Shown here: positions 1 through 64,000 of the stretch, piece by piece
Layout of the letters: each line of letters opens with the position of its first letter
Numbering within the stretch: the first letter of the stretch is position 1
Assembly: GCA_964435585.1 (NCBI GenBank)
Contig: CAYSZT010000003.1
Span: 14,870-78,869, forward strand
DNA length: 64,000 nucleotides
Direction: 5' to 3'
Source of the DNA: an uncultured Metamycoplasma sp.
Lineage (GTDB): Bacteria > Bacillota_I > Bacilli_A > Mycoplasmatales > Metamycoplasmataceae
Translations under genes and position numbers: made by a program
Notes under the pieces: model-generated
Told to the model about the DNA's origin: nothing
The model's input: the letters and a program-made list of their open reading frames with translations, nothing else
Database searches by the model: none

Positions 1-781
1 TGTTCAACGTGGTGAACTTGCAATTGCTTCTTTTAATCAACGAAAAGAAGCAGCTATTAATTGTGGTGTTGACGAAGTTTATGAACTCCCCTTTTTATAC
101 GCAACACAAGCAGCTCATATTTTTGCTTATGGAGCAATTCAAGAATTAAAAAGACATAATATTGATGTTTTGGTTTTTGGTTCCGAAACAAATAATATTG
201 ACGATTTTTATCTAATTGCATACACAATCAAAAATAATGAAAAAAAATATTATGAATCGATAAGAAAAGAAATGAAAAGTGGCATCTCATTCCCTAAAGC
301 AAATCAATTAGTTTTAGAAAAACTTATTGGTAAATCTTTTCAATTACCAAATGATATTTTAGGTCTTGAGTATGTGAAAGTTTTAGTCAATGAAAATTCA
401 AACATTAAAGCTCATTGTTTTGAAAGAAGCGTTGGTTTCCATTCGAATGAGATAAGAGAAAACATTACAAGCGCAACAAATATAAGAAATATGATTTTCA
501 ATAATGATTTGAATTATAAAAAATATACCCCAATGGTTTTTCAAAGTATTCCAGATCGAGTTGAAAATCATTATCATGAATTTCAAGAAAAAGTTAGATC
601 GAAATCAGCTGAGGAACTAAAACAAATTAAGACAATGTCTGAAGGTATGGAGAATTTATTCAAGAAAAATATTGATGCAAAAACATATGATGAATTTGTT
701 AATAAGACGAACTCAAAAAGATACACATCAAGTAGAATCAAACGTCTAATGTTATATGTTATGCTTGATATAAAAGAGTAA
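1..781 (+). CDS. tmcAL: TmcAL/YlbM-family nucleotidyltransferase (tRNA-Met cytidine acetate ligase-like), 5-prime truncated at the window edge
   Basis: The frame is open from position 2 and joins track ORF 170..781. The translation VQRGELAIASFNQRKEAAINCGVDEVYELPFLYATQAAHIFAYGAIQEL..LVFGSE resembles the YlbM/TmcAL core as I recall it. Confidence 0.65.
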   Translation, partial: VQRGELAIASFNQRKEAAINCGVDEVYELPFLYATQAAHIFAYGAIQELKRHNIDVLVFGSETNNIDDFYLIAYTIKNNEKKYYESIRKEMKSGISFPKANQLVLEKLIGKSFQLPNDILGLEYVKVLVNENSNIKAHCFERSVGFHSNEIRENITSATNIRNMIFNNDLNYKKYTPMVFQSIPDRVENHYHEFQEKVRSKSAEELKQIKTMSEGMENLFKKNIDAKTYDEFVNKTNSKRYTSSRIKRLMLYVMLDIKE

Positions 782-809
782 AGATATAATGGTAAAATAA
801 TAAATAATT

Positions 810-2060
810 ATGTTAGACATTAAATTAATTCAAAAAGATATTGATTATGTAATAGAAAAATTGAGATCAAGAAATGTTGATGAATCTTTGCTTAAAAAGC
901 TTTCAACAAACATCAATGAAAGAAATAAATTAATTCATCAACTAAATAAAAAGCAAGAAGAAAAAAATATTGTTTCTAGCCAAATGGCTAAAGATAGAAA
1001 TGAAGAAATTATTAGAAAGGCTTCATCAATTAAAAATGAAATTAAAGAGTTAGAGATTCAAATTGAAAAATATCAAATTATTCTTGATGAATTGCTACCA
1101 ACCATTCCAAACATTCCTCTTGATATCGTACCGGTAGGTAGAGATGAAGATGATAATAAAGAAATATTAAAATGCGATAAATTAGGTCGTGGTTTAGTTA
1201 AAGGGGTGAAACCTCATTATGAAATAGCTGTTGAAAAAGACATTGTTGATTTTGAACGTGGTGTAAAAATGAGTGGGACAAGATTCGCTGTGTTTAAAAA
1301 TAATGGAGCAAGACTTATAAGAGCCCTAGAAAATTTCATGTTAGATACGCACACAAAAAATGGTTATGAGGAATTATTACCACCGGTTTTAGTTTCATCT
1401 AACACCATGTTTGGAACTGGGCAGTTGCCTAAATTTAAAGATGATTTATTCAAAATAGATAATGACGATTTATGATTAATACCAACAGCTGAAGTTCCAG
1501 TAACTAATTATTTCAATAATGAAATTATTGACCTATCAAAACCAAAGAAGATGACAGCATATACTTTATGTTTCAGATCAGAAGTAGGTTCAGGCGGAAA
1601 AGATACAAGGGGTTTAATTAGATCAAGACAATTCAATAAAGTTGAGATGGTAAAAATAGTCTCTAAAAAAGATGCTATGTCAGAATTTGAACTATGTGTT
1701 AAAGATGCAGAAAACATTTTAGAATTATTGGAAATTCCATATAGAAAGATAATTTTGTGCACAGGTGATTTAGGATTTAGTTCATCAATTACATATGATT
1801 TGGAATTGTGATTACCTTCTGAACAAAGATTTAGAGAAGTATCTTCAATTTCATATTTTGGTGATTTTCAAGGAAGAAGAGCAAAAATTAGATACAAGGA
1901 TGAAAATAACAAAACAGAATTTGCTCATACAATAAATGGTAGTGGTTTGGCAATTGATAGAGTCTTTGCTGCTCTAGTTGAACAATATCAAAATGAAGAC
2001 GGTTCAATTGATATTCCAAAAGTACTTCAACCATATATGAATGGCATTAAAAAAATATAA
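810..2060 (+). CDS. serS: seryl-tRNA synthetase
   Basis: Track ORFs 810..1475 and 1551..1811 share a frame and join across TGA(Trp) codons. There is an N-terminal coiled-coil arm, then [12 protein letters not shown] and class II motifs ([31 protein letters not shown]). TAA stop at 2058..2060. Confidence 0.95.
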
Positions 2061-2110
2061 AAATCCCCCAATTTTACTTAATTTCATTAGCAAATAAACT
2101 TTTTTCCTTG

Positions 2111-2119
2111 TGATATAAT
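2111..2119 (+). promoter_or_regulatory. extended -10 promoter element (TGaTATAAT) upstream of CDS 2174..4108
   Basis: The sequence tgatataat lies about 55 nt upstream of the ATG at 2174, in a 113-nt spacer after serS. Confidence 0.4.
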
Positions 2120-2173
2120 TTAAAAGTAAAATTTGTCACAATAAAAATCTATTAATAACCAAGGTGTTCAGTT

Positions 2174-4108
2174 ATGTGAGAATTAAAAGAAAGTATTTGA
2201 GATAAACAAATTGGTGATAGCCAAGTAGGTTTTGATTTTTCAGGTAGAGAAATTCATTTCGATGATTTTCAAAATTATGGATCTGATTTTGGTTGAAACA
2301 TTATTTCGTTTGACGATTACAAAACATGTTTAGTTGTTAACATTGCGACAGAAAACGAAATGCCTGAAAATCTGATTAATCATTTAGATGAAGAGTTCAT
2401 TATTAATGGAAAACTGTTTTCAATTTCTGAAAATGACCATGGAAGTTTTGATGTTAATTTAATCAAGCACTTATCATCAGGGAAAATGGTTGACCCCTCA
2501 GAACAACATGAAACATATAACTTCAACAAAGTTGAAAACAATGATTATTTTGCTTTTAGAAATGAAATGAACGAAATGCACAATGAGGTTCAAGACATGA
2601 GAGACGACTTAGAAGAAACAATACAATTACAAAAACAACAAATTGAAGAATTAGAAAAACAACTTGTGAATAGTAAATCTAATAGTTATGAAAAGAGAAT
2701 TGAGGAATTAGAAAACCAAGTTAGAGCAAATCAACTTCAAAAAGAACGTACTCAGCAAATTGAAATTGAAAAAAATAATCAAAGAATTGATGCATTAAGA
2801 AGACAAATTGAAACAACTCAATTTTCTATTCCGAATAAAGATTTAGGTGGCACAAAAGTCATTAGTTTTCAAAATACTTCTTTAATTGATGACTTGTCTA
2901 GAAAAATTAATGAAAAAACAATGATCATTAATTCTTTAAAACTTGACCAAGAAAATAATGAAAGAAGATTGAGTGAAATTCAAAAAAACAAAGAAAGAGA
3001 AGCTAAAGAAAGACAAGAGAGAGAAGAAAGAGAAAGATTAGAAAAAGCAGAGAGAGAAAAACAAGAGCAAGAAAGACTTGAAAGAGAGAGATTAGAGAAG
3101 GAAAGACTTGAAAAAGAAGCTAGAGAAAAAGAAGAATTAGAAAGACAAAAAGCTTCCGAAAAACCTCGAAAAGAAGAATCAGAATTAGTTTCAAGATTAT
3201 GAACATTAAATTATGGTGACCAGACCCTGGCTATGGATTTTGCTGGTAGAGCAATGTTAAGGGATAAATATGGTCTTGACGAAGAAGGCGGATGAGATGC
3301 AGATTATTATGATTTTGACTCATCTGTTGATATGTTTTTAGCTTCAACGAAATCAATTAGAGAACGTGATAAAAAGCAAACTTTTTCAATTGGTGAATTT
3401 GAATACTTTATTACAAATAATGGTGGAAAATGGGAAATTGAAAAATGTAAGAAAGGTCAAAACAATTACAACTTCTCATCTAAAAAGATGAAAAATATTG
3501 CTTCTTCATTTAAACCAGAAGATAATGAATTTATTGGTGAATATGAAACATATTCTTCATTAATGGTTAATTTAGATCACTTTCCATTAATTCATTTAGA
3601 TAAATTTGAAAAATTCTTAAAACAAATTTTATCTGATTTACCATTTTACAAAGATTGCTTCATTTACTCAAATGAAAGATTATATGCAACAAACCAATCT
3701 GATATAAGTGCTTATGCAAGAATTTTCTTCAAAACAAATTCAACAAAAGATGATATTCAAATTTTACTAACATCAATTTCATTGAAAAAAGCAATGAAAG
3801 ATTTTATTGTTAATTTCCAACCAGCAACACAAGGTCAAAAAATTTCATACTCAATGATCTTGACAAATCACAAAAAATTATTGAAATTTGTTCATGCACA
3901 AACAAATTTTGAGTTATTAAGATCAAACCCAATTCCTTCAAACTTACCAAAAGAACGTTTAATTCTTGACAATGAGTATAACTTGATTTTGAAATTCCAT
4001 GAAAACAATTTATGAAAAAAACTGAAACCTTATGCTTTAGATCATCAAGGTCACACTTACTACGTTTGTGAAATTGATCCTGACAGTCTAGATATTAATT
4101 TTTCATAA
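2174..4108 (+). CDS. hypothetical 644-aa protein: two degenerate HNH-like modules flanking a charged ER/EK coiled coil
   Basis: ATG at 2174 followed immediately by TGA(Trp). Track ORFs 2360..3202 and 3332..4015 share this frame and join across TGA. The central run is EREAKERQEREERERLEKAEREKQEQERLERERLEKERLEKEAREKEELERQK. TAA stop at 4106..4108. Confidence 0.7.
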
Positions 4109-4786
4109 TTAGTTATTAATTTTAATTCTAGATAAAAGATAAATTGATGCAGTTTCAGCTCTTAAAATCCTCTTACCTAGTGATACAACTTTAGTATCAC
4201 TTTTTTTTGCTATTTCAATTTCCTCATCTGTAAATCCACCTTCAGGACCAACAAAAAAAGCAATATCCCCTTCAAAGAGATGAACACTTGATTCACTTAA
4301 TTCCTCTTTTTCATGAGCAATAAATTTATGATCAATTTGCTCATTCTTAATTGCATCTTCAAAATAAATTGGTTCATTGATTTCAACTATTATATTTCTA
4401 AATGATTGCTCAGAAGCGTTCTTTGAAATTTCAATCATCCTTTTTAATTTGAATTGATCAACATATTTTTTATTTGTGTTTTTGCTGATCACTGGGTATA
4501 TTTTTTTTACACCTAATTCAGTAGCTTTTTGAATCAATCACTCAAACCTTTTAATATTAATTAAGCAAGCATATAAGACAACATCATGTTTAAATTCATG
4601 CTCTATATTATCTTCTTTATCAATAACTGCTCATTCATTTTCTAAATGACAAAGAAAATACTTTTCTTCAAAAATACAGTAGAAATTTTCATTCTTTTTA
4701 AGTCTTATTGCCTTTATATGATTTAACACTTCTTTGTCTAATTTAAATCTATTATTTAATCTTTCATTTACAAAAAAACGGTACAT
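4109..4786 (-). CDS. rsmE: 16S rRNA (uracil1498-N3)-methyltransferase RsmE
   Basis: Track ORF 4109..4537 extends upstream across two TGA codons to the ATG at 4786. I checked every codon and found no TAA/TAG. Translation MYRFFVNE...FFVGPEGGFTDEEIE...LGKRILRAETA is typical RsmE. Confidence 0.85.
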
Positions 4787-4839
4787 ATTTTTATTATATC
4801 TTTTGTTATAATTTTTTGATAAGAAAGATGAGAATTTAA

Positions 4840-6282
4840 ATGGCTCTTAGAAACAAATTATTTAAAAATAAAAACAATGTTCAAGATAAGAAAATAACTA
4901 AATATGATGTAGCAATAATTGGCGGTGGCCAAACAGGTTTAGTATTAGCTCGTAGACTAATCAAGAAGGAAATGAAAGTTCTTGTAATTGACAAGGGCGA
5001 TTTAGGTATAAAGACATCTTTAGACCTAAAGAATTTCACTAAATTAATTAAAAGAATGATTTCAAAACAACAAGCCCCGCAGGATTTAATTTCTTCTTTT
5101 CCTCAAAGACTCGAATTTATTAGAAAAGAGCAAAACGAATCTTTAACATCAGTTTTAAAATCGAATTCTTTCTTTGAATTTGTTAAAGGGAATGTGGAAA
5201 CAATTGATGAGTATGAATTAACAGTTGATGGCAAAAAATATGCATTCAGAAAATTAGTATTTGCAACAGGTTCTTATTTTGTCGAACCGACAGGTTATCC
5301 AAATTTGACAAGAGAGATGTATTTTAACCTTGATGAAATTTCTAAGGTTGATAAGTTTTATAAAAATGTGGCTATTTATGGAACAGATATTCAAGCTCTT
5401 GAGCTTGCTTATGCCTTTGCATTACTTGGTTCTAATGTTTATATCTTTGACGAAAATGTTAACCCATTTAATAACTTTGATGATGATTTTGAATCTATTT
5501 TGAAGACTGATTTTATGACAAACAAAATTAATTGATGTCTAGAATCAAAAGTTACAAATCACATTAAGTCATCCGATAGCACTTATAGAATTGAATATAC
5601 AACTCAAGGAAGCAATAAATATGTTGAAGTTGATAAAATTTTTATTACAGGAAATAAAAAATCTGAAATAAGAGATTTAAAAACAAGGTATGAGCTTGAA
5701 ATAAATTCTCATGGTTCAATAATTATTGATAATAATTTTAGAGTTAAAAATAACCCATCATATTATGCAATTGGTGATGTTAATGGGATTAGATTTGTTC
5801 CAGATTATGCAAATTCACAAGCAATCATTTTATCCAATGTATTGACAAAACAAAAAGGTAAGGGCGCAAAATTTACTCTATTCAATACAGGGTTTTCAAT
5901 AGATATTGAACCTCAAATTTCTTTCTTTGGAATGAATAAGCAAGAATTAGATTATCAAGGGATTAAATTTAATGAGTTCATTTATGATTTTGATTATGAA
6001 TTAAATTCAAAGCTTTTTTCTCATAAATCAAAACTAAAGGTTTATACAAATGAAAAACATGAGATTTTAGGTGTGTTCTTATATGGTCACAAAATTAAAG
6101 AATTATTATCTATTTTTATTTTGGCAGCCAATGAAAAAATTAAATTTCATAAACTATCTCAACTAAACTTTCCATTCTATTCAAAGTCAGAATTTATTAG
6201 AGATGCAGCAACAGATTATGAACTGGAATTCGTTGGATTATCTAAAAAATTGCAAAAATTAACTAAAAAGAATAATGCATAG
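4840..6282 (+). CDS. FAD-dependent pyridine nucleotide-disulfide oxidoreductase-like protein (480 aa) lacking the redox-active cysteine pair
   Basis: Track ORFs 4840..5535 and 5842..6282 share a frame and join across TGA. It has a Rossmann motif (DVAIIGGGQTGL), a second dinucleotide motif (VAIYGTDIQALELA), AIGDVNG, and a C-terminal dimerisation-like region. Confidence 0.7.
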
Positions 6283-6329
6283 AATGATATATAATTATTA
6301 TCTATAAAACATAAAGTGAAGAGGTAATT

Positions 6330-6815
6330 ATGGGATTTTTCTCAAAATGAAGACAAAAAAGAAAAGATAAAAAAGCTGAAAAGAGCGAAAATGTTAAACA
6401 ACCAAGTAGTTCTTATGAAATTTACAACTCAAATGAAACACAAATTTTAGAACCTGTTAACGACAAAAAAGTTTCTGTAGGTTACGATGAAGATGAAAAT
6501 ATCAAAGTAACAAATACATCATTAGATGTTGAGAAAAAAGCAAATAGAAAATCATCAGGTAAAACTCAAACTATTTCTAAGGATGCAAAAAATAAAAGAA
6601 ATATTTATTATGTATCTGTAAGAAAAGACAAAGAAGGTAGAAAACTTGGTTGAGAAGTTAAAAAGGAAAATGCTGAAAGAGTAACAAGAATCTGTGAAAC
6701 AAAAGAACAAGCAATTGACTTTGTTAAAGAAAAAGCTGGAAACCAAGGATCAACATGTATTATTAGAAAAGTTGATGGTTCTATCGATAAAACAATGAAA
6801 TTCGATTCTAAATAA
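6330..6815 (+). CDS. basic protein (161 aa) with a C-terminal DUF2188-like domain
   Basis: ATG at 6330 preceded by gaagaggt (RBS-like), with two in-frame TGA codons. The C-terminus NIYYVSVRKDKEGRKLGWEVKKENAERVTRICETKEQAIDFVKEKAGNQGSTCIIRKVDGSI fits the DUF2188 pattern (W.VK...A.R....T..EAI..A...A.N......IH..DG.I) as I recall it. Confidence 0.6.
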
Positions 6816-6861
6816 TTTATTATTTATATTCTCTAAACATTTGTTAGTAAAATAAAAAAAT

Positions 6862-8964
6862 ATGTTTACTACTGTAGTCAATAAGAAAAAGCCAAAGAGC
6901 TATTTATCGGGTGTCATCAAAGATAATAAGATTTTTATCTTATTTTCTTTTTTGTCTTGCCTATTACCTATTATTTATTGTTTATTAGCTTCATTAATTA
7001 AACCTAATGGCTCACAAGCAGTAATGGGCGTGGGTCACGTGATTCCATTCATGCTTGCTTTTATGCAAATATCTTTTACTATTAGCATCATTATTTTTGC
7101 TAAATTAAATGAGATTAAAAAAACAAGGTACTATAGTAATCACCAATTAATTTCTTCGTCAATGTGATTATCATTGTTTATAGGGATAATGTTTGCAATT
7201 TTCTATGTAGCCTCAGCATTTTGCTACATGTATTTTTCTAACAATCGTCCAAATACACAAGCAATGCTTAAATATGGACTTGATTTTCTTTATATAACAT
7301 CAGCGCTTATATTATTTTTCCCAATATTTACTTCAACAATATTTATTGTTAAATATAGAAATGAAGTACTGGCAATTAATTCAATCATTATCTTTTTTAT
7401 CTTATCAGTTTTGTTTTCATTTTTGTTTTGTATCTTCACTGATTTAGAAATTATTGGTTTAAGTATTGGCCTACTAATTTCAATTATGTTGACAATATTT
7501 ATTAATCTATTTTTTATAAATGGTTTCTTTACAATTAAAGAATTGTTTGCTATTTACGAAGTAAGAAATATTTGCCTAATTTTTTCAAAAACAATTTTTA
7601 AAGAATCAGCGACACAAATTTCAATGTCTTTTTTCAAAGCTATTGCTATCATTTGTTTATCTTTTTCGATCCCTAATACAATAAGCGGTTTTGTTCCACT
7701 TTCATATCAAATGTCAAGAGTTATTTGATTTAATATGATGTATTTTATTCCATTTATCGGTTTAGGAATCGGAGAGGGAATTAGGTTCCATCATCTTTTC
7801 AACCATTCAGTTGTTTCAGACAACAATTGTTACCTTGAGCACCGTTGAAGAAATGATTTAAAGATAATTTATGCAACCTTCTTTTTAACAGTGGCAATTA
7901 CGATTGGGTGCATCTTTGCTGTTAAACCCTTAAATCGTCTTTACATAGTAAATGACTATAACAGATTTAGAGATGGCAAGATGCCAGAAATTGCTGGTTG
8001 AGGCACACCTACATTAGCTCCAAATTCAATCCCTAATCTGCAAAACTTTAAAGATTTATCTTTGGATCCATTACCAGAATTTAAACCATTAAAAGATAAT
8101 CCGAATAACAGCCCAATTATTGATATTCAAAATGCAGCAATTCGCTTAGAAAATTTGAACTTATTCCAAAATTGGGTAAGACAACAAATTGCAAGTAATC
8201 CAAATGTTGTCGAAGGTGTTAAACAAGATTTACAATCAATTAATGAGTGAATTGACTGATTAAAACAGACAAACATAGATGGAGTCTCAATCATTCATTT
8301 CATCGAAACAAAATATGATGTTAATTTCTTGGAACAGATTAAAAATATTGTTAATGGCATTCAACCTTCAACTGGATTTTTGCAAGCGGTTAGAAGTTGT
8401 TTAAGTTATTTTGTCTACCTATGATTGTATTCAAATACAAATGATATCATCACTGATGCATTCTTATTACTAAGACCAATTATCAATTATCATAATGTAA
8501 TTTTTGATTCCAATGCAAATATTGTTGAAGTATTAATCAATAATCCTTTATCAACAGTATTAACATCACTATTTTTATCAATTAATACTTTTGATGCAAA
8601 AGCAATGATTTACATTGGGGTGTATGGAACACTGAATTCCATTTGAGCAATATTAATCCAACTAAACCAAAGAAATCTTAGAAAGGGAATGCCTTACTGA
8701 TTGTTAACCTTAGTTTATGGGGGATGTATTGGTTTTCTTGTGACTTTTGGAACACTATTTGGAGTAACCTTAACTTCTCAACTAGGAAAAGCAAATCCCT
8801 TCATGTACCTAGATGCCTGAACATTCCCGTTGATTGTAATTTCATTTGTTGTTATTGTTTTCTTATCTATTAAATATTTTGTTTCTTATAAAAAATACAA
8901 TAAGATAAAATCATCATTACAAACAATTAATAGTGAGGTTCTAAATAATGTGAAAGTTCATTAA
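6862..8964 (+). CDS. large polytopic membrane protein (700 aa), family unknown
   Basis: Track ORFs 6862.., 7174.., 8062.. and 8425.. all share one frame and join across TGA codons, with no TAA/TAG between them. Many hydrophobic segments surround a central soluble insert. TAA stop at 8962..8964. Confidence 0.65.
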
Positions 8965-9496
8965 ATCTTCATCTAATAAATTGAATTGATTAGAACATAA
9001 CCAGAAAGAGTTTTGCTTTATTGGAAGATCAAATGTTGGGAAATCAACTTTGATTAATTTGTTAGCAAATCAAAATAAATTAGCTAAGACTTCAAAATTT
9101 CCTGGAAGAACACAATTAATAAATTATTTTGAAACTGAGGATAAAAAAATCATCATCGATTTGCCAGGCTATGGTTATGCAAAAATAAGTTACAGTGAAC
9201 AAGAAAGAATGTTTTCAATGGTGGATGAATTTTTTAGATTAAACAAGCCAGAAGTTGTTTTTGTTTTAATTGATGCAAAAATTGGAATTACATCTAAAGA
9301 TGAAGAAATAATTGAATATTTAGATTCCTTGAATCATAATATAAAATTAATACTAACCAAAGTTGATAAAGCAAATCAAAGCGAATTATCCAAGACTTTA
9401 AAACACCCAATAGTTAAAGATTTTGAGCATTTCAGATCATCAATCGAAAATGAAAAATATATTGAAAAAATAAGAGAATACATAAAGAATTACTAA
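8948..9496 (+). CDS. engB: ribosome-biogenesis GTPase EngB/YsxC
   Basis: ATG at 8948 (then TGA-Trp) overlaps the preceding CDS by 17 nt. Translation MWKFIKSS...FCFIGRSNVGKSTLINLL (G1), FPGRTQ, DLPGYGYA, TKVDK. Confidence 0.85.
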
Positions 9497-9500
9497 TATA

Positions 9501-10865
9501 ATGTTAATTATGAAAAAGAAAAAATTAATTATTTCTGTATCATCAATTTTATTGTTATCAACATCTTTAATAAGCGTTGTTTCTTGTTCAAAGAATTCAT
9601 CCGCAGATAGCAGTGAACAAGACAAGGTACCTCAATATGTAATCTCTTTTACCTCTCAGGATTCATTTGATTTAAATTTACCAACATTAGAGGTTAATGA
9701 TAAATCAATAGAAAGTGAATGGATAAAAACGAAAGTTATTGAAAATAAAGATAATATATTCAAAATTACGACGGAAGACTCAAATTATATTGACGATGCT
9801 TTTTTTTCAAAAAATATAAGTATAGATGATATCCAAAGAGATCAAGAGAATGGAACTATTTCCTTCAACTGCATTCTTTGGCATTATAAAACAAATATCT
9901 TAACTTCAATAAATAAGACCATCAAATTTATTGGTTTTAAAACAAGCCAAAATCTACCTCAAACAAATAATCAAGAAATATTAGAAAAATGCAAAAAAGC
10001 TCTAAGAGTAACATGTAATTTAAGTGAGAGTGAAAAGAGTCAGACAAAACCATCAGAAGCGATTAAAAAATATACTAATTTTTCCGTTAATACTGATGTT
10101 ATAACATCACTTGGTGGATATAATAATGGTTATTCAACAAAGATTGATGACAACTTTCCAAATAGCGTTTTTATTATTACTAAAATAAGCGTTGGCGATA
10201 GTAATGATCCTGATTATTGTGAAGACACTGTTGAAACTCGCATAGATGGATTTAAAAGAAATTTTGAAATAGGTCAACTTGATGCTTTGCCAAATAATCT
10301 ATTAAGTACCCCATCAGGAGCGACATCTTGAAAAGGAAAAATTGGAATGATAAATACAAATCCTATTGGGACCAATGCTTTCAAAGACCAAGTTAAGAAA
10401 TACACACTTGATGATTATGAAAAAGACTTTGTTTATCATGCAAGATTTATCTTATATCAATCTTTCTTAGATAATTTCAGTGAAATCAATTATTATTCTC
10501 AAAAACAAGGCAACACAATAACTATTACAGCTGAGGGGATAATTAAAAAAGAAGTATCAAGTAATTTCAAATTGCAAGTGACAGGAGAGAGTAATAGTTA
10601 TAGATTAGATGCAAGAGCAGGAGATAAAGTGACAATTATATTTAATATAAATTCTAATCCAACTTTGCCCTTTTCACCGATCGACTCCATGGATTGGTCT
10701 TTCTCGCAAGATTTTAATACTAACTCCACAGCAAATTCGCAATTTGGAATTACTTTCCCAAGTTATTCATTAACTGTGAAAAAGAATGATTCAATCTTGA
10801 GCAATATAAGCTATGGACACTTAAGAACCTATTCTTTTGTAATTGGAAGAACAAAAAGTAAATAA
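9501..10865 (+). CDS. surface lipoprotein (454 aa)
   Basis: Signal peptide plus lipobox: MLIMKKKKLIISVSSILLLSTSLISVVSC|S. Track ORFs 9501..10331 and 10347..10865 share a frame and join across TGA. The alternative ATG at 9510 is equally plausible. Confidence 0.8.
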
Positions 10866-10972
10866 ATTTTTGACTTCATTATTAATATTTATTAATAGAT
10901 GTGGAATAAAACAATTTTTTGCTTAAACTTGACAAAAATTTAAAAATCAAAAAAATCAATGTGATAAAATAA

Positions 10973-12445
<1,473 letters not shown>

Positions 12446-12563
12446 TTTTTATTAAAAAATGTTGTTTATTTAGTAAACTTTAAAAGATAAAAAACAAAAC
12501 TTTGAAATTCATAAATTTAATGATACAAAGTTACAAAAAAACAAAAAATTTAAGGAGATAAAT

Positions 12564-13760
12564 ATGGCAAAAGAAAATTTTGACAGAAGTAAGCCTCACG
12601 TTAATATTGGTACAATTGGTCACGTTGACCATGGTAAAACAACTTTAACTGCAGCTATTGCTTCTACATTAGCAAAAAAAGGACTAGCTGAAGCTAAGGA
12701 TTATGCATCAATTGATAATGCACCTGAAGAAAAAGCTCGTGGGATAACAATTAATACATCACACATTGAATACGAAACAGAAAAAAGACACTATGCTCAC
12801 GTTGATTGTCCAGGTCACGCTGACTATGTTAAAAACATGATTACAGGGGCTGCTCAAATGGATGGAGCTATCTTAGTTGTTGCTGCAACAGATGGACCTA
12901 TGCCTCAAACAAGAGAACACATTCTTCTATCTAAACAAGTTGGAGTTCCAAAAATCGTTGTTTTCTTAAACAAAATTGATATGTTAGGTTCACCAGCTGA
13001 AGCTGCTGAAATTACAGAACTAGTTGAACTTGAAGTTAGAGGTCTATTATCAGAATACGGATTTGATGGAGATAATGCGCCTATTATCAAAGGTTCAGCT
13101 CTAAAAGCTCTTGAAGGTGATGCAACATATGAAAAATTCATCTTTGATCTAATGGATGCAGTTGATGCTTATATCGATACACCTTCACGTGAATCAGATA
13201 AACCTTTCTTAATGGCTGTAGAAGATGTTTTCACAATTACAGGACGTGGAACTGTTGCTACAGGTAGAGTAGAACGTGGAACATTAAAACTAAATGAAGA
13301 AGTAGAAATTGTTGGAATTAAACCAACTAAAAAAACAGTTGTTACAGGTATAGAAATGTTTAGAAAAAATCTAGACGCTGCAATGGCTGGAGATAATGCT
13401 GGTCTTCTATTAAGAGGGGTAGCTAAAGAAGACGTTGAAAGAGGACAAGTTTTAGCTAAACCAGGAACAATTGTTCCTCATAAAAAATTCGAAGCTGCGG
13501 TTTATGCACTTAAAAAAGAAGAAGGTGGACGTCACACACCATTCTTTAAAAACTATAAACCACAATTCTATTTCAGAACAACAGACGTTACAGGTGGTAT
13601 TGAATTACCTGCTGGAACAGAAATGGTTACTCCAGGAGATAATGTTAACTTAACTGTTGATCTAATCTATCCAGTTGCTATCGAAGAAGGAACAAAATTC
13701 TCAATTAGAGAAGGTGGAAGAACTGTTGGAGCTGGATCAGTTACAAAAGTTATCCAATAA
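12564..13760 (+). CDS. tuf: elongation factor Tu
   Basis: Uninterrupted 398-aa ORF with taaggag [20 protein letters not shown] and NKID motifs. Confidence 0.98.
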
Positions 13761-13842
13761 TTTGTATTTATACAAATATACAAAACAAACACCATTAAAA
13801 ATTAAGCTTTAATTTTTAATTAGTTAGAAAATAGGTGAAGTT

Positions 13843-15219
13843 ATGAAAAACAAAAAAACAATTGATGATGTAATGCTAGATGGTAAAAGAGTCATTATAA
13901 GAGTTGATTTTAATGTTCCAATGAAAGATGGAAAAATCACAAACAACAAAAGAATTGTTGCTGCCATTCCAACAATCAAAAAAGCATATGAATCAAATGC
14001 AAAAGTAATTCTTTTATCTCATTTAGGTAGAGTTAAAATAGCTGCTGATAAAAAAGTTAAAACTTTAAAACCAGTTGCTGCTAAATTATCTAAATTGATT
14101 AATAAACCTGTTAAATTTATTCCTGAAACTTCAGGTCAAACAGTTAAAGACGCTGTTAAAGAAATGAATCCAGGTGACATTATTATGCTTGAAAATACAA
14201 GATTTGAAGATCTTAACGATAAAGCAGAATCAAAAAACAATGCAAGATTGGCTAAATTTTGAGCTTCTCTTGGTGATGTATTTGTTAATGATGCATTTGG
14301 GACATCACACAGATCACATGCTTCAAATGTAGGTATTGCCTCAAACGTTGCTGAATCATGTGTTGGTTACTTAGTTGAAAAAGAAATTAAAATGATTTCT
14401 AAAGCAATTAATAAACCTGAAAGACCTGCTGTCGCAATTATTGGTGGTGCAAAAATTGCTGATAAAATTAAAACAATTGATTTTTTAATCAACAATGTTG
14501 ATAAGGTAATCATTGGTGGTGGAATGGCTCACGTATTTGCCAAAGCACAAGGTATTGCAGTTGGAAATTCAATTGTTAAAGATGATACAACACCTGAATC
14601 AAAATTAATTGAAATTGCTACAGAGTATCTAAAAAAATATCAAGACAAAATTGTTTTACCAATTGATTGAGCATTAGCATCAAAATTTGATAATGTTTCA
14701 CCAATTTACAATACATCAAATTCACTTGAAATTCCTGCTGGATATTACGGATTAGATGTTGGTCCTAAAACAGTTGCTATGTTCAAAAAAATCCTTTCAG
14801 GAGTTAAAACTGTTATTTGAAATGGCCCAATGGGAGTATGTGAATTTAGTAACTATGCATATGGAACACGTGAATTAGCAAGAGTTATTGGTAATTTACC
14901 TGGTGCTTACACAATTGTTGGTGGTGGTGATTCTGTTGCTGCTATCATGTCATTAGGTCTTGAAGATAAATTCTCACACGTTTCAACAGGAGGCGGAGCT
15001 TGCTTAATGATGTTAGAAGGTAAAGACTTACCTGGCATTGTAGCTATTCAAAATGAAAATGAAAGTGCTAGAAAACAAGTAGACGCATCTAAACCTGCTT
15101 CTAAGACATCAGAGATCAAAACAAATGATAAAGCAAAGTCAGGAAAAACAGCTGAAGTTAAAACTTCAAACAACAATAAAAAAACAGGTAAAACTTCAGA
15201 AATCAAAACTAAAAAATAA
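13843..15219 (+). CDS. pgk: phosphoglycerate kinase with a roughly 55-aa Lys-rich C-terminal tail
   Basis: Three same-frame track ORFs (13843.., 14392.., 14830..) join across TGA. Translation [23 protein letters not shown]..., [18 protein letters not shown], followed by the tail. Confidence 0.95.
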
Positions 15220-15244
15220 TTGAATCTTTTAGTTAGAAAATTAA

Positions 15245-15276
15245 AAAATCTATTGGTTTTCAGTAGATTTTTTTTT
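15245..15276 (+). terminator. rho-independent terminator after pgk
   Basis: Stem aaaatctattg / cagtagatttt (11 bp including one G-U), loop gtttt, followed by a T-run through 15276. Confidence 0.6.
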
Positions 15277-15286
15277 ATTCTTTTTT

Positions 15287-15295
15287 TGATATAAT
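15287..15295 (+). promoter_or_regulatory. extended -10 (TGaTATAAT) for gyrB
   Basis: tgatataat lies 57 nt upstream of the gyrB ATG, immediately after the pgk terminator. Confidence 0.45.
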
Positions 15296-15307
15296 TTTTA
15301 TTAGTAA

Positions 15308-17287
<1,980 letters not shown>

Positions 17288-17302
17288 AATTGTTATAAAA
17301 AA

Positions 17303-17331
17303 AGAATAGTTAATAGGCACTATTCTTTTTT
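17303..17331. terminator. bidirectional rho-independent terminator between convergent gyrB and the ZIP gene
   Basis: Stem agaatagt / actattct, 8-nt loop, flanked by an A-run upstream and a T-run downstream, so it can work on both strands. Confidence 0.6.
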
Positions 17332-17350
17332 ATTTGTTTTTTTAAATCTT

Positions 17351-18289
17351 TTATGCTTTAAAGTCATTTAATTGATTTATTCATGATACTATTTCATGAG
17401 AATGACTTGTACCGTGATCGTGGAAACAAAGAATGAATAGAGCAGCTGCAATCCCGATAATAAAGATCAACATAGTGATATATCAACTTTTACCTGAGAT
17501 TCTTAAATCATGTAGGAATTCAGGGAAGAATTCAATGATAGAAATGAACAATAGAAACGCTGCTGCTATTAATTGAACAACATGAATTGCTATTTCATTT
17601 TCAAGCGAGAATCACCCAATAATCGCTCCGATTACAATCAATGGAATAACTAGACCTACAGCAATCAAACTATTTGCTGTTGCTCTTTTTTTAGAAATAC
17701 CCATGTCAATTTGTCTATAGTAGATGATTAGTTCTTCTGGGATAACATGAATTACAAATGAACAAAGGAAGACAATATTTACAACATTAATACTCTCTCT
17801 TGCGATTTGAGAACAAAGTAATCCAATAATAATTCCGTCAGGTATTCTGTGAGTTAGAAGAAAGAAGATGGCAAATGCTTTTGATTTAGGATTATAGTCA
17901 GACACATTAAATATCATTTCGTCATGATTGTGTGTATGAATATCTGTCTTGCCTTTTTTATTAGCAAAAAAGAATTTAATTCCTAAACACAATAGTAATC
18001 CACCAAGAACAACAGAAGTAATGACTGCTGCAGTTATCACCTTACCAACAACCTCATTATTCATTTCAGAGATAAAATGTTCTTCAAGATGAATTTTTGA
18101 TTCACCAATGAATAAAACAGTTGACATGATCAAGAAAAATCCTGATGAAAAGGCATAAAGATAACGATTAGCTTTTTTACTAATTGTAGGTTTTAAAATA
18201 GGAAGTATCGCCCCGCATAACAAAGGAATACCTATTACAAATGCAGAGATACAAGATATAACAACTACTAATATTTGAACGTCGTTCAT
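17351..18289 (-). CDS. ZIP-family divalent metal (zinc) transporter, ZupT-like
   Basis: Track ORF 17612..18289 continues across TGA codons to the TAA at 17351..17353 (checked codon by codon). Multiple TM segments, His-rich loop (TDIHTHNHDE), C-terminal HDHGTSHSHE. Confidence 0.85.
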
Positions 18290-18308
18290 TTTATTAGTAC
18301 CTTTCTAC

Positions 18309-18332
18309 GTAAACTTATCTTGATAAGTTTAC
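18309..18332. promoter_or_regulatory. perfect 11-bp inverted repeat (gtaaacttatc tt gataagtttac), candidate operator upstream of the ZIP transporter
   Basis: It lies 20-43 nt upstream of the ZIP ATG (18289) in the 60-nt spacer. No T-run follows it on the minus strand, so it is unlikely to terminate the nuclease gene. Confidence 0.45.
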
Positions 18333-18349
18333 AAGTTTCATTTTATCAA

Positions 18350-18922
18350 ATTAGATTATTAACTAGGAAATATTTTTCTTAATGTTGCTTCACTTTCAGA
18401 TCAAAAACCTTTTTTATTTTTCTTTGCATAATCTTGTAAGTCATAAAGATTATTTACATAGTCAGTATCATAATAATAAAAGTAATTATTTTTGATGGTT
18501 GAGATATATCTAACGATAGCGAATCCATTTTTAATCATGTAGGAACCGTAGTCTAACCCATTGTCTAGGGTAACTTTTGCTATTTTTCTATGATACTTAT
18601 CTTCTTTCGAAGTTTCTACTTCAACATTTCTATTTTTCAAGATTTTACTAGCTTCATTTTTTGCTATTGTTCCATAAAAATATTGTGGCCCACTAGTATT
18701 ATTGAAGTTATTATTTGAATCATATGTTTCAGGTGTATCTATGCCAAGAATTCTATATCTTTGACTTGAACTTTCAAAAGTATCACCATCAATGATTTTA
18801 TTAACTATTATGTTTTTTGAATAATTTGAAACAAGGTTACATGATGTTGAGGTAACAAATTGAGTTATACAACATAATGAACCTATAAGTGTTAAGGAAA
18901 TTTTTTTAAAATTAAGCTTTAT
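18350..18922 (-). CDS. secreted/lipoprotein thermonuclease (SNase-like); start codon uncertain (non-canonical)
   Basis: The frame of track ORF 18401..18640 extends both ways across TGA. The upstream part encodes (I/M)KLNFKKISLTLIGSLCCITQFVTSTSC (signal/lipobox) and the SNase motif IIDGDTF...RYRILGIDTPE. There is no in-frame ATG/GTG/TTG between the TAG at 18932..18934 and the catalytic motif. TAA stop at 18350..18352. Confidence 0.7.
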
Positions 18923-19811
18923 TATCTGAACCTAATTCTTTAATTTTTTCTTCAACAGTTTTTTTCATTGCGGCAATACCAGGAGCATATAGTTTTCTTG
19001 GATCAAAGTTTTTACCTTTTTTAGCTTCTCCTGATTCAACAAATTTTCAAATTGCTTTTGCATTTGCTTGTTGCAATTCTGTGTTAACGTTGATTTTTGA
19101 AATTCCTAATGAAATAGCTTTTTTAATTTGACTTGAAGGAATTCCAGAACCACCATGTAGAACCATACCAATTCCACAAGCTTTTGATAAGTTTTCTAAT
19201 TCTTTGAATTTAAGTCCTTTTCATCCTTTTGGGTATGGACCATGTATATTACCAATACCTGCAGCTAAAAAGTCAATACCTAAATCAGCCATTTTTTTTG
19301 CTTCTTGTGGATCAGCAATTTCACCTTCACCAACAATACCATCTTCTTCACCACCAATTGAACCAACTTCAACTTCAACTGATGCTCCATATTTTTTAGC
19401 TAGTTTTACGACTTCTTTTGAATTTTCATAGTTTACTTCAAATTTTTCATGTGAACCATCGTACATAACTGATGTATAACCATTTTCAAGAGCTTTTTTA
19501 ACTCCTTCAAATGAACCGTGGTCTAAGTGCAGTACAACAGGGATAGTAATGTTTAAATCATTCATTAATCCTGTAACCATACCATATACAGTTTTAAAAC
19601 CACCCATGTATTTAACAGCGCCTTCTGAAGTACCTAGAATAATAGGTGAATTCATTTCTTGAGCTGCTAACAAGATTGTTTTTGTTCATTCTAAATTATT
19701 AATGTTAATATGCGGAACAGCATATTTACCCTCAAAAGCCTTTCTGATCATGTCTTTTGCGTTTACTAGATTTTTAGGTTTTTGTATAACTGATTTTTCA
19801 AAAATACTCAT
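18912..19811 (-). CDS. fba: class II fructose-bisphosphate aldolase
   Basis: aaggag RBS and ATG at 19811. Track ORF 19221..19673 shares the frame and joins across TGA. VVLHLDHG, GNIHGPYPKGW, VLHGGSG. TAA stop at 18912..18914. Confidence 0.95.
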
Positions 19812-19881
19812 AATAATAACTCCTTAAATTAGTGATCAAATAAACTTTTTCCTCACACATTGTGAGTCTGACACCAAAATT

Positions 19882-19890
19882 ATTTTACCA
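19882..19890 (-). promoter_or_regulatory. extended -10 (TGgTAAAAT) for fba
   Basis: The reverse complement reads tggtaaaat, about 70 nt upstream of the fba ATG. Confidence 0.4.
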
Positions 19891-19939
19891 CTTTATGTTT
19901 TTTTGTTAATCACTTTCTAGCTAGGAAGTTAGCAAATTT

Positions 19940-19948
19940 TGATATAAT
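19940..19948 (+). promoter_or_regulatory. extended -10 (TGaTATAAT) for comEA-comEC
   Basis: tgatataat lies 50 nt upstream of the comEA ATG, in the divergent fba/comEA spacer. Confidence 0.4.
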
Positions 19949-19997
19949 AGAAACACGACAAGATTTCTGAATTCTTCTCCTGGTTTTTAAGGAGAAT

Positions 19998-20504
19998 ATG
20001 ATAAAGAAAAAGAAAAAAATATGAATAATTTCAGCCATTACTTTAACTATTATTTGTGTAGCTTCATTTGCTACATATAAAATTTGTAATACACAAATTT
20101 CTAAATCTGTAACTTCAAAGAATGATTATACTGTTGCGATAAATGGCGCAGTTAAGAATCCTGGTTCATATACGTTCAATAGACCAAAATCATTAAGGGA
20201 AATAATTTTTTCTGCTAGTGTTTTAACCAATGCAGACACAACTTCACTAGAGCTTGAGAAAATCATAGATGAAGATTGCCAAATAATTGTTCCTTACAAA
20301 GTTGGTTCAGTAAAGAAAATAAAGTGAAAAGATTTAAATTCTGTGGAACAATTAACAGATTTGGGAGTTAAAAAATCTATTGCTCAAACAATAATAAACT
20401 TTAGGCGTCAAAACGAAAGCACTACATGAGAAGAAATTCTTTCTTTAAAAGGAATTGGCCAAGTAACTTTAGGACAATTAAAAGATATAATTGATCTTTC
20501 TTAA
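19998..20504 (+). CDS. comEA: competence protein ComEA-like DNA receptor (TM anchor, SLBB-like region, helix-hairpin-helix)
   Basis: aaggaga RBS. MIKKKKKIW(TGA)IISAITLTIICVASF anchor, INGAVKNPGSYTF, C-terminal HhH LTDLGVKKSIAQTIINFR...LSLKGIGQVTLGQLKD. TAA stop at 20502..20504. Confidence 0.8.
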
Positions 20505-20521
20505 TTTTTACATTAGTAGTT

Positions 20522-21817
20522 TTGGAAATTATTTTCTCTTTTTTGGTTGTAAAAGTATTTAATTTTGTTTGAGTCATTTTATTGAGTTTCAACACAATAT
20601 TTCTATTAGTAGTTAGCTGAAAAATTTTAATTATTCTAATCCCTATAATTGGTACCTTTATTGGTATAAATTTTGCTGTCGAAAATTCAACAAATATTAA
20701 AAGTGAAATAGATGCTAATGTGACCGTTGTTAAAAAAATAAATTCAGGTGTTATTGCTGAATATAATAACTCAAAAATTTACTTTAAAGCATATGATAAT
20801 TTTGCTGTTGATGATGTTGTTCACGTTAAATCATCTGATGTAAGAAAAATAGATAATGGAAGTAGTTTCAACATGTATTTAAAGTCACAAGGCGTGAGAT
20901 ATATATGCAATTTACCAACTGTTGATTATGTTTATTCAAAACATACATTAAGAAGAGAAATAAACAGTTATTTCATAAGGGGACCGGCATACTATTCTAG
21001 ATATGCTCCCTTGCTTTTATTAGGAAATAGAAACAATAAAAATGAAGAGATAATTTCTAAGTTATCTAACATTTCAATTATTCATTTATTTACAATTTCA
21101 GGATTTCATATAAATATTGTTTTATTACTTTTCTCGAGTTTGTTCAAATTGTTAAAAGTTAAAAATAAATATTTATTGATGAGCCCATATTTATTTGTTT
21201 TGTTTTATGTGATTATTATGGGAATTCCAATTGCTGCAACAAGAGCATTAATTTTTGCTTTTTTGTGCTCAATGAACAAACACTTTTTTGAAAATAGATT
21301 TCATAAACTAAATTTACTATCGTTAACAATGTTAATTCTATTTTTCATTAATCCATATGTCCTATTTTCACAATCATTTATATTCACCTTTTTAATTACT
21401 TATGCAATAGTTTTAGTAACATCATCTAAGAACAAAAAACGTGTGAAACTGAAGGTATTTGTAGTTGGCTCATTGTTCTCACTTTTTATTGGGATAGTAA
21501 CAAATAAAGAAGTAAATATTAGTTTAATATTTACAACCTTAATATTCACCCCGATTATTTCTTTTTCTTACATACTGGTAATATTATTTTTCTGACTAAA
21601 ACCAGCAATAGATAATTATTTTCTATTAATTGATACTTTAATAAATATGTTCCAATATCTTAAATTAAGTTTTTATCTTTCTATTGATGCAAATTGAATG
21701 ATATTAGTTTTTTCTTTTACTTTTATCTCCATACTTATATGTATTGAAAAACCTCTCATAGAGAATGTTGATTTAGACAACAAAAATAGAAAATGATATT
21801 CTAATTTTCTTTATTAG
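20522..21817 (+). CDS. comEC: ComEC/Rec2-like DNA internalisation channel, short form (431 aa, competence domain only)
   Basis: The frame of track ORF 20720..21595 extends upstream across two TGA codons to the TTG at 20522 (start uncertain) and downstream across TGA to the TAG at 21815..21817. Polytopic, with HLFTISGFHINIV, typical of the ComEC competence domain. Confidence 0.7.
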
Positions 21818-24485
21818 CTTCTTGAACGGTTTTTGATCTATTAAATAAAACTAAATCCATTTCAAGTATTTCAGCTTGAACCTTCGAATCAAATTTGAAG
21901 TTCAATTCAACATCTTTTTTACCTTGATAGAAATCTAAAAGCTGATCATCGTTCATTTGTTGAAAGTGATCCATAAAAGATTTTTTCAATAGGTTTGATT
22001 GTTCTTCTGAAGACCTTGCGTTTCTTGTGAAAGAAAAAATATTGCTAAATATATCTTTAATTGATGCCAATGCAATGCTATCAATCATTTCGTTGAATTT
22101 AATAGTTCCCTCTTCAGTATAAATTTGATATGGATTTTTTTGAGAATATTGTACAACATTAGTTGAAAATCTTAATTTATCCATTATGTTAATATGTTCT
22201 TGTCAATAGTAATCAAGTTTATCAAGCATTTTCTCTTTTAAAAAATGTTGGAAAGCTTTTGTAGAACCTTTTTCATTAATAATTTGTTCTTGCTCATCAA
22301 AAACTATAGTAAATTTCTTTTCAAAATATTGTGGGATAAAATCAAGAGGTAAGTGAATCAAACTCTCTTTTGTTATTTTGTGTTTGTCCGCTTCTCTTTT
22401 AAAGAAATTATTGTTAACATATTTAACGAGCTCATCATAATTAATAGCACCATTTTCCATCATTATTCCTGGAATATATAAAATTTGTTTTGAAGCATTA
22501 GTGATCATTTTTCTTGCTACTTCAGATAGATTATTAAGTTTAATAATTTCATCTCTCTGTTTGTATAAAAGCTCTCTTTGTTTACGGACAACATCATCAT
22601 AGTTAAGAATACTTTTTCTTGAATCATAGTTAAAACCTTCGATTTTTTTCTGTGCTCTTTCAAATGCTTTAACAATTTGACCACCAGTAATTTTATTTTC
22701 GCCAAACGATTTAAAAATTTCTTTTCATTTATCTTGCAATGAAAAACGTTGGATTAATCTATCTTCAATTGACAAGAAGAATTTTGACTCACCAACATCT
22801 CCTTGTCTGCCCGATCTACCTTTTAATTGGTTATCAATTCTTCTTGATTCAGATTTATCTGTTCCAAGAACATATAAACCACCAACTTCTTTAACTCCTT
22901 CACCTAATTTGATATCTGTTCCACGACCGGCCATATTTGTTGAAATAGTAATTGCATTTAATACACCAGCTTTTTTTATAATTTCTGCCTCTTCAGCATT
23001 TTGTTTAGCATTTAGAACAGTATGTTGTAAGCCTTCTTTAACTAAAAGGTTGTGTAGATATTCGGATTCTTCAACTTGAGTAGTACCTATCAAAATTGGT
23101 TGCCCCTTAGCATGAATTCTTTTTATCTCTTGTACAAGCGCTTTATATTTTGCTTCAGCAGTCAAATATATTTGATCTTCATGATCAACTCTAATTACTG
23201 GTCTATGTGTTGGGACAACGTTAACTCTCATGTTATATGTGTTAATGAATTCTTGTTCTTCAGTTTTTCCTGTCCCTGTCATTCCACATAACTTTTTAAA
23301 CATACGGAAAAAGTTTTGATATGTAATAGTTGCTAGAGTTTTGGTTTCAGGTTCAATCTCAACACTTTCTTTTGCTTGGATTGCTTGTTGTAATCCTTCT
23401 GAGTATGAACGGCCTTCCATGATACGACCTGTAAATTGGTCAACGAGCTCAATTTTTCCTTTTAGAACAACATATTCAAAATCTTTTTTCATAACAAAAT
23501 TTGCTCTCAGGGCATTTTGAATTCTATGAACAACTTCAGTATTTTCTATTTTGTATAGGTTATCTGTTTTGTATCATTTATTTGCCTTGTCAACTCCTGA
23601 GTGAGTTAATGAAATTCCTTGAGATTCTTTATCAATAAAGTAATCTCCCTCAGTTAAAGATTTGGCAAATAAATCTGCATTTGTATAAAGTGATGATTCA
23701 TTTTCTTCACCACCAGAAATAATTAAAGGTGTTTTAGCTTCGTCGATAAGAATCGAATCAACCTCATCAATCAACGCGTAGTTAAGCTCTCTTTGAACCT
23801 TTTCATTTATATTTTTAACAATGTTGTCTCTTAAATAATCAAAACCTAACTCGGAGTGAATTGAATAAGTAATGTCACAAGCATATGCCTCTTTTTTTAA
23901 TGCAGGAGTCATATCCATTTTATTTAGCCCAACTGTAAGTCCTAATCATTTAAACACTTCCCCCATTTCTTCGGAATCACGTTCAGCCAAATACTCATTA
24001 ACTGTTGAAACAATAACTCCCCTTCCTTCAAGTGCATTTAAATAAATTGGAGCAATAGATGTAATAGTTTTACCTTCTCCTGTTTTCATTTCAGCAACAG
24101 AACCCATATCAAGAATAAGACCACCAAGAATTTGAACATCAAATGGTCTTTTTCCTAAAACTCTAAATGTAGCTTCCCGAGCAACAGCAAAAGCTTCAAC
24201 TTTAATATCATCTAAAGTTTCGCCTCTACTTAATCTTTGTTTAAAAAATCTTGTTTTTGTTTTTAATTGTTCATCAGTTAAGTTCTTTACAGATTTACCC
24301 AAGTAATTAATTTTCTTTAATAAATATTCAGCTTCTCTAAATTCGGCAGATTTAAAAGTTAAACTTTTTAAAGTTTGCTTTAATCTTTTTTGTTCTCTCT
24401 TCTTTACCGATTTTTCTTCTTTTTCGTTTCTTTTTCTATTAGCTTCTTGAATTTTTTCGGCTTTATTTTTATTAAATATTTTCAT
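21801..24485 (-). CDS. secA: preprotein translocase ATPase SecA (894 aa)
   Basis: Track ORFs 21801.., 22203.., 22725.., 23574.. and 23946.. share a frame. I translated the 22509..22724 gap and it is open (…[28 protein letters not shown]…). Motifs: [40 protein letters not shown]. Confidence 0.95.
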
Positions 24486-24517
24486 ACACTATAATGATAA
24501 CAAATTGATTATTTAAT

Positions 24518-25480
24518 TCAATTTACATCTTGTTTTTCAACAAGATCATAAATGGTCAATTTATTTGATTCAAGATTTTTATTATCTTTTAATGTAAACC
24601 CAGTCAATCTTTCATTATTATATGTGTTGTAATATAAAGACATTGTTTTTGAACTGTAGCAGTTTGTATAGATTGTAATTTCACATCTTGATTGGTGCCC
24701 AACAACTTCACCTCTTGTTTGAGCAACTGATTTTAATGTGTGGAAGTGTTGTGCTACATCAGCTTCTTCAGTGTCATCACATTTAGATGTTAAGTTTGTG
24801 TAACAAGCTCTTATGAATCTATCTTGTGAAGCAACTCCACCTGGTAGACCTGTTGTGCCTGTTCCATTAGAAATAATTTTTATATTTTCATTGTACAGTT
24901 CAGTTCTTTGATTTGGATTTAAATTTGCATGATAATTCATGTTTTCAACATGATATGGAAATTCAGGATTATTTGCTAAAGTTTTTAGAGGGTTATCATA
25001 TACATTTAAACCATTTTTTGTTGATTCAATAACGATACAATCGTCCTCGTCTGCCATCAATCAATGTAGTGGCGATAATGGTAATTTATCACTAAAGTTA
25101 ACATTTGTAAGGTTCATTTTTTCTAAAAATTTTCTTGCTTCCTTAACAGTTGCACAAGAACCCAAGATATATGGAATTAATTCAAATGGTGTAATATTTA
25201 ATGCTCCCTCTTTTCTTTCGAAGTATTTTGCATATCCATCAAAATTCAGACCTGCCATAAATAAACCTTTTTCATTCATTCCGTCATAATATAATGGATA
25301 ATCATCAGCAACCATTGCCATTCCGATTATTCCATAGCTCATTTTCATTGGTTCATTATTATCTCTTAAGTTCAATTTGTAATTTCTTGGAGTAATAATA
25401 ACTTTTGTAAATGGTAATTCAAATTCAAGATCTAGATTTCTACCAAAATAATTTTTTTTGTGTTTTATTCCCGTGCACAT
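24518..25480 (-). CDS. choloylglycine hydrolase / linear amide C-N hydrolase family (Ntn hydrolase, 320 aa)
   Basis: Track ORFs 24518..25060 and 25061..25480 share a frame and are separated only by TGA. The N-terminus MCTGIKHKKNYFGRNLDLE has the Cys2 nucleophile and the FGRNLD motif typical of the bile-salt hydrolase / penicillin V acylase family. Confidence 0.85.
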
Positions 25481-25596
25481 AAATATCCTCCAGAGTCATG
25501 TTTATTGACATTGTTATTTATATAAATTATATCATTGCTTTATAAACCAACCTAAATACCAAAGTTATTTAATAAAATTAAATATAATATTAAATT

Positions 25597-27552
25597 ATGG
25601 ATTCATCAAATTATAGTGCTAAGAATATAGTTGCCCTAAAAGGCCTTGAAGCTGTTAGAAAAAGACCGGGGATGTATATAGGTTCAACAGATGTAAATGG
25701 TTTACATCATTTAGTTTGAGAAATTTTTGATAACTCAGTAGATGAAGTTTTGGCAGGTTTTGCTACAGATATTAAAGTTGTTTTAAAAAAAGATGGTTCA
25801 GTTGTTGTTGAAGATAATGGGCGTGGAATACCTATAGATATGCACTCGAGTGGAAAAACAGGGGTTGAAACTGTTTTTACAGAATTACATGCTGGTGGTA
25901 AGTTTAATAATGATGCTTATAAGACAGCTGGTGGTTTGCATGGTGTTGGTTCATCAGTGGTTAATGCTTTATCTACACATTTAACTGTGACAGTCTTTAG
26001 AGACAAGAAAACATATGAGACAAAATTTGAAAATGGAGATAACATTGTACAAAGAACAAAGGAAATTGGACCTACTTCAAAAAGAGGGACAATGGTTCAA
26101 TTTTGACCTAATTATCCTATTTTTAAAAATTCAAAGTTGTCTTATGAAGTTATTTGCGAAAGATTGAGAGAATCTGCTTTTTTACTTTCAAATTTAAGAA
26201 TTGTTGTAGTTGATGAAAATTCGAATCAAAGAGAAGAATTTCATTACAAAGAAGGTATAAAATCTTTTGTTTCTTTTATTAATCAAAATAAAACAACTAT
26301 TTCAGATATTTTCTATGTTAATGAAAAAAACAAGGCAACAGGAATCGAAGTTGAAATAGGACTTCAATATAATGATGGTTATAGTGAAACAATTGTTTCT
26401 TTTGCAAATAATGTTAAAACAAGAGATGGTGGAACACATGAAGGTGCATTCAAGACGGCTTTAACAAAAGTTATAAATGATTATGCTCGAGAAAAAGGAT
26501 TTTTAAAATCAAGAGATGCAAACTTTGAAGGTTCTGATATTAGAGAAGGAATTGTAGCAGTCATTTCTGTTAAAGTTCCAGAAGCTATTTTGGAATTTGT
26601 TGGTCAAACAAAAGACAAATTATCTACTCCAGAAATTAAAAAAGTTATTGAAGACTTGCTTCAAAAACATCTTTATTTTTGATTAAATGAAAATAAGAAA
26701 AATTCAGAAAGAATTCTGGCAAAATCAAAACAATCAAGAGAAGCTAGAGAAGCAGCTAGAAAAGCAAGAAATGAATCTAGAAAAGCTAAAGATAAAATGT
26801 CTGAGGTGAAAATTCTTTCAGGTAAATTAACTCCTGCTCAATCAAACAAACCATCGGAAAAGGAATTATATTTAGTTGAGGGAGACTCCGCCGGAGGTTC
26901 GGCAAAGCTTGGAAGAGATAGAAGATTTCAAGCTATATTACCTCTAAGAGGAAAAGTTTTAAATACAGAAAAAGCGAGATTAATTGACATTTTAAAAAAT
27001 GAAGAAATAGCAACAATCATTAATTGTATTAATGCAGGAATAGGTTCTGACTTTAAAATTGAAAATGTTAAATATCACAAGGTTATTATTATGACTGATG
27101 CTGATACAGATGGAGCTCACATTCAAATACTATTATTAACTTTCTTCTTCAGATATATGAAACCTTTAATTCAAGCAGGAATGCTTTATATTGCTCAACC
27201 ACCATTATTTAAAGTAAGTTATATGAATAAAAATAAAAAGGAAAATGTCTACTTTTGATCCGAAGAAGAATTGAAATCATATCTTGCTAATAACTCATCA
27301 AGATCTGTTGAAGTACAAAGGTACAAAGGGCTTGGAGAAATGAATTCGGACCAATTGTGAGAAACAACAATGGATCCTAAAACAAGAACTTTAATAAAAG
27401 TTACAGTTCAAGATGAAGCAATAGTTGAACGTAGAGTCTCAACTCTTATGGGTGATGCTGTTGAGCCAAGAAAAGAATGAATTAATAAGAATGTTGAATT
27501 CAGTTTAGAAGACAACTTCCAAATTAATCAAAGCACTAGTCAAGATGAATAA
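25597..27552 (+). CDS. parE: DNA topoisomerase IV subunit B
   Basis: ATG at 25597. Track ORFs 25750.., 26137.. and 26797.. share a frame and join across TGA. GLHHLVW(TGA)[44 protein letters not shown]. This is the second GyrB/ParE paralog and the shorter one (651 aa vs 644 aa), so the ParE assignment is by elimination. Confidence 0.85.
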
Positions 27553-27675
27553 TAATTTGCTAAATTTCAAGTATTAAAAAAATGCTTTCTTCGTTTCTTA
27601 AATTTTGATAAATAACCTTTTTAATGTTAAAATATTTTTTATATTATAAAACATAGAAAGATTTGTTAAAAGATT

Positions 27676-29070
27676 ATGAGTAAAGAAACAAAAAAAACAA
27701 AGAAAACAACTGCTAAAAAATCAGCAAGCGCAAAAAATAAATCAAAAGCTAAATTAGCTAAAACTTCTTCAGCAAAGAAAACAACTAAAAAAGTTTCTAA
27801 ACCTTTAAAAACAACAAAAAAATCTTCACCTAAAAAATCAACTAAAAAAGTTTCAAAATCAAATAGCAAAATTTCTAAAAAAACAAAATCTACATCTGTT
27901 AATAAAAGTAAAAAAGTTAATAATAGAAAATCAACTCAACAACCAAGAATTGTGAAGATAAATAAAAAATTTGTTAAATTACCAAAAAGAACAAATCTTG
28001 AAATTTATTCTTGTGTTTGAAGAATGTATTTAGTTACAAATCCTAAAACTAAAAAACAAACAGTTCAAAAATTTTGAATTGTTATTGGTAAAGGGCACAA
28101 GAAATATAGAAAATTTGAAACACAGGTTGAAGCAATTCAATACTTTAGAGCACTAAAAAAATACGCAAGAATGTCTGTTCAGTCAGTTAAATCAAAAGAA
28201 TTCATAAGAAATGTTTACACATTCTTTGAGATGGCTTGAAGAGGCGTGGAATTAGATACAATCAAAAAATCTACAAGAAAAATTAGCAATGATGAAGATT
28301 ATGTAGATCAATTTGATGATGTAAATATTGATGATGACGATAAAATTGAAAACTTTGATGATGAAGAAATCAACAAAATTATTGCTGAAAATGAAGGCGG
28401 AGTTCTAGTTGATGAAGTTAATTCAAAACTTTCATCATCAACAGAGGTTGAAACACCAAAGGAAAATGAATTTGTTACTCAAGTAATCGGACTAAATAGT
28501 GATGAGGAAACAAAAGTTGAGGAATCTGATCCTTATGCTCTAACAACAGAAATTTCTTTTGTTGAAGAATCAAAACCTGAGGCAGACCCATATGCTCTAA
28601 CAAATGAAGTACATTTAGAAAATCTTCCAGAAGTTATTATTGAACCAGTTAAAGAAGAACATATCGAGGAAGTTGTTGAGCAACCTCAACCAGCAGCTCA
28701 ACCAGTTGCTCCTGCACCAGTTGTTATTGAAGAATCAAAACCTGAAGTAGTAGACCCATATGCTCTAACAAATGAAATTACTCCAACTACTTCTCTATAT
28801 GATTTATCAATAAGCGAAGAAGAACAGTTAAATGAAAATGAATTAGTTCAACCTTCTTCAAATGATAAAGTTCATGAAACAATTAATGATGAAAATATTA
28901 ATTTAACTCAATATCAAACATCACTTGTTTCAGCAAATAAATCTGAATCAATTGATGGAAGATATAGTTCCAGATTGAGAATTACTTACTGACTGTTAAT
29001 TATTTTAATTGCTCTAGCATTAGCGGCTATTGTTGTTATAGCAATGTTATTTGTTACAAATATTTTGTAA
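27676..29070 (+). CDS. tail-anchored chimeric protein (464 aa): Lys-rich N-terminus, DUF2188-like module, acidic repeat region, C-terminal TM helix
   Basis: Track ORFs 27676..28020 and 28246..28992 share a frame and join across TGA. N-terminus KKTKKTTAKKSASAKNKSKAKLAK.... Middle: WIVIGKGHKKYRKFETQVEAIQYFRALKKYA. Three copies of DPYALT[TN]E. C-terminus WLLIILIALALAAIVVIAMLFVTNIL, with the stop at 29068..29070. Confidence 0.75.
28564..28608 (+). repeat. direct repeat copy 1 (gaagaatcaaaacctga..gacccatatgctctaacaaatgaa), encoding EESKPEADPYALTNE
   Basis: It is nearly identical to 28729..28776 (EESKPEVVDPYALTNE). A third degenerate copy, gatccttatgctctaacaacagaa, starts at 28528. Confidence 0.8.
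28729..28776 (+). repeat. direct repeat copy 2 (one extra codon relative to copy 1)
   Basis: See 28564..28608. It lies in-frame within CDS 27676..29070. Confidence 0.8.
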
Positions 29071-29093
29071 TTTCTAAAATTAAGGTGCAATAG

Positions 29094-29681
29094 ATGGATT
29101 CAAAAGTATTAACAATTTTAGTGATTGTAACATTATGTCTAATAGGAATCGTATTAATTATTTTAATTACACCTTTTATTGTTCATTTATTTAAGAAAAG
29201 AAAGATTGGAAATTCTAAATCAACTAACTTATCTTCAAGTAGTAAAATACGTTTGATTAATCAATTAAGAGAGTCAGTAGAATCTTTATCAAAAACAAAA
29301 ACAGGTGCAATTATCACAATTGAAAATAATGACAATTTAGATAACTTAAGAACCGATGGAGTTAAATTAGATGCAAATATTTCTGCTGCTTTAATCATTT
29401 CTATCTTTAACAAAAACTCACCACTTCATGATGGTGCTGTTGTTATTAGAGGAAACCGTATTTATTATGCTTCAACATATTACAAAATAACAAAAAGGTC
29501 AATTGATGCAAAATATGGTTCAAGACATAGAGCAGGACTTGGTATTTCAGAAGTTTCTGATGCAACAACAATTATTGTTTCTGAAGAAACAGGTGGAGTT
29601 TCAATAACAAAGGATTCAATGCTGATTCCAATTAAATTAAGCGAATTCCAAGAAAAATTATTATTCTTCCTGAAAGATTAA
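29094..29681 (+). CDS. cdaA: diadenylate cyclase (c-di-AMP synthase), membrane-anchored CdaA-type
   Basis: N-terminal TM helix followed by a DAC domain: GAIITIE, SPLHDGAVVIRGNRI, GSRHRAGLGISE, IIVSEETGGVSI. Confidence 0.85.
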   Translation: MDSKVLTILVIVTLCLIGIVLIILITPFIVHLFKKRKIGNSKSTNLSSSSKIRLINQLRESVESLSKTKTGAIITIENNDNLDNLRTDGVKLDANISAALIISIFNKNSPLHDGAVVIRGNRIYYASTYYKITKRSIDAKYGSRHRAGLGISEVSDATTIIVSEETGGVSITKDSMLIPIKLSEFQEKLLFFLKD

Positions 29682-29707
29682 TTTTTTGTACATAAAGGAG
29701 GTTTCTA

Positions 29708-31135
29708 ATGTCTCAGTCTCTAAAAAAATATGACATCAAAAAATTGATTGTCGAAAAAGATTTATACACAATTAGAGAATATGTAGATGCAACTCCTTTT
29801 GATGAGGTTGTTAATGAACTAAATGATCTTAATGATTTAGAAGTATCGCTTTTCTTTAGATTTCTAAAGACTGAAACGGCTTCAGAATTGTTTTCATATT
29901 TGACTGAGGACCAGCAACAAACAATCATTCAGAACTTGACAAAAAAAGAAGTAGCTGATATTATTAATGAACTTTATACAGATGAAATTGCCGATGTTTT
30001 GGAAGCATTGCCTCCTGATATGGCTAAAACAATTCTACTAACTGTTGATAAAACAACAAGAGTTAAAGTTAATCAAATTCTTCAATTTAATGATGATCAA
30101 GTTGGATCAATAATGTCTGTTGACATTATTTCTTTAAAGTCAAATTTAACCAACAAAGATGCCTTGGCTCTAATTAAGCAAAAAAGAGAAGAATCAGAAA
30201 TTGGACAATTCTACTATGTAGTAGATAGCAAAAATAAATTACAGGGATTTACAACATTGGAGAATTTAGTTTTTTCTCCAAGAGAAGAAGTTGTGAGTGA
30301 AAAGATGAAGCCAATTAGGTCAATTAAAACCAAACAACTCAAATCTGAAGCAGCTCAAATATTTGCTTCAGAAGATTATTCAACATTACCTGTCGTTGAT
30401 GACAATGATGTTTTAATGGGAATGCTTACATCTGATGATGTTATTGATATTCTTCAAGAAGAAGCTAGTGAAGACATTTATAAGGCGGCCGGTATTTCTT
30501 ATGAAAACCAAAATGTTGTTTCGTACATGAAGACATCGATATTATCAATTGTTCGTTCTCGTATTTTTTGACTAATCATTTTGATGATTAGTTCAACACT
30601 ATCTCAAATAATCATTCAGATATTTAATGAAAAATTGGAAGGAGATTTAGAGCAAATTTTTAGCACTTCCATTTCTACAATTCTAGTCGCTCTAATCCCT
30701 GTTACTTCTGCTACTAGTGGTAATGCGGGTTCGCAGACAACCTCAACATTAACTCGTGCAGCCTCTCTTGGTGAATTAAAAGAAGCCAAGACGGGCCAAA
30801 TAGTTAAAAAGGAGACACTAGTTGGTTTAATATTAGGTTCTATCTTAGCAATTGTAAATTTTGCGAGATTAGTAATTTATTACATGGCTTATAAAGGAAT
30901 GCTATTTAGCAATGTTAAATTTTTGATGTTAATTTCTTTAGTTTCTTCGATCTCATTATTAGTTTCAATAACATTGTCAAAATCATTAGGAGCTACAATA
31001 CTTTCTCTAGTTGTTAAAACAAAAAAAGATCCTGCTGTTATGTCAGGTCCAATGATTACGACAGTTATTGATGCTTTATCGACATTAATCTTTTTTGCCT
31101 TAGCTTATGCAATTCTTTATCCAATATTTTTATAA
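29708..31135 (+). CDS. mgtE: magnesium transporter MgtE (N domain, CBS pair, TM domain)
   Basis: aaggagg RBS. Track ORFs 29708..30571 and 30581..31135 share a frame and join across TGA. DEIADVLEALP, a CBS region, and GNAGSQT in the TM domain. Confidence 0.9.
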
Positions 31136-31147
31136 TTTTTAAAAAAC

Positions 31148-31167
31148 AAAACTATAAATATAGTTTT
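31148..31167 (+). terminator. possible weak AT-rich terminator hairpin after mgtE
   Basis: aaaactata aa tatagtttt (9-bp arms). The stem is entirely A/T-rich and the T-run is short, so confidence is low. Confidence 0.3.
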
Positions 31168-31253
31168 ATATATAAGATTAAAATAAATTTTTATTTCAGT
31201 AAAACATTTTTTATATAATCACTATTTGAAAAAAGTTTTGTCAAGGAGTTGTT

Positions 31254-32036
31254 ATGCCACCAAAAAGAAGAAGAGTAAGTAAACAAAGTTTTGTAAATGA
31301 AAAATTTAAACCTTTACAAATTGAAGAATTAAAATCTCCAGAAGTTCTTGAGGGTAAAAATATTATCGGTGCCGATGAAACTGGGGTTGGTGATTATTTA
31401 ACTCCTTTAGTTGCAGCTGCTGCTTTTGTGGAAGCTTCCAATATTCAAAAACTAATTGACCTAGGTGTTAAGGATTCGAAGAAATTAAGTGATAGTAAAA
31501 TCCTTGAACTTTTCCCAAAAATAGAACCCTTGATTAAATATCGTGTTAACCGTATGACACAAAAAGGTTATAACAATTTAACAAAACATATGAATGCCCA
31601 TGAAATCAAAATGCTTGTGCATATTGGGTGTATAACAAGATTAGAAAGATTTGATAAAGTTGAGGAAGATTATATTCTTTTAGATGCCTTTGCTTCAGTG
31701 GACAATATTAATAAGTATTATGAAAATCTTATGAAGTCAAATTTAAAAACTGATGAGATTTCTAAAAAAATATATTTAGCTGAAAAGGCAGAAGACATTC
31801 ACGTTGCTGTTGCTGCAGCCTCAATAGTGGCAAGATACCATTTTTTAGAAATGATGAAAGAACAAGAGGAAGTGATTGGAATGAAATTTCCACTTGGTAC
31901 AAATGAAGCAGCTGAGCAAGCGGCAATTGAATTATGTGAAAAGCACGGGAGAAAAGCTTTGTATGAAGTAGCTAAAATTTCCTTTAAGACAACAGAAAAA
32001 GTCTATGCTGAATTAGATAAAAAAGGAATTAAATAG
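31254..32036 (+). CDS. rnhC: ribonuclease HIII-like (RNase HII/HIII family), short N-terminus
   Basis: GADETGVGDYLTPLVAAAAFV resembles the HIII catalytic motif G.DE.G.GDYFGP. AAASIVARY comes later. A tataat -10 lies at 31214..31219. Confidence 0.7.
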   Translation: MPPKRRRVSKQSFVNEKFKPLQIEELKSPEVLEGKNIIGADETGVGDYLTPLVAAAAFVEASNIQKLIDLGVKDSKKLSDSKILELFPKIEPLIKYRVNRMTQKGYNNLTKHMNAHEIKMLVHIGCITRLERFDKVEEDYILLDAFASVDNINKYYENLMKSNLKTDEISKKIYLAEKAEDIHVAVAAASIVARYHFLEMMKEQEEVIGMKFPLGTNEAAEQAAIELCEKHGRKALYEVAKISFKTTEKVYAELDKKGIK

Positions 32037-32066
32037 CTTTTTACACTCTTATATTAAAATTAACAT

Positions 32067-33404
32067 ATGAGTAATTTATCATTAGATACCATAGTTGCAA
32101 TTTCCAGTGGAAGTGTAAATCAAGCTATATCAATCATAAGGATTGTTGGGCCAGAAGCAATAGAGATTATCAAGAAGATTTTCACTGGCAAAATTGGTCC
32201 AAACAAATCAATTCAATATGGTTTCATAAGAGATAGCAATGGCAATTTACTAGATGAAGTTCTAGTGAACTTTTTTATTGGTACGGATAATTTTGTTGGT
32301 GAAGATACAGTTGAAATAAACGCTCATGGCGGAATTGTTGTGTCTCAAAAAATATTAGAACAAGCATTAATAAATGGAGCAAGATTAGCAACACCTGGTG
32401 AGTTTACGAGAAGAGCTTTTTTAAATGGGAAGATGTCACTAACTAAAGCTGAAGCAATTAATGAGTTGATAAATGCAAAAACATCAAGACAACAAGAAAT
32501 AGCGATTAATTCTTTTAAAAAGGATAAAGATGAAAAGATAAGTGAATTCATTAAGAAAGTTGAATACCTAATTGGATTATGTGAAGTAAATATTGATTAT
32601 CCAGAATATGATGATGTACCGATATTAGAAAACAAAGATTTTATGTTAAATCTAAATCAATTAATCGATGAATTAGCTAGTCTAATTAAATCATCTGAAT
32701 CAAACCAGATATATGTAAGACCTATAACAATAGCTATTGTTGGTAATCCTAATGCTGGTAAATCAACACTGATGAATGCTATTTTAAATGAAGATAAATC
32801 AATAGTTACAGACATCCCTGGAACCACTAGAGATGTAATAGAATCAGAAATTATTTTAAACAATTTAATCTTGAAATTTAAGGATACAGCAGGCATCAGA
32901 AAAGCGAGTGATGAAATTGAAAAAATCGGTGTTGAAAGAAGTTGAAATGAAATAGAAAAATCAGATTTAATTATCCATTTGATCGATTCAACAAAGGGAA
33001 TGAATCAATTTGACCATGAAATCGAAAATAAAATTAAATCTAAAAAACATTTACAAGTATGAAATAAGTCAGACCTTATTAATGAGCATGAAGAAAATAA
33101 ATTATATATAAGTTCAAAAAGCAAAGATATTTCCAATTTGAGTAAAACACTTGAGCAAATATTATCAAGTGATGAGGGAGATTTAACAAGTAATTTTATT
33201 TTCAATCAGAGACAGACATATTGTTTAAAAAGAGCGTATGATTCTTTAAATGTTGCTAAAAAATCCATTGAAGACCAAATGACATTTGATGTAGTAATCG
33301 TTGATTTGCATACTGCTTGAGAAAGTTTAAAAGAAATTATTGGCAATGTTGATAAGGAAGAATTATTGGATAGTATATTTAGTAATTTCTGTCTAGGAAA
33401 ATAA
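32067..33404 (+). CDS. mnmE: tRNA modification GTPase MnmE
   Basis: Track ORFs 32067..32945 and 33138..33320 share a frame and join across TGA. TIVAISSG, GNPNAGKSTLMN, DTAGIR, and the C-terminal FCLGK. Confidence 0.92.
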
Positions 33405-33405
33405 T

Positions 33406-34185
33406 ATGAAAAAATACATTGATTTACACTGCCATCCTTTTAAAGAATATTTTGAATCCCCAATGGATGTAATTAATCAAGCTAAAAAAAAGGGAGTTAG
33501 TAAAATATTTCTGGTCGGAACAGATTTAAATAATTCAAAAGAATCAATCGAGTTAGCTAAAAAGGATGAATCACTATTTCCGATTATTGGTATCCATCCA
33601 AATGATTCTTGAAACGAGCGAATAATAGATGATTTAGAAAAGCTCGTCGATGAAACAGTGGTTGGTATTGGTGAAGTTGGTCTTGATTATCACTATGAAG
33701 AAAGCCCATTAAAAGAAATGCAAGAAAGATGTTTTAGAAAACAAATTGAAATTGCAATTAGAAATAATATTCCTGTCATTGTCCACTCAAGAGATGCTCA
33801 TGAAGATACTTATAGAATAATAAAGGAATATAGAACAAATTTTCCATCTTCAATATTCATTCTTCATTCATATTCTTCAGGTCCTGATTATGTTCAAAAA
33901 TATGTCGATTTAGGTGTCTATTTTTCTTTCTCGGGCATAGTGACTTTTAAAAATGCAAAGGACACTCAAGAAGCTGCAAAATTAGTTCCATTAGACTTAA
34001 TTTTTTGTGAAACCGATACTCCCTATTTAGCACCGACTCCTCATAGAGGTAGGACAAATTTACCTGAATATGTTGTTGAAACAACTAATTTTATTGCCCA
34101 GTTAAAAGGAATAGGTGTTGAGGTATTATTGGAAAATATTAATAATAATTTAAATAGGTGTTTTCCAAAACATTTCAAAAGCTAA
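33406..34185 (+). CDS. tatD: TatD-family metal-dependent hydrolase/DNase
   Basis: Track ORFs 33406.. and 33658.. share a frame and join across TGA. DLHCH, GEVGLDYHY, VHSRDA, ETDTPYLAP. Confidence 0.9.
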
Positions 34186-34255
34186 TTTGTTAAATGGGAA
34201 GTTTTCAAAGCAAATAATCACATTTTAAATACCAGTAACTTTTGTTGACAAATTT

Positions 34256-34302
34256 ACAAAATCTGGCGTTTTTTTTTTTTTTTTTTTGTAAAATGAATCT
34301 TG
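34256..34302 (+). promoter_or_regulatory. conserved promoter/leader module A: acaaaatcTggcg-T19-g-TAAAAT-gaatcttg
   Basis: A -10-like TAAAAT sits at 34289..34294, directly next to the homopolymer. The flanks are near-identical to the reverse complement of 54829..54871. Confidence 0.55.
34269..34287 (+). repeat. homopolymeric T19 tract
   Basis: I counted 19 consecutive T between ...ctggcg and gtaaaatg. It is the longest homopolymer in the window. Confidence 0.9.
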
Positions 34303-34315
34303 TAAAGGAGAATTT

Positions 34316-34609
34316 ATGGACCAACTAGCATTAGCAAAGTCAATTAAGAAAAAAGGAATTATTGGATTAATTTTAATTTTCACATTGATTGGAGCAATCG
34401 TTACCTTGATTTTAGATATTATTTGTGGTGTAAAAATAATTTCAACTAATTGAAAGAATAAAGAAGTTGAAAATAGCAAGGTAATTTGAGGAGTTTTTTG
34501 TTTTGTAATATTAGGACCAATTTCAGCAATTATCTTTGGTTCAATTGCAGTGAACAAGATGCAAGAAAATTCAGATGGAACAACATATAGTAATATCGAA
34601 GAAGACTAG
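34316..34609 (+). CDS. small two-TM membrane protein (97 aa), family member P1
   Basis: aaaggag RBS and ATG at 34316, with two in-frame TGA(Trp). Shares TNW[KR]N...IWG[VI]F..V.LGPIS..IFGS with the next gene. Acidic C-terminus ...YSNIEED. Confidence 0.65.
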
Positions 34610-34616
34610 AACATAG

Positions 34617-34625
34617 TGCTATAAT
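34617..34625 (+). promoter_or_regulatory. extended -10 (TGcTATAAT) for CDS 34640
   Basis: tgctataat ends 14 nt before the ATG, and no SD sequence lies between them (short-leader transcript). Confidence 0.45.
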
Positions 34626-34639
34626 ATTGTTACCACGAT

Positions 34640-35089
34640 ATGAAAACAAATTTAAGGTCAAAAGCTATTCAAATAAGAACAATGGGAATTATTGGTATTT
34701 GCATTTATGCATTAGATATTGCTCTTTCCATTTTTTTAATTTCTATGTCGACTTCATTTATTAATGGAGGTGTTTCAGAAAACACATTTGGAAATTCATA
34801 TGGTATAGTTTCGATTATTCTTTTAGTTTTCTCTGTGATTCTTTTTGCACTAAACATAACATGCTGTATTAAGATATTAACAACAAATTGAAGAAATGAA
34901 AAATTGAACAACCAAAAGACAATTTGAGGAATTTTTTCAATTGTTCTTTTAGGCCCAATTTCATCTGTGATTTTCGGTTCAATGGCTTCTAAAACACTAA
35001 AGAATCATCAAGACAATAATTATGAACTTAATGTTTCTACTGAAAATAATGTTAGTGAAGAGAATGACTATTATATAGAGGGAGATTAG
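34640..35089 (+). CDS. small four-TM membrane protein (149 aa), family member P2
   Basis: Track ORF 34640..34891 extends across TGA codons to the TAG at 35087..35089. Its C-terminal half is paralogous to P1 and its N-terminal half resembles the C-terminal half of CDS 54137..54814. It ends ...NDYYIEGD. Confidence 0.7.
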
Positions 35090-35092
35090 TAA

Positions 35093-35935
35093 TTAATCTT
35101 CTTTTTTTGAAAAATATTTTTTTGTTTTTTCGATATCCTCATTACTTATTTGGTCAAATCTTTGATTCGTAATTATTCTTTCAATATCTAATATTTGTAT
35201 CTTTGTCTTTTGGTCGAAGATATTTTTTTTGCTATCAAAATTAATTAGCTCATACTTAATATCTTTATCGATCGAAAAATTAATTATTCCATGATATCAA
35301 TAATCATCAATAAGGATTTTAAAAAAATAATTACCAGTATGAGGTTGTTGAACTATTTGCTCTCATCTCATTTTTCCTTCAATTACAGAGACGTCAAAAA
35401 TTAATGGATTAACAAGAAGATTTTTAATAAGATTATATTCACCGAATTCATGCATTTGTTTTATATCTGAAGAAGAAATTTTGACTCCCTCGATTTTTAA
35501 AAGATCTATAACCTCAACATTTGCTTTGGAAATATTTTTAATGTCCTTAGCTGAGCAGGATCTATTCTTACCAAATTTAAAATCATGGCCAACAATATAG
35601 TTTTCAACGTTAAAGTTATTGTCAATGTAATTGATAAAGTCCTTGCCTTCAATGCATTTAAATTCAAAATCAAATTTAGCCACTAAAACAAAATTAAACC
35701 CAATATTGGCAAGATTAGTTAATTTGTTTTCGAGAGTTTGCAATTGAATCTTGTCTTCTTTAATAATTAAAAGAATTCCAATATCGTTATTTCCTGAAAT
35801 TGATTTAGCTTTTTCAAAAAGTTGATAATGACCTCTATGAAAAAGTTCAAACTCACCTAGCAAAAGTGTAGATTTATTTTTAGAAAATTCCTTGCTATTG
35901 ATTTTCTTTTTAATATCGAATTTGTATACATCCAT
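35093..35935 (-). CDS. ribF: FAD synthetase / riboflavin kinase-like RibF (divergent kinase half)
   Basis: Track ORF 35363..35935 extends across TGA to the TAA at 35093..35095. LLGEFELFHRGHYQL is the nucleotidyltransferase motif. It sits downstream of truB, as in many bacteria. Confidence 0.75.
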
Positions 35936-35937
35936 TT

Positions 35938-36753
35938 TTAAATGATTCCTATTTTTTTGAGATAAAACAGTGTTCCAAATTTTTCGACACTAATTGTTGT
36001 ATCATCAGCTATTTTTTTAAGTTGTTCTGTTGCATTATCCATCGCAACACCAAGACCGACTTCTTTTATCATTTCAGTATCATTTTCACCATCGCCAAAA
36101 GCAATTACTTCTTTAATTGTGAATCCTAAATATTCGGTCAATTTTTTTAATGTAGATGCTTTATTAATTCCTCTATTTGCAACAAACATTCCATTTGGTC
36201 AATATGATTGAACTTGTAATTCTGAATTATTTAATTCAAAATATCTTCTTGATATGTTAACGATATCTGAATTTGTCCTTGTCTCGACAGTTATTAAATG
36301 AAAGAACCCCTTATCAATTTCTTTTTCAGCACTATCGAGATTTTTGAATTTATGACTAAATTCCTCTCAGAATCACGGTTCTTTTCTTTCTTTAACTATT
36401 TGAATATAAGCATTTTTATCATCTGATAAAACAACAGTTTTAATACCTTGTAAATTTTCTTGCAAAACTTCTTTATTGTATTTTTTGAATTCCTCGAAAT
36501 CAATAAATGAATTAAAAATATATTTTTTGTTTTTAATATCATAAATAAATGAACCATTTGCACCAATAAAATAATCAATATTTTCTGTTTGATATAAATT
36601 AGCAATTGATACAAAATCTCTACCTGTTACTAAGGCTGTGATAAGCCCTTTATTTTTTAGTTCTTTCATCATTTGTTTTATTTCATTAGGAAATTCATTT
36701 TTTGAATGAGGAATCAGTGTTCCATCAATATCAAAAGCAACTAACTTATACAT
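35938..36753 (-). CDS. Cof-type HAD-IIB phosphatase
   Basis: Track ORFs 35938..36189 and 36373..36753 share a frame and join across TGA. VAFDIDGT, ...TGR, FGDGENDTEM. Confidence 0.85.
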
Positions 36754-37670
36754 TATTTCTCCTTATTTAAGATACTAGTAATCTTATTTCCGAATAAATT
36801 AATATAATTTATTCTTTCTTCTTTTAATTCTACAATACCAATAATTTTTTCTTTAAATACTAATTGATATACTCCATCTTTACCTTTATAAGTCTTTATT
36901 TTTCCATTAAATCAATTTTGTAATTCACTAATATTTTTTATCTCAATTTTATTTAATTTAATTAATTCAGATGCCTTAACCTCTCTAATTTTATTTATTC
37001 CACTAATCATAGTTCTTTCTAGAAATTTCATGTATGCTCCAGTTTTGAGTTTAATACCTAAATCATTAACTAAAGATCTTATGTAGGTACCGTTTGAAAC
37101 TAGGGCATTAAATTCAACGAGAGGATATTCATATTTAATATCTGTTATAGAAAATATTTCTACCTCTATTTCTTTGAGTTTAAATTCAACATCCTCTCTA
37201 GCAAGTTCATAAGCTCTTTTCCCTTTTATTTTTTTAGCGCTAAAAGAAGGAGGGGTTTGTTTTATCTTTCCAATGAAGGAATTTAATACATCTTCAATTT
37301 CTTTTTTTGTGGGAATTGAATCGGAATAGAATTCAATAGGACCTTCTGAATCAAAAGTTTTTGAAGTATAACCTATTTTAGCAATGACTTTATATTCTTT
37401 GTTTTTGTTTTCAATGTAGTTAATTAATTTTGTATCCTCTTCAGTTGCAATTAATAATAAACCTTGAGCCAAAACATCAAGTGTTCCAGTGTGTCCGATT
37501 TTGTTAATATTGTTTTCTCTTTTGAAATTGATAATGGCTTTTGAAGAGCTCAAACCTTTTTCTTTATAAATAGTTTTAAACATACAATTGGTAATTCCAC
37601 TTTTAGGTGGTATTTCAAGTATAACAAGTTTTTTATTGATGTTATCTACGATTTGATTCTTATATAACAT
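36753..37670 (-). CDS. truB: tRNA pseudouridine-55 synthase TruB
   Basis: Track ORF 36912..37670 extends across TGA to the TAA at 36753..36755 (checked codon by codon), overlapping the HAD ATG as TAATG. GHTGTLD catalytic motif. Confidence 0.9.
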
Positions 37671-37764
37671 TCTTCATCAATAAATGGATGTTTTGCAAGA
37701 TATTTTCAAGATAGAAATAAGCAATAAAAAATGATAAAAATTTTTATGATACACTAGGTTAAGT

Positions 37765-37773
37765 TGTTATAAT
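37765..37773 (+). promoter_or_regulatory. extended -10 (TGtTATAAT) for the rpsL-rpsG-fusA operon
   Basis: tgttataat lies 67 nt upstream of the rpsL ATG. Confidence 0.45.
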
Positions 37774-37839
37774 AGTATTGCTTTTAAAGCAATAATTAAT
37801 TATATATAAATTTAAAGTTAAATTTAGTGAAAGGAAAAA

Positions 37840-38256
37840 ATGCCTACAATTAATCAATTAGTTAATCAAAGCAGACAAGACAAAGTTCGTAAACAAAATG
37901 CTCCTGCTTTATCTGTAAATTTCAACTCATTACAGAAAAAATATACAAATATTCACGCTCCATTTAAAAGGGGTGTATGTACAAGGGTTGCAACAATGAC
38001 TCCTAAAAAACCTAACTCTGCTCTACGTAAATATGCAAGGGTTAAGTTATCAAATGGAATGGAAGTTACAGCCTACATTCCTGGTGAAGGACACAACTTA
38101 CAAGAACACTCTGTTGTTTTAATTAGAGGTGGTAGAGTTAAGGATTTACCTGGGGTTAGATACACAATTGTTAGAGGTACTCAAGACTTAGCTGGTGTAA
38201 ACAACAGAAAACAAGCAAGATCAAGATATGGTGCTAAAAAACCTAAAAAAGCTTAA
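37840..38256 (+). CDS. rpsL: 30S ribosomal protein S12
   Basis: MPTINQLV...[14 protein letters not shown]... Confidence 0.98.
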
Positions 38257-38283
38257 TTAAATTAGAAGTGTAAGGAGAATATT

Positions 38284-38754
38284 ATGTCAAGAAAAAGAAA
38301 AGCCCCTATAAGAGAAGTTTTATCTGATCCAATATTTAACTCAAAAATAGTTACAAAACTTATTAATACAATCATGCTTGATGGAAAAAAATCAACAGCT
38401 GAAAGAATTTTGTATTCAGCTTTTGAAATTGTTAAAGAAAAAACTGGCGAAGATCCATTAATTGTTTTCCAAAAGGCTGTTGAAAATGTAACACCTCTAT
38501 TAGAAGTAAGAACAAGAAGAATCGGGGGAACAAACTACCAAGTTCCTTCTGAGGTTTCTGCAAGAAGAAAACAAACATTAGCTTTAAGATGAATAATTAA
38601 TTATGCAAGAATAAGAACTGAAAAAACAATGGATGTTAAATTAGCAAATGAAATAATTGACGCTTCAAAAGGTACAGGTGGAGCTGTTAAGAAAAAAGAA
38701 GACACACACAAAATGGCAGAAGCAAACAGAGCATTTGCACACTTTAGATGATAG
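38284..38754 (+). CDS. rpsG: 30S ribosomal protein S7
   Basis: Track ORF 38284..38592 continues across TGA. It ends ...AFAHFRW with the TAG at 38752..38754. Confidence 0.97.
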
Positions 38755-38766
38755 GTTGTGATTAAT

Positions 38767-40848
38767 ATGGCAAGAAAGTATAAATTAGAAGATTATAGAA
38801 ATATTGGAATTATGGCTCATATTGATGCTGGTAAAACAACAACAACTGAGCGTATTCTGTTGCACACTAAAAAAATTCATAAAATTGGTGAAACACATGA
38901 TGGTGAATCACAAATGGATTTCATGGAACAAGAAAAAGAAAGAGGTATAACAATTACTTCTGCTGCCACATCAGCATTCTGAAAAGGTAAAAGAATAAAC
39001 ATTATCGATACTCCGGGTCACGTAGACTTTACAGTAGAGGTTGAACGTTCACTTAGAGTTTTAGATGGAGCTGTAGCAGTACTTGACGCACAATCAGGAG
39101 TTGAACCTCAAACAGAAACAGTTTGAAGACAGGCAACCAACTATAAAGTTCCAAGAATTGTTTTCGTTAATAAAATGGATAAAGCAGGTGCTGACTTTGA
39201 AAAAGCCGTTATCTCAGTTAGAAAACTATTAGGTGGTAACTGTGTTCCTATTCAATGAAATATTGGTTCAGAGAACCACTACACAGGTCATATTGATTTA
39301 GTTGAAATGACTGCTTGAGAATTTGACGGTCAACCAGAAGAAAATGGAAAAGAAATTGCTATTCCTTCTCACTTAGAGGAATTAGCAAGAGCAAAAAGAC
39401 ATGAATTAATCGAGGCTGTTGCTGATTTTGATGAAGAACTAATGATGCAAGTTCTGGAAGGAAATATGGATATTCCAGCTGACCGTCTAAGACAAGCAAT
39501 TAGAAAAGCGACATTGACTTCAGAATTTTTCCCAGCTGTATGTGGAACAGCATTTAAAAACAAAGGTGTTAAAGCAATGATTGATGCCGTTGTTGATTAT
39601 TTACCTTCACCAGTTGATGTTCCTCCTATTGCTGCTCACCTTGACGACAAGACATTCGAGGTTCCATCAACAGATGATCATGATTTTGCGGCTCTAGCTT
39701 TTAAAATTATGAATGATCCATTTGTTGGTTCTTTAACATTCTTTAGAGTTTATGCTGGAGTTCTAGAAAAAGGAACATATGTTTACAACTCAACAAAAGG
39801 TGAAAAAGAGAGAATTGGACGTATTCTTGAAATGCACGCTAACCAGAGAGAAGAAATTGATGAGGTTAGAGCAGGGGACATTGCTGCTGCTGTTGGTCTA
39901 AAATCTACAACAACAGGTGATACATTGGTTGGTGAAAAATCACCTAAATTTGTTCTTGAAAAAATGCAATTCCCTGAACCAGTTATTTCTCAAGCTCTTG
40001 AACCATCTTCAAAAGCTGCGACAGAAAAACTTTCAATTGGTCTACAAAAATTAGCTGCAGAAGATCCTACATTTAGAACATATACAGATGAAGAAACAGG
40101 ACAAACAATTATTTCTGGTATGGGTGAATTACACCTTGAAATTATTGTTGACCGTTTAAAAAGAGAATTTGGTGTTGAAGCTACAGTAGGAGCTCCACAA
40201 GTTGCTTACCGTGAAACAATTACTAAATCAGCAGATGTTGAAGGAAAACATATTAAGCAATCTGGTGGTAAAGGTCAATACGGGCATGTATGAATAAAAT
40301 TTGAACCAAACAAAGATCAAGGATTTGAATTTGTTGATAAAATTGTTGGAGGTAAAATTCCAAAAGAATACATTAAATCAATTCAAAAAGGTCTTGAAGA
40401 AAAAATGCAAATGGGAGTTCTTGCAGGTTATCCAGTTATTGACTTAAAAGCAACTCTATTTGATGGATCATACCACGATGTCGATTCATCTGAAATGGCA
40501 TATAAAATAGCTGCTTCTAAGGCTCTAACAGCTGGTAAAGAATCGTTAGGATTTACTTTATTAGAACCTATCATGGATGTTTCGGTTATCGTTCCTGAAG
40601 ATTACTTTGGAGATATCATGGGAGATATTTCAAGACGTAGAGGGCAAATTAAGACAAATGAAACAAGACAGGATGGTGCTTCAGTTATTAAAGCTGATAT
40701 TCCTCTATCAGAGATGTTTGGTTATTCAACAGATCTAAGAACAATGACATCAGGTCGTGGTACTTATCAAATGCAATTTGATCACTATGAAAAAGCACCA
40801 AAAAATATAGCTGATGAAATTATTAAAAAAAGAAATATTAAAGAGTAA
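38767..40848 (+). CDS. fusA: elongation factor G
   Basis: ATG at 38767 (the track begins at the GTG at 38758). Three same-frame track ORFs join across [31 protein letters not shown]. Confidence 0.97.
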
Positions 40849-40868
40849 ACTTTAATTAGGGGTGATAT

Positions 40869-41498
40869 ATGTTATATACAGGAAATGAACAAGAGACACA
40901 ACATAACCCAAATATAAATAACAACTTACCAGAAGTTAAATGTTCAACAGGGGCCAAAGTAGGTTTTTGAATTTTAATCATTATTTCCATAGGTATATTT
41001 TACCTTTGAGTAATTTCAAGAAGAAATCAAATTAATAGAATGCAAGTTGAAATTAACGAAAAAGCATCAGGTATTGATGTTCAATTGCAAAAAAGATATG
41101 ACACATTAACAAAACTAGTTGATGCTGTTAAATCACAAATTAAATTCGACCAAGAAACATTGCAAAACATTACAGCAATGCGTTCAGGTTATAGAAATGC
41201 TTCTACTGTTGAAAAGGAAAATATTTTAAACAATGTTTCTAGACAAATTAATTTTGCCTTTGAAAATTATCCACAATTAGGAGCAGATTCATCAATTACT
41301 CAATTAATGAATGAGTCAGTGATGATTGAAAAGGAAATAGCAGCTTCAAGAAGACTATACAACTCAACAGTTACAGAATTTAACTCACTAATCTATACAT
41401 TCCCAACAACTGTTATTCTTTCAGGTAAAGGTTATAAAGGTATTCCTTTATTTGCTGCAGAAGCAAAATACAAACAAGATGTTAAATTAGAATTCTAA
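40869..41498 (+). CDS. lemA: LemA-family membrane protein
   Basis: ATG at 40869 with two TGA codons in the TM segment. Track ORF 41040..41498 shares the frame. QLQKRYDTLTKLVDAVK... and FPTTV... are LemA-like. Confidence 0.8.
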
Positions 41499-41511
41499 TC
41501 GTTAATCAATT

Positions 41512-43182
41512 ATGGCTAAGAATGACAATCACAAAACATATTTTGATGAGATATTTAAAGAAAAGATAGATAGAATTTATCAGGAATTTTCAAATGAATG
41601 AGATCAACAAAGTTTCATTAGTGATTTTGATTTAGCTCAACAAAGTGTTAGCAAAAATAAAAAAAATCTAAAGGGTAAATATAGTTTACCTTTTTTGGTT
41701 TTTTATGCAATTTTTGTCTTTCCTATATCAATTGCCCTTCTAATTTTTCCCGTATATTGAGCAATCAAATACTTTAGAAAAATATTAGCTGAAAGAAAAG
41801 TTTTTAAAAATAATTTAGATAATTCTTTTAATGAAAAGTTGGGTATTCAGCAACAAATTTTAACTTCAGATATTTTTGAAAAATATTATTTGAAAATAAA
41901 TGAATTACTTGAATACCAAAAAATAGGTCCTTTAACAAATGAATTAGTCACTCTATTAAAAGATCAATCATTATTTAATTTAAGTGTCGATCGGAATTCA
42001 AATCCTTGGGAATCTTCATGAGGAATTTACAAGAAAAACAAACTCATTTTGACTATGTCAAATCAATCTTTTGAAATGGTAAATGTTCGTTATACAGGAA
42101 GCATTAGTGTTTCATATAGAATCGGAGATAAAACTTACTATAAAACAATAACAGCTGAATACATTCATCCAGCGCCTTCAATTAAAAAACAAATTAAAAG
42201 ATTTTTATATACAAACAATTGTGCTAACTTAGTTTTTAATTATGGAGATAAATCAAAGTCTATCTTCTCTAAAAAAGTTAAAAGAGACCCATTAGAAAAC
42301 AAAGAATTTGATAAAAAATTTTCTTGATCAAGAAATGATGAAGTCCAATTTAGAATGATTTTTACCCCTTTAATGCAAGAAAGGTATTTAAATGAATATT
42401 ACGCAAACAATAAAAATCTTGGCGATGAAGATTTATATTTCAAAGAAGCTGATTATATTTCAAATGAATTTAAAGGTGCATGAACTGTAAGAAAATTGAA
42501 TTTAAAAGTTATTTCATTATTTCAAGATTTTTTCTTCAATCATGAAGCGAAAATAGAAGATTTTAAATTAGGTTATTTCAATATCTTATATGAATGATTT
42601 ATTAATCAATACAAACAAATGAAATATTTATATTTCATTCCTTTTGTTGAAAGTATTAACGACGTAAATCTAGTAAATAGAGCCCTAAGTATGCAGTTGA
42701 AAAATCAAGAATCTTTTGTTTTCTATATCATATCAACCATCATTGGGAAAAACATTTTCAAGATAGATGTTGAACCATTTTTTAGAATAATTTCAACATC
42801 AAATAAAAATGGAATCGAATGTGCTCAAGTTCAAATAGTCACATTTAGGAAGGTTCAAAAAACTAAATATGTTTTTAGTGAAGGTCATAGTGTTCCTGTT
42901 GATTATATTGACTATCAAAAAGCAATCAAGGAAGTTTCCATTTATTATTCATTTACAAATAGAAATGCTTTCTATCGCCCATTTGTTCATGGTAAAAACT
43001 TTTTAAGTAATTGTAGAAATATTACAAATGATGTTTTAAACGTTCTGAATGAGACAAAAGATAAAACCGATCGTGATATTTTAATTCAAGATGGTTTTAT
43101 TGTTGCTTACGAAGTTGATGGAACGTTAAGCAACGAACTTTTAATGGAAAAAATTAAAGAAGTAAAAGGAAAAATAAATTAA
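41512..43182 (+). CDS. hypothetical membrane-anchored protein (556 aa) downstream of lemA
   Basis: Track ORFs 41839.., 42049.. and 42619.. share the frame of the ATG at 41512. I translated all the gaps and they are open. There is one hydrophobic hairpin (LPFLVFYAIFVFPISIALLIFPVYW). Confidence 0.65.
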
Positions 43183-43565
43183 ACAGTTTTTATTAATTTT
43201 GCAATCATTAACGCGCACTCTTTTCTATTTAAATGCTTGCTCACGTTTTCATAGATATTTAATTTACCTAATAATTTTTTTTCGTCTTCGCTTACACTTT
43301 TTTTCTCAACTAACCTTGTATAAGCATCAATTAATTTATTTTTGTTCCCAAACCCAATTTCACTTAATTTTTCAATAAATATTTCTACAGACGATAAAAA
43401 AATAGCACACCCTTGAGCAACAACTTTAATGTCGTTATTTTTTTTGTTGATATATAAATTTATTTCATCTACACAAGAAGATGAGTGCAAATAATATTTT
43501 TCATAATTTGGATCATCAAATTTATCAACCCTAATTCTTGGATTCAAATAATAGTCCATTATCAT
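43179..43565 (-). CDS. sufU: SufU/IscU-type Fe-S cluster scaffold
   Basis: MIMDYYLNPR..., Cys residues at ...SSSCVDE..., ...AQGCAIF... and ...RKECAL.... I chose the start at 43565, downstream of the sufS stop (43585). The ATG at 43559 is an alternative. Confidence 0.8.
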   Translation of the reverse strand: MIMDYYLNPRIRVDKFDDPNYEKYYLHSSSCVDEINLYINKKNNDIKVVAQGCAIFLSSVEIFIEKLSEIGFGNKNKLIDAYTRLVEKKSVSEDEKKLLGKLNIYENVSKHLNRKECALMIAKLIKTV

Positions 43566-43584
43566 TTCTCTTTTTTCATCTTCA

Positions 43585-44742
43585 CTATACAAAATCAAGA
43601 AAATCACCACCTTCTTTTAATGCCTTAACTAATTTATCGATATCAGTTTTATTATTATAAACATGCAATGAAACTCTAACAAGTGGGTTTTCAACAATGT
43701 GTTTTAAATATTGAGCGCAAAAGAAACCACTTCTAACGTAAATATTTTTATGACCCAAATAAGAAGCGATATCCTGAGATGTTGTATTTTTGATTTCCAA
43801 AAGAATTATTGAATCACCTTTTTTAGAGTGGATTTTTATATCCTTTATTTTTGATAATTTTTCATACGCATATTCACTAAGTTCTTTTAAATATTTTTTA
43901 AGCTCTTTTAAATTAATTGATTTAAAAAATTTCACAGCTTCATAAAAGCCAAAAATACCAGCAAGATTTAATGTGCCAGGTTCATGCTTTGCTATTGAGT
44001 CTTTGGCTTTTCATTTACCATCTTTGTCAATGTAATCTAAAGCACCACCACCATATTTTTTAGCATTTACTTTACTTAACATTTCTTTAGAGACATATAG
44101 AATACCTAATCCAGTAGGACCGAATAATTTGTTTGAACTAAAGGCAAGCACATCACAATCTTTAGCATTAACTTTTTCATGGCTTATTGCTTGAGCAGCA
44201 TCGTTAACAATTATAGCTCCACTTTTATATGCCTTTTCCCTTATTTTTTTAATGTCGCTTTTAATATTGAATGTATTGTTAACTTGAGTATATGCAATAA
44301 TTTTTGTTTTGCTATTTATATCTTTTAAAATATCATCAGAAAAGATAACCTTGGCACCCTTTTCTTTAGCAAGCTCAATCCATGGAATCATATGCGATGA
44401 GTGATTATATTTGGAAACAATTATCTCATCATTTTTTTTTAATAGCTGCCCTAAAAGTTGAGCGCTGTAGTTTAGTCCTTCTGTTGTTCCTGAATTAAAC
44501 ATTATTTCTTCTGGAAGAGCGTTGATAAGGGAAGCGATTAACTTTCTTGTTTCCTCAATTTTTTGATTTATTAGAATCCCAATCTCTGTATCACTTGTTC
44601 TATTAGATATTGAATATTTAGTATAAAAATCATTAACAGCATTAATAACTTGTTTTGGTTTTTGGACCAGAGCTCCACTATCTAAATAAACAATATTATT
44701 ATTTTTTAGCATTGGGAACATATCACGCATTTTTTTATTCAT
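43585..44742 (-). CDS. sufS: cysteine desulfurase (class V aminotransferase, SufS/NifS-like)
   Basis: Track ORFs 43585..43935 and 44011..44742 share a frame and join across TGA. ...AFSSNKLFGPTGLG (PLP-Lys region), ...SGFFCAQ. Confidence 0.9.
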
Positions 44743-44758
44743 TTTGTCCCTTTCTAAG

Positions 44759-45466
44759 TCAAGCTAGATATTCTATGTTTTTACTTTTGTTACCTGTTAT
44801 GGGTGATTCGATTACATTAATAAAATCAAAACCTAAATTTATAGAATAATTTTTAACATCATTAATTATACTATTATGGTGCTTTAAATTTACATAGCCA
44901 CCTTCTTCAACAAATTCAGAAGGTGATTCAAACTGAGGTTTTATTAAAATTACAATATTATTTTGTTTTGCCAATATATTTTCTTTAGCTAAAACATCTA
45001 ATAATCTCTTACAACTAATAAACGAAACATCGCAACAAACAAAATCTATTTTTTCATTAAATATAGATTCTTCAATGTTTTTCAAATTAGTATTTTCATA
45101 GGTTATAACTTTAGGATTGGATCTGATTTTAAAATCTAATTGATTTGTTCCAGAGTCTAAAGCATAAATTTTTTCGGCATCATTTTCAATTAATACTTGA
45201 GTAAAACCGCCTGTTGATGATCCGACATCAAGACATGTTTTATTTTTCACATCAATATTGAATTTATTTAATGCTTCTAATAACTTGTATGCACCACGGC
45301 TGACGTATTTCTTAGATTCTTTTATTTTTATTAAGTCACTATCATTTATTTTTGTTGAAGAAGTGATAACTATTTCATTATTAATCATCACTTTACCAGC
45401 CATAATAATAGCTTGTGCCTCTTTTTTATCAAAACCCCGGGATATTAATTTTTCAAGCAAAGTCAT
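44759..45466 (-). CDS. tlyA: TlyA-family rRNA 2-prime-O-methyltransferase (S4 domain plus FtsJ fold)
   Basis: YVSRGAYKLLEAL, CLDVGSSTGGFTQVL. Confidence 0.88.
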   Translation of the reverse strand: MTLLEKLISRGFDKKEAQAIIMAGKVMINNEIVITSSTKINDSDLIKIKESKKYVSRGAYKLLEALNKFNIDVKNKTCLDVGSSTGGFTQVLIENDAEKIYALDSGTNQLDFKIRSNPKVITYENTNLKNIEESIFNEKIDFVCCDVSFISCKRLLDVLAKENILAKQNNIVILIKPQFESPSEFVEEGGYVNLKHHNSIINDVKNYSINLGFDFINVIESPITGNKSKNIEYLA

Positions 45467-45918
45467 TATATTAAATCAAGAACCCTTCTTACGTAAATAT
45501 TGAAGTCTTTATTTTTTGTTGCAAGCATTGAATTCATTCAACTATTATAGTTTTTACTTTTGATTTCATTTAGCTCATTAAAGTTATCATAGGTATAAAT
45601 TGATAATTCTCTTGTCTTCTTTTTTAGAAACAATTTCTGATTTCATAAGTAATAAGCAAAAACACCAAATGAAGCCCAATCACAAGCGTCGAATGGTTTT
45701 GTGAACGTTAAACCACATTTTGAATAAAATATTGATCAATCTCTAGCACTTCTATTTTTTATCAATTCTCTTTCAAGCTCAAACAATTCGCTAAAAACAA
45801 GGTTAGTATCAAAAATTAAGGCCACATTAGATAAAAAAAGATTTGTTTCCTTTGATAGCTTATTCTTTCTAATTGCTTTTTTTATTTCTTTAATTTTTTT
45901 TCTGTTTGATTTGCTCAT
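45466..45918 (-). CDS. hypothetical protein (150 aa) between nusB and tlyA
   Basis: Track ORF 45736..45918 extends across several TGA codons to the TAA at 45466..45468 (checked codon by codon), overlapping the tlyA ATG as TAATG. I recognise no family. Confidence 0.5.
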
Positions 45919-46363
45919 ATTGATGTCCTATTTTTTGAATTACTATATTTATAAATTTATAACTTTTCTCATCTGGTATTAAATCTTTTGCTATCTCTAC
46001 ATATTCATTTGTAACAATACCTATATCAAGTTTTCAAAGTTCTGCTGAAGCGCATAATAAAATAGACCTAACTAGTGGACTCATCCTTTCTCAAGATCAA
46101 TCATCTCTTGTATTTGAAATAATCAGTTTTTTAAATAGTTCATAATTTTTTTCAATGACACTAATTATTTGTAATTGTTCATTGTAGACACCATTTTTAT
46201 CTTTTGTGCCAAGTTTTTTATAATCAAATAAATCATTAAATACATCAGATTCAAATATCTCTTTTGCATCAATTTTTTTAATTAATAATTCGCATTCATA
46301 AATAACTGAGACAATCATCATTCTCATCTGTCTTCTATTAGAATATGCATATCTATTTTCCAT
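45890..46363 (-). CDS. nusB: transcription antitermination factor NusB
   Basis: Track ORF 46097..46363 extends across TGA to the TAA at 45890..45892. WSWERMSPLVRSILLCASAELW....VTNEYVEIAK......KFINIVIQKI fits the NusB C-terminal pattern. Confidence 0.78.
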
Positions 46364-46382
46364 ATTTAATTATTATATATAA

Positions 46383-47216
46383 TTATTTATCGACAAACTT
46401 ACCATCTTTTTTTCATCTCTCAAGTAATTCGATGTATTGCTGTTCATCTTCACATTTTAAATATTCAATCAAGTCCGCATCTTTTGAGTCGTTTCATTTT
46501 GGGCTAATGCCAGATTCTGTATGTTCATAATATCATTCTTTTATTTTTTTTATATCATCATAAACTTGCTCTTTATTAACAAGAAATTTATAATTTTTTA
46601 GTTTTCTTTTTCGAATCGGATAATCACTTGGGTTAAGATAGTCTTCATCCTTTAGGAATGTTGCAACAATTCAAAATTTATCAACGCCCATTAATCATGA
46701 ATAAATTTGAGCCTGCTTTAAGTAACCAACAGGGATGTTATTTTCTTCTCACTTTCCATAATTTTTTTCACCTGTTGTTTTTATTTCGATAATGATTTTA
46801 TCTCTTTCAATAAAACCATCAGGAATCCCGCCAATGATATCATCCTTGTCTTTAAAAAAATCATAGTCATATTTTTCGGGCTGATAAGTTGTAACGCTTG
46901 TTTTTAGAACTGATTCAAGAGCAGAAATAACCATTGGCTCGATTGCAATACCTGCATCAACATATTTTCTATCAAGAACAGGAAGACCACATCACGCCAT
47001 ACGACAAAAAGCAGCAAATTGAGATTTAAAATCGTCAACCTCTAAAACATCTCCTACCGAAGAACCACCTATCTTTTTAAAACCGAATTTTCCTCATAAA
47101 GTTTTTTTAAGTAGCTTTTCGTGGAATTCCTTATTTAGAATTAGTTTCTTGTTTTCAAAATCTAATTTGTAGTCTTTGTTATTATAAAAATGTCTTTTTG
47201 GAATGTTGTTAATCAT
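46383..47216 (-). CDS. YqaJ-like PD-(D/E)XK exonuclease-family protein (277 aa)
   Basis: ATG at 47216. The frame of track ORF 46749..46934 extends in both directions (checked, no TAA/TAG). GGSSVGDVL..., GIAIEP..., GIPDGFIERDKIIIEIKT resemble the YqaJ/lambda-exonuclease core (D...E.K). Confidence 0.6.
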
Positions 47217-49199
47217 TTATTTTCCTTTTACAACAATAGATACATTCGGATACGCCTGTGATTGACCATTTTTATAATAAGGTATTAATTCATTTCTTTC
47301 ATTAGAACTTGTTATCTGAACAGCGACTGATGAAGTGCTAAATTGTTTTTGTGACTCATTATATTGAACACCTATTACGTTGTCAAAATCAAACGACAGT
47401 TTACATTCATTCAATAGTTGTTCAACCTTGGCAGCTACTGAAGAATCCACACCATTTACAACAATGTCGTTAATTTGTTTTTTTAATAAATCAGGAACAA
47501 GACTTTGATTGTTCTTGCATTGATCTAGGATGTAATTAAAATTAAAATCTTCATAATCATCAATTTCAATTTGTATTATTGGATTTGCTAGTAAGAAATC
47601 GTATATGTAGGAACCATAGAAAATATCATTTGTCAAGAAATAACCTATTTCAATATTTGCGCTTCTAGAAGATGAAGTGTATTTTCCGTTACTATCTTTT
47701 GTTGGAGGTAAAAAAGGAATAAACTGATAAGAATCATTTATAGAAGTCTCAACTTCAATGATGAATGGAATATATAGAATTCCAAGAACATCATTTGATT
47801 CAATACCTTCAGACAATGAAGATGGATCTATTTTTGTTCTAAAGTTTGTTCCATTGAAGGTAAAAGTTAAATAGTCTCCATTAATAGAAATGCCATTAAA
47901 TATTTGTCCAATATTTGTATTATCCATAACTCAGGAGTTATTAATATCACCTTCACTTATTGAAGAAGCTTTATTTGTATAAATAAAATTATCCTTAAGC
48001 TTCAATGTTCTAAATGTCTCATAAACATTAAAACAATTATTCATTAGATTGTAATTTGTACTATCATCACCATTTTTTGTTGTCAAAGTCAACATGTCAT
48101 TAAAAGTAACTGACTTTGATATATTCTGAGGTCTTATCTGATACAAACTAAATTTATCTTCGATTATTCAATTAATTGTTAGTGTACCACTATCATCATT
48201 GGCCGAGGTTGTTACATTAATGTTATATCAAGAGTTTGTATTAGTAATTATTGTTAATGTTTCTTTTATTTTTACAACATCAACTAGAGGAGAAATGTAT
48301 TGATAGAAATTTGTAATTGAAGTCAGTGAGTTTATTCCTGAAGAAAGAAAAGGCACAACTCTATCTTTAACTAAATTTGACAATGAATATGTTCCTGAAA
48401 GATTTGAATACATGTCAGTTATTTCTTTATTTCTCTCAGTTAATTTTGCAAAGCCGGTAATTGTTCTATTATTGTTTGAACCAACATAGTATGGAAGGTT
48501 TGTTTCTTTGTTTTTAATGGTCAATGACATTTCGATAGAACCGTTAAAATCATTGAAGTTTGTTTGTTTGTCAAATAAATAATTGTCATCATCTTCATTG
48601 TCAACAGTTTCTATTGAAATATTATTGGCACTCAAATATGATGGCAAGACACTTGAATAATTACTTACATCAAGAGTTTGACTCGTATTTGTGTTTGTAA
48701 TTGTTATGGCGCTATTTAATCATTTGTTGTAGAAATTAACAATTGCACTTTTATCTGAAGAAGGTAGAGATTGAATACCATCAAGAATTATTGTTTTGCG
48801 TATATTTGATGAGGGATTCACATATTTATTGTTTGCATTTTTCTCTTTGGCAAACATTTCAATTTCAATATGCGATGCATCAGATTTAGAAACAACAAAT
48901 TCATAATCAAAAGCATTTGATAATTCTGGTATTAAAATATAATCATCAATTTGATCTAAACTCATTGGCTTAGTTTTACCTGATCCATCAAAATCAAAAT
49001 TTTCAAAATATATATTGTTTCTTAAATTACCTATAAGCGTAGAATTGTTGAATATTTGAAATTGTTCATTTGCTAATTTTTGTGTTTCATTTGTTTTAGA
49101 TGATGAACAAGATATTGCGATTAAAGGTAATGATAAAGAGGCAACAAGTGTTGAATTAATAAATATTGTCCTCTTTAGATTTCCTTTTTTAAATTTCAT
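47217..49199 (-). CDS. large surface lipoprotein (660 aa)
   Basis: Four track ORFs (47217.., 47931.., 48228.., 48720..) share one frame, and I translated the gaps and found them open. The N-terminus [31 protein letters not shown]|S is a signal peptide plus lipobox. Confidence 0.8.
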
Positions 49200-49746
49200 A
49201 TTTTTCAGGGTGTTTCTTCTTCATTTTTTCAATGAATTCAGATTTAGGTAAATGACCATAATCTTTCATTAATTTGAAACATTCTTCATATTCTTTTCAA
49301 GCTCAATCAACGTTTTCAAATCCAGGAACTTTTGTGATTCCTTCTCTTTTTCAATTTTTGTATGTTGAAAAGAATGTTTTAACTCCTTCTAATCATTCTT
49401 TTGGAAGGTCCTCTAATTTATTGATTGAATCTAAACGGTAATCATTGTGGTGAACAGCGATTAATTTTGTATCTGTTTCCCCGTCGTCAATCATTCTCAT
49501 AGCACCAACGATTCTTGCTTCAACTTCAATTCCTGGAATGAATGAATCCTCAGAATAAACAAGAACATCTAATTCATCTCCATCTCAATCCAAAGCATTT
49601 TCAATAAATCCATAGTTAGCAGGATATACAAATCCATCCCTTAAAATGCGATCAACTTTCATTTTTCTTGTTTCACGATCGAATTCATATTTAATATTTG
49701 AGTTTTTTGGTATTTCTATTGTGACATTAATAACTTTTGTTTCCAT
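49189..49746 (-). CDS. ppa: inorganic pyrophosphatase (family I)
   Basis: [23 protein letters not shown]..., [21 protein letters not shown]. Its stop at 49189..49191 overlaps the lipoprotein start by 11 nt. Confidence 0.9.
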
Positions 49747-49794
49747 AATGAATAAATTTTATAACAATTCTTTATTTATTTTATAAATAAAGCT

Positions 49795-49832
49795 TTAGAA
49801 AAAACAAAAACTAGAGGCATTTTCTCTAGTTT
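49795..49832 (-). terminator. rho-independent terminator after lgt
   Basis: On the minus strand: aaactagag-aaaatgc-ctctagttt (9-bp stem) followed by tttttgtttttt. The stem overlaps the lgt stop codon. Confidence 0.6.
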
Positions 49833-50715
49833 AAGCATTAATTCATTTAGAAGCATTGTTAATTGGAGTAATGATTGTTTTTTGATTGTGGTAGAAGTAT
49901 GAATAATTTGATATCTTGATTTTTTGGTAGACTTTTTTTCCTGTTTTTTCAAAATAGAAAGTTAATACAATACCAGCAACAATAAATAGAATAGCAAGAA
50001 TTAGATATCAATATTCAAAGTCATTTGAATTTCTAAATGGCTCTAAAATAACCCTTGTTACTCCATATCATAATAGATACAATCCACCAGTTGTTCCAGG
50101 TCTTACTTTACCAAATTGTAATAGTCATCATACTAGAACAAAGTAACCAATCAATGAAAGTCAAGATTCGATTAAGAATAATGGAACTCTGAATTCTCCA
50201 TCAATGTACATGTTTCAAGAAATTCCTTTTCCTAATCATGCAATTGAATCATAATTACATACATTACCATAAAGTTCGTGGTTTGCAAAGTTACCTCAAC
50301 GACCAATTGCTTGACCTAATAAAACGTTAGGCAAGATGATTCCGAAAGCTTTTCTAATGTCTACGATATTTCTTTTTCTTCTCAAGTATAAAAGATCAAC
50401 AACGATTGGTACAAACACACCACCTTGAATCGAAAGTCCTCCATCTCATATTGCTCACCATCTAGCTAAGCTTTCATGATTTATTGCTGTTTCAATAATT
50501 CAAAATAGTCTAGCTCCTATAATAGCTGAAGGAATTGTGAAAATAATAAGAATTAGTAATGTATCAATCGGAAATTTATTTTTTCTTCAGAAATAAAGAA
50601 TAGAAAAAATAGATGCGATAATACCAATTAACATTGTGAAGGGATAAATTCTAAAATTACCAACAAGGTTGATTGCTTCACCTGGTTTTCAATCATAAAG
50701 ATTGTTATTTGTCAT
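49831..50715 (-). CDS. lgt: prolipoprotein diacylglyceryl transferase
   Basis: ATG at 50715 with many in-frame TGA(Trp) codons, which is why the track shows nothing here. ...LGQAIGRWGNFANHELYG... is the Lgt signature. TAA stop at 49831..49833. Confidence 0.88.
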
Positions 50716-51652
50716 TTAGAATCCTTTCTTGTATTTCTTTAAAACTACTTATTCCTCTTTTTCTAGAAATAAATAAATAAGTAGCGACTTCAATTAATGA
50801 AGCTGTATTTCTACCAAGTTTAACAGGTATTAATATCTTTCTAATTTTACCACCTAAAACCTCATAGTAGTGGTCTTCATTTCCTAAACGGTCAAAGTTA
50901 AATTGTTCGTCTTTTTTAAGTTCAATAACTAAATCTATACTTGATTTTTCCTTAATCGCTTTTTCTCCGTAGATTGAACCTATATTAATAAGACCTAGTC
51001 CTCTAGCTTCTAATATATTTTTTGTTATTTGAGGAGAACTTCCAAAGTAGTTGTTTCCTACCCTTTTAATGATTACCGAATCATCTGAAACAAACATGTG
51101 TCCTCTTTGTAATAACTCAATAACTGCCTCAGATTTACCAACACCACTTTGACCAACAATTAAAACTCCAATTCCATTGATTTCAACTAGAGAACCATGA
51201 ACAAAATCTTCTGGCGCAAATTTTTCAGCTATATAGATCCCCACAGTCGTTGTTGTGAATGAAAGCTTTGTTGATGCAAAAACAACTGGAGTTTCATATT
51301 TATTTGCTCATTTTAAAATTAGCTTTTTGTTTTTGTCTTTAACACCATTTGAACAAATAACTAGTGGCGGAAGTTGCTCGAAGATTTTTTTAAGATTTTC
51401 CTCTAGCTCTTTAGCCTTGATTGAATCCATAATATTTGATTCCCTTGTACCAAAACCGATGATATTTTTGTCTAGAGAATCAGTGTTTTCAAAAAGCCCG
51501 CTTATTTCTAAACCAACCCTGTTAATTGAAGGTCTTTTTATTTCTCTTCATTTCTTAATGTTCTCTTTATTGATAATTTCAAGTGAATTGTCATTACATA
51601 GATCAATAACATTAATAAATTCAGAAGTATTTATTTCATTTTTTGAATTCAT
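50705..51652 (-). CDS. hprK: HPr kinase/phosphorylase
   Basis: Track ORF 50705..51244 (GQSGVGKSE Walker A, ...ARGLG...) extends upstream across TGA to the ATG at 51652. It overlaps lgt by 11 nt (the classic hprK-lgt pair). Confidence 0.92.
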
Positions 51653-51744
51653 AATTATTAATATTTATTTTATCATATTATCTTATATTCACTTCTTTCA
51701 AATACTAGTTATAGGCATTATAATTATGTATTAAGGGAGCAAAA

Positions 51745-52635
51745 ATGATTCAAGATTTAACATGAGATAATTTCATTGAGTTAAATGATTTTATTAAAAA
51801 TAATGACTTTGCTGAGGAATTTTTTAGTACTATCCAGTTAGTTCAGAGAAATCATTATGGATTTAAATTGAAATTCAATAAATTAGAGGACGTAATTTTG
51901 ATGTATGCAAAATATCAAGATGAGCCTTGATGTCTGTTTAGTAGTTGATATAAAAAAGATTTTGCTTTAGAAAGAGCAAAACAGCAAGTTAAGAGTGATT
52001 TAAGTGAGCTAAATCAAAATAATGAAATTAATATAATTGATTTTTCCATTGAGGCAATCAATGATTGAAAATTAAATGATTATCAAATAAATGAGGAAAA
52101 ATACATTTCAAACTATATTTATGAATTAAAAGCATTTAAAACTTTCGAAGGTAAAAAAATGCAAAAGAAAAGAAATCATTTGAATGCATTTTTAAGGGAA
52201 AATTATAACCTCCTAGTGAAAAATATTTTTGATGCTGATTTTCATGAATTAATTTCCTTTACAAAGCAAGTCAATAAAAAATACAACGATGATGTTAGAC
52301 AGGATGAAATAGATGTCTATGAAGAAATTCTTTTTAATCAAGTAAATAAGGATAAAAGATTTAGTGGTATTGTTGTTTATATTGACAATAAAATTGTTGG
52401 ATATACATTAGGATTTTTAAATAACAATATTTATGAAATTATTATTGAAAAAGCAGAAAGAGATATAAGAGGTTTATACCAATTTATTATTAAAACAAAT
52501 TTAAACCAAAACAATATTGATTGTGAATTCGTTGAGCGTGAAGATGATTTAGGTGATCCAATGATTGCGAAAAGCAAGCAATCATATCATCCTATTAAAA
52601 TGATTAAAAGGTACTACATCGATGATGTCAAATGA
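51745..52635 (+). CDS. DUF2156-like protein (MprF C-terminal / aminoacyl-phosphatidylglycerol synthase-like acyltransferase fold)
   Basis: aagggag RBS and ATG at 51745. Track ORF 52159..52635 shares the frame and the gap is open. FEGKKMQKKRNHLNAF resembles the G.K....RN..N.F motif of DUF2156 as I recall it. Confidence 0.6.
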
Positions 52636-53098
52636 TAAAGAAATAAAAATTGTGTTTTTGTGCTTGGGTAATATTTGTCGTTCACCTATGGCTGAATTTA
52701 TAGCTAAGGATTTGATTTTAAATAAGAGCATTAGAAATATTAAAATTAGCAGTTGTGGAACTGCTAATTATCATCAAGGTGAATATATGCACAAAGGAAC
52801 TGATAAAGTCCTATCAAAGTATAAAATTGAACACAGCAATTTTTCTTCAAACCAAATAAATAAAAAGATTTTCGATGAGGCAGATTTTATTCTTGTAATG
52901 GATGAATCAAATTACCAGGATGTGATTAATAAATTTGGTTCAAATAAAAAAGTGAGAAAGATTACTGATTATTGTTCGTTAAATTATTCAAATGTTCCAG
53001 ACCCCTGATATACAAATGATTTTGAAGAAACATTTAGGATTCTTAATAATTCAATTAAGAATTTTTTCGAATCAGAGTTGAATATCGAAATTAATTAA
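52622..53098 (+). CDS. low-molecular-weight protein tyrosine/arginine phosphatase
   Basis: IVFLCLGNICRSPMAE (C-X5-R-S P-loop). It extends across TGA to the TAA at 53096..53098 and overlaps the preceding CDS by 14 nt. Confidence 0.85.
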
Positions 53099-53849
53099 TT
53101 GTATTCTTTATTGAAGTAACCATTATTGCTCCATCTTGAATTAACAAGTTATTACCATCATCATCATTTTGAAGGCCTGGAAAACAAAATACATCCTTGC
53201 CTTGGTTAAGTGCATTGGTGACAAGTGATTGAATCAATCTATTATCTTTTTTAGATGAAGCAATTACTAATGATTCAGATAATCCAACACTTATTCTATT
53301 TCTTTGAGTTAATCTCTTTTTATTTACAACTGAACCGTTTGGATATTCACTAAGAATTAAATATTGATTTTCATTTATTTCATTGATTTTTTCATTATCA
53401 GCAAACATTGCTTCCTCTAAACCATTAGGAGAAACGAAAATAAGTTTGACTTCTGATTTTTCTAAAGCAGAATTAATTATCAGTTCATCTACACCTTTTG
53501 AATAATTAGTAATTATTGCCCTATCCTTCGATATTTGTTCTATTGAATCATCAACAAATTTTTCAATATCTTCATTAATGAATTCACCTGTCAATAAAAT
53601 TTTCTTATTATCAAGCAATTTTTTATTGCCTTTATAGAACAAAACAATTGGAGGGTTATTAATATTTTTTAATTCTTTTGGATAATCTTCATCAATAATT
53701 GTGATTACTTTTAATTCACCATTTTCAATTTGATTTCTTATTTTTTCTAACTCTGCAATCGGGATGAATTCCTTATTCTTTATCGCATCAAAAACATCGT
53801 GAAAATAACCTTTGTATTTAATAGCAAAATAAATTAGTACAAAGTTCAT
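53091..53849 (-). CDS. dprA: DNA processing protein DprA/Smf
   Basis: YPKELKNINNPPIVLFYKG, ...SEYPNG...KRLTQRNRISVGLS... are typical of the DprA Rossmann-like domain. Confidence 0.85.
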   Translation of the reverse strand: MNFVLIYFAIKYKGYFHDVFDAIKNKEFIPIAELEKIRNQIENGELKVITIIDEDYPKELKNINNPPIVLFYKGNKKLLDNKKILLTGEFINEDIEKFVDDSIEQISKDRAIITNYSKGVDELIINSALEKSEVKLIFVSPNGLEEAMFADNEKINEINENQYLILSEYPNGSVVNKKRLTQRNRISVGLSESLVIASSKKDNRLIQSLVTNALNQGKDVFCFPGLQNDDDGNNLLIQDGAIMVTSIKNTIN

Positions 53850-54022
53850 TAATAACGAATTGAACTATCCTTATTTATTATTTTCACAAGTATTTCTGAA
53901 CTATTGTCATTATCATTTATTTCATAAATATAAAAATCTTTTGAGTGTTCGATATCTCAGATAAGTTGATCTGTTTCAATTTCTTCTAAATTAGATATGT
54001 TGAGTTTTTTAAAGTTGTTCAT
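53849..54022 (-). CDS. hypothetical small protein (57 aa), translationally coupled to dprA
   Basis: aaaagga RBS and ATG at 54022, with one TGA. Its stop overlaps the dprA ATG (TAATG). An extended -10 (tgtgatataat on the minus strand, 54080..54088) lies upstream. Confidence 0.4.
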
Positions 54023-54136
54023 TTTAAATCCTTTTCTTATATTTTGTATTTAAAACGAACTTATAAATGTGTCTTTTTTATTATATCACAAAATTGCATA
54101 AAAAAGTGGCCACTAAAGCTACTTAGTTATTGACTT

Positions 54137-54814
54137 TTAATCTTCTTCTATATAGTAATTTGAAGAACTATCTGAAGGACTGTAACTTGAGCTATTTTCC
54201 TTACCATAAGCTTTGTTGAATTGACTTTTTAGAACTAATGCTAATACAAAGATTGCTATTATTGATAATAACTCAATCACTGCCAGGAATTCAACGCTAC
54301 CAATAATAAAATTAAGAATCAACATTAAAACATCTATACCAAAAACACAAATACCAACAATTGATGTTGTGAGCATCAGCCCTTTTAACCTACCGAAATG
54401 TTTTGCTCCTCTTATTATTTTTATAGAGAAGACAAAAATACCAATAATTGCTGTTAGTAATAGAATTGCTACGGCAACTAGATAAATTCAGTAGAAGGCA
54501 TTAAGCTCATAATATCCGTAACTATCACGTTTATAGAATACATCAGTAAATAACAAGATTAGAAACAATATATAAAGTACAAAATATGCAGGAACCAATC
54601 AAGAAAAACCAACTAACCCTTTAATATTTTTTCTCATTGTTTTTGTTTCATTAGAGTCAGAGTTTGTATTTGTTTCTGAATAGTTACTAAATGAAGACGT
54701 TTTACCACTTTTAATTTCATCTAGCTCTTTTTCCATTCTAGCTTTTTCAAGTTCTAGTCTTAATCTTTCGTGTTCTTGTTTAAGTTGTTCATTTGTTTGT
54801 TTTTGTTCACTCAT
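54137..54814 (-). CDS. polytopic membrane protein (225 aa), family member P3, with an N-terminal coiled-coil segment
   Basis: Track ORFs 54137..54376 and 54599..54814 share a frame, and I translated the gap and found it open. The segment TSIVGICVFGIDVLMLILNFI resembles P2 MGIIGICIYALDIALSIFLI. It ends ...SSNYYIEED. Confidence 0.7.
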
Positions 54815-54828
54815 AAAATGACCTCAAT

Positions 54829-54871
54829 CAAGATTCATTTTACAAAAAAAAAAAAAAACGCCGGATTTTGT
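54829..54871 (-). promoter_or_regulatory. conserved promoter/leader module B: acaaaatcCggcg-T15-g-TAAAAT-gaatcttg (read on the minus strand)
   Basis: The reverse complement matches module A (34256..34302) apart from tract length and one flank base. The -10-like TAAAAT lies at 54837..54842 on the minus strand. Confidence 0.55.
54844..54858 (-). repeat. homopolymeric A15 tract (T15 on the coding strand of the downstream gene)
   Basis: I counted 15 consecutive A between ...ttttac and cgccgg. Confidence 0.9.
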
Positions 54872-54889
54872 TGATTTTTTCCACAAAAA

Positions 54890-55336
54890 CTAGCGTTTTT
54901 TCTTATAAATTCTTGCTATTTTTCATTTCATTATAAAGACTGTCATGAATTGGATTGCAGGTAAAAATGAAATGATAGCTCAAAATAAAATCCAACCCTT
55001 CATTTCTTTAAGAGGACAAGAGATCACTTTTACCAATAGAATAATTGTTAATATTCAAGAGATAAAAACCAAGATACCAATTATAGACGTAAATATACCA
55101 ATAAGGACAACCCTTATTCTGTGAATTTCATCATTTTTAGTTAATTCGCTAATAATAATGATTATAAGAGAGGCAATAATAATTGTTAACTTTACTAGAA
55201 ACATATTTGATAAACGAACAATGTTTCTATAAATTGGGACTAAAAGAGAAATGGATTGATTTGAAAAGTGACTACTTTTTAAGTTGTCCTTGAATTTATT
55301 GATTTTTCTTTCTCTTCTACTTGCTAATAAACCCAT
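54890..55336 (-). CDS. hypothetical membrane protein (148 aa) downstream of hpt
   Basis: Track ORF 55055..55336 extends across TGA codons to the TAG at 54890..54892 (checked codon by codon). It starts 2 nt after the hpt stop. Confidence 0.55.
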
Positions 55337-55338
55337 AT

Positions 55339-55890
55339 TTATAATTCGTCGATGTATTTCTTGTTAAAAATACCGATGTAAGGAACGTTTCTCATTTTTT
55401 CTTTTACATCTAGACCAAAACCTGCCAAGAATTCATCCGGTACTTCGAAACCAAAAATATCTGGTTTAATATCAACCTTTCTTCTTGATGGCTTATCCAA
55501 TAGTGTCATTATTTTTAATGATTTAGGTTTTCTATTTAATAAATTATTCTTAACTTTATTTAATGTGATACCACTATCGATGATATCTTCAACAATAATG
55601 ACATCTTTGTTTTCGATATCCGAAGCCAAGTCCATAACAATTTTAACATTACCAGAAGAAGATGTTTTTCCTGAATAAGAACTAGCAACAATAAAATCAA
55701 TTGAGTGGTCAACTTCAATGTGTTTCATTAATTCAGCCATAAATGGAATTGATCCTTTTAAAAGACCAACCAATGTTAAATCAGTTGAGTCTTTATAATT
55801 TTCATTAATTCATTGAGCTAATTTTTTAATTCTTCTTTCTATTTGATTTTTTGTATAAAGAATTTTTGTAAATCTTGGGTCTTTTGGCAT
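55339..55890 (-). CDS. hpt: hypoxanthine-guanine phosphoribosyltransferase
   Basis: Track ORF 55339..55773 extends across TGA to the ATG at 55890. VIIVEDIIDSGITL is the PRPP-binding motif. Confidence 0.92.
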
Positions 55891-55924
55891 ATATATTTAA
55901 ATTTTATTATAAAATGTAGTCATT

Positions 55925-56143
55925 ATGAATTACAAAGACGAAATAATCAAAATTGTTAAATCTAAAACAAATAAAAACTTTGATGAGAATACACAAATTA
56001 GAGACCTTGGTCTAGATTCTTTAGATATGGTCGAAATGATTACAGATTTTGAGGATAAATTTAACTTGACAATACCGACTGAAAAAGTTAATGGAATCAA
56101 GACAATAAAGGATTTCATTGAAGTTGTTGAATCATTGAACTAA
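55925..56143 (+). CDS. acpP: acyl carrier protein
   Basis: 72 aa with LGLDSLDMVEMI (phosphopantetheine-attachment Ser). Confidence 0.85.
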   Translation: MNYKDEIIKIVKSKTNKNFDENTQIRDLGLDSLDMVEMITDFEDKFNLTIPTEKVNGIKTIKDFIEVVESLN

Positions 56144-56187
56144 CTTGAATCATTAATAATTATTAATGTGTTATAATAAAAAACGTT

Positions 56188-56424
56188 ATGGTTATCACAA
56201 TAGTAACAATAGTTTTATTTATATTGTCAATTTTAATGATTTTCATTGGATTTTTAATGGCACCAGATTCAAATCAATTCTCTGGAGCTATTGTTGGTTC
56301 TTCAGATCTTAAGTTATTCTCTCAACCAAAGGAAAAAGGGTGAAAGAAATTCTTAAAATGAGCAATGATCATTCTAGGTTTTTTGATGTTCATCACAACA
56401 GTTGTTATTAGAATTTTTGTTTAA
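56188..56424 (+). CDS. secG: preprotein translocase subunit SecG
   Basis: 78 aa with two TM helices and two in-frame TGA codons. An extended -10 (tgttataat) lies at 56169..56177. It sits directly upstream of rnr, as in Bacillus-type gene order. Confidence 0.7.
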
Positions 56425-56426
56425 TA

Positions 56427-58529
56427 ATGAAAAATCAAAAAAGATTTATTATGTTTTCCAAAGAACAAATAACTGAGTATTTAAATAAGAAAAAGAGTGC
56501 TTCATTTTTAGAAATAGCAAGATATTTAAAAGTTGGTTATAGTGACAATAGAAACCTATCTCTTTTATTAAATGAAATGAAAGATGATTGTGAGATAGCT
56601 TTCTCTAAGAAAAATGATTGCTATTACATTCCTGAATTAATTGGAAATTACAATGGAATTTACAAAGTAAATTCAATGAACAAAGGATTTAGCGTTTTGG
56701 ATATTAATGGCGCTGAAACAAGAGTATCGATTATTTCAAGGGATATTAGTCCATTAAAAGGCGACGAAATAAATATCAATGTTTATAAAAGCTTTGATAG
56801 TGAATTTTATTTTGGAATCATTACTTCAATTACTAAAAGAAATAATCAATATATTTTCGCTCAAGTAGATGACAAGCTAGATATCAAGCCACTTTTTTTT
56901 ACTCAAGAAATAAACCTAGAATTTAATAAGAGTAATTTGGAAAAAAACACATTTGTAAAATTCAGAATCATAGAGATTCACAAAAATAAAATTAAACTTC
57001 AATTTGATCAAACAATATCAAAAATTGATAAGCCTTATTCAGACATTGAATTGATGATTGAGCAAGCAAAAGTAAAGAGGGATTTTCCTGAATCAGTCAT
57101 TGATGAATCAAATAAACTGCCAAATGAAGTTGAGAACGAAAAAAAATTCAATCGTGTTGATTTAACCGATCAATTAATAATTACTATTGATGGAGAAAAA
57201 ACAAAAGATTTCGACGATGCAATTTCGGTAAAAAGAATAAGTGATGATGTTTATGAATTAGGTGTTCATATTGCTGATGTTGCTTATTATATAAAGGAAG
57301 ATTCAGAGTTAGATATTGAAGCGAGAGAAAGAGGAACTTCAATTTATTTAATTGATAAAGTAATTCCAATGCTTCCTGAAAAATTATCAAATGGAATTTG
57401 CTCATTGAATCCTAATGTAAAGAGATTTACCCTTTCTCTAGTTGCAGAGATTGACAAAAAAGGCAATGTTATTTCAAAAAAAATATTTCCATCAATGATT
57501 GAATCAAAATATCGTTTAACCTATAATCAAGTTGCTAATATGGAAAATGAAGAATTTATCAAAGATGATGATGAATTATTTAACATGCTAAAAATAGCTT
57601 ATGAATTAAGTGACATTCTAGCTAAGAAAAAAGCAGAAGAAGGTTACATCGATTTTGAAATTCAAGAGCCAATTATCGAATTAGATAAAAAAACTGGCAA
57701 GGCGATTGCAATTAAAACGAGAGAAAGACTTTCATCAGAAATTCTTATTGAAAATTTTATGGTTTTTGCCAATGAAACTGTTTCAGAAACAATATCTAAT
57801 TTAGGAATTCCATCAATTTATAGAATTCATGAAGCGCCCTCAATAGAAAAGTTTGAATCACTAAAATCATTTATAAGAAATCTTGGCATAAGCGATTTAA
57901 AGGCAGGTTATTCAAAAGATCCAAAAATGTTTCAGCAAATTGTTAATAGGATCAAAGCAACAAGATTCGATAATCTTGTAAAAATGGCTTTGTTACAAAC
58001 AATGCAAAAAGCTAAGTATTCTTCGAATAATATAGGTCATTTTGGTCTAGCTTCAAAATATTATTCTCACTTCACTTCACCAATTAGAAGATATCCGGAT
58101 TTATTATTACATAGAATCATTTGGGAGGTTATTATTAAAGGTAACAAAAATTATTCAGTTGGAATAAAAAATAAAATTGATGACATTTCTTCTAAATCAT
58201 CTCAAGCTGAAGTTAAAGCAACAGAATTAGAAAGAAATGTAAATGATATTAAGAAAGCTGAATATTATGAAAATCTCATTAATTCTGAGAAAGATGCAAT
58301 CATTGTTTCAATTCACCGTTTTGGAATTTTTGTTGAATTTGAAGATATGACTAATTCATTAATTCATATTTCAACTCTATCTGGTGATTTTAGAGAAATT
58401 AAATTTGATGAGAATCAATTGCAAATAGCTGTTAAAAATAAAATTTATAGAGTCGGTCAAAAGGTAAGGGTCAAGATTGTTTCAACTAACAAATTTGAAA
58501 GAAAAATCGATTCGATATTAGTTGATTAA
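56427..58529 (+). CDS. rnr: ribonuclease R
   Basis: 700-aa uninterrupted ORF with an RNB domain (TIDGEKTKDFDDAISV, HFGLA...YSHFTSPIRRYPDLLLHR) and a C-terminal S1 domain. Confidence 0.93.
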   Translation: MKNQKRFIMFSKEQITEYLNKKKSASFLEIARYLKVGYSDNRNLSLLLNEMKDDCEIAFSKKNDCYYIPELIGNYNGIYKVNSMNKGFSVLDINGAETRVSIISRDISPLKGDEININVYKSFDSEFYFGIITSITKRNNQYIFAQVDDKLDIKPLFFTQEINLEFNKSNLEKNTFVKFRIIEIHKNKIKLQFDQTISKIDKPYSDIELMIEQAKVKRDFPESVIDESNKLPNEVENEKKFNRVDLTDQLIITIDGEKTKDFDDAISVKRISDDVYELGVHIADVAYYIKEDSELDIEARERGTSIYLIDKVIPMLPEKLSNGICSLNPNVKRFTLSLVAEIDKKGNVISKKIFPSMIESKYRLTYNQVANMENEEFIKDDDELFNMLKIAYELSDILAKKKAEEGYIDFEIQEPIIELDKKTGKAIAIKTRERLSSEILIENFMVFANETVSETISNLGIPSIYRIHEAPSIEKFESLKSFIRNLGISDLKAGYSKDPKMFQQIVNRIKATRFDNLVKMALLQTMQKAKYSSNNIGHFGLASKYYSHFTSPIRRYPDLLLHRIIWEVIIKGNKNYSVGIKNKIDDISSKSSQAEVKATELERNVNDIKKAEYYENLINSEKDAIIVSIHRFGIFVEFEDMTNSLIHISTLSGDFREIKFDENQLQIAVKNKIYRVGQKVRVKIVSTNKFERKIDSILVD

Positions 58530-58579
58530 AAATTAAATTATTTTTATAAATAATATTAAAATACTAGAGGAATTAAATT

Positions 58580-59086
58580 ATGGACTTAAAAAAATATATT
58601 GATGATGTAAAGAACTTTCCTAAAAAAGGAATCAATTTTAAAGATATATCTCCTCTCTTAGCAAATGGAAAGGCATTAAATTATGCTGTAAAGCAGATGT
58701 GTAAATTAGCCAAAGGTGCCGATGTTATTGTAGGACCAGATGCTCGCGGTTTTTTATTTGGAACCCCAGTTGCATCAAAATTAAAAAAACCATTTGTAAT
58801 GGTTAGAAAAGAGAAAAAACTCCCTGGTGAGGTAATTAGAAAAGAATACAAGTATGAATATTCTTCAAATGTTTTAGAGATGCAAAAGAATAGAATTTTC
58901 CCTGGTCAAAAAGTTGTTGTTATTGATGACATTCTTGCCACAGGCGGAACAACAAAGGCAATTATTGATTTGGTAGAATCACAAGGCGCAGTCGTAAAAA
59001 AAGCAATTTTTTTACTTGAATTGGTAGATTTAAAAGGTATTGATAAATATCATGGTGTTGAAGTAGTTTCGTTAATAAAACTATAA
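58580..59086 (+). CDS. apt: adenine phosphoribosyltransferase
   Basis: FKDISPLL, VVVIDDILATGGT. Confidence 0.93.
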   Translation: MDLKKYIDDVKNFPKKGINFKDISPLLANGKALNYAVKQMCKLAKGADVIVGPDARGFLFGTPVASKLKKPFVMVRKEKKLPGEVIRKEYKYEYSSNVLEMQKNRIFPGQKVVVIDDILATGGTTKAIIDLVESQGAVVKKAIFLLELVDLKGIDKYHGVEVVSLIKL

Positions 59087-59149
59087 AACAGTTATTTAGT
59101 TACCTACGACAATGGTATAATAAATAATATTATTTATTAAGGAGCATTT

Positions 59150-60160
59150 ATGTTTTCAGTAATCGTCTTTTTAAATGATTTTGATTCAAGTAAAAATATT
59201 AAGAAAAAAGCAAAAAAATTATTCGAGCAAATAAACAAAACTAAGGATATTGAATATATTTTTGTTGTCGAAAATAAAAATATTCAATTAATTGATTTAT
59301 TTCAGGAAATGGAAATAAAAAACAAAAATGCCAATTTTAAATTTTCATATTATTCAAAAGAGACTTCATTCAACATTTTGATGAAAAATATTTCAAGATT
59401 AATTAGCAACGATTATTTCTTTATAGTTTCAGGATTTTCAATAATCAACAATGATTTTATTAAGACTATTTCCTCTATAGTTGAAAAAAATGATGTTGAT
59501 GTTATTGAGTTTAGACCTTTTCTAGATGGTTTTATCGAATGAGAAGCTGCCGATAGATTGGCAAAGAATAAATTAAACAAATTGCTAAAAATTAGAGATA
59601 ACAAAGATATTATTGCTTATACTTTTCCATTTACATATAACAAAATATTTTCAACTGATTTATTGGCAAAAACATTAAAATCACATTTTTCAGTAAAAGA
59701 TTTTAAAGATAATTCTGACTATTTATTTAGCTCATTACTTTATTTCCTATTTTTAAATGCTTCAACTTATTGATATATTCCGGCTTCACTTTCATCTTTT
59801 GAAATTGATGAAGTACATGTTAAGAATTTTAATGATATATTCTATCAATGAAATCTAATTCAAAATAAGTGCAGAGAAAATGGTGACTATGTGGAAGAGA
59901 TAAATTATGCAAAATGATTTCATTTAGACATTTTCATGTGTGCATTATATTCAGTAAAAAGTATTTTTGATTTTAAAAATAATTTACCAAAGAAATATTA
60001 TGAAAAATTGCAAGCTATAAAAGAGAAAGAATTTAATGATTTCGAATTGAAAAATTTATATATGGTCAGTTCAGAGAATAAAAATAATGAAATAGAATTA
60101 TTAAGAAAAATTAATCCTATTTCAAAATGGAATAAGTTATTAAAAGAATTGGAAGATTAA
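59150..60160 (+). CDS. hypothetical protein (336 aa), possibly a divergent GT-A-fold glycosyltransferase-like protein
   Basis: Track ORFs 59150.., 59558.. and 59936.. share a frame and the gaps are open. The N-terminal FSVIVFLND... beta-strand pattern is only weakly GT2-like, so the family call has low confidence. Confidence 0.5.
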
Positions 60161-60164
60161 TTAG

Positions 60165-60893
60165 ATGATTCAGCAAATAGAGGAAAATAAAAAGGCAGGT
60201 TTTTGAATTAGGGCTCTATCGCTTTTGATCGACATTGTTATTTTTTCTATTATCGGTATTTTATCTTCACTGATGTGCATCAAAAAAGTTTATTTTAGTA
60301 CTGTTAATTTGAACATATATCAGGTTAAAAATGACTATACATATTTTTTGTGATTGCTAATTTTAATTTTGGATTTATCAATTTTCTTTATTGCAATTCC
60401 ATTTCTATTTAATGGAAAAACAATTGGTATGATGATAACAAGATTAGCAATTAAATACAATGAGGGGACAAAAAAATATTGATCATTATTTAAAAAGGCT
60501 CAACTTGGACCAATTCTGTGAATAGTTGTTATCATTTTTTTTATGATTTTTGTTTGACCAACAACAATTAATAAGATGGTTATTTTTTCTTATATTAAAA
60601 ATAAAAATATTCCTGAAAGTGAGGCGATTAAGGATTTATTATCATCTAATAAATGAAATCTAAGAGAAACAATTTTCTATTCAATACCTGCTGCATTATC
60701 TCCAATAATTATTATTGTCCAGTTACTATTTCTAATATCTGTTGGTTTCAGAGGGAATAAAATTGGTCTGGTGGATAAATTCTCAAATTCACAAATTATT
60801 TATACAAATAAATTCGATAGAAAAAATATTGAAACTTTTGAATTAATTAAACCAGAATTATATAATCCAGTTGAGATTAATTGAAAGGAATAG
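60165..60893 (+). CDS. RDD-family membrane protein
   Basis: ATG at 60165 with many TGA(Trp) codons. W.RALSLLIDIVIF and ...NGKTIGMMITRLAIK fit the RDD domain pattern. Confidence 0.65.
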
Positions 60894-60894
60894 C

Positions 60895-63054
60895 ATGAGT
60901 TCATCAACTTTTGAAGAGAGAGTGAAAACAGAATTGAACAAAGAACAAAGGGCTGCTGTTGTTAGTTTCAATAATCCCATAAGGATTATTGCTGGCGCAG
61001 GTTCTGGTAAGACAAAGGTTTTGACTTGAAAAATTTCATATTTAGTAGAAGTGGCAAAATTCAATCCATCTAGAGTTGTTGCTTTGACTTTTACAAACAA
61101 AGCTGCGAATGAAATGAAAGAACGCGTTGAGCAACTAATTGGCAACAAAATAAATAATATGATTATTTCAACATTTCATTCTCTATGTTATAGATTTTTA
61201 ATCGAGGAGATGAGTGCAAGTCCAGAGTTAGGTTTAAAAAATTTTGCTATTATTGATGGGGTTGATCAAGATAACATTTTAAAAGATGTTTACAAAGAAT
61301 ATGATATTAATAAGATTCAATATCCATACAATCAGATGAAGGAATTTATTTCCTCTATAAAAATTAATTTTAGAGATATTAATGAATTAGAAAGTGAAGC
61401 AAAGGAAAATAACGATGAGATTGAACTATTGAGATTATCGGTATTTAAAAGTTATCAAAATGCACTGATAAGATCGAAATCATTAGATTTCAACGACCTT
61501 TTAATCTACACAAAAAAGATTTTAGAAAACTATGAAAATATTAAAGAAAAATGAAGATCAAAATTTGATTACTTTTTAATTGATGAGTTTCAAGACACTT
61601 CAAAGATTCAATATGATATTATTGATCTCTTAATGAAAAACAAAAACAACATAACCATTGTAGGAGATCCCGATCAAACAATTTATGGTTGAAGGGGTGC
61701 AGATATCACTTTTATTAATGAATTTGATAAATTATATGAAAATGTTATTACAATTACACTTTCACAAAATTATCGTTCAACTAAGAATATCTTGAAAGCG
61801 GCTAATTCATTAATAATGAATAATGCTAATAGATTACCAAAAAATCTACTAACTGAAAATGAAGAAGGTTCAAAGATAACTTTTTATGAAGCTTCGCATC
61901 AAGGAGATGAAGCTTCTTGAGTTGCAATGCAAATAGAAAAATTAATGAGAGAAAAAAATAAATTAAATTCTATTGCCATTTTATATAGATCTAATTTCTA
62001 TTCAAAATCAATGGAGGATGCATTGATTAAGAAAAATTTATCTTATAAAGTCATTAATGGACAAAAGTTCTATGAAAGAGCAGAGATAAAAGATGCTTTA
62101 GCTTATTTAAGATGCATTTATGAACCAACAGATATTAGCTTAAGCAGAATCATTAATGTTCCATCTAGAAAATTAGGTGATACAACAATTGAGCAATTAA
62201 AAAAAATAGCTAGTCATAAAAATAAAAGTATTTGGGATTTATTACAAGATAACATTGACGATTTCCCAATTCAAAATACTAAAAAATTAACACTTCTAAA
62301 TTTTGTTAAGACAATAAATAAATATAAGGCTCTAATTAATGAATGTAAAAGCATCTCTGAAACATTAGAAAAACTTTTGTCTGAAGTGGGTTTTATGTCA
62401 ATGCATTCTTCTTCTGCTGATTTTTTAAATACTCGCTATGAAAACATCGTTGAACTTATTGCTTCTATTAGAGTTTGAGAACAAGAAAATCAAGATAAGA
62501 CAATTAAAGATTATTTAGACAATATTTCACTAGAATCTTTAAATCTTTCTAGTGGCACTGATCAAGAATATATTTCAATGATGACTATTCATGCTGCTAA
62601 GGGTCTTGAATTCGACAATGTTTTTGTTATCGGATTAAGTGAAGGCGTTTTTCCATCATATAAGGTAACAAAACAAGACAGTGAGGAATTATTGGAAGAG
62701 GAAAGAAGATTGGCTTATGTCGCAATTACAAGGGCAAGGAAAAATTTGTTTCTTTCTTTTGCTAGGGAAACAATGGGTTCACAATTCTCAAATGATATTT
62801 CGAGATTTATTAAAGAAACAAATATTGAATTAAGTTCAAATTTATTTTTTGATTCTAAAGAAATTAATATATCAAGTAAATTAAGAGATAATGATGTTGA
62901 TTTTGAACCAGGCGATAGAGTTACTCATGTTAATTTTGGTGAAGGAATAGTGTTAGATATAATCGGCGATTCAATTATAATTGAATTTATTAATAAAAAA
63001 ATTGGAACAAAGCAATTATTAAAAAATCATAAGTCGATTGAAAGGATAGGATAA
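60895..63054 (+). CDS. pcrA: ATP-dependent DNA helicase PcrA/UvrD (SF1)
   Basis: ATG at 60895. Track ORFs 61051.., 61927.. and 62578.. share a frame. AGAGSGKTKVLT, FLIDEFQDTS, VGDPDQTIYGW(TGA)RGA, QNYRS, MTIHAAKGLEFD, RLAYVAITRA. Confidence 0.92.
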
Positions 63055-64000
63055 TGGGTATAGAGAAAATATTCTTGATAATTCTAATAGTCGTGATATT
63101 TGTTTTTTCTGTTTCCTTTATCCTTTATTTATTTTTTAAACCAGACGATGTAAAAAAATACGAGTCTGTCGTTTTTTTGGATTTAGATTTGGATAAATGA
63201 AGAATAAGAATTAACGATTTATCAAGAAATATTTTTTCTGACAAAGGTGAAGATAATAACTTTATATTTGGTAAAGAAAAAGTTGAAGGATGGGTCAGCT
63301 TATCAACTGTTTTTAAATTTATAGGTCCAAAAAATGAGCAAAATTGAAAAAAAGCTATTGAATACTGTGTTCAGAATAATTCTAGCTATCAAATAAATCA
63401 TTTTGAGCATATTGAAAAAGAAGAAAATGAATATGCAAAAAAATTAAATAATTTAGAATCATATATTCTTAAATTTCAGTTTATCTCTGATTACAAGTTA
63501 AGAGTTGAATGCAAATTAAGTGATAAGCAAAAGATTAGAAATAATGCTCAAAGCAAGATAGTTTCAAAAGCACAAATTATCAATGACCATCATAAGTATA
63601 ATTTATTCATTTCTTTTTTACTAAAAGATAATGTTTCATCAACATTTGAAAATTTTGTTAATTTACTAGACGAAAAATTAGGTAAGAACAATTATTACTA
63701 TTTCAAATCAAATTCAATTGCATCTATTTTTTATGCCAACAATTCCTATAATGAAATATTAAGAAATAGAAAAAAAGTTCAAAGAGTTTTAAAACGTTCA
63801 TTAGGAAGAAATAATATCAATAATTATTTTGAAGCATTAACATACACTGAATGCAACGATGTAATGAATGAAAGTGATTTTATTAAAGTTGTTAATAGAA
63901 TTTTCTTTGGTTTGGTTAAATCAAAGTTGCAAAATGAACCATATTTATTTTCATTGAACAATATCCAATTCAATGAATTTGAAACATTTAAAGAAAAAAT
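63054..64000 (+). CDS. hypothetical N-terminally membrane-anchored protein, 3-prime truncated at the window edge
   Basis: The ATG overlaps the pcrA stop (TAATG). MGIEKIFLIILIVVIFVFSVSFILYLFF is the TM anchor. I checked the frame codon by codon through position 63842 and found it open (only TGA codons), and it continues to the window end. Confidence 0.5.

What the first reader, a model, noticed from the sequence alone, without database searches (positions are those of the whole stretch)
34256..34318. T19 homopolymer fused to a -10 box upstream of a small membrane-protein gene: candidate phase-variable promoter (locus A)
The spacer after tatD contains acaaaatctggcg, then 19 consecutive T, then g-TAAAAT-gaatcttg-taaaggag(RBS)-N7-ATG. 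The tract sits exactly where the spacer and -35 region of the promoter would be. It is bordered by a GC-rich clamp (ggcg), which is unusual in this AT-rich DNA. In Mycoplasma, length changes in homopolymer or dinucleotide tracts within promoters are an established ON/OFF switch for surface proteins. Known examples are the poly-A tract in M. hyorhinis vlp promoters and the TA repeats in M. mycoides vmm. Here the controlled gene is a tiny polytopic membrane protein rather than a classic variable lipoprotein, which I have not seen described.
Basis: partly seen in the sequence, partly recalled or inferred. Interest (0 to 1): 0.8.

Follow-up and report, generated by a model that had tools for sequence, protein, structure and literature searches.

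The report
Slippery poly-T terminator–promoter junction, two copies
The 19-T run is real and is one of two copies of a short module in an uncultured mycoplasma, where a terminator's T-tail runs straight into the promoter of a small membrane-protein gene; the run changes length between near-identical assemblies, but nothing here shows it works as an on/off switch, and such tracts are already known in mycoplasmas.

Summary
T19 lies at 34269-34287, flanked by ACAAAATCTGGCG and G-TAAAAT-GAATCTTG, then AAGGAG and an ATG. The organism uses TGA as Trp, has 28% GC, and is related to Mesomycoplasma moatsii and Metamycoplasma sualvi.

The tract is not unique. A second copy with identical flanks carries T15 on the minus strand (54844-54858), upstream of another membrane-protein gene. 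These are the only homopolymers longer than 9 nt in 64 kb.

In both copies a hairpin precedes the tract just after the upstream gene's stop codon, so the tract doubles as an intrinsic-terminator U-tail. Locus B has the strongest such hairpin in the window. Locus A's is typical of gene ends here.

No −35-like hexamer exists at any spacing from 15 to 21 bp. The TG abuts TAAAAT without the spacer base seen in this genome's usual TGnTAWAAT promoters.

An independent assembly that is 99.96% identical has at least T20 and T16 at the two loci, and no other indel in 12.4 kb. The tracts are therefore length-unstable, or at least not reproducibly called.

Orthologs of the downstream gene in six other lineages have no tract. 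Poly-T tracts beside −10 boxes are already described in mycoplasmas. Some switch (maa2), and one (vpma) was shown not to.

Verdict: a real, probably hypermutable terminator–promoter junction. An ON/OFF switch is possible (about 0.3) but unproven. Interest is modest.

The parts
33406..34185 (+). tatD (259 aa, code 4), the upstream gene of locus A; its stop is 84 nt before the tract
   Evidence: Pfam TatD_DNase on the identical Logan gene
34227..34271 (+). Weak stem-loop (CCAG..UUUUGU / ACAAAA.CUGG, 10-nt loop) ending at the start of the T run; terminator-like hairpin of locus A
   Evidence: −6.4 kcal/mol, z −0.2. ranks it 64/342, equal to the median of gene-end T-runs in this window. It falls within the range of experimentally supported mycoplasma terminators (PMC2268961).
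34256..34268 (+). Conserved 5' flank ACAAAATCTGGCG (GC clamp), identical in locus B except T/C at one position
   Evidence: alignment
34269..34287 (+). T19 homopolymer (at least T20 in the Logan assembly)
34288..34302 (+). Conserved 3' flank GTAAAATGAATCTTG containing the −10-like TAAAAT (34289-34294); 15/15 identical in locus B
   Evidence: the only two exact matches in the window; the only −10-like hexamer in the 90 nt before the ATG
34305..34310 (+). Shine-Dalgarno AAGGAG, 5 nt before the ATG at 34316
34316..34609 (+). Gene A1: 97-aa 2-TM membrane protein. It gives sub-threshold hits to DUF4190 and the MYPE2350 family, and ends in ...YSNIEED.
34617..34625 (+). Ordinary extended −10 promoter TGCTATAAT for the second gene (A2)
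   Evidence: Read from the sequence; matches the genome's usual TGnTAWAAT promoter form
34640..35089 (+). Gene A2: 149-aa paralog of A1 (38% identity), ending in ...DYYIEGD
35077..35108 (+). Hairpin plus T7 at the A2 stop codon; terminator closing the A1-A2 cassette
   Evidence: −10.0 kcal/mol
54890..55336 (-). Upstream gene of locus B: 148-aa membrane protein whose stop codon lies inside the hairpin's 5' arm
54852..54902 (-). Strong symmetric hairpin (A-run/CGC..UUUUGU, loop, ACAAAA..GCG/U-run) ending in the tract; terminator of locus B
   Evidence: −16.5 to −18.8 kcal/mol, z −3.3 to −4.2; rank 1 of 342
54844..54858 (-). T15 homopolymer (A15 on the + strand); T16 in the Logan assembly
54829..54843 (-). 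Conserved 3' flank GTAAAATGAATCTTG with −10-like TAAAAT (54837-54842)
54137..54814 (-). Gene B1: 225-aa multi-TM orphan membrane protein, ending in ...NYYIEED
   Evidence: no homologs other than itself

Best explanation
The T19 run is the centre of a duplicated intergenic module of about 80 bp. The module runs: hairpin, GGCG, long T run, G-TAAAAT-GAATCTTG, RBS, ATG. It joins the intrinsic terminator of the upstream gene directly to a −35-less promoter for a small integral-membrane-protein gene.

The T run serves two structural roles. It is the terminator's U-tail, and it is the T-rich flank that ordinary promoters of this genome also carry just upstream of their −10 box. Here it has expanded to 15-20 nt.

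Runs this long slip during replication, and mollicutes are generally held to lack mismatch repair (background knowledge, not tested here). The length therefore drifts between close lineages.

Shown: the anatomy, the duplication, the terminator-like context, and the length difference between assemblies.

Inferred: that TAAAAT is the active −10; that the length differences are biological; and that length changes have at most a graded effect on expression rather than a clean ON/OFF effect. This last inference rests on the absence of a −35 element to mis-space and on the fact that a U-tail longer than about 8 nt adds nothing to termination.
For: - Two copies share 13 nt and 15 nt of essentially identical flank around T19 and T15. 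They are the only runs longer than 9 nt in 64 kb.
- Both tracts lie just downstream of a same-strand stop codon and are preceded by a hairpin. T-runs after stop codons in this window have mean hairpin energy −7.8 kcal/mol against −3.9 for intragenic ones. Locus B ranks 1/342. Locus A (−6.4) sits at the gene-end median.
- Mycoplasma terminators are described as weak stems plus very T-rich stretches, with supported examples of 5.8-6.3 kcal/mol (PMC2268961).
- Ordinary intergenic regions here show the same order of parts in milder form: A6-stem-loop-stem-T9, then attc, T7 and GATATAAT at 15243-15300.
- TAAAAT is the only −10-like hexamer before either ATG, and it sits at a conserved distance (27 or 28 nt).
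- No −35 exists at spacers of 15-21 bp.
- Logan assembly versus window: at least T20 vs T19, and T16 vs T15. There are 0 other indels and 5 SNPs in 12.4 kb, and 65 other A/T runs of 6-8 nt are identical.
- The vpma T tract immediately upstream of −10 does not switch.
Against: - Other terminators in the window manage with T6-T9, so termination does not explain why these two tails are 15-20 nt long.
- Both copies have kept long tracts, and their flanks are perfectly conserved while the loop and RBS regions diverged. This pattern is what one sees in contingency-gene families with conserved switch promoters such as vlp.
- The −10 lacks the properly spaced TG of this genome's normal promoters. It may therefore depend on the tract, which would make tract length matter.
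- Locus A's hairpin is no better than shuffled sequence (z −0.2).
- No transcript data exist.
Confidence: 0.55

Rival explanations
1. True contingency (phase-variable) promoter. Slipped-strand changes in T-run length switch transcription from the abutting TAAAAT box ON or OFF. This would stochastically control A1(-A2) and B1, as with the poly(A) tract of M. hyorhinis vlp and the poly(T) tract of M. arthritidis maa2.
For: - The tract abuts the only −10-like box. Tract lengths of 15-20 nt place the GC clamp in or out of the −35 zone.
- There are two copies with perfectly conserved flanks in front of membrane-protein genes that alone share a Y-x-x-IE(E/G)D tail.
- Both tracts differ by at least 1 nt between near-identical assemblies, while 65 shorter runs are unchanged.
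- These tails are longer than any other terminator tail in the window.
- The atypical −10, with no spaced TG, might need the tract.
- There is precedent for poly-T/poly-A promoter switches in mycoplasmas.
Against: - No −35-like hexamer exists to be mis-spaced.
- The controlled proteins are not lipoproteins, and A1 exposes only a loop of about 18 aa, so an immune-evasion rationale is weak.
- A1 orthologs in six lineages lack any tract.
- The architecturally closest case, the vpma T tract immediately upstream of −10, does not switch.
- A2 has its own ordinary promoter.
- No expression data exist.
Confidence: 0.3
2. The tracts are stable in vivo. The 19 vs at least 20 and 15 vs 16 differences, and the contig breaks, are technical: homopolymer miscalling, library-PCR slippage, or different assemblers. 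The element would then be a static terminator–promoter junction.
For: - Both differences are +1 in the same direction in the Logan assembly. That pattern could be a systematic caller difference.
- Three of the four contig ends at the tracts are fully explained by the 30-mer shared between loci A and B in a k=31 graph, not by heterogeneity (my inference).
- Illumina and nanopore reads are both unreliable at T15-T20 (general knowledge).
Against: - The two assemblies also differ by 5 SNPs, so they do not come from one identical consensus.
- The left arm of locus A ends at T20 with no following G. The shared repeat does not explain this. It implies either branching between length variants or loss of coverage.
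- Homopolymers of this length are intrinsically unstable in replication.
Confidence: 0.1
3. The conserved flanks are the point. The module would be a binding site for a regulator, or a remnant of a small mobile or repeated element, and the T run would be incidental.
For: Flank conservation is perfect (13 nt and 15 nt) while the neighbouring loop and RBS regions diverged. The arrangement at locus A is lineage-specific, because relatives have rsmA or another gene right after tatD.
Against: - There are only two copies in 64 kb, with no terminal inverted repeats or target duplications.
- The flanks were not found in the GTDB representative genomes (3' flank), in JGI metagenomes (3' flank; only chance hits), or in viral contigs (5' flank).
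- There is no Rfam family match.
Confidence: 0.05

Closest known systems
M. agalactiae vpma promoter T tract (Flitman-Tene 2003; tested in Chopra-Dewasthaly 2008, PMC2268961)
   Same: A homopolymeric T tract lies immediately upstream of the −10 box of a membrane-protein promoter in a hominis-group mycoplasma. Rho-independent terminators with weak stems and long T stretches sit nearby.
   Different: The vpma tract drives lipoprotein genes in an invertible locus, and it was shown not to generate OFF variants. Here the genes are small integral membrane proteins, the tract is fused to the upstream terminator, and switching is untested.
M. arthritidis maa2 poly(T) and M. hyorhinis vlp poly(A) promoter switches (Washburn 1998; Citti & Wise 1995; as summarised in PMC2268961 and PMC10502178)
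   Same: A long homopolymer lies in the promoter region next to −10. The 5' regions are conserved among paralogous loci, and slippage-prone lengths are about 15-20 nt.
   Different: Those tracts are described as the spacer between −35 and −10, and length changes were shown to switch transcription of variable surface lipoproteins. Here no −35 is recognisable, the products are not lipoproteins, and no expression data exist.
M. bovoculi vpbA-E contingency locus (PMC3931370)
   Same: [quoted passage not shown] This was predicted from sequence alone.
   Different: The vpb genes form one tandem array of surface proteins with 52-66% identity. Here there are two dispersed loci, one with a conserved 2-TM protein and one with an orphan protein, sharing only a C-terminal tail.
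Mollicute intrinsic (Rho-independent) terminators (de Hoon 2005, as cited in PMC2268961)
   Same: A weak hairpin is followed by a very T-rich stretch 0-84 nt after a stop codon. Hairpin energies are in the reported range.
   Different: The T stretch is a perfect run of 15-20 nt, against T6-T9 for other terminators in this window and 8-12 T in the vpma terminators. It also runs directly into a −10 box.

Membership tests
SSR-spacer phase-variable promoter (vlp / maa2 / vmm type) | Simple-sequence tract long enough for slipped-strand mispairing, inside the promoter | tested here: met
   T19 and T15 abut TAAAAT
SSR-spacer phase-variable promoter (vlp / maa2 / vmm type) | The tract forms the spacer between recognisable −35 and −10 hexamers, so that its length sets their spacing | tested here: not met
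   A −10-like TAAAAT is present. The best −35 match at spacers of 15-21 bp is 3/6 in locus A and 2/6 in locus B. The nearest TTGACA (34245-34250) is 38 bp away.
SSR-spacer phase-variable promoter (vlp / maa2 / vmm type) | Tract length varies between clones or strains | tested here: inconclusive
   The comparison gives 19 vs at least 20, and 15 vs 16, between the window and the Logan SRR14209496 contigs. These are the only indels in 12.4 kb. Only two assemblies are available, and technical error cannot be excluded.
SSR-spacer phase-variable promoter (vlp / maa2 / vmm type) | Expression of the downstream gene correlates with tract length | not testable with these tools
   No transcript, protein or read-level data are available
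SSR-spacer phase-variable promoter (vlp / maa2 / vmm type) | Controls variable surface lipoproteins of a multigene family with a conserved 5' region | tested here: not met
   There is no lipobox, and the products are 2-4 TM integral proteins. A1 belongs to a conserved 2-TM family, and B1 is an orphan. The conserved 5' module is present in both loci.
Intrinsic (Rho-independent) terminator | Stem-loop immediately followed by a U-rich run | tested here: met
   Locus B: −16.9 kcal/mol, rank 1/342, z −3.3 to −4.2. Locus A: −6.4 kcal/mol, at the gene-end median but not better than shuffles. The generic scanner, which requires at least 3 GC pairs and a loop of 8 nt or less, missed both.
Intrinsic (Rho-independent) terminator | Located shortly downstream of a same-strand stop codon | tested here: met
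   The tract is 84 nt after the tatD stop. In locus B the hairpin overlaps the stop codon of the 148-aa gene.
Intrinsic (Rho-independent) terminator | Transcripts end at the U-run in vivo | not testable with these tools
   Needs Term-seq or 3'-RACE
Extended −10 promoter typical of this genome (TGnTAWAAT) | TG placed one base upstream of the −10 hexamer | tested here: not met
   The module reads TTTG|TAAAAT with no spacer base. Most recognisable promoters in the window read TGnTAWAAT.

The most novel reading that the evidence does not exclude
The module is a portable terminator/poly-T/promoter cassette that this uncultured mycoplasma has placed in front of several small, non-lipoprotein integral membrane proteins sharing a C-terminal Y-Y-I-E-E-D tail. 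It would put them under stochastic, tract-length-dependent control. That would be a contingency regulon for membrane-embedded proteins rather than surface-coat proteins, in which a single tract both insulates from upstream transcription and sets promoter state.
Probability: 0.2. Interest if true: 0.55.

Novelty: new member of a known kind. Interest (0 to 1): 0.35.

Why it matters
If tract length does control expression, homopolymer-promoter phase variation in mycoplasmas would extend from variable surface lipoproteins to tiny integral membrane proteins of unknown function. It would also show that one tract can serve as both terminator tail and promoter switch. If it does not, the locus is still a useful caution. 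It would be a second case after vpma in which a long T tract beside a −10 box is a terminator/promoter by-product and not a switch. It would also show that such tracts break assemblies and are mis-sized in MAGs. Either way this is a modest addition to a well-described theme.

Tried and rejected
I worked around this with TGA-free neighbouring genes and with ids from homology searches.
- Look-ups for rpsL and the 252-aa protein found nothing. The species is represented only by Logan run SRR14209496.
- The genome-collection scan for T10+GTAAAATGAATC gave 0 hits. The metagenome scan gave 10 hits, all unrelated chance matches with different 5' flanks. The viral scan for the 5' flank gave 0 hits.
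- Orthologous tatD loci in 11 related genomes have no tract. tatD is followed by rsmA or another gene, so there is no cross-species tract comparison to make.
- Upstream regions of A1 orthologs in six lineages have no homopolymer.
- Rfam found no family in the whole window. TRF found no other notable simple repeat.
- The generic promoter/terminator scanner found nothing at either tract, because its criteria do not fit AT-rich mollicute signals. I replaced it with a window-wide hairpin-energy comparison.
- I first read the Logan contig breaks at the tracts as evidence of heterogeneity, then rejected that for three of the four ends. They fall exactly where a k=31 graph must branch because loci A and B share T15 plus a 15-nt flank.
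- I considered a −35/−10 pairing with the perfect TTGACA at 34245-34250. I rejected it because the spacer is 38 bp.
- I considered reiterative transcription on the T run. I rejected it because the run lies upstream of the −10.
- The MAA2 paper (PMC108241) is not held, so its tract details rest on the summary in PMC2268961.

Full report
**1. What is there**

The window is AT-rich (28.4% GC) and its ORFs read through only if TGA is Trp, so this is a mollicute. TatD is at most 78% identical to any species-representative genome. The nearest relatives are uncultured Mycoplasma MAGs, Mesomycoplasma moatsii (73%) and Metamycoplasma sualvi (67%).

At 34269-34287 there are exactly 19 T. The layout is acaaaatctggcg, T19, g, TAAAAT, gaatcttg, taaaggag, aattt, then ATG at 34316.

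The gene that follows (A1, 34316-34609) encodes 97 aa with two hydrophobic segments and no lipobox. It gives only sub-threshold hits to DUF4190 and the MYPE2350 family.

A paralog follows (A2, 34640-35089, 38% identity). A2 has its own ordinary extended −10 promoter (TGCTATAAT, 34617-34625), and a hairpin plus T7 at its stop codon.

**2. The tract is one of two copies of a module**

The only other homopolymer longer than 9 nt in the 64 kb is A15 at 54844-54858. On the minus strand it reads caaaatccggcg, T15, gtaaaatgaatcttg, attgaggtcatttt, ATG.

The 15-nt 3' flank occurs exactly twice in the window. The 16-nt 5' pattern, which covers the 13-nt flank plus the first three T, has exact matches only at these two loci. 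Homology extends, more loosely, from TTTTGT about 30 nt upstream of the tract to the start codon, roughly 80 bp in all.

A first-order Markov model expects 0.002 T-runs of 19 or more and 0.086 A-runs of 15 or more. Two such outliers embedded in the same flanks cannot be chance.

Locus B precedes B1 (54137-54814, minus strand). B1 is a 225-aa multi-TM protein with no homolog among 5.8 billion proteins other than itself. Locus B follows a 148-aa membrane-protein gene (54890-55336).

A1, A2 and B1 are the only ORFs in the window ending in Y-x-x-IE(E/G)D.

**3. The tract also sits where a terminator tail belongs**

In locus B the sequence from the upstream stop codon onward folds into a symmetric hairpin: AAAAAACGC..UUUUGU, loop, ACAAAA..GCGUUUUUU. 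Its energy is −16.5 to −18.8 kcal/mol (z −3.3 to −4.2).

In locus A a weaker hairpin (−6.4 kcal/mol, z −0.2) ends at the tract, 84 nt after the tatD stop.

To judge this against the genome's own standard, I folded the 45 nt before every T-run of 6 or more in the window:
- Runs within 130 nt after a same-strand stop average −7.8 kcal/mol (n=16).
- Intragenic runs average −3.9 kcal/mol (n=301).
- Locus B ranks 1 of 342.
- Locus A ranks 64 of 342 and sits at the gene-end median (−6.95).

The literature describes mollicute terminators as weak stems with very T-rich tails. Supported M. agalactiae examples have only 5.8-6.3 kcal/mol (PMC2268961).

Ordinary intergenic regions here show the same order of parts in milder form. 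At 15243-15300 the sequence is A6-stem-loop-stem-T9, then attc, T7 and GATATAAT.

**4. The promoter side**

TAAAAT is the only −10-like hexamer in the 90 nt before either start codon. It lies at a conserved distance of 27 or 28 nt.

Most recognisable promoters in this window are extended −10 boxes (TGnTAWAAT), often with a T-rich stretch just upstream. The module has TG directly abutting TAAAAT, which is one base out of register.

No hexamer at spacers of 15-21 bp matches TTGACA better than 3/6. The perfect TTGACA at 34245-34250 is 38 bp from the −10.

The defining logic of the vlp/maa2/vmm switches is that tract length sets the −35/−10 spacing (PMC2268961). That logic has nothing obvious to act on here. 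Length changes would only move the GC clamp and hairpin relative to the −10.

**5. Is the length variable?**

The only other data for this organism are Logan contigs from run SRR14209496. Across 12.4 kb they differ from the window by 5 SNPs and no indel, apart from the tracts. Sixty-five other A/T runs of 6-8 nt are identical.

At locus B one contig reads straight through with T16, against T15 in the window. At locus A the left contig ends after ...ggcg plus T20 with no G, against T19 in the window.

The right-hand contigs of both loci start at T15 plus 16 nt, and the locus B left contig ends at T16 plus 15 nt. These three ends are exactly where a k=31 graph must branch, because the two loci share T15 plus the 15-nt flank. 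They say nothing about heterogeneity (my inference).

The locus A left end is not explained that way. It implies either coexisting length variants or loss of coverage. Both tracts therefore differ by at least 1 nt between near-identical assemblies. This fits hypermutability, but homopolymer sequencing error cannot be excluded.

**6. Comparative evidence**

In 11 related genomes tatD is followed by rsmA or another gene, with no tract and no small membrane-protein gene. A1 orthologs (53-78% identity) in six other lineages all have ordinary AT-rich upstream regions without a homopolymer. Scans of species-representative genomes, JGI metagenomes and viral contigs found no further copy of the module.

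The module is therefore a recent, species-specific feature and not a conserved regulatory element of the gene family. Rfam finds nothing in the window.

**7. What is known**

Poly(A) tracts in M. hyorhinis vlp promoters, the tract in the M. arthritidis maa2 promoter, and TA repeats in M. mycoides vmm are all reported to turn transcription ON or OFF. I recall the maa2 tract as poly(T); that paper was not held.

M. bovoculi vpbA-E each have a putative promoter with a homopolymeric T tract. The M. agalactiae vpma promoter has a T tract immediately upstream of its −10. That is the same layout as here, yet phase-locked mutants never produced OFF variants, so that tract does not switch.

A T tract beside a −10 box in a mycoplasma is therefore a known motif with both switching and non-switching precedents.

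**8. Conclusion**

The best-supported reading is a hypermutable terminator–promoter junction. The T run acts as U-tail and T-rich promoter flank, and its effect on expression is more likely graded or absent than ON/OFF (confidence 0.55).

A true contingency switch remains a live rival (0.3). Three things favour it. The tracts are much longer than any other terminator tail in the window. The flanks are perfectly conserved. The two loci drive proteins that share a unique C-terminal tail.

The remaining possibilities are a purely technical origin for the length differences (0.1) and a role centred on the flanks (0.05).

What is new is limited to the kind of gene involved (small non-lipoprotein membrane proteins) and the fusion with a terminator. 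I rate it a new member of a known kind, with interest 0.35.

Noticed in passing
L027 3957-3972 (also L028-L031; L033/L034 4584-4599): An (AT)n repeat lies inside the 5' part of a C5 DNA-methylase gene (PF00145) in Ureaplasma-like MAG contigs from several sequencing runs. In L027-L031, n is 7, 8 or 9 depending on the sample. Only n=9 gives an uninterrupted 365-aa methylase, and the others give 72- or 81-aa stubs. L033/L034 carry n=8. This looks like a classical phase-variable methyltransferase with real between-sample variation.
   Followed up: partly
window 34568-34609, 35048-35089, 54137-54178: A1, A2 and B1 are the only ORFs in the window ending in Y-(S/Y)-x-I-E-(E/G)-D (YSNIEED, YYIEGD, YYIEED). 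They are exactly the genes downstream of the two tract modules. A1 orthologs in other species lack this tail, and B1 is otherwise unrelated to A1 and A2. The function of the tail is unknown.
   Followed up: partly
window 18309-18350 (minus strand): The promoter of a ZIP-like metal transporter gene (17351-18289, minus strand) reads TTTGATAAAATGAAACTTGTAAAC. This closely resembles the module's TTTGTAAAATGAATCTTGTAAAG. It is followed by a 24-nt palindrome with perfect 11-bp arms (GTAAACTTATCAAGATAAGTTTAC, 18309-18332), which could be an operator or a leader hairpin.
   Followed up: no
window 35106 and 35118: Two of the five SNPs between the window and the Logan assembly are T-to-C changes. Both lie in or next to the T-rich stretch just after the A2 terminator and inside the 3' end of the convergent ribF-like gene.
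   Followed up: no
window 35089-35093: A2 (plus strand) and the convergent FAD-synthetase-like gene (minus strand, 35093-35935) are only 3 nt apart. The A2 terminator hairpin therefore overlaps the other gene's 3' coding end.
   Followed up: no
L011 2337-2353: Mycoplasma zalophi has an A17 homopolymer in the region upstream of the mnmE-tatD genes. Its flanks are unrelated to those of the module here.
   Followed up: no
window 1-64000: There is no Rfam match at gathering threshold anywhere in the 64 kb, so no tRNA, rRNA or known riboswitch. This holds despite several long gene-free gaps in my rough gene call, for example 18290-18589 and 19812-20425.
   Followed up: no
window 34186-35092 compared with L002-L012: The A1-A2 cassette, bounded by terminators on both sides, sits between tatD and the ribF-like gene only in this organism. 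In relatives tatD is followed directly by rsmA/ksgA, or in a few by another gene, which suggests a local insertion or rearrangement.
   Followed up: partly

What the first reader, a model, noticed from the sequence alone, without database searches (positions are those of the whole stretch)
34316..35089. An undescribed family of small polytopic membrane proteins with a shared acidic C-terminal tag (YYIE[E/G]D)
P1 (34316..34609, 97 aa), P2 (34640..35089, 149 aa) and P3 (complement 54137..54814, 225 aa) are related in a mosaic way. P1 and the C-terminal half of P2 share TNW[KR]N-x8-IWG[VI]F-x2-V-x-LGPIS-x2-IFGS. The N-terminal half of P2 (MGIIGICIYALDIALSIFLI) matches the C-terminal half of P3 (TSIVGICVFGIDVLMLILNFI). 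All three end in a Ser/Asn-rich linker plus an acidic tail: YSNIEED, DYYIEGD and NYYIEED. P1 and P3 carry the homopolymer promoter, while P2 has its own TGcTATAAT promoter. Their size, TM topology and switchable expression are compatible with a pore, holin-like protein, receptor or immunity-type membrane protein, but the function is unknown.
Basis: seen in the sequence. Interest (0 to 1): 0.62.

Follow-up and report, generated by a model that had tools for sequence, protein, structure and literature searches.

The report
Tagged small mycoplasma membrane proteins
Three small membrane-protein genes of an uncultured gut mycoplasma are real, but they belong to two uncharacterised families that share only a slippery poly-T promoter and a seven-residue acidic ending found in this species alone, and what they do is still unknown.

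Summary
The three ORFs are real under the Mycoplasma code (TGA=Trp). P1 and the C-terminal half of P2 are clearly homologous (BLASTP 2e-23). They belong to an unnamed multicopy family, family A. It gave 208 clusters among 1.84 billion representatives and matches in 44 of 399 genomes of the order. It forms tandem arrays and proteins with 2-4 modules. No Pfam or NCBIfam model reaches its cut-off.

P3 is not a demonstrable member. It and a paralog on another contig (P5) form a near-orphan four-helix family, family B. The claimed P2-P3 mosaic match is one marginal helix.

The acidic ending is real and non-random. Four proteins end in IE[EG]D where 0.03 are expected, and the DNA pattern occurs 3 times here against 2 times in 178 other genomes of the family. 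Synonymous codons differ, so conservation is at the peptide level. It is specific to this species: orthologs of both families lack it.

P1, P3, P5 and a fourth small protein share one poly-T promoter cassette. P3 and P5 also share an N-terminal coiled-coil leader with a divergent family A subgroup.

AlphaFold2 gives confident helical bundles with disordered tails and no PDB fold match. Nothing supports a holin, defence or immunity role. The function is inferred only. Interest is moderate.

The parts
34256..34294 (+). Poly-T promoter cassette of P1: acaaaatctggcg, then T19 (34269-34287), then GTAAAAT (34288-34294). An AGGAG ribosome-binding site follows, and the ATG is at 34316.
   Evidence: Read directly. 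The same cassette lies upstream of P3, P5 and the C16 gene. Seven T(>=12)GTAAAAT sites occur in this assembly, none in its reversed control.
34316..34609 (+). P1, 97 aa. A two-helix member of family A: K-rich N-terminus, helix, conserved STNWKNKEVENSK loop, IWGVF..LGPIS..IFGS helix, then an 18-aa tail ending in YSNIEED.
   Evidence: Scores E=2.1e-33 against the family A profile. Orthologs at 70-73% identity in three genomes of the genus lack both the tag and the poly-T tract.
34586..34606 (+). C-terminal tag of P1 (YSNIEED).
34617..34625 (+). TGCTATAAT, a possible extended -10 element for P2, 15 nt before its ATG. No terminator-like site lies between P1 and P2, so read-through from the P1 promoter is also possible.
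   Evidence: Sequence. The terminator scan found none in 34100-35250. Function untested.
34640..35089 (+). P2, 149 aa. A three-helix member of family A. The AF2 model has helices 5-41, 47-81, and 87-102 plus 105-132 (kinked at LLGP). The tail is coil and ends in DYYIEGD.
   Evidence: AF2 gives pLDDT 90 and pTM 0.75. No PDB fold match at E<=0.001.
35066..35086 (+). C-terminal tag of P2 (DYYIEGD).
54137..54814 (-). P3, 225 aa. It has an N-terminal coiled-coil leader (AF2 helix 2-35), a disordered linker, a four-helix family B core (46-203), and a disordered Ser/Asn tail ending in NYYIEED.
   Evidence: Paralog P5 matches at BLASTP 1e-31. AF2 gives pLDDT 75.5 overall and below 50 for the tail. Family B orthologs in G013 and G367 lack both leader and tag.
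54140..54160 (-). C-terminal tag of P3 (NYYIEED).
54837..54870 (-). Poly-T promoter cassette of P3: caaaatccggcg, then T15 (54844-54858), then GTAAAAT (54837-54843).

Best explanation
SHOWN
- P1 and P2 belong to an unnamed multicopy family of small helical membrane proteins (family A), spread patchily across the order.
- Its core is a helix, the loop T[DN][WF]KN.E.N..K, and a second helix reading LWG..S..LLGPI..L.F.
- Members have one or two helices before that loop. They occur as single genes, tandem arrays and proteins with 2-4 modules.
- Their C-terminal tails are fast-evolving and polar or acidic. Some relatives end in a SHOCT domain instead.
- P3 and its paralog P5 have a different, near-orphan four-helix core (family B).
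- That core is fused to a poly-T promoter cassette and a coiled-coil leader, both shared with a divergent family A subgroup (the C16 gene and L019).
- In this species alone, P1, P2, P3 and P5 end in [YN]-[YI/N]-I-E-[EG]-D-COOH. This ending is conserved as a peptide, not as DNA.

INFERRED
- The genes encode membrane-embedded subunits. P1 (with P2 probably riding downstream), P3, P5 and the C16 gene are switched stochastically by slippage in the T13-19 tract that abuts the -10 box.
- The disordered tail presents a short linear motif with a free acidic carboxyl end.
- That motif gives these otherwise unrelated membrane proteins a common partner or a common fate. The partner, the side of the membrane and the physiological role are unknown.
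For: Family A:
- 208 clusters at E<=1e-3, 136 at E<=1e-10; 44 of 399 genomes, 11 of 61 genera, up to 7 copies per genome.
- Arrays and multi-module proteins.
- A distant M. mobile member is named 'Expressed protein'.

Family B and the chimera:
-.

Tag:
- Enrichment.
- It occurs only at the extreme C-terminus.
- Different synonymous codons and stop codons, and no similarity downstream.
- P3 and P5 are 33% identical overall with an unalignable linker, yet keep N-Y-[YI]-I-E-E-D.
- Absent from orthologs.
- Tails are disordered in AF2.

Promoter cassette:
- The same flanks lie upstream of P1, P3, P5 and C16.
- In three other genomes of the genus, T13-T17 tracts with GTAAAAT again precede family A or C16-like genes.
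Against: - No read-level evidence of T-tract length variation or of expression in this organism. Logan unitigs break in the tract only because P1 and P3 share a 31-mer there.
- No partner for the tag was identified.
- K+R-bias topology puts the tail inside for P1, P3 and P5 (even helix number, N-terminus inside) but outside for P2 (three helices, N-terminus inside). A single reader on one side of the membrane is therefore not a clean fit.
- The P1 tag (YSNIEED) is a looser match than the other three.
- The tag was defined after it was seen, so the nominal P-values are optimistic.
- Only one species carries it, so there is no comparative replication.
Confidence: 0.5

Rival explanations
1. The shared ending has no function of its own. 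It spread between the 3' ends of a few genes by recombination, or arose from the general trend to acidic, Tyr/Asn-rich tails in AT-rich genomes. It persists by chance.
For: Family A tails are generally acidic and low-complexity in all lineages. Paralogs elsewhere share tails by plain descent: G443 has DDRFDDWY three times and G001 has N.L.NF three times. The tag occurs in one species only. The P1 version is degenerate.
Against: Expected 0.03, observed 4. The strict six-residue form is expected 1.6e-4 times and observed 3 times. Synonymous sites and stop codons differ while the peptide is kept. It is retained between P3 and P5 although the adjacent linker has diverged beyond alignment. It is shared across cores whose homology cannot be shown.
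Confidence: 0.22
2. Family A proteins are antiparallel (inverted-topology) oligomers, in the manner of small dual-topology transporters or channels. P1 and P2 would be an oppositely oriented hetero-pair, and the multi-module proteins would be fused inverted repeats.
For: By K+R bias the conserved loop is predicted outside in two-helix members (13 of 15) and inside in three-helix members (44 of 57). Thirteen three-helix members have a bias of at most 1 in size. P1 (two helices) and P2 (three helices) are adjacent, 30 nt apart. Proteins built from modules of three helices would alternate orientation from module to module. Tandem arrays are common.
Against: Several genomes carry a single member (G015; G002, G011, G017 and G024), so a hetero-pair is not obligatory. 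P1 orthologs elsewhere have no P2-like neighbour. The topology is predicted only. No fold similarity to SMR, Fluc or other small transporters was found. No conserved intramembrane charged residue is evident.
Confidence: 0.12
3. They are a non-lipoprotein variable surface coat. The hairpin is only an anchor, and the variable acidic tails (exposed in the three-helix majority) shield or vary the surface, as Vlp or Vsa lipoproteins do.
For: They share the poly-T cassette with two lipoprotein genes. The tails are hypervariable and low-complexity, and the genes are multicopy and form arrays. The tail is predicted outside for most three-helix members.
Against: The core hairpin and its loop are strongly conserved, more than an anchor needs. 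The tails are short (15-35 aa) and lack the tandem repeats of Vlp or Vsa. Two-helix members, P3 and P5 are predicted to have the tail inside. SHOCT-like domains, which replace the tail in relatives, are predicted to be intracellular by PMC11237479.
Confidence: 0.12
4. They are holin-like, toxin, or immunity or defence membrane proteins linked to phage or mobile elements.
For: Size, two to three helices and a charged C-terminus resemble holins superficially. Some arrays in another family of the order lie near methyltransferase-like and ATPase-like ORFs, judged by eye from their sequences.
Against: PHROGs gave no match below E=1e-3 and PADLOC none below E=0.018. In the window the neighbours are housekeeping genes: tatD, ribF, hpt and a dprA-like gene. 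Mycoplasmas have no cell wall for a holin-endolysin system to act on (my own knowledge). Gene context across genomes is heterogeneous.
Confidence: 0.04

Closest known systems
Mycoplasma phase-variable surface gene families with a homopolymer in the promoter (M. hyorhinis vlp poly(A) tract; from my own knowledge)
   Same: Several dispersed genes carry one conserved 5' cassette: a homopolymer next to the -10 box plus a conserved N-terminal coding leader. Their C-terminal parts are divergent and low-complexity. Lipoprotein genes in the same genome use the same type of tract.
   Different: The products are polytopic non-lipoproteins without tandem repeats. The homopolymer is 13-19 T directly abutting GTAAAAT. 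Switching was not shown here.
Pfam DUF4190 (PF13828), Pfam DUF5084 (PF16894) and the NCBIfam MYPE2350 family membrane protein (NF040944)
   Same: All are small helical membrane proteins of unknown function. They are the best sub-threshold matches: P1 scores 26.2 bits against DUF4190 and 21.1 bits against MYPE2350, and P2 scores 23.7 bits against DUF5084.
   Different: Every score is below the curated cut-off (35, 50 and 27 bits). The DUF4190 match covers only one helix (30 residues). Only 5 of 21 family members match DUF4190 or MYPE2350 at all.
SHOCT-tailed membrane proteins (PF09851 / PF20612; PMC3581485, PMC11237479)
   Same: Several family A relatives carry a SHOCT domain at exactly the position of the tag-bearing tail. 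This suggests the tail is an interchangeable C-terminal interaction module.
   Different: P1, P2 and P3 have no SHOCT domain. The function and sidedness of SHOCT are themselves unsettled.
C-terminal short linear motifs read through the free carboxylate, such as Hsp70/Hsp90 (I)EEVD bound by TPR clamps (functional analogy, my own knowledge)
   Same: An acidic I-E-E-D-COOH sits at the extreme end of a disordered tail and is shared by unrelated proteins.
   Different: No reader domain was identified. These are membrane proteins. This is an analogy only.
Tripartite C-terminal sorting signals (LPXTG, PEP-CTERM, GlyGly-CTERM; my own knowledge)
   Same: A short shared C-terminal signature on otherwise diverse proteins.
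   Different: No hydrophobic helix or basic cluster follows the motif, because the tag is the very end of the protein. No sortase-like partner is known.

Membership tests
Pfam DUF4190 (PF13828) | HMM score at or above the gathering threshold (35 bits) over the two-helix domain | tested here: not met
   P1 scores 26.2 bits over profile positions 10-39 of 62. P2 scores 14.3 bits. Five of 21 family members match below threshold.
Pfam DUF5084 (PF16894) | HMM score at or above 27 bits | tested here: not met
   P2 scores 23.7 bits over residues 13-80. One of 21 members matches.
NCBIfam MYPE2350 family membrane protein (NF040944) | HMM score at or above 50 bits | tested here: not met
   P1 scores 21.1 bits. 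Five of 21 members match below threshold.
SHOCT domain proteins (PF09851 / PF20612) | A C-terminal bi-helical SHOCT domain | tested here: not met
   No hit in P1, P2 or P3. It is present in other family A members.
Family A (defined here, alignments A1 and A3) | Significant match to the helix / T[DN][WF]KN.E.N..K loop / LWG..LLGPI..F helix profile | tested here: met
   P1 scores E=2.1e-33 and P2 E=3.1e-32. The paralog on contig C14 scores 3e-17 and the C16 gene a marginal 0.0047. P3 gives no hit.
Family A, membership of P3 | Profile or profile-profile match beyond a single helix | tested here: not met
   hhalign aligns 24 columns at 84% probability. P1 against P3 gives z=-0.25, and P2 against P3 gives z=4.0 over one helix.
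Holins | A small protein with 1-4 helices and a charged C-terminus, encoded in a phage lysis cassette or matching a holin family | tested here: not met
   Size and helix number fit. PHROGs gave no match below E=1e-3, and the gene context is housekeeping.
Known anti-phage defence proteins (PADLOC) | Match to a defence-system model | tested here: not met
   Only one hit, at E=0.018, for P2.
Homopolymer-promoter phase variation (vlp type) | A homopolymer tract within or next to the core promoter of the gene | tested here: met
   T19 and T15 tracts abut GTAAAAT 21-22 nt upstream of the ATG.
Homopolymer-promoter phase variation (vlp type) | Tract length varies within populations and correlates with expression | not testable with these tools
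Logan unitigs end inside the tract for a k-mer reason.
Dual-topology or inverted-pair small membrane proteins | Homologous units with opposite or near-zero K+R bias, paired or fused | tested here: inconclusive
   The predicted orientation of the hairpin is opposite in two-helix and three-helix members. This is prediction only, and genomes with a single member exist.
Tripartite C-terminal sorting signals | A signature motif followed by a hydrophobic helix and a basic cluster | tested here: not met
   The tag is the last 6-7 residues and nothing follows it.

The most novel reading that the evidence does not exclude
The ending Y-[YI]-I-E-[EG]-D-COOH is a lineage-specific address tag. It evolved, or was transplanted, at least three times (P1, P2, and the ancestor of P3 and P5) onto phase-variable membrane proteins with two different cores. 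One dedicated, still unidentified partner in this species reads it. Family A tails in general (SHOCT, N.L.NF, DD.W[Y], YYIEED) would then be interchangeable docking modules that co-evolve with species-specific partners. A bolder add-on is that the conserved hairpin works as an antiparallel pair, P1 with P2.
Probability: 0.2. Interest if true: 0.62.

Novelty: new variant of a known kind. Interest (0 to 1): 0.4.

Why it matters
Mollicutes have tiny genomes in which a large share of membrane proteins is still unannotated. This work defines a family that spreads across the order and has no curated model. One likely reason it escaped notice is technical: in P1 and P2 both conserved tryptophans of the core motif are TGA codons, so gene callers using the standard code cut the ORFs into pieces. 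It also shows that in one clade of uncultured mycoplasmas the poly-T promoter switch serves small polytopic proteins as well as lipoproteins. If the species-specific C-terminal tag is truly read by a partner, it would be a rare example of a C-terminal linear-motif address system in a wall-less bacterium. It would also give a handle for assigning function to the family. If not, the result is a clean annotation with modest biological news.

Tried and rejected
Searches that found nothing useful:
- A word-seeded search with P2 found only P2 itself.
- A scan of genome contigs with alignment A1 failed because no stretch was conserved enough. With P1 it returned one unnamed MAG.
- Pfam, NCBIfam, PHROGs and PADLOC gave nothing above threshold.
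- A PDB sequence-profile search hit only designed transmembrane helices, the best at E=8.7e-4.
- Foldseek against the PDB, for both AF2 models, gave no match at E<=0.001 and only generic helical bundles.
- The sigma-70 and terminator consensus scans did no better than shuffled sequence in this AT-rich DNA.

Context and synteny:
- P1 orthologs are not next to tatD or ribF.
- Neighbours of the arrays are heterogeneous.

Other checks:
Logan contigs were uninformative.
- The YIIEED-stop hit in G082 is a soluble 103-aa protein. The FYIIEDER ending in this genome belongs to a 71-aa soluble ORF next to a dnaN-like gene. Both are taken as chance.
- I rejected the idea that the tag is a DNA element such as a terminator or recombination site, because synonymous positions and the downstream DNA differ.
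- I rejected the P2 = P3 + P1 mosaic.

Full report
**1. Observation**

Under table 4 the window encodes three proteins:
- P1, 34316-34609, 97 aa.
- P2, 34640-35089, 149 aa.
- P3, complement 54137-54814, 225 aa.

In P1 and P2 both conserved tryptophans of the shared motif (TNW and IWG) are TGA codons. BLASTP between P1 and P2 gives 2e-23, with 38% identity over 87 residues. Against locally shuffled sequence the score has z=15.8.

P2 against P3 is marginal. BLASTP gives E=0.001 over one helix. With the tags removed z is 4.0, and 2 of 1000 shuffles reach the observed score. P1 against P3 is at chance.

**2. Two families, not one**

A search of all ORFs of the 775-kb draft genome (22 contigs, 28% G+C) gave two groups.

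Family A:
- P1 and P2.
- A 268-aa protein on contig C14.
- Marginally, a 116-aa protein on contig C16.

Family B:
- P3.
- A paralog at the start of contig C8 (P5). Its full 237-aa form and its upstream region were recovered from a Logan contig of run SRR14209496.

Comparing the two family profiles aligns only 24 columns, one helix, at 84% probability. In the family A alignment the N-terminal helix of P2 is simply the first helix of the three-helix members. P2 is therefore not a P3/P1 mosaic.

**3. Family A is real, widespread and unnamed**

Distribution:
- P2 alone finds matches in 20 of the 25 other genomes of the genus, usually several per genome and often in tandem.
- A 21-sequence profile (A1) finds 208 clusters at E<=1e-3 among 1.84 billion representatives, 136 of them at E<=1e-10. 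Some have up to four modules per protein.
- In a sample of the order, 44 of 399 genomes and 11 of 61 genera have matches, with up to 7 copies per genome.

Annotation:
- The named members looked up are 'hypothetical protein' from Metamycoplasmataceae MAGs.
- One is a Mycoplasma mobile protein (AAT28102.1) that UniRef names 'Expressed protein'.
- No Pfam or NCBIfam model reaches its cut-off. The best are DUF4190 (26.2 bits against 35), DUF5084 (23.7 against 27) and the MYPE2350 family (21.1 against 50).

Tails and structure:
- Some relatives end in a SHOCT domain where P1 and P2 have their tails.
- The literature leaves SHOCT function open (PMC3581485). One study predicts that SHOCT-like domains sit inside the cell next to the membrane (PMC11237479).
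- AF2 on P2 with an 80-sequence alignment gives pLDDT 90 and pTM 0.75. The helices are 5-41, 47-81, and 87-102 plus 105-132, and the tail is coil.
- Foldseek finds nothing at E<=0.001.

**4. Family B is nearly an orphan, and P3 and P5 are chimeras**

Outside this genome the four-helix core was found only in G013 and G367. Those proteins have neither the N-terminal coiled coil nor the acidic ending.

The leader of P3 and P5 (MSEQ..EL..ELEKA..EKEL.E.K.G) matches the leader of the C16 protein, at BLASTP 9e-7 and 3.6e-6. The P3 leader also matches the G012 protein L019 at 2e-4, and C16 matches L019 at 2e-7. L019 is a clear family A member.

AF2 on P3 with 4 sequences gives pLDDT 75.5. It shows an N-terminal helix at 2-35, four long helices, and a tail with pLDDT below 50. 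There is no fold match.

**5. The tag**

Four proteins of this genome end in IE[EG]D:
- P1: YSNIEED.
- P2: DYYIEGD.
- P3: NYYIEED.
- P5: NYIIEED.

Evidence that this is more than chance:
- From residue frequencies 0.03 such endings are expected. For the strict six-residue form 1.6e-4 are expected, against 3 seen.
- The strict motif occurs only at the extreme C-terminus of P2, P3 and P5. A looser search added only one weak chance match, in a soluble 71-aa ORF.
- The corresponding DNA pattern occurs 3 times here and twice in the other 178 genomes of the family. One of those two hits is a soluble 103-aa protein. The reversed-pattern control gave 9 hits.
- The four genes use different synonymous codons and different stop codons, and they have unrelated downstream DNA.
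- P3 and P5 are 33% identical overall with an unalignable linker, yet they keep the ending.

Evidence that it is species-specific:
- P1 orthologs at 53-73% identity lack it, as do family B orthologs and all 150 best family A representatives.

The tag is therefore a real feature of this species, conserved at the peptide level and acquired on at least two unrelated cores. It is not a hallmark of either family.

Elsewhere, paralogs within one genome also share tails. G443 has three tandem copies ending in D[DK][RK]F[DG][DN][WN]Y, and G001 has three ending in N.L.NF. Those are close paralogs, so common descent is enough to explain them.

**6. Promoter cassette**

P1, P3, P5 and the C16 gene share the cassette aaaatc[ag]acaaaatc[ct][ag]gc[ga], then T15-19, then GTAAAATGA. 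The assembly holds seven T(>=12)GTAAAAT sites, and its reversed-pattern control holds none. The others precede two lipoproteins, a flavodoxin-like protein and an 84-aa ORF.

The device occurs in four of the 26 genomes of the genus. In the other three it again precedes family A or C16-like genes:
- G001: T13 and T15.
- G012: T15.
- G021: T17.

P1 orthologs in G021, G013 and G007 have no such tract.

P2 follows P1 after 30 nt, with no terminator-like site between them and its own TGCTATAAT.

**7. Topology (prediction only)**

- Members with a long charged N-terminus or linker (L019, the C14 protein, L064) must have the hairpin loop outside and the tail inside.
- By K+R bias, 13 of 15 two-helix members fit that arrangement.
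- By the same measure, 44 of 57 three-helix members have the N-terminus inside, which puts the conserved loop inside and the tail outside.

P1, P3 and P5 would therefore have cytoplasmic tags, and P2 an external one. This weakens a model with a single reader. It raises an inverted-pair model, which genomes with a single member argue against.

**8. What it is not**

- PHROGs gave no match below E=1e-3 and PADLOC none below E=0.018.
- The neighbours in the window are housekeeping genes: tatD, ribF, hpt and a dprA-like gene.
- Gene context in other genomes is heterogeneous.

**9. Verdict**

The most defensible reading has three parts:
- An undescribed family of small membrane proteins spread across the order (P1, P2).
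- A near-orphan second family (P3, P5).
- Links between them, in this species, through a shared slippage-prone promoter cassette, a shared leader, and a species-specific acidic C-terminal peptide.

Function and mechanism remain inferred. I could not verify the host.

Noticed in passing
window 54890-55336 (-): P4 is a 148-aa membrane protein lying between hpt and the P3 promoter cassette. It has no paralog in the genome and no Pfam, NCBIfam, PHROGs or PADLOC hit. It appears to be an orphan.
   Followed up: partly
genome contigs C1:114000-114018 (-), C2:73091-73109 (+), C10:22507-22525 (-), C14:12830-12848 (-), C16:494-512 (-): Five further T13-T17 plus GTAAAAT cassettes lie outside the window. 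They precede two lipoproteins (359 and 590 aa), a flavodoxin-like 192-aa protein, an 84-aa ORF and the 116-aa C16 membrane protein. In G001, G012 and G021 the same device also precedes a protein resembling PTS EIIB, a MATE-like transporter, an AAA-like membrane protein and other small membrane proteins.
   Followed up: partly
P1 W46 and W58; P2 W84 and W96 (window 34451-34453, 34487-34489, 34889-34891, 34925-34927): In P1 and P2 both conserved Trp residues of the family A motif are TGA codons, and matches in relatives typically contain 1-3 TGA. Gene calls made with the standard code truncate these ORFs. Representative hits of 56-79 aa look like such fragments, which helps explain why the family is poorly represented and unnamed.
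   Followed up: partly
L047 (G443:C68) 1315-2914; L053, L062 and L065 (G001): Family A paralogs within other genomes share their own C-terminal endings. G443 has ...DDRFDDWY, ...DRFGNWY and ...DKFDDNY. G001 has ...NDNLANF twice and ...SNQLNF. Many representatives elsewhere end in DD.W or EP[IV][IV]. Tails characteristic of a lineage may be a general trait of the family.
   Followed up: partly
L051 1-43, L052 1-44, L033 1-62: Logan unitigs of run SRR14209496 end inside the poly-T tracts of P1 and P3. The cause is that the two cassettes share T15-GTAAAATGAATCTTG, a repeated 31-mer. Contig C8 of this assembly likewise starts just inside the P5 gene. L052 differs from the window by a synonymous change in codon 2 of P3 (AGC against AGT).
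   Followed up: yes
window 34225-34557 (-) and 34705-35016 (-): Antisense ORFs of 110 and 103 aa overlap P1 and P2. They are mirror images of hydrophobic coding sequence and are not supported as genes.
   Followed up: no

What the first reader, a model, noticed from the sequence alone, without database searches (positions are those of the whole stretch)
54812..54892. A second copy of the same homopolymer promoter module lies 20 kb away on the opposite strand (locus B, 15-mer)
The reverse complement of 54829..54871 reads acaaaatcCggcg-T15-g-TAAAAT-gaatcttg, then attgaggtc-atttt-ATG (start of CDS 54137..54814). The 13 nt upstream of the tract differ from locus A at one base, and the 15 nt downstream (gtaaaatgaatcttg) are identical. 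Only the tract length differs (15 vs 19). Farther upstream the two loci are still similar (ttttgtTGACAaattt vs ttttgtGGAaaaaatca). Conserved non-coding flanks around a hypermutable tract at two unlinked loci argue for a dedicated regulatory cassette rather than chance. The different lengths could mean one locus is ON and the other OFF. The module overlaps the 3-prime end of the upstream CDS (stop at 54890..54892).
Basis: seen in the sequence. Interest (0 to 1): 0.78.

Follow-up and report, generated by a model that had tools for sequence, protein, structure and literature searches.

The report
Poly-T terminator–promoter cassette in gut Mycoplasma
Two (probably three) copies of a short DNA module, a hairpin followed by an unusually long run of T's and a promoter -10 box, sit in front of genes for a small orphan family of membrane proteins in an uncultured rabbit-gut Mycoplasma; it looks like the slippage-prone promoter switches already known from other mycoplasmas, so it is a new example of a known trick.

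Summary
On the minus strand, 54871..54829 reads ACAAAATCCGGCG-T15-G-TAAAAT-GAATCTTG. ATG 54814 lies 22 nt after the -10 box. Locus A (34256..34302, plus strand) matches at 27 of 28 flank positions and has T19. These are the only A/T runs of 10 or more in 64 kb. The organism is an uncultured Mycoplasma (TGA=Trp, 28% GC); its closest named relative is Mesomycoplasma moatsii. A third copy (T19) precedes a 34%-identical homologue of the locus B gene in a volcano-rabbit faecal metagenome. All four cassette-driven genes encode orphan multi-pass membrane proteins ending in Y-x-x-I-E-E/G-D. An independent assembly of the same organism differs in length only at the two tracts (T16; at least T20). The conserved upstream half is the 3' arm of a hairpin. 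Hairpin plus T-run scores as a strong mycoplasma-type intrinsic terminator for the co-directional upstream gene. Identity stops at the predicted transcription start. My best reading is a duplicated terminator-plus-promoter junction whose hypermutable T-tract probably modulates expression, as in M. hyorhinis vlp, M. arthritidis maa2 and M. bovoculi vpb. ON/OFF switching is unproven, and the similar M. agalactiae vpma T-tract does not switch. This is a new member of a known kind, of modest interest.

The parts
54829..54871 (-). Locus B core cassette: ACAAAATCCGGCG-T15-G-TAAAAT-GAATCTTG
54844..54858 (-). T15 homopolymer. It is T16 in the independent Logan contig L003.
54837..54842 (-). Predicted -10 hexamer TAAAAT. 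The predicted +1 is near G 54829, where identity with locus A ends.
   Evidence: sequence inference; the TSS is not mapped
54859..54871 (-). Conserved 13-mer, which is the 3' arm of the hairpin/inverted repeat with a GC clamp (CCGGCG) abutting the T-run
54883..54895 (-). 5' arm of the hairpin (CGCTAGTTTTTGT). It contains the TAG stop (54892..54890) of the upstream gene.
54137..54814 (-). Gene B: 225 aa under code 4. An N-terminal helix is followed by 4 TM helices and a disordered tail ending NYYIEED. It is an orphan.
54890..55336 (-). Upstream co-directional gene (148-aa membrane protein, 2 nt after hpt), whose transcript the hairpin plus T-run would terminate
34256..34302 (+). Locus A core cassette: ACAAAATCTGGCG-T19-G-TAAAAT-GAATCTTG
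34269..34287 (+). T19 homopolymer. It is at least T20 in Logan contig L084, which ends inside the tract.
34232..34245 (+). 5' arm of the locus A hairpin (CCAG-taac-TTTTGT), pairing with ACAAAA-t-CTGG
34316..35089 (+). Two-gene unit driven by cassette A: A1 (34316..34609, 97 aa, ends YSNIEED) and A2 (34640..35089, 149 aa, ends DYYIEGD). They are paralogues (38% identity) with a DUF4190-like C-terminal half scoring below threshold. A hairpin plus T7 follows A2.
33406..34185 (+). Upstream co-directional TatD-family gene at locus A

Best explanation
The module is a compact junction of two transcription units that has been copied to at least two, probably three, places in the genome of an uncultured gut Mycoplasma. 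It consists of four elements. (1) An imperfect inverted repeat (TTTTGT, a 10-11 nt loop, ACAAAA, closed by a short G+C clamp CYRGCR). (2) An uninterrupted T15-T20 run. (3) One G and a TAAAAT -10 box. (4) An 8-nt discriminator ending at the predicted start site. A short leader with a Shine-Dalgarno sequence follows, then a gene of an orphan family of multi-pass membrane proteins with a Y-x-x-I-E-(E/G)-D C-terminus. The proposed working has three steps. The hairpin plus U-run terminates transcription coming from the co-directional upstream gene. The downstream gene therefore depends entirely on the -35-less promoter that begins at the end of the T-run. Because a T15-20 run slips during replication, its length changes at high frequency, which alters the distance and helical phase between the -10 box and the conserved A-tract/GC element upstream. 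That would vary promoter output from cell to cell, either ON/OFF as in vlp, maa2 and vmm, or graded as in H. pylori sabA. Shown: the anatomy, copy number, conservation across strongly diverged genes, exceptional tract length, terminator score, and length differences confined to the tracts. Inferred: the TSS, termination, slippage in vivo, and any effect of tract length on expression.
For: The cassette is real and far beyond chance. It holds the only A/T runs of 10 or more in 64 kb, in a sequence that otherwise lacks runs of 10-14 although about 11 are expected. A third copy, ACAAAATCCAGCA-T19-GTAAAATGA, lies 23 nt upstream of the ATG of a 237-aa homologue of gene B with only 34% identity (L090). 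The promoter flanks and a long tract are therefore kept while the coding sequence has diverged almost beyond recognition. All cassette-driven genes, and no other ORF in the window, end in Y..IE(E/G)D. Identity between loci A and B stops at the predicted +1, and the leaders then differ but each carries an SD. Other promoters in the window are -10-only (TGnTAWAAT) with no consistent -35. In 12.8 kb aligned between the window and Logan contigs of run SRR14209496 there are 5 substitutions. The only length differences are at the two tracts (T15 vs T16; T19 vs at least T20), while the 22 other A/T runs of 7 or more in the same aligned stretch showed no length difference. The hairpins fold at -9.2 kcal/mol (locus B, the strongest gene-end hairpin in the window) and -5.5 kcal/mol (locus A). 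By the de Hoon decision rule, which I checked against published values, they score d = 9.0 and 7.9, against 1.7-5.1 for M. agalactiae vpma terminators (PMC2268961). Precedents exist. Promoter poly(A)/poly(T)/TA tracts switch vlp, maa2 and vmm (PMC2268961; PMC10502178). M. bovoculi vpbA-E promoters carry poly-T (PMC3931370). The H. pylori sabA T-tract acts as a rheostat through alignment with upstream A-boxes (PMC4081817).
Against: There are no expression data and no read-level tract-length distribution. The one-T differences between assemblies may be Illumina or assembler homopolymer error. It is unknown whether the NCBI assembly and the Logan contigs come from the same sample. No -35-like hexamer sits at a 16-18 nt spacing for any observed tract length, so the classical spacer mechanism has no visible partner element. 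The TG is adjacent to TAAAAT rather than in the extended -10 register. In M. agalactiae, a poly-T immediately upstream of the vpma -10 box produced no slippage-driven OFF variants (PMC2268961). The strict terminator scan found nothing here, because the loops are 9-10 nt and there are few G-C pairs, and the locus A hairpin is no better than shuffled sequence (z = -0.3). The third copy is not in the NCBI assembly, so it may belong to a sister strain. No related species carries the cassette or the genes, so conservation can only be judged within one lineage.
Confidence: 0.5

Rival explanations
1. The module is only an ordinary mycoplasma intrinsic terminator (weak stem, very T-rich tail) abutting an ordinary constitutive -10-only promoter. 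On this reading the T-run is long because terminators in this clade rely on the T-stretch, and possibly because a T-rich spacer makes a strong promoter. Its length drifts neutrally, and the two loci are similar because the junction was duplicated together with an ancestral gene.
For: The de Hoon score is well above experimentally supported mycoplasma terminators (PMC2268961). Both upstream genes are co-directional and end 0-46 nt before the hairpin. Another junction in the window (pgk/parE, 15249-15300) also reads hairpin, T9, then TATAAT. The M. agalactiae vpma poly-T next to the -10 box does not switch.
Against: No other terminator candidate in the window has more than 9 consecutive T's, and runs of 10-14 are absent although about 11 are expected, so a tract of 15-20 is not needed for termination and appears to be counter-selected elsewhere. 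The flanks stay 27/28 identical (A vs B) or 22/28 identical (L090 vs B) while the driven genes share 34% or less protein identity. That argues for constraint or repeated conversion of the cassette rather than passive inheritance.
Confidence: 0.3
2. The inverted repeat upstream of the T-run is an operator for a dimeric DNA-binding regulator, and the cassette marks a small regulon. On this reading the T-run is a spacer that sets the regulator's position relative to RNA polymerase.
For: The two 13-nt arms are imperfect inverted copies separated by 10-11 nt at both loci. ACAAAATC is invariant in all three copies. All driven genes belong to one C-terminal-motif family.
Against: The 13-mer occurs no more often in the window than chance predicts, apart from the cassettes. 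No regulator gene is adjacent. The 5' arms differ considerably between A and B (CCAGTAACTTTTGT vs CGCTAGTTTTTGT), which fits RNA pairing better than a protein-recognised half-site. Mollicutes have few transcription factors (established knowledge).
Confidence: 0.1
3. The two cassettes are recombination substrates. They are inverted copies facing each other across 20.5 kb, with the driven genes inside. Inversion between them would exchange which upstream context (and which tract) drives which gene, as in the vsa/vsp/vpma inversion systems.
For: The inverted repeat is 30 nt exact and 47 nt near-exact. Gene orientation is mostly reversed between the two copies relative to the flanks.
Against: Each copy has its own complete promoter, so an inversion would change little. 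No tyrosine or serine recombinase was found among eight otherwise unassigned ORFs scanned, only a YqaJ-like exonuclease. The skew profile simply follows coding strand. The Logan graph cannot resolve linkage across the shared 30-mer.
Confidence: 0.05

Closest known systems
Mycoplasma hyorhinis vlp promoters (poly(A) tract between -35 and -10; Yogev 1991, Citti & Wise 1995, as summarised in PMC10502178 and PMC2268961)
   Same: A homopolymer of 15-20 nt lies inside the promoter. A conserved 5' regulatory region is shared by several genes. Each gene has its own copy, which would allow combinatorial expression. The host is a Mollicute.
   Different: The vlp genes are clustered and encode lipoproteins with repetitive surface domains. 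Here the loci are 20 kb apart and the genes encode multi-pass membrane proteins with no lipobox. No -35 partner is visible. An upstream hairpin makes the tract a terminator tail as well.
Mycoplasma bovoculi vpbA-E and M. arthritidis maa2 (poly-T tract in the promoter; PMC3931370, PMC2268961)
   Same: The tract is poly-T, on the sense strand, in the putative promoter of surface or membrane protein genes in mycoplasmas of the hominis group.
   Different: Those genes encode surface (lipo)proteins. vpb is a tandem array of 52-66% identical paralogues. No sequence similarity to those promoters was tested or claimed here.
Mycoplasma agalactiae vpma / M. bovis vsp unique promoter (poly-T immediately upstream of -10; PMC2268961)
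   Same: The geometry is the same, with a T-run directly abutting the -10 box. Rho-independent terminators with weak stems and T-rich tails flank the genes.
   Different: There, variation comes from Xer1-mediated inversions and the T-tract did not generate OFF variants. Here each gene has its own promoter and no recombinase was found.
Helicobacter pylori sabA promoter T-tract rheostat (PMC4081817)
   Same: An intergenic T-tract (T9-T18+) varies by slippage. [quoted passage not shown] The organism has few transcription factors.
   Different: The sabA tract lies upstream of a recognisable -35 box. Here it occupies positions -14 to about -30 directly next to the -10 box.
Mycoplasma-type intrinsic terminators (de Hoon 2005 criteria as applied in PMC2268961)
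   Same: A weak stem-loop is followed by a very T-rich stretch 0-80 nt after a stop codon. The d scores are 7.9-9.0.
   Different: The T-run is uninterrupted and about twice as long as needed. The loops are 9-10 nt. The run is fused to a -10 box 1 nt downstream.

Membership tests
Promoter simple-sequence-repeat contingency locus (vlp/maa2/vmm type) | A long mono- or dinucleotide repeat located within the promoter of the regulated gene | tested here: met
   T15/T19/T19 ends 1 nt before TAAAAT, which lies 21-23 nt before an SD-preceded ATG. The promoter is predicted from sequence only.
Promoter simple-sequence-repeat contingency locus (vlp/maa2/vmm type) | The repeat length is polymorphic within or between populations of the same strain | tested here: inconclusive
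   The window has T15/T19 and the Logan SRR14209496 contigs have T16/at least T20. These are the only indels in 12.8 kb, and no length difference was found at the 22 other A/T runs of 7 or more in the aligned stretch. Homopolymer error cannot be excluded without reads.
Promoter simple-sequence-repeat contingency locus (vlp/maa2/vmm type) | The repeat length determines transcription (ON/OFF or graded) | not testable with these tools
   This needs transcript or reporter measurements for defined tract lengths.
Promoter simple-sequence-repeat contingency locus (vlp/maa2/vmm type) | The repeat sits between recognisable -35 and -10 hexamers, so that its length sets the spacer | tested here: not met
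   At 17-nt spacing the hexamers would be TCCGGC/CCGGCG (locus B) or GCGTTT (locus A), at most 3 of 6 matches to TTGACA. The consensus scan finds no promoter here. Promoters in this genome generally lack a -35 box.
Promoter simple-sequence-repeat contingency locus (vlp/maa2/vmm type) | The regulated genes encode variable surface lipoproteins | tested here: not met
   There is no lipobox or signal peptide. Gene B has an N-terminal helix, 4 TM helices and a disordered tail. A1 and A2 are small multi-pass proteins, DUF4190-like but below threshold.
Intrinsic (Rho-independent) terminator, mycoplasma type | A stem-loop immediately followed by a T-rich stretch, downstream of a co-directional stop codon, with a positive de Hoon d score | tested here: met
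   The d score is 9.0 (B) and 7.9 (A), against 1.7-5.1 for vpma terminators. Hairpin energies are -9.2 and -5.5 kcal/mol at 37 C. The stop codons lie 0 and 46 nt upstream of the hairpin.
Intrinsic (Rho-independent) terminator, mycoplasma type | A canonical G+C-rich stem (at least 3 G-C pairs) and a loop of 3-8 nt | tested here: not met
   The strict scan returns 0 sites at both loci. The loops are 9-10 nt and the stems are interrupted. The locus A fold is no better than shuffles.
Site-specific inversion systems (vsa/vsp/vpma) | A single promoter is shared among silent genes through recombinase-mediated inversion at conserved 5' sites, with a recombinase gene in the locus | tested here: not met
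   Every copy has its own -10 box and tract. No integrase or recombinase domain was found in eight otherwise unassigned ORFs scanned. The rest of the genome was not available.

The most novel reading that the evidence does not exclude
One hypermutable T-run does two jobs at once: it is the U-tail of the terminator that insulates the gene from upstream transcription, and it is the spacer of the gene's own -35-less promoter. A single slippage event would then change read-through and initiation together. On this reading the self-contained 'insulated switch' cassette has been propagated to scattered loci to control a previously undescribed family of YxxIE(E/G)D-tailed membrane proteins in a commensal gut Mycoplasma.
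Probability: 0.25. Interest if true: 0.5.

Novelty: new member of a known kind. Interest (0 to 1): 0.36.

Why it matters
If the tracts do modulate expression, this extends slippage-driven promoter variation in three ways. It would then reach beyond the classical lipoprotein antigens of pathogenic mycoplasmas to integral membrane proteins. It would reach an uncultured gut commensal of a wild lagomorph. And it would apply to dispersed rather than clustered genes. It would also be a clean natural example of a terminator and a variable promoter sharing one homopolymer, which is useful for minimal-genome promoter and insulator design. If the tracts do not modulate expression, the finding is simply a duplicated terminator/promoter junction. 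In that case it serves as a caution that long promoter-proximal T-runs in mycoplasmas are not automatically phase switches.

Tried and rejected
1. A scan of GTDB species-representative genomes for T9-GTAAAATGAATCTT gave 0 hits.
2. A scan of JGI metagenomes for T8-GTAAAATGAATCTT gave 5 hits. All are in non-Mollicute contigs without the upstream half, so I treated them as chance.
3. I examined the orthologous hpt neighbourhoods of 19 related Mollicutes. None has a T-run of 10 or more near hpt, a homologue of gene B or mem148, or the cassette motif.
4. Protein homology searches for B and A2 in 5.8 billion sequences returned only the queries themselves. A full HMMER scan found P0008 and two weak hits, one of which (P0009) sits on a contig that does not look Mollicute.
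5. Pfam found no family for B, mem148, p57 or the L090 neighbour gene.
6. The structure model of B (pLDDT 76.6) had no PDB fold match with E below 0.5.
7. Rfam found nothing in the window.
8. I rejected the upstream in-frame ATG at 54838 as the start of gene B. It lies inside the -10 box, and the equivalent ATG at locus A is out of frame.
9. I did not use the places where the Logan contigs end (at the tracts) as evidence of heterogeneity. Three of the contigs (L001, L002, L003) end at the 30-mer shared by loci A and B, and Logan contigs are simplified graphs.
10. GC skew was not informative about an inversion because it follows coding strand.
11. An exact look-up of the DprA-like protein found no encoding contig.

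Full report
**Observation.** On the minus strand the window reads ACAAAATCCGGCG (54871..54859), T15 (54858..54844), G, TAAAAT (54842..54837), GAATCTTG (54836..54829), ATTGAGGTCATTTT, ATG (54814). Locus A on the plus strand reads ACAAAATCTGGCG (34256..34268), T19 (34269..34287), G, TAAAAT (34289..34294), GAATCTTG (34295..34302), TAAAGGAGAATTT, ATG (34316).
- The 15 nt downstream of the tract are identical and the 13 nt upstream differ at one position.
- The chance of 27 or more matches in 28 flank positions is about 1e-13.
- These are the only A/T runs of 10 or more in the 64 kb; the next longest is 9.
- A first-order model fitted to the rest of the window predicts about 11 runs of 10 or more but only 0.15 of 15 or more. 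Long runs are therefore generally avoided and exceptionally present here.
- Similarity extends upstream only to a TTTTGT block and downstream only to the G at 34302/54829. The repeated unit is thus about 65 nt and is not part of a larger duplication.

**Organism and genes.** The window has 28.4% G+C, and long ORFs appear only when TGA is read as Trp.
- The Hpt protein next to locus B is 78% identical to that of Mesomycoplasma moatsii and of an uncultured Mycoplasma. It is 60-68% identical to those of other Metamycoplasmataceae.
- The proteins occur in one NCBI contig of 85,976 nt and in Logan contigs of run SRR14209496. That run is a faecal metagenome of the volcano rabbit sequenced on HiSeq 4000 (PMC8378336).
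- Gene B (54137..54814, 225 aa) is modelled as an N-terminal helix, four transmembrane helices and a disordered tail. It has no Pfam family and no PDB fold match.
- Cassette A drives two paralogous small membrane proteins, A1 and A2 (38% identity). Their C-terminal half resembles DUF4190 but scores below threshold.
- All three proteins end in Y-x-x-I-E-(E/G)-D, and no other ORF in the window does.

**A third copy.** A full HMMER scan with B found one clear homologue, P0008 (E 1e-16). It is encoded on a 1,508-nt Logan contig from the same run (L090).
- That contig begins ACAAAATCCAGCA-T19-GTAAAATGAGCTTTAG, and an ATG follows 23 nt after the -10 box.
- Read from that ATG the protein is 237 aa, 34% identical to B, and ends NYIIEED.
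- Across the three copies, ACAAAATC..GC.-Tn-GTAAAATGA is invariant.
- The gene is not in the NCBI source. It may therefore lie on an unbinned contig of the same genome or in a sister strain.
- Either way, the promoter flanks and a long tract persist while the coding sequences have diverged to 34% identity.

**Tract-length differences.** Four Logan contigs align to the window over 12.8 kb with 5 substitutions.
- The only length differences are at the two tracts: T16 instead of T15 at locus B (L003), and at least T20 instead of T19 at locus A (L084 ends inside the tract).
- The 22 other A/T runs of 7 or more in the same aligned stretch showed no length difference.
- This is what hypermutable tracts would give. 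It is also what homopolymer error would give, so I count it as suggestive only.
- I draw no inference from where the contigs end. L001, L002 and L003 end at the 30-mer (T15+GTAAAATGAATCTTG) shared by loci A and B, and L084 stops inside the locus A tract.

**What the upstream half is.** At both loci the conserved ACAAAA pairs with the conserved TTTTGT 10-11 nt upstream. The G+C block next to the T-run pairs with a different sequence at each locus: CCAG/CTGG at A, and CGCT.G/C.GGCG at B.
- At B the 5' arm is an imperfect inverted copy of the 13-mer and contains the stop codon of the upstream gene.
- The B hairpin folds at -9.2 kcal/mol, the strongest hairpin-plus-T-run at any gene end in the window. 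The A hairpin folds at -5.5 kcal/mol. Folded with its A-rich and T-run flanks, the locus B region reaches -18.2 kcal/mol, z -3.1.
- Mycoplasma terminators are described as weak stems with very T-rich tails (PMC2268961).
- I applied the de Hoon decision rule, which reproduced all seven published vpma values. The cassettes score d = 9.0 and 7.9, against 1.7-5.1 for the vpma terminators.
- Both upstream genes (a TatD-family gene, and a 148-aa membrane protein gene following hpt) are co-directional with the cassette.
- The strict consensus scan finds no terminator, because the loops are 9-10 nt.
- I conclude that a terminator role for the hairpin plus T-run is likely though not proven.

**What the downstream half is.** With a terminator immediately upstream, the downstream gene needs its own promoter. 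The only -10-like hexamer between the T-run and the SD is TAAAAT.
- Other promoters in the window are -10-only, commonly TGnTAWAAT, with no consistent -35 box.
- Identity between A and B ends at the G seven to eight nt after the hexamer, which is the expected +1. After that point the leaders differ.
- No -35-like hexamer lies at 16-18 nt for any observed tract length. A classical spacer switch therefore has no visible partner.
- The upstream region does contain phased A-tracts and the GC block. Their position relative to the -10 box would shift by one base pair and about 34 degrees per T, which is the logic shown for the H. pylori sabA T-tract (PMC4081817).

**Comparison with known systems.** Slippage in promoter homopolymers or dinucleotide repeats switches vlp (M. 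hyorhinis), maa2 (M. arthritidis) and vmm (M. mycoides) (PMC2268961; PMC10502178).
- M. bovoculi vpbA-E each have a promoter poly-T (PMC3931370).
- The geometry here, with a T-run abutting the -10 box, is the same as in the M. agalactiae vpma promoter. That tract, however, gave no OFF variants in phase-locked mutants.
- The present case differs from the classical families in four ways. The genes are not lipoproteins. The loci are dispersed. There is no -35 box. The tract doubles as a terminator tail.
- No relative examined carries the cassette or the genes, and JGI metagenomes gave only chance matches.

**Verdict.**
- The ON/OFF reading is plausible but unproven.
- The 'half-site' is better explained as a terminator arm.
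- My estimates are as follows: about 0.85 that the cassette holds the promoter, about 0.65 that it also terminates upstream transcription, about 0.8 that the tracts are unstable in vivo, and about 0.5 that their length has a selected regulatory effect.
- This is a new member of a known kind, and interest is modest.

Noticed in passing
window 18300-18360 (minus strand), upstream of gene 17351-18289: The promoter region reads gaTAAAATGAAACTTGTAAAC, which closely resembles the -10 box plus initial transcribed region of cassette A (TAAAATGAATCTTGTAAAG). It has no T-run. A perfect 9-bp hairpin (aaacttatc-aa-gataagttt) follows in the leader of a 312-aa membrane protein gene.
   Followed up: partly
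window, whole: A/T homopolymers of 10-14 nt are completely absent although about 11 are expected from a first-order model. The run-length distribution stops at 9 and then jumps to 15 and 19.
   Followed up: yes
window 34273-34302 and 54829-54858: The two cassettes form a 30-nt perfect (47-nt near-perfect) inverted repeat facing inward across 20.5 kb, with the driven genes inside. This is a possible substrate for a large inversion. No recombinase was found among the eight otherwise unassigned ORFs scanned.
   Followed up: partly
window 24509-25480 (minus strand): This gene belongs to the choloylglycine (bile-salt) hydrolase family (Pfam CBAH, E 1e-84), a gut-adaptation gene in a Mycoplasma.
   Followed up: no
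window 46383-47216 (minus strand): A YqaJ-like viral recombinase/exonuclease domain protein (E 8e-8) is embedded among housekeeping genes.
   Followed up: no
L091:1-52 (Logan SRR27489441): The contig encoding a distant homologue of gene B (P0010, 28% identity) starts with (AT)5 about 40 nt upstream of the ATG. This may be a dinucleotide-repeat promoter, but only 10 nt of the repeat are visible.
   Followed up: no
L086:10-42 and L087:2596-2629 (JGI Ga0082212): T14-15 followed by GTAAAATGAATCTTTATT matches the downstream half of cassette B at 33 of 34 positions. The contigs have 38-50% G+C, are not Mollicute-like, and lack the upstream half. I treated the match as coincidence.
   Followed up: partly
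window 54890-55336 (minus strand): The 148-aa membrane protein encoded just upstream of cassette B is weakly similar to the C-terminal half of B (pairwise E 0.004). It may be a further diverged family member that lacks both the cassette and the IEED tail.
   Followed up: partly
window 2990-3146: Imperfect tandem repeats rich in AAG/GAA encode an E/K/R-rich low-complexity stretch in a 644-aa protein with no Pfam family.
   Followed up: no
window 15353-17287 and 25597-27552: Two GyrB/ParE-type paralogues 10.2 kb apart share 70-74% nucleotide identity over several blocks. They account for the largest direct-repeat families in the window.
   Followed up: no
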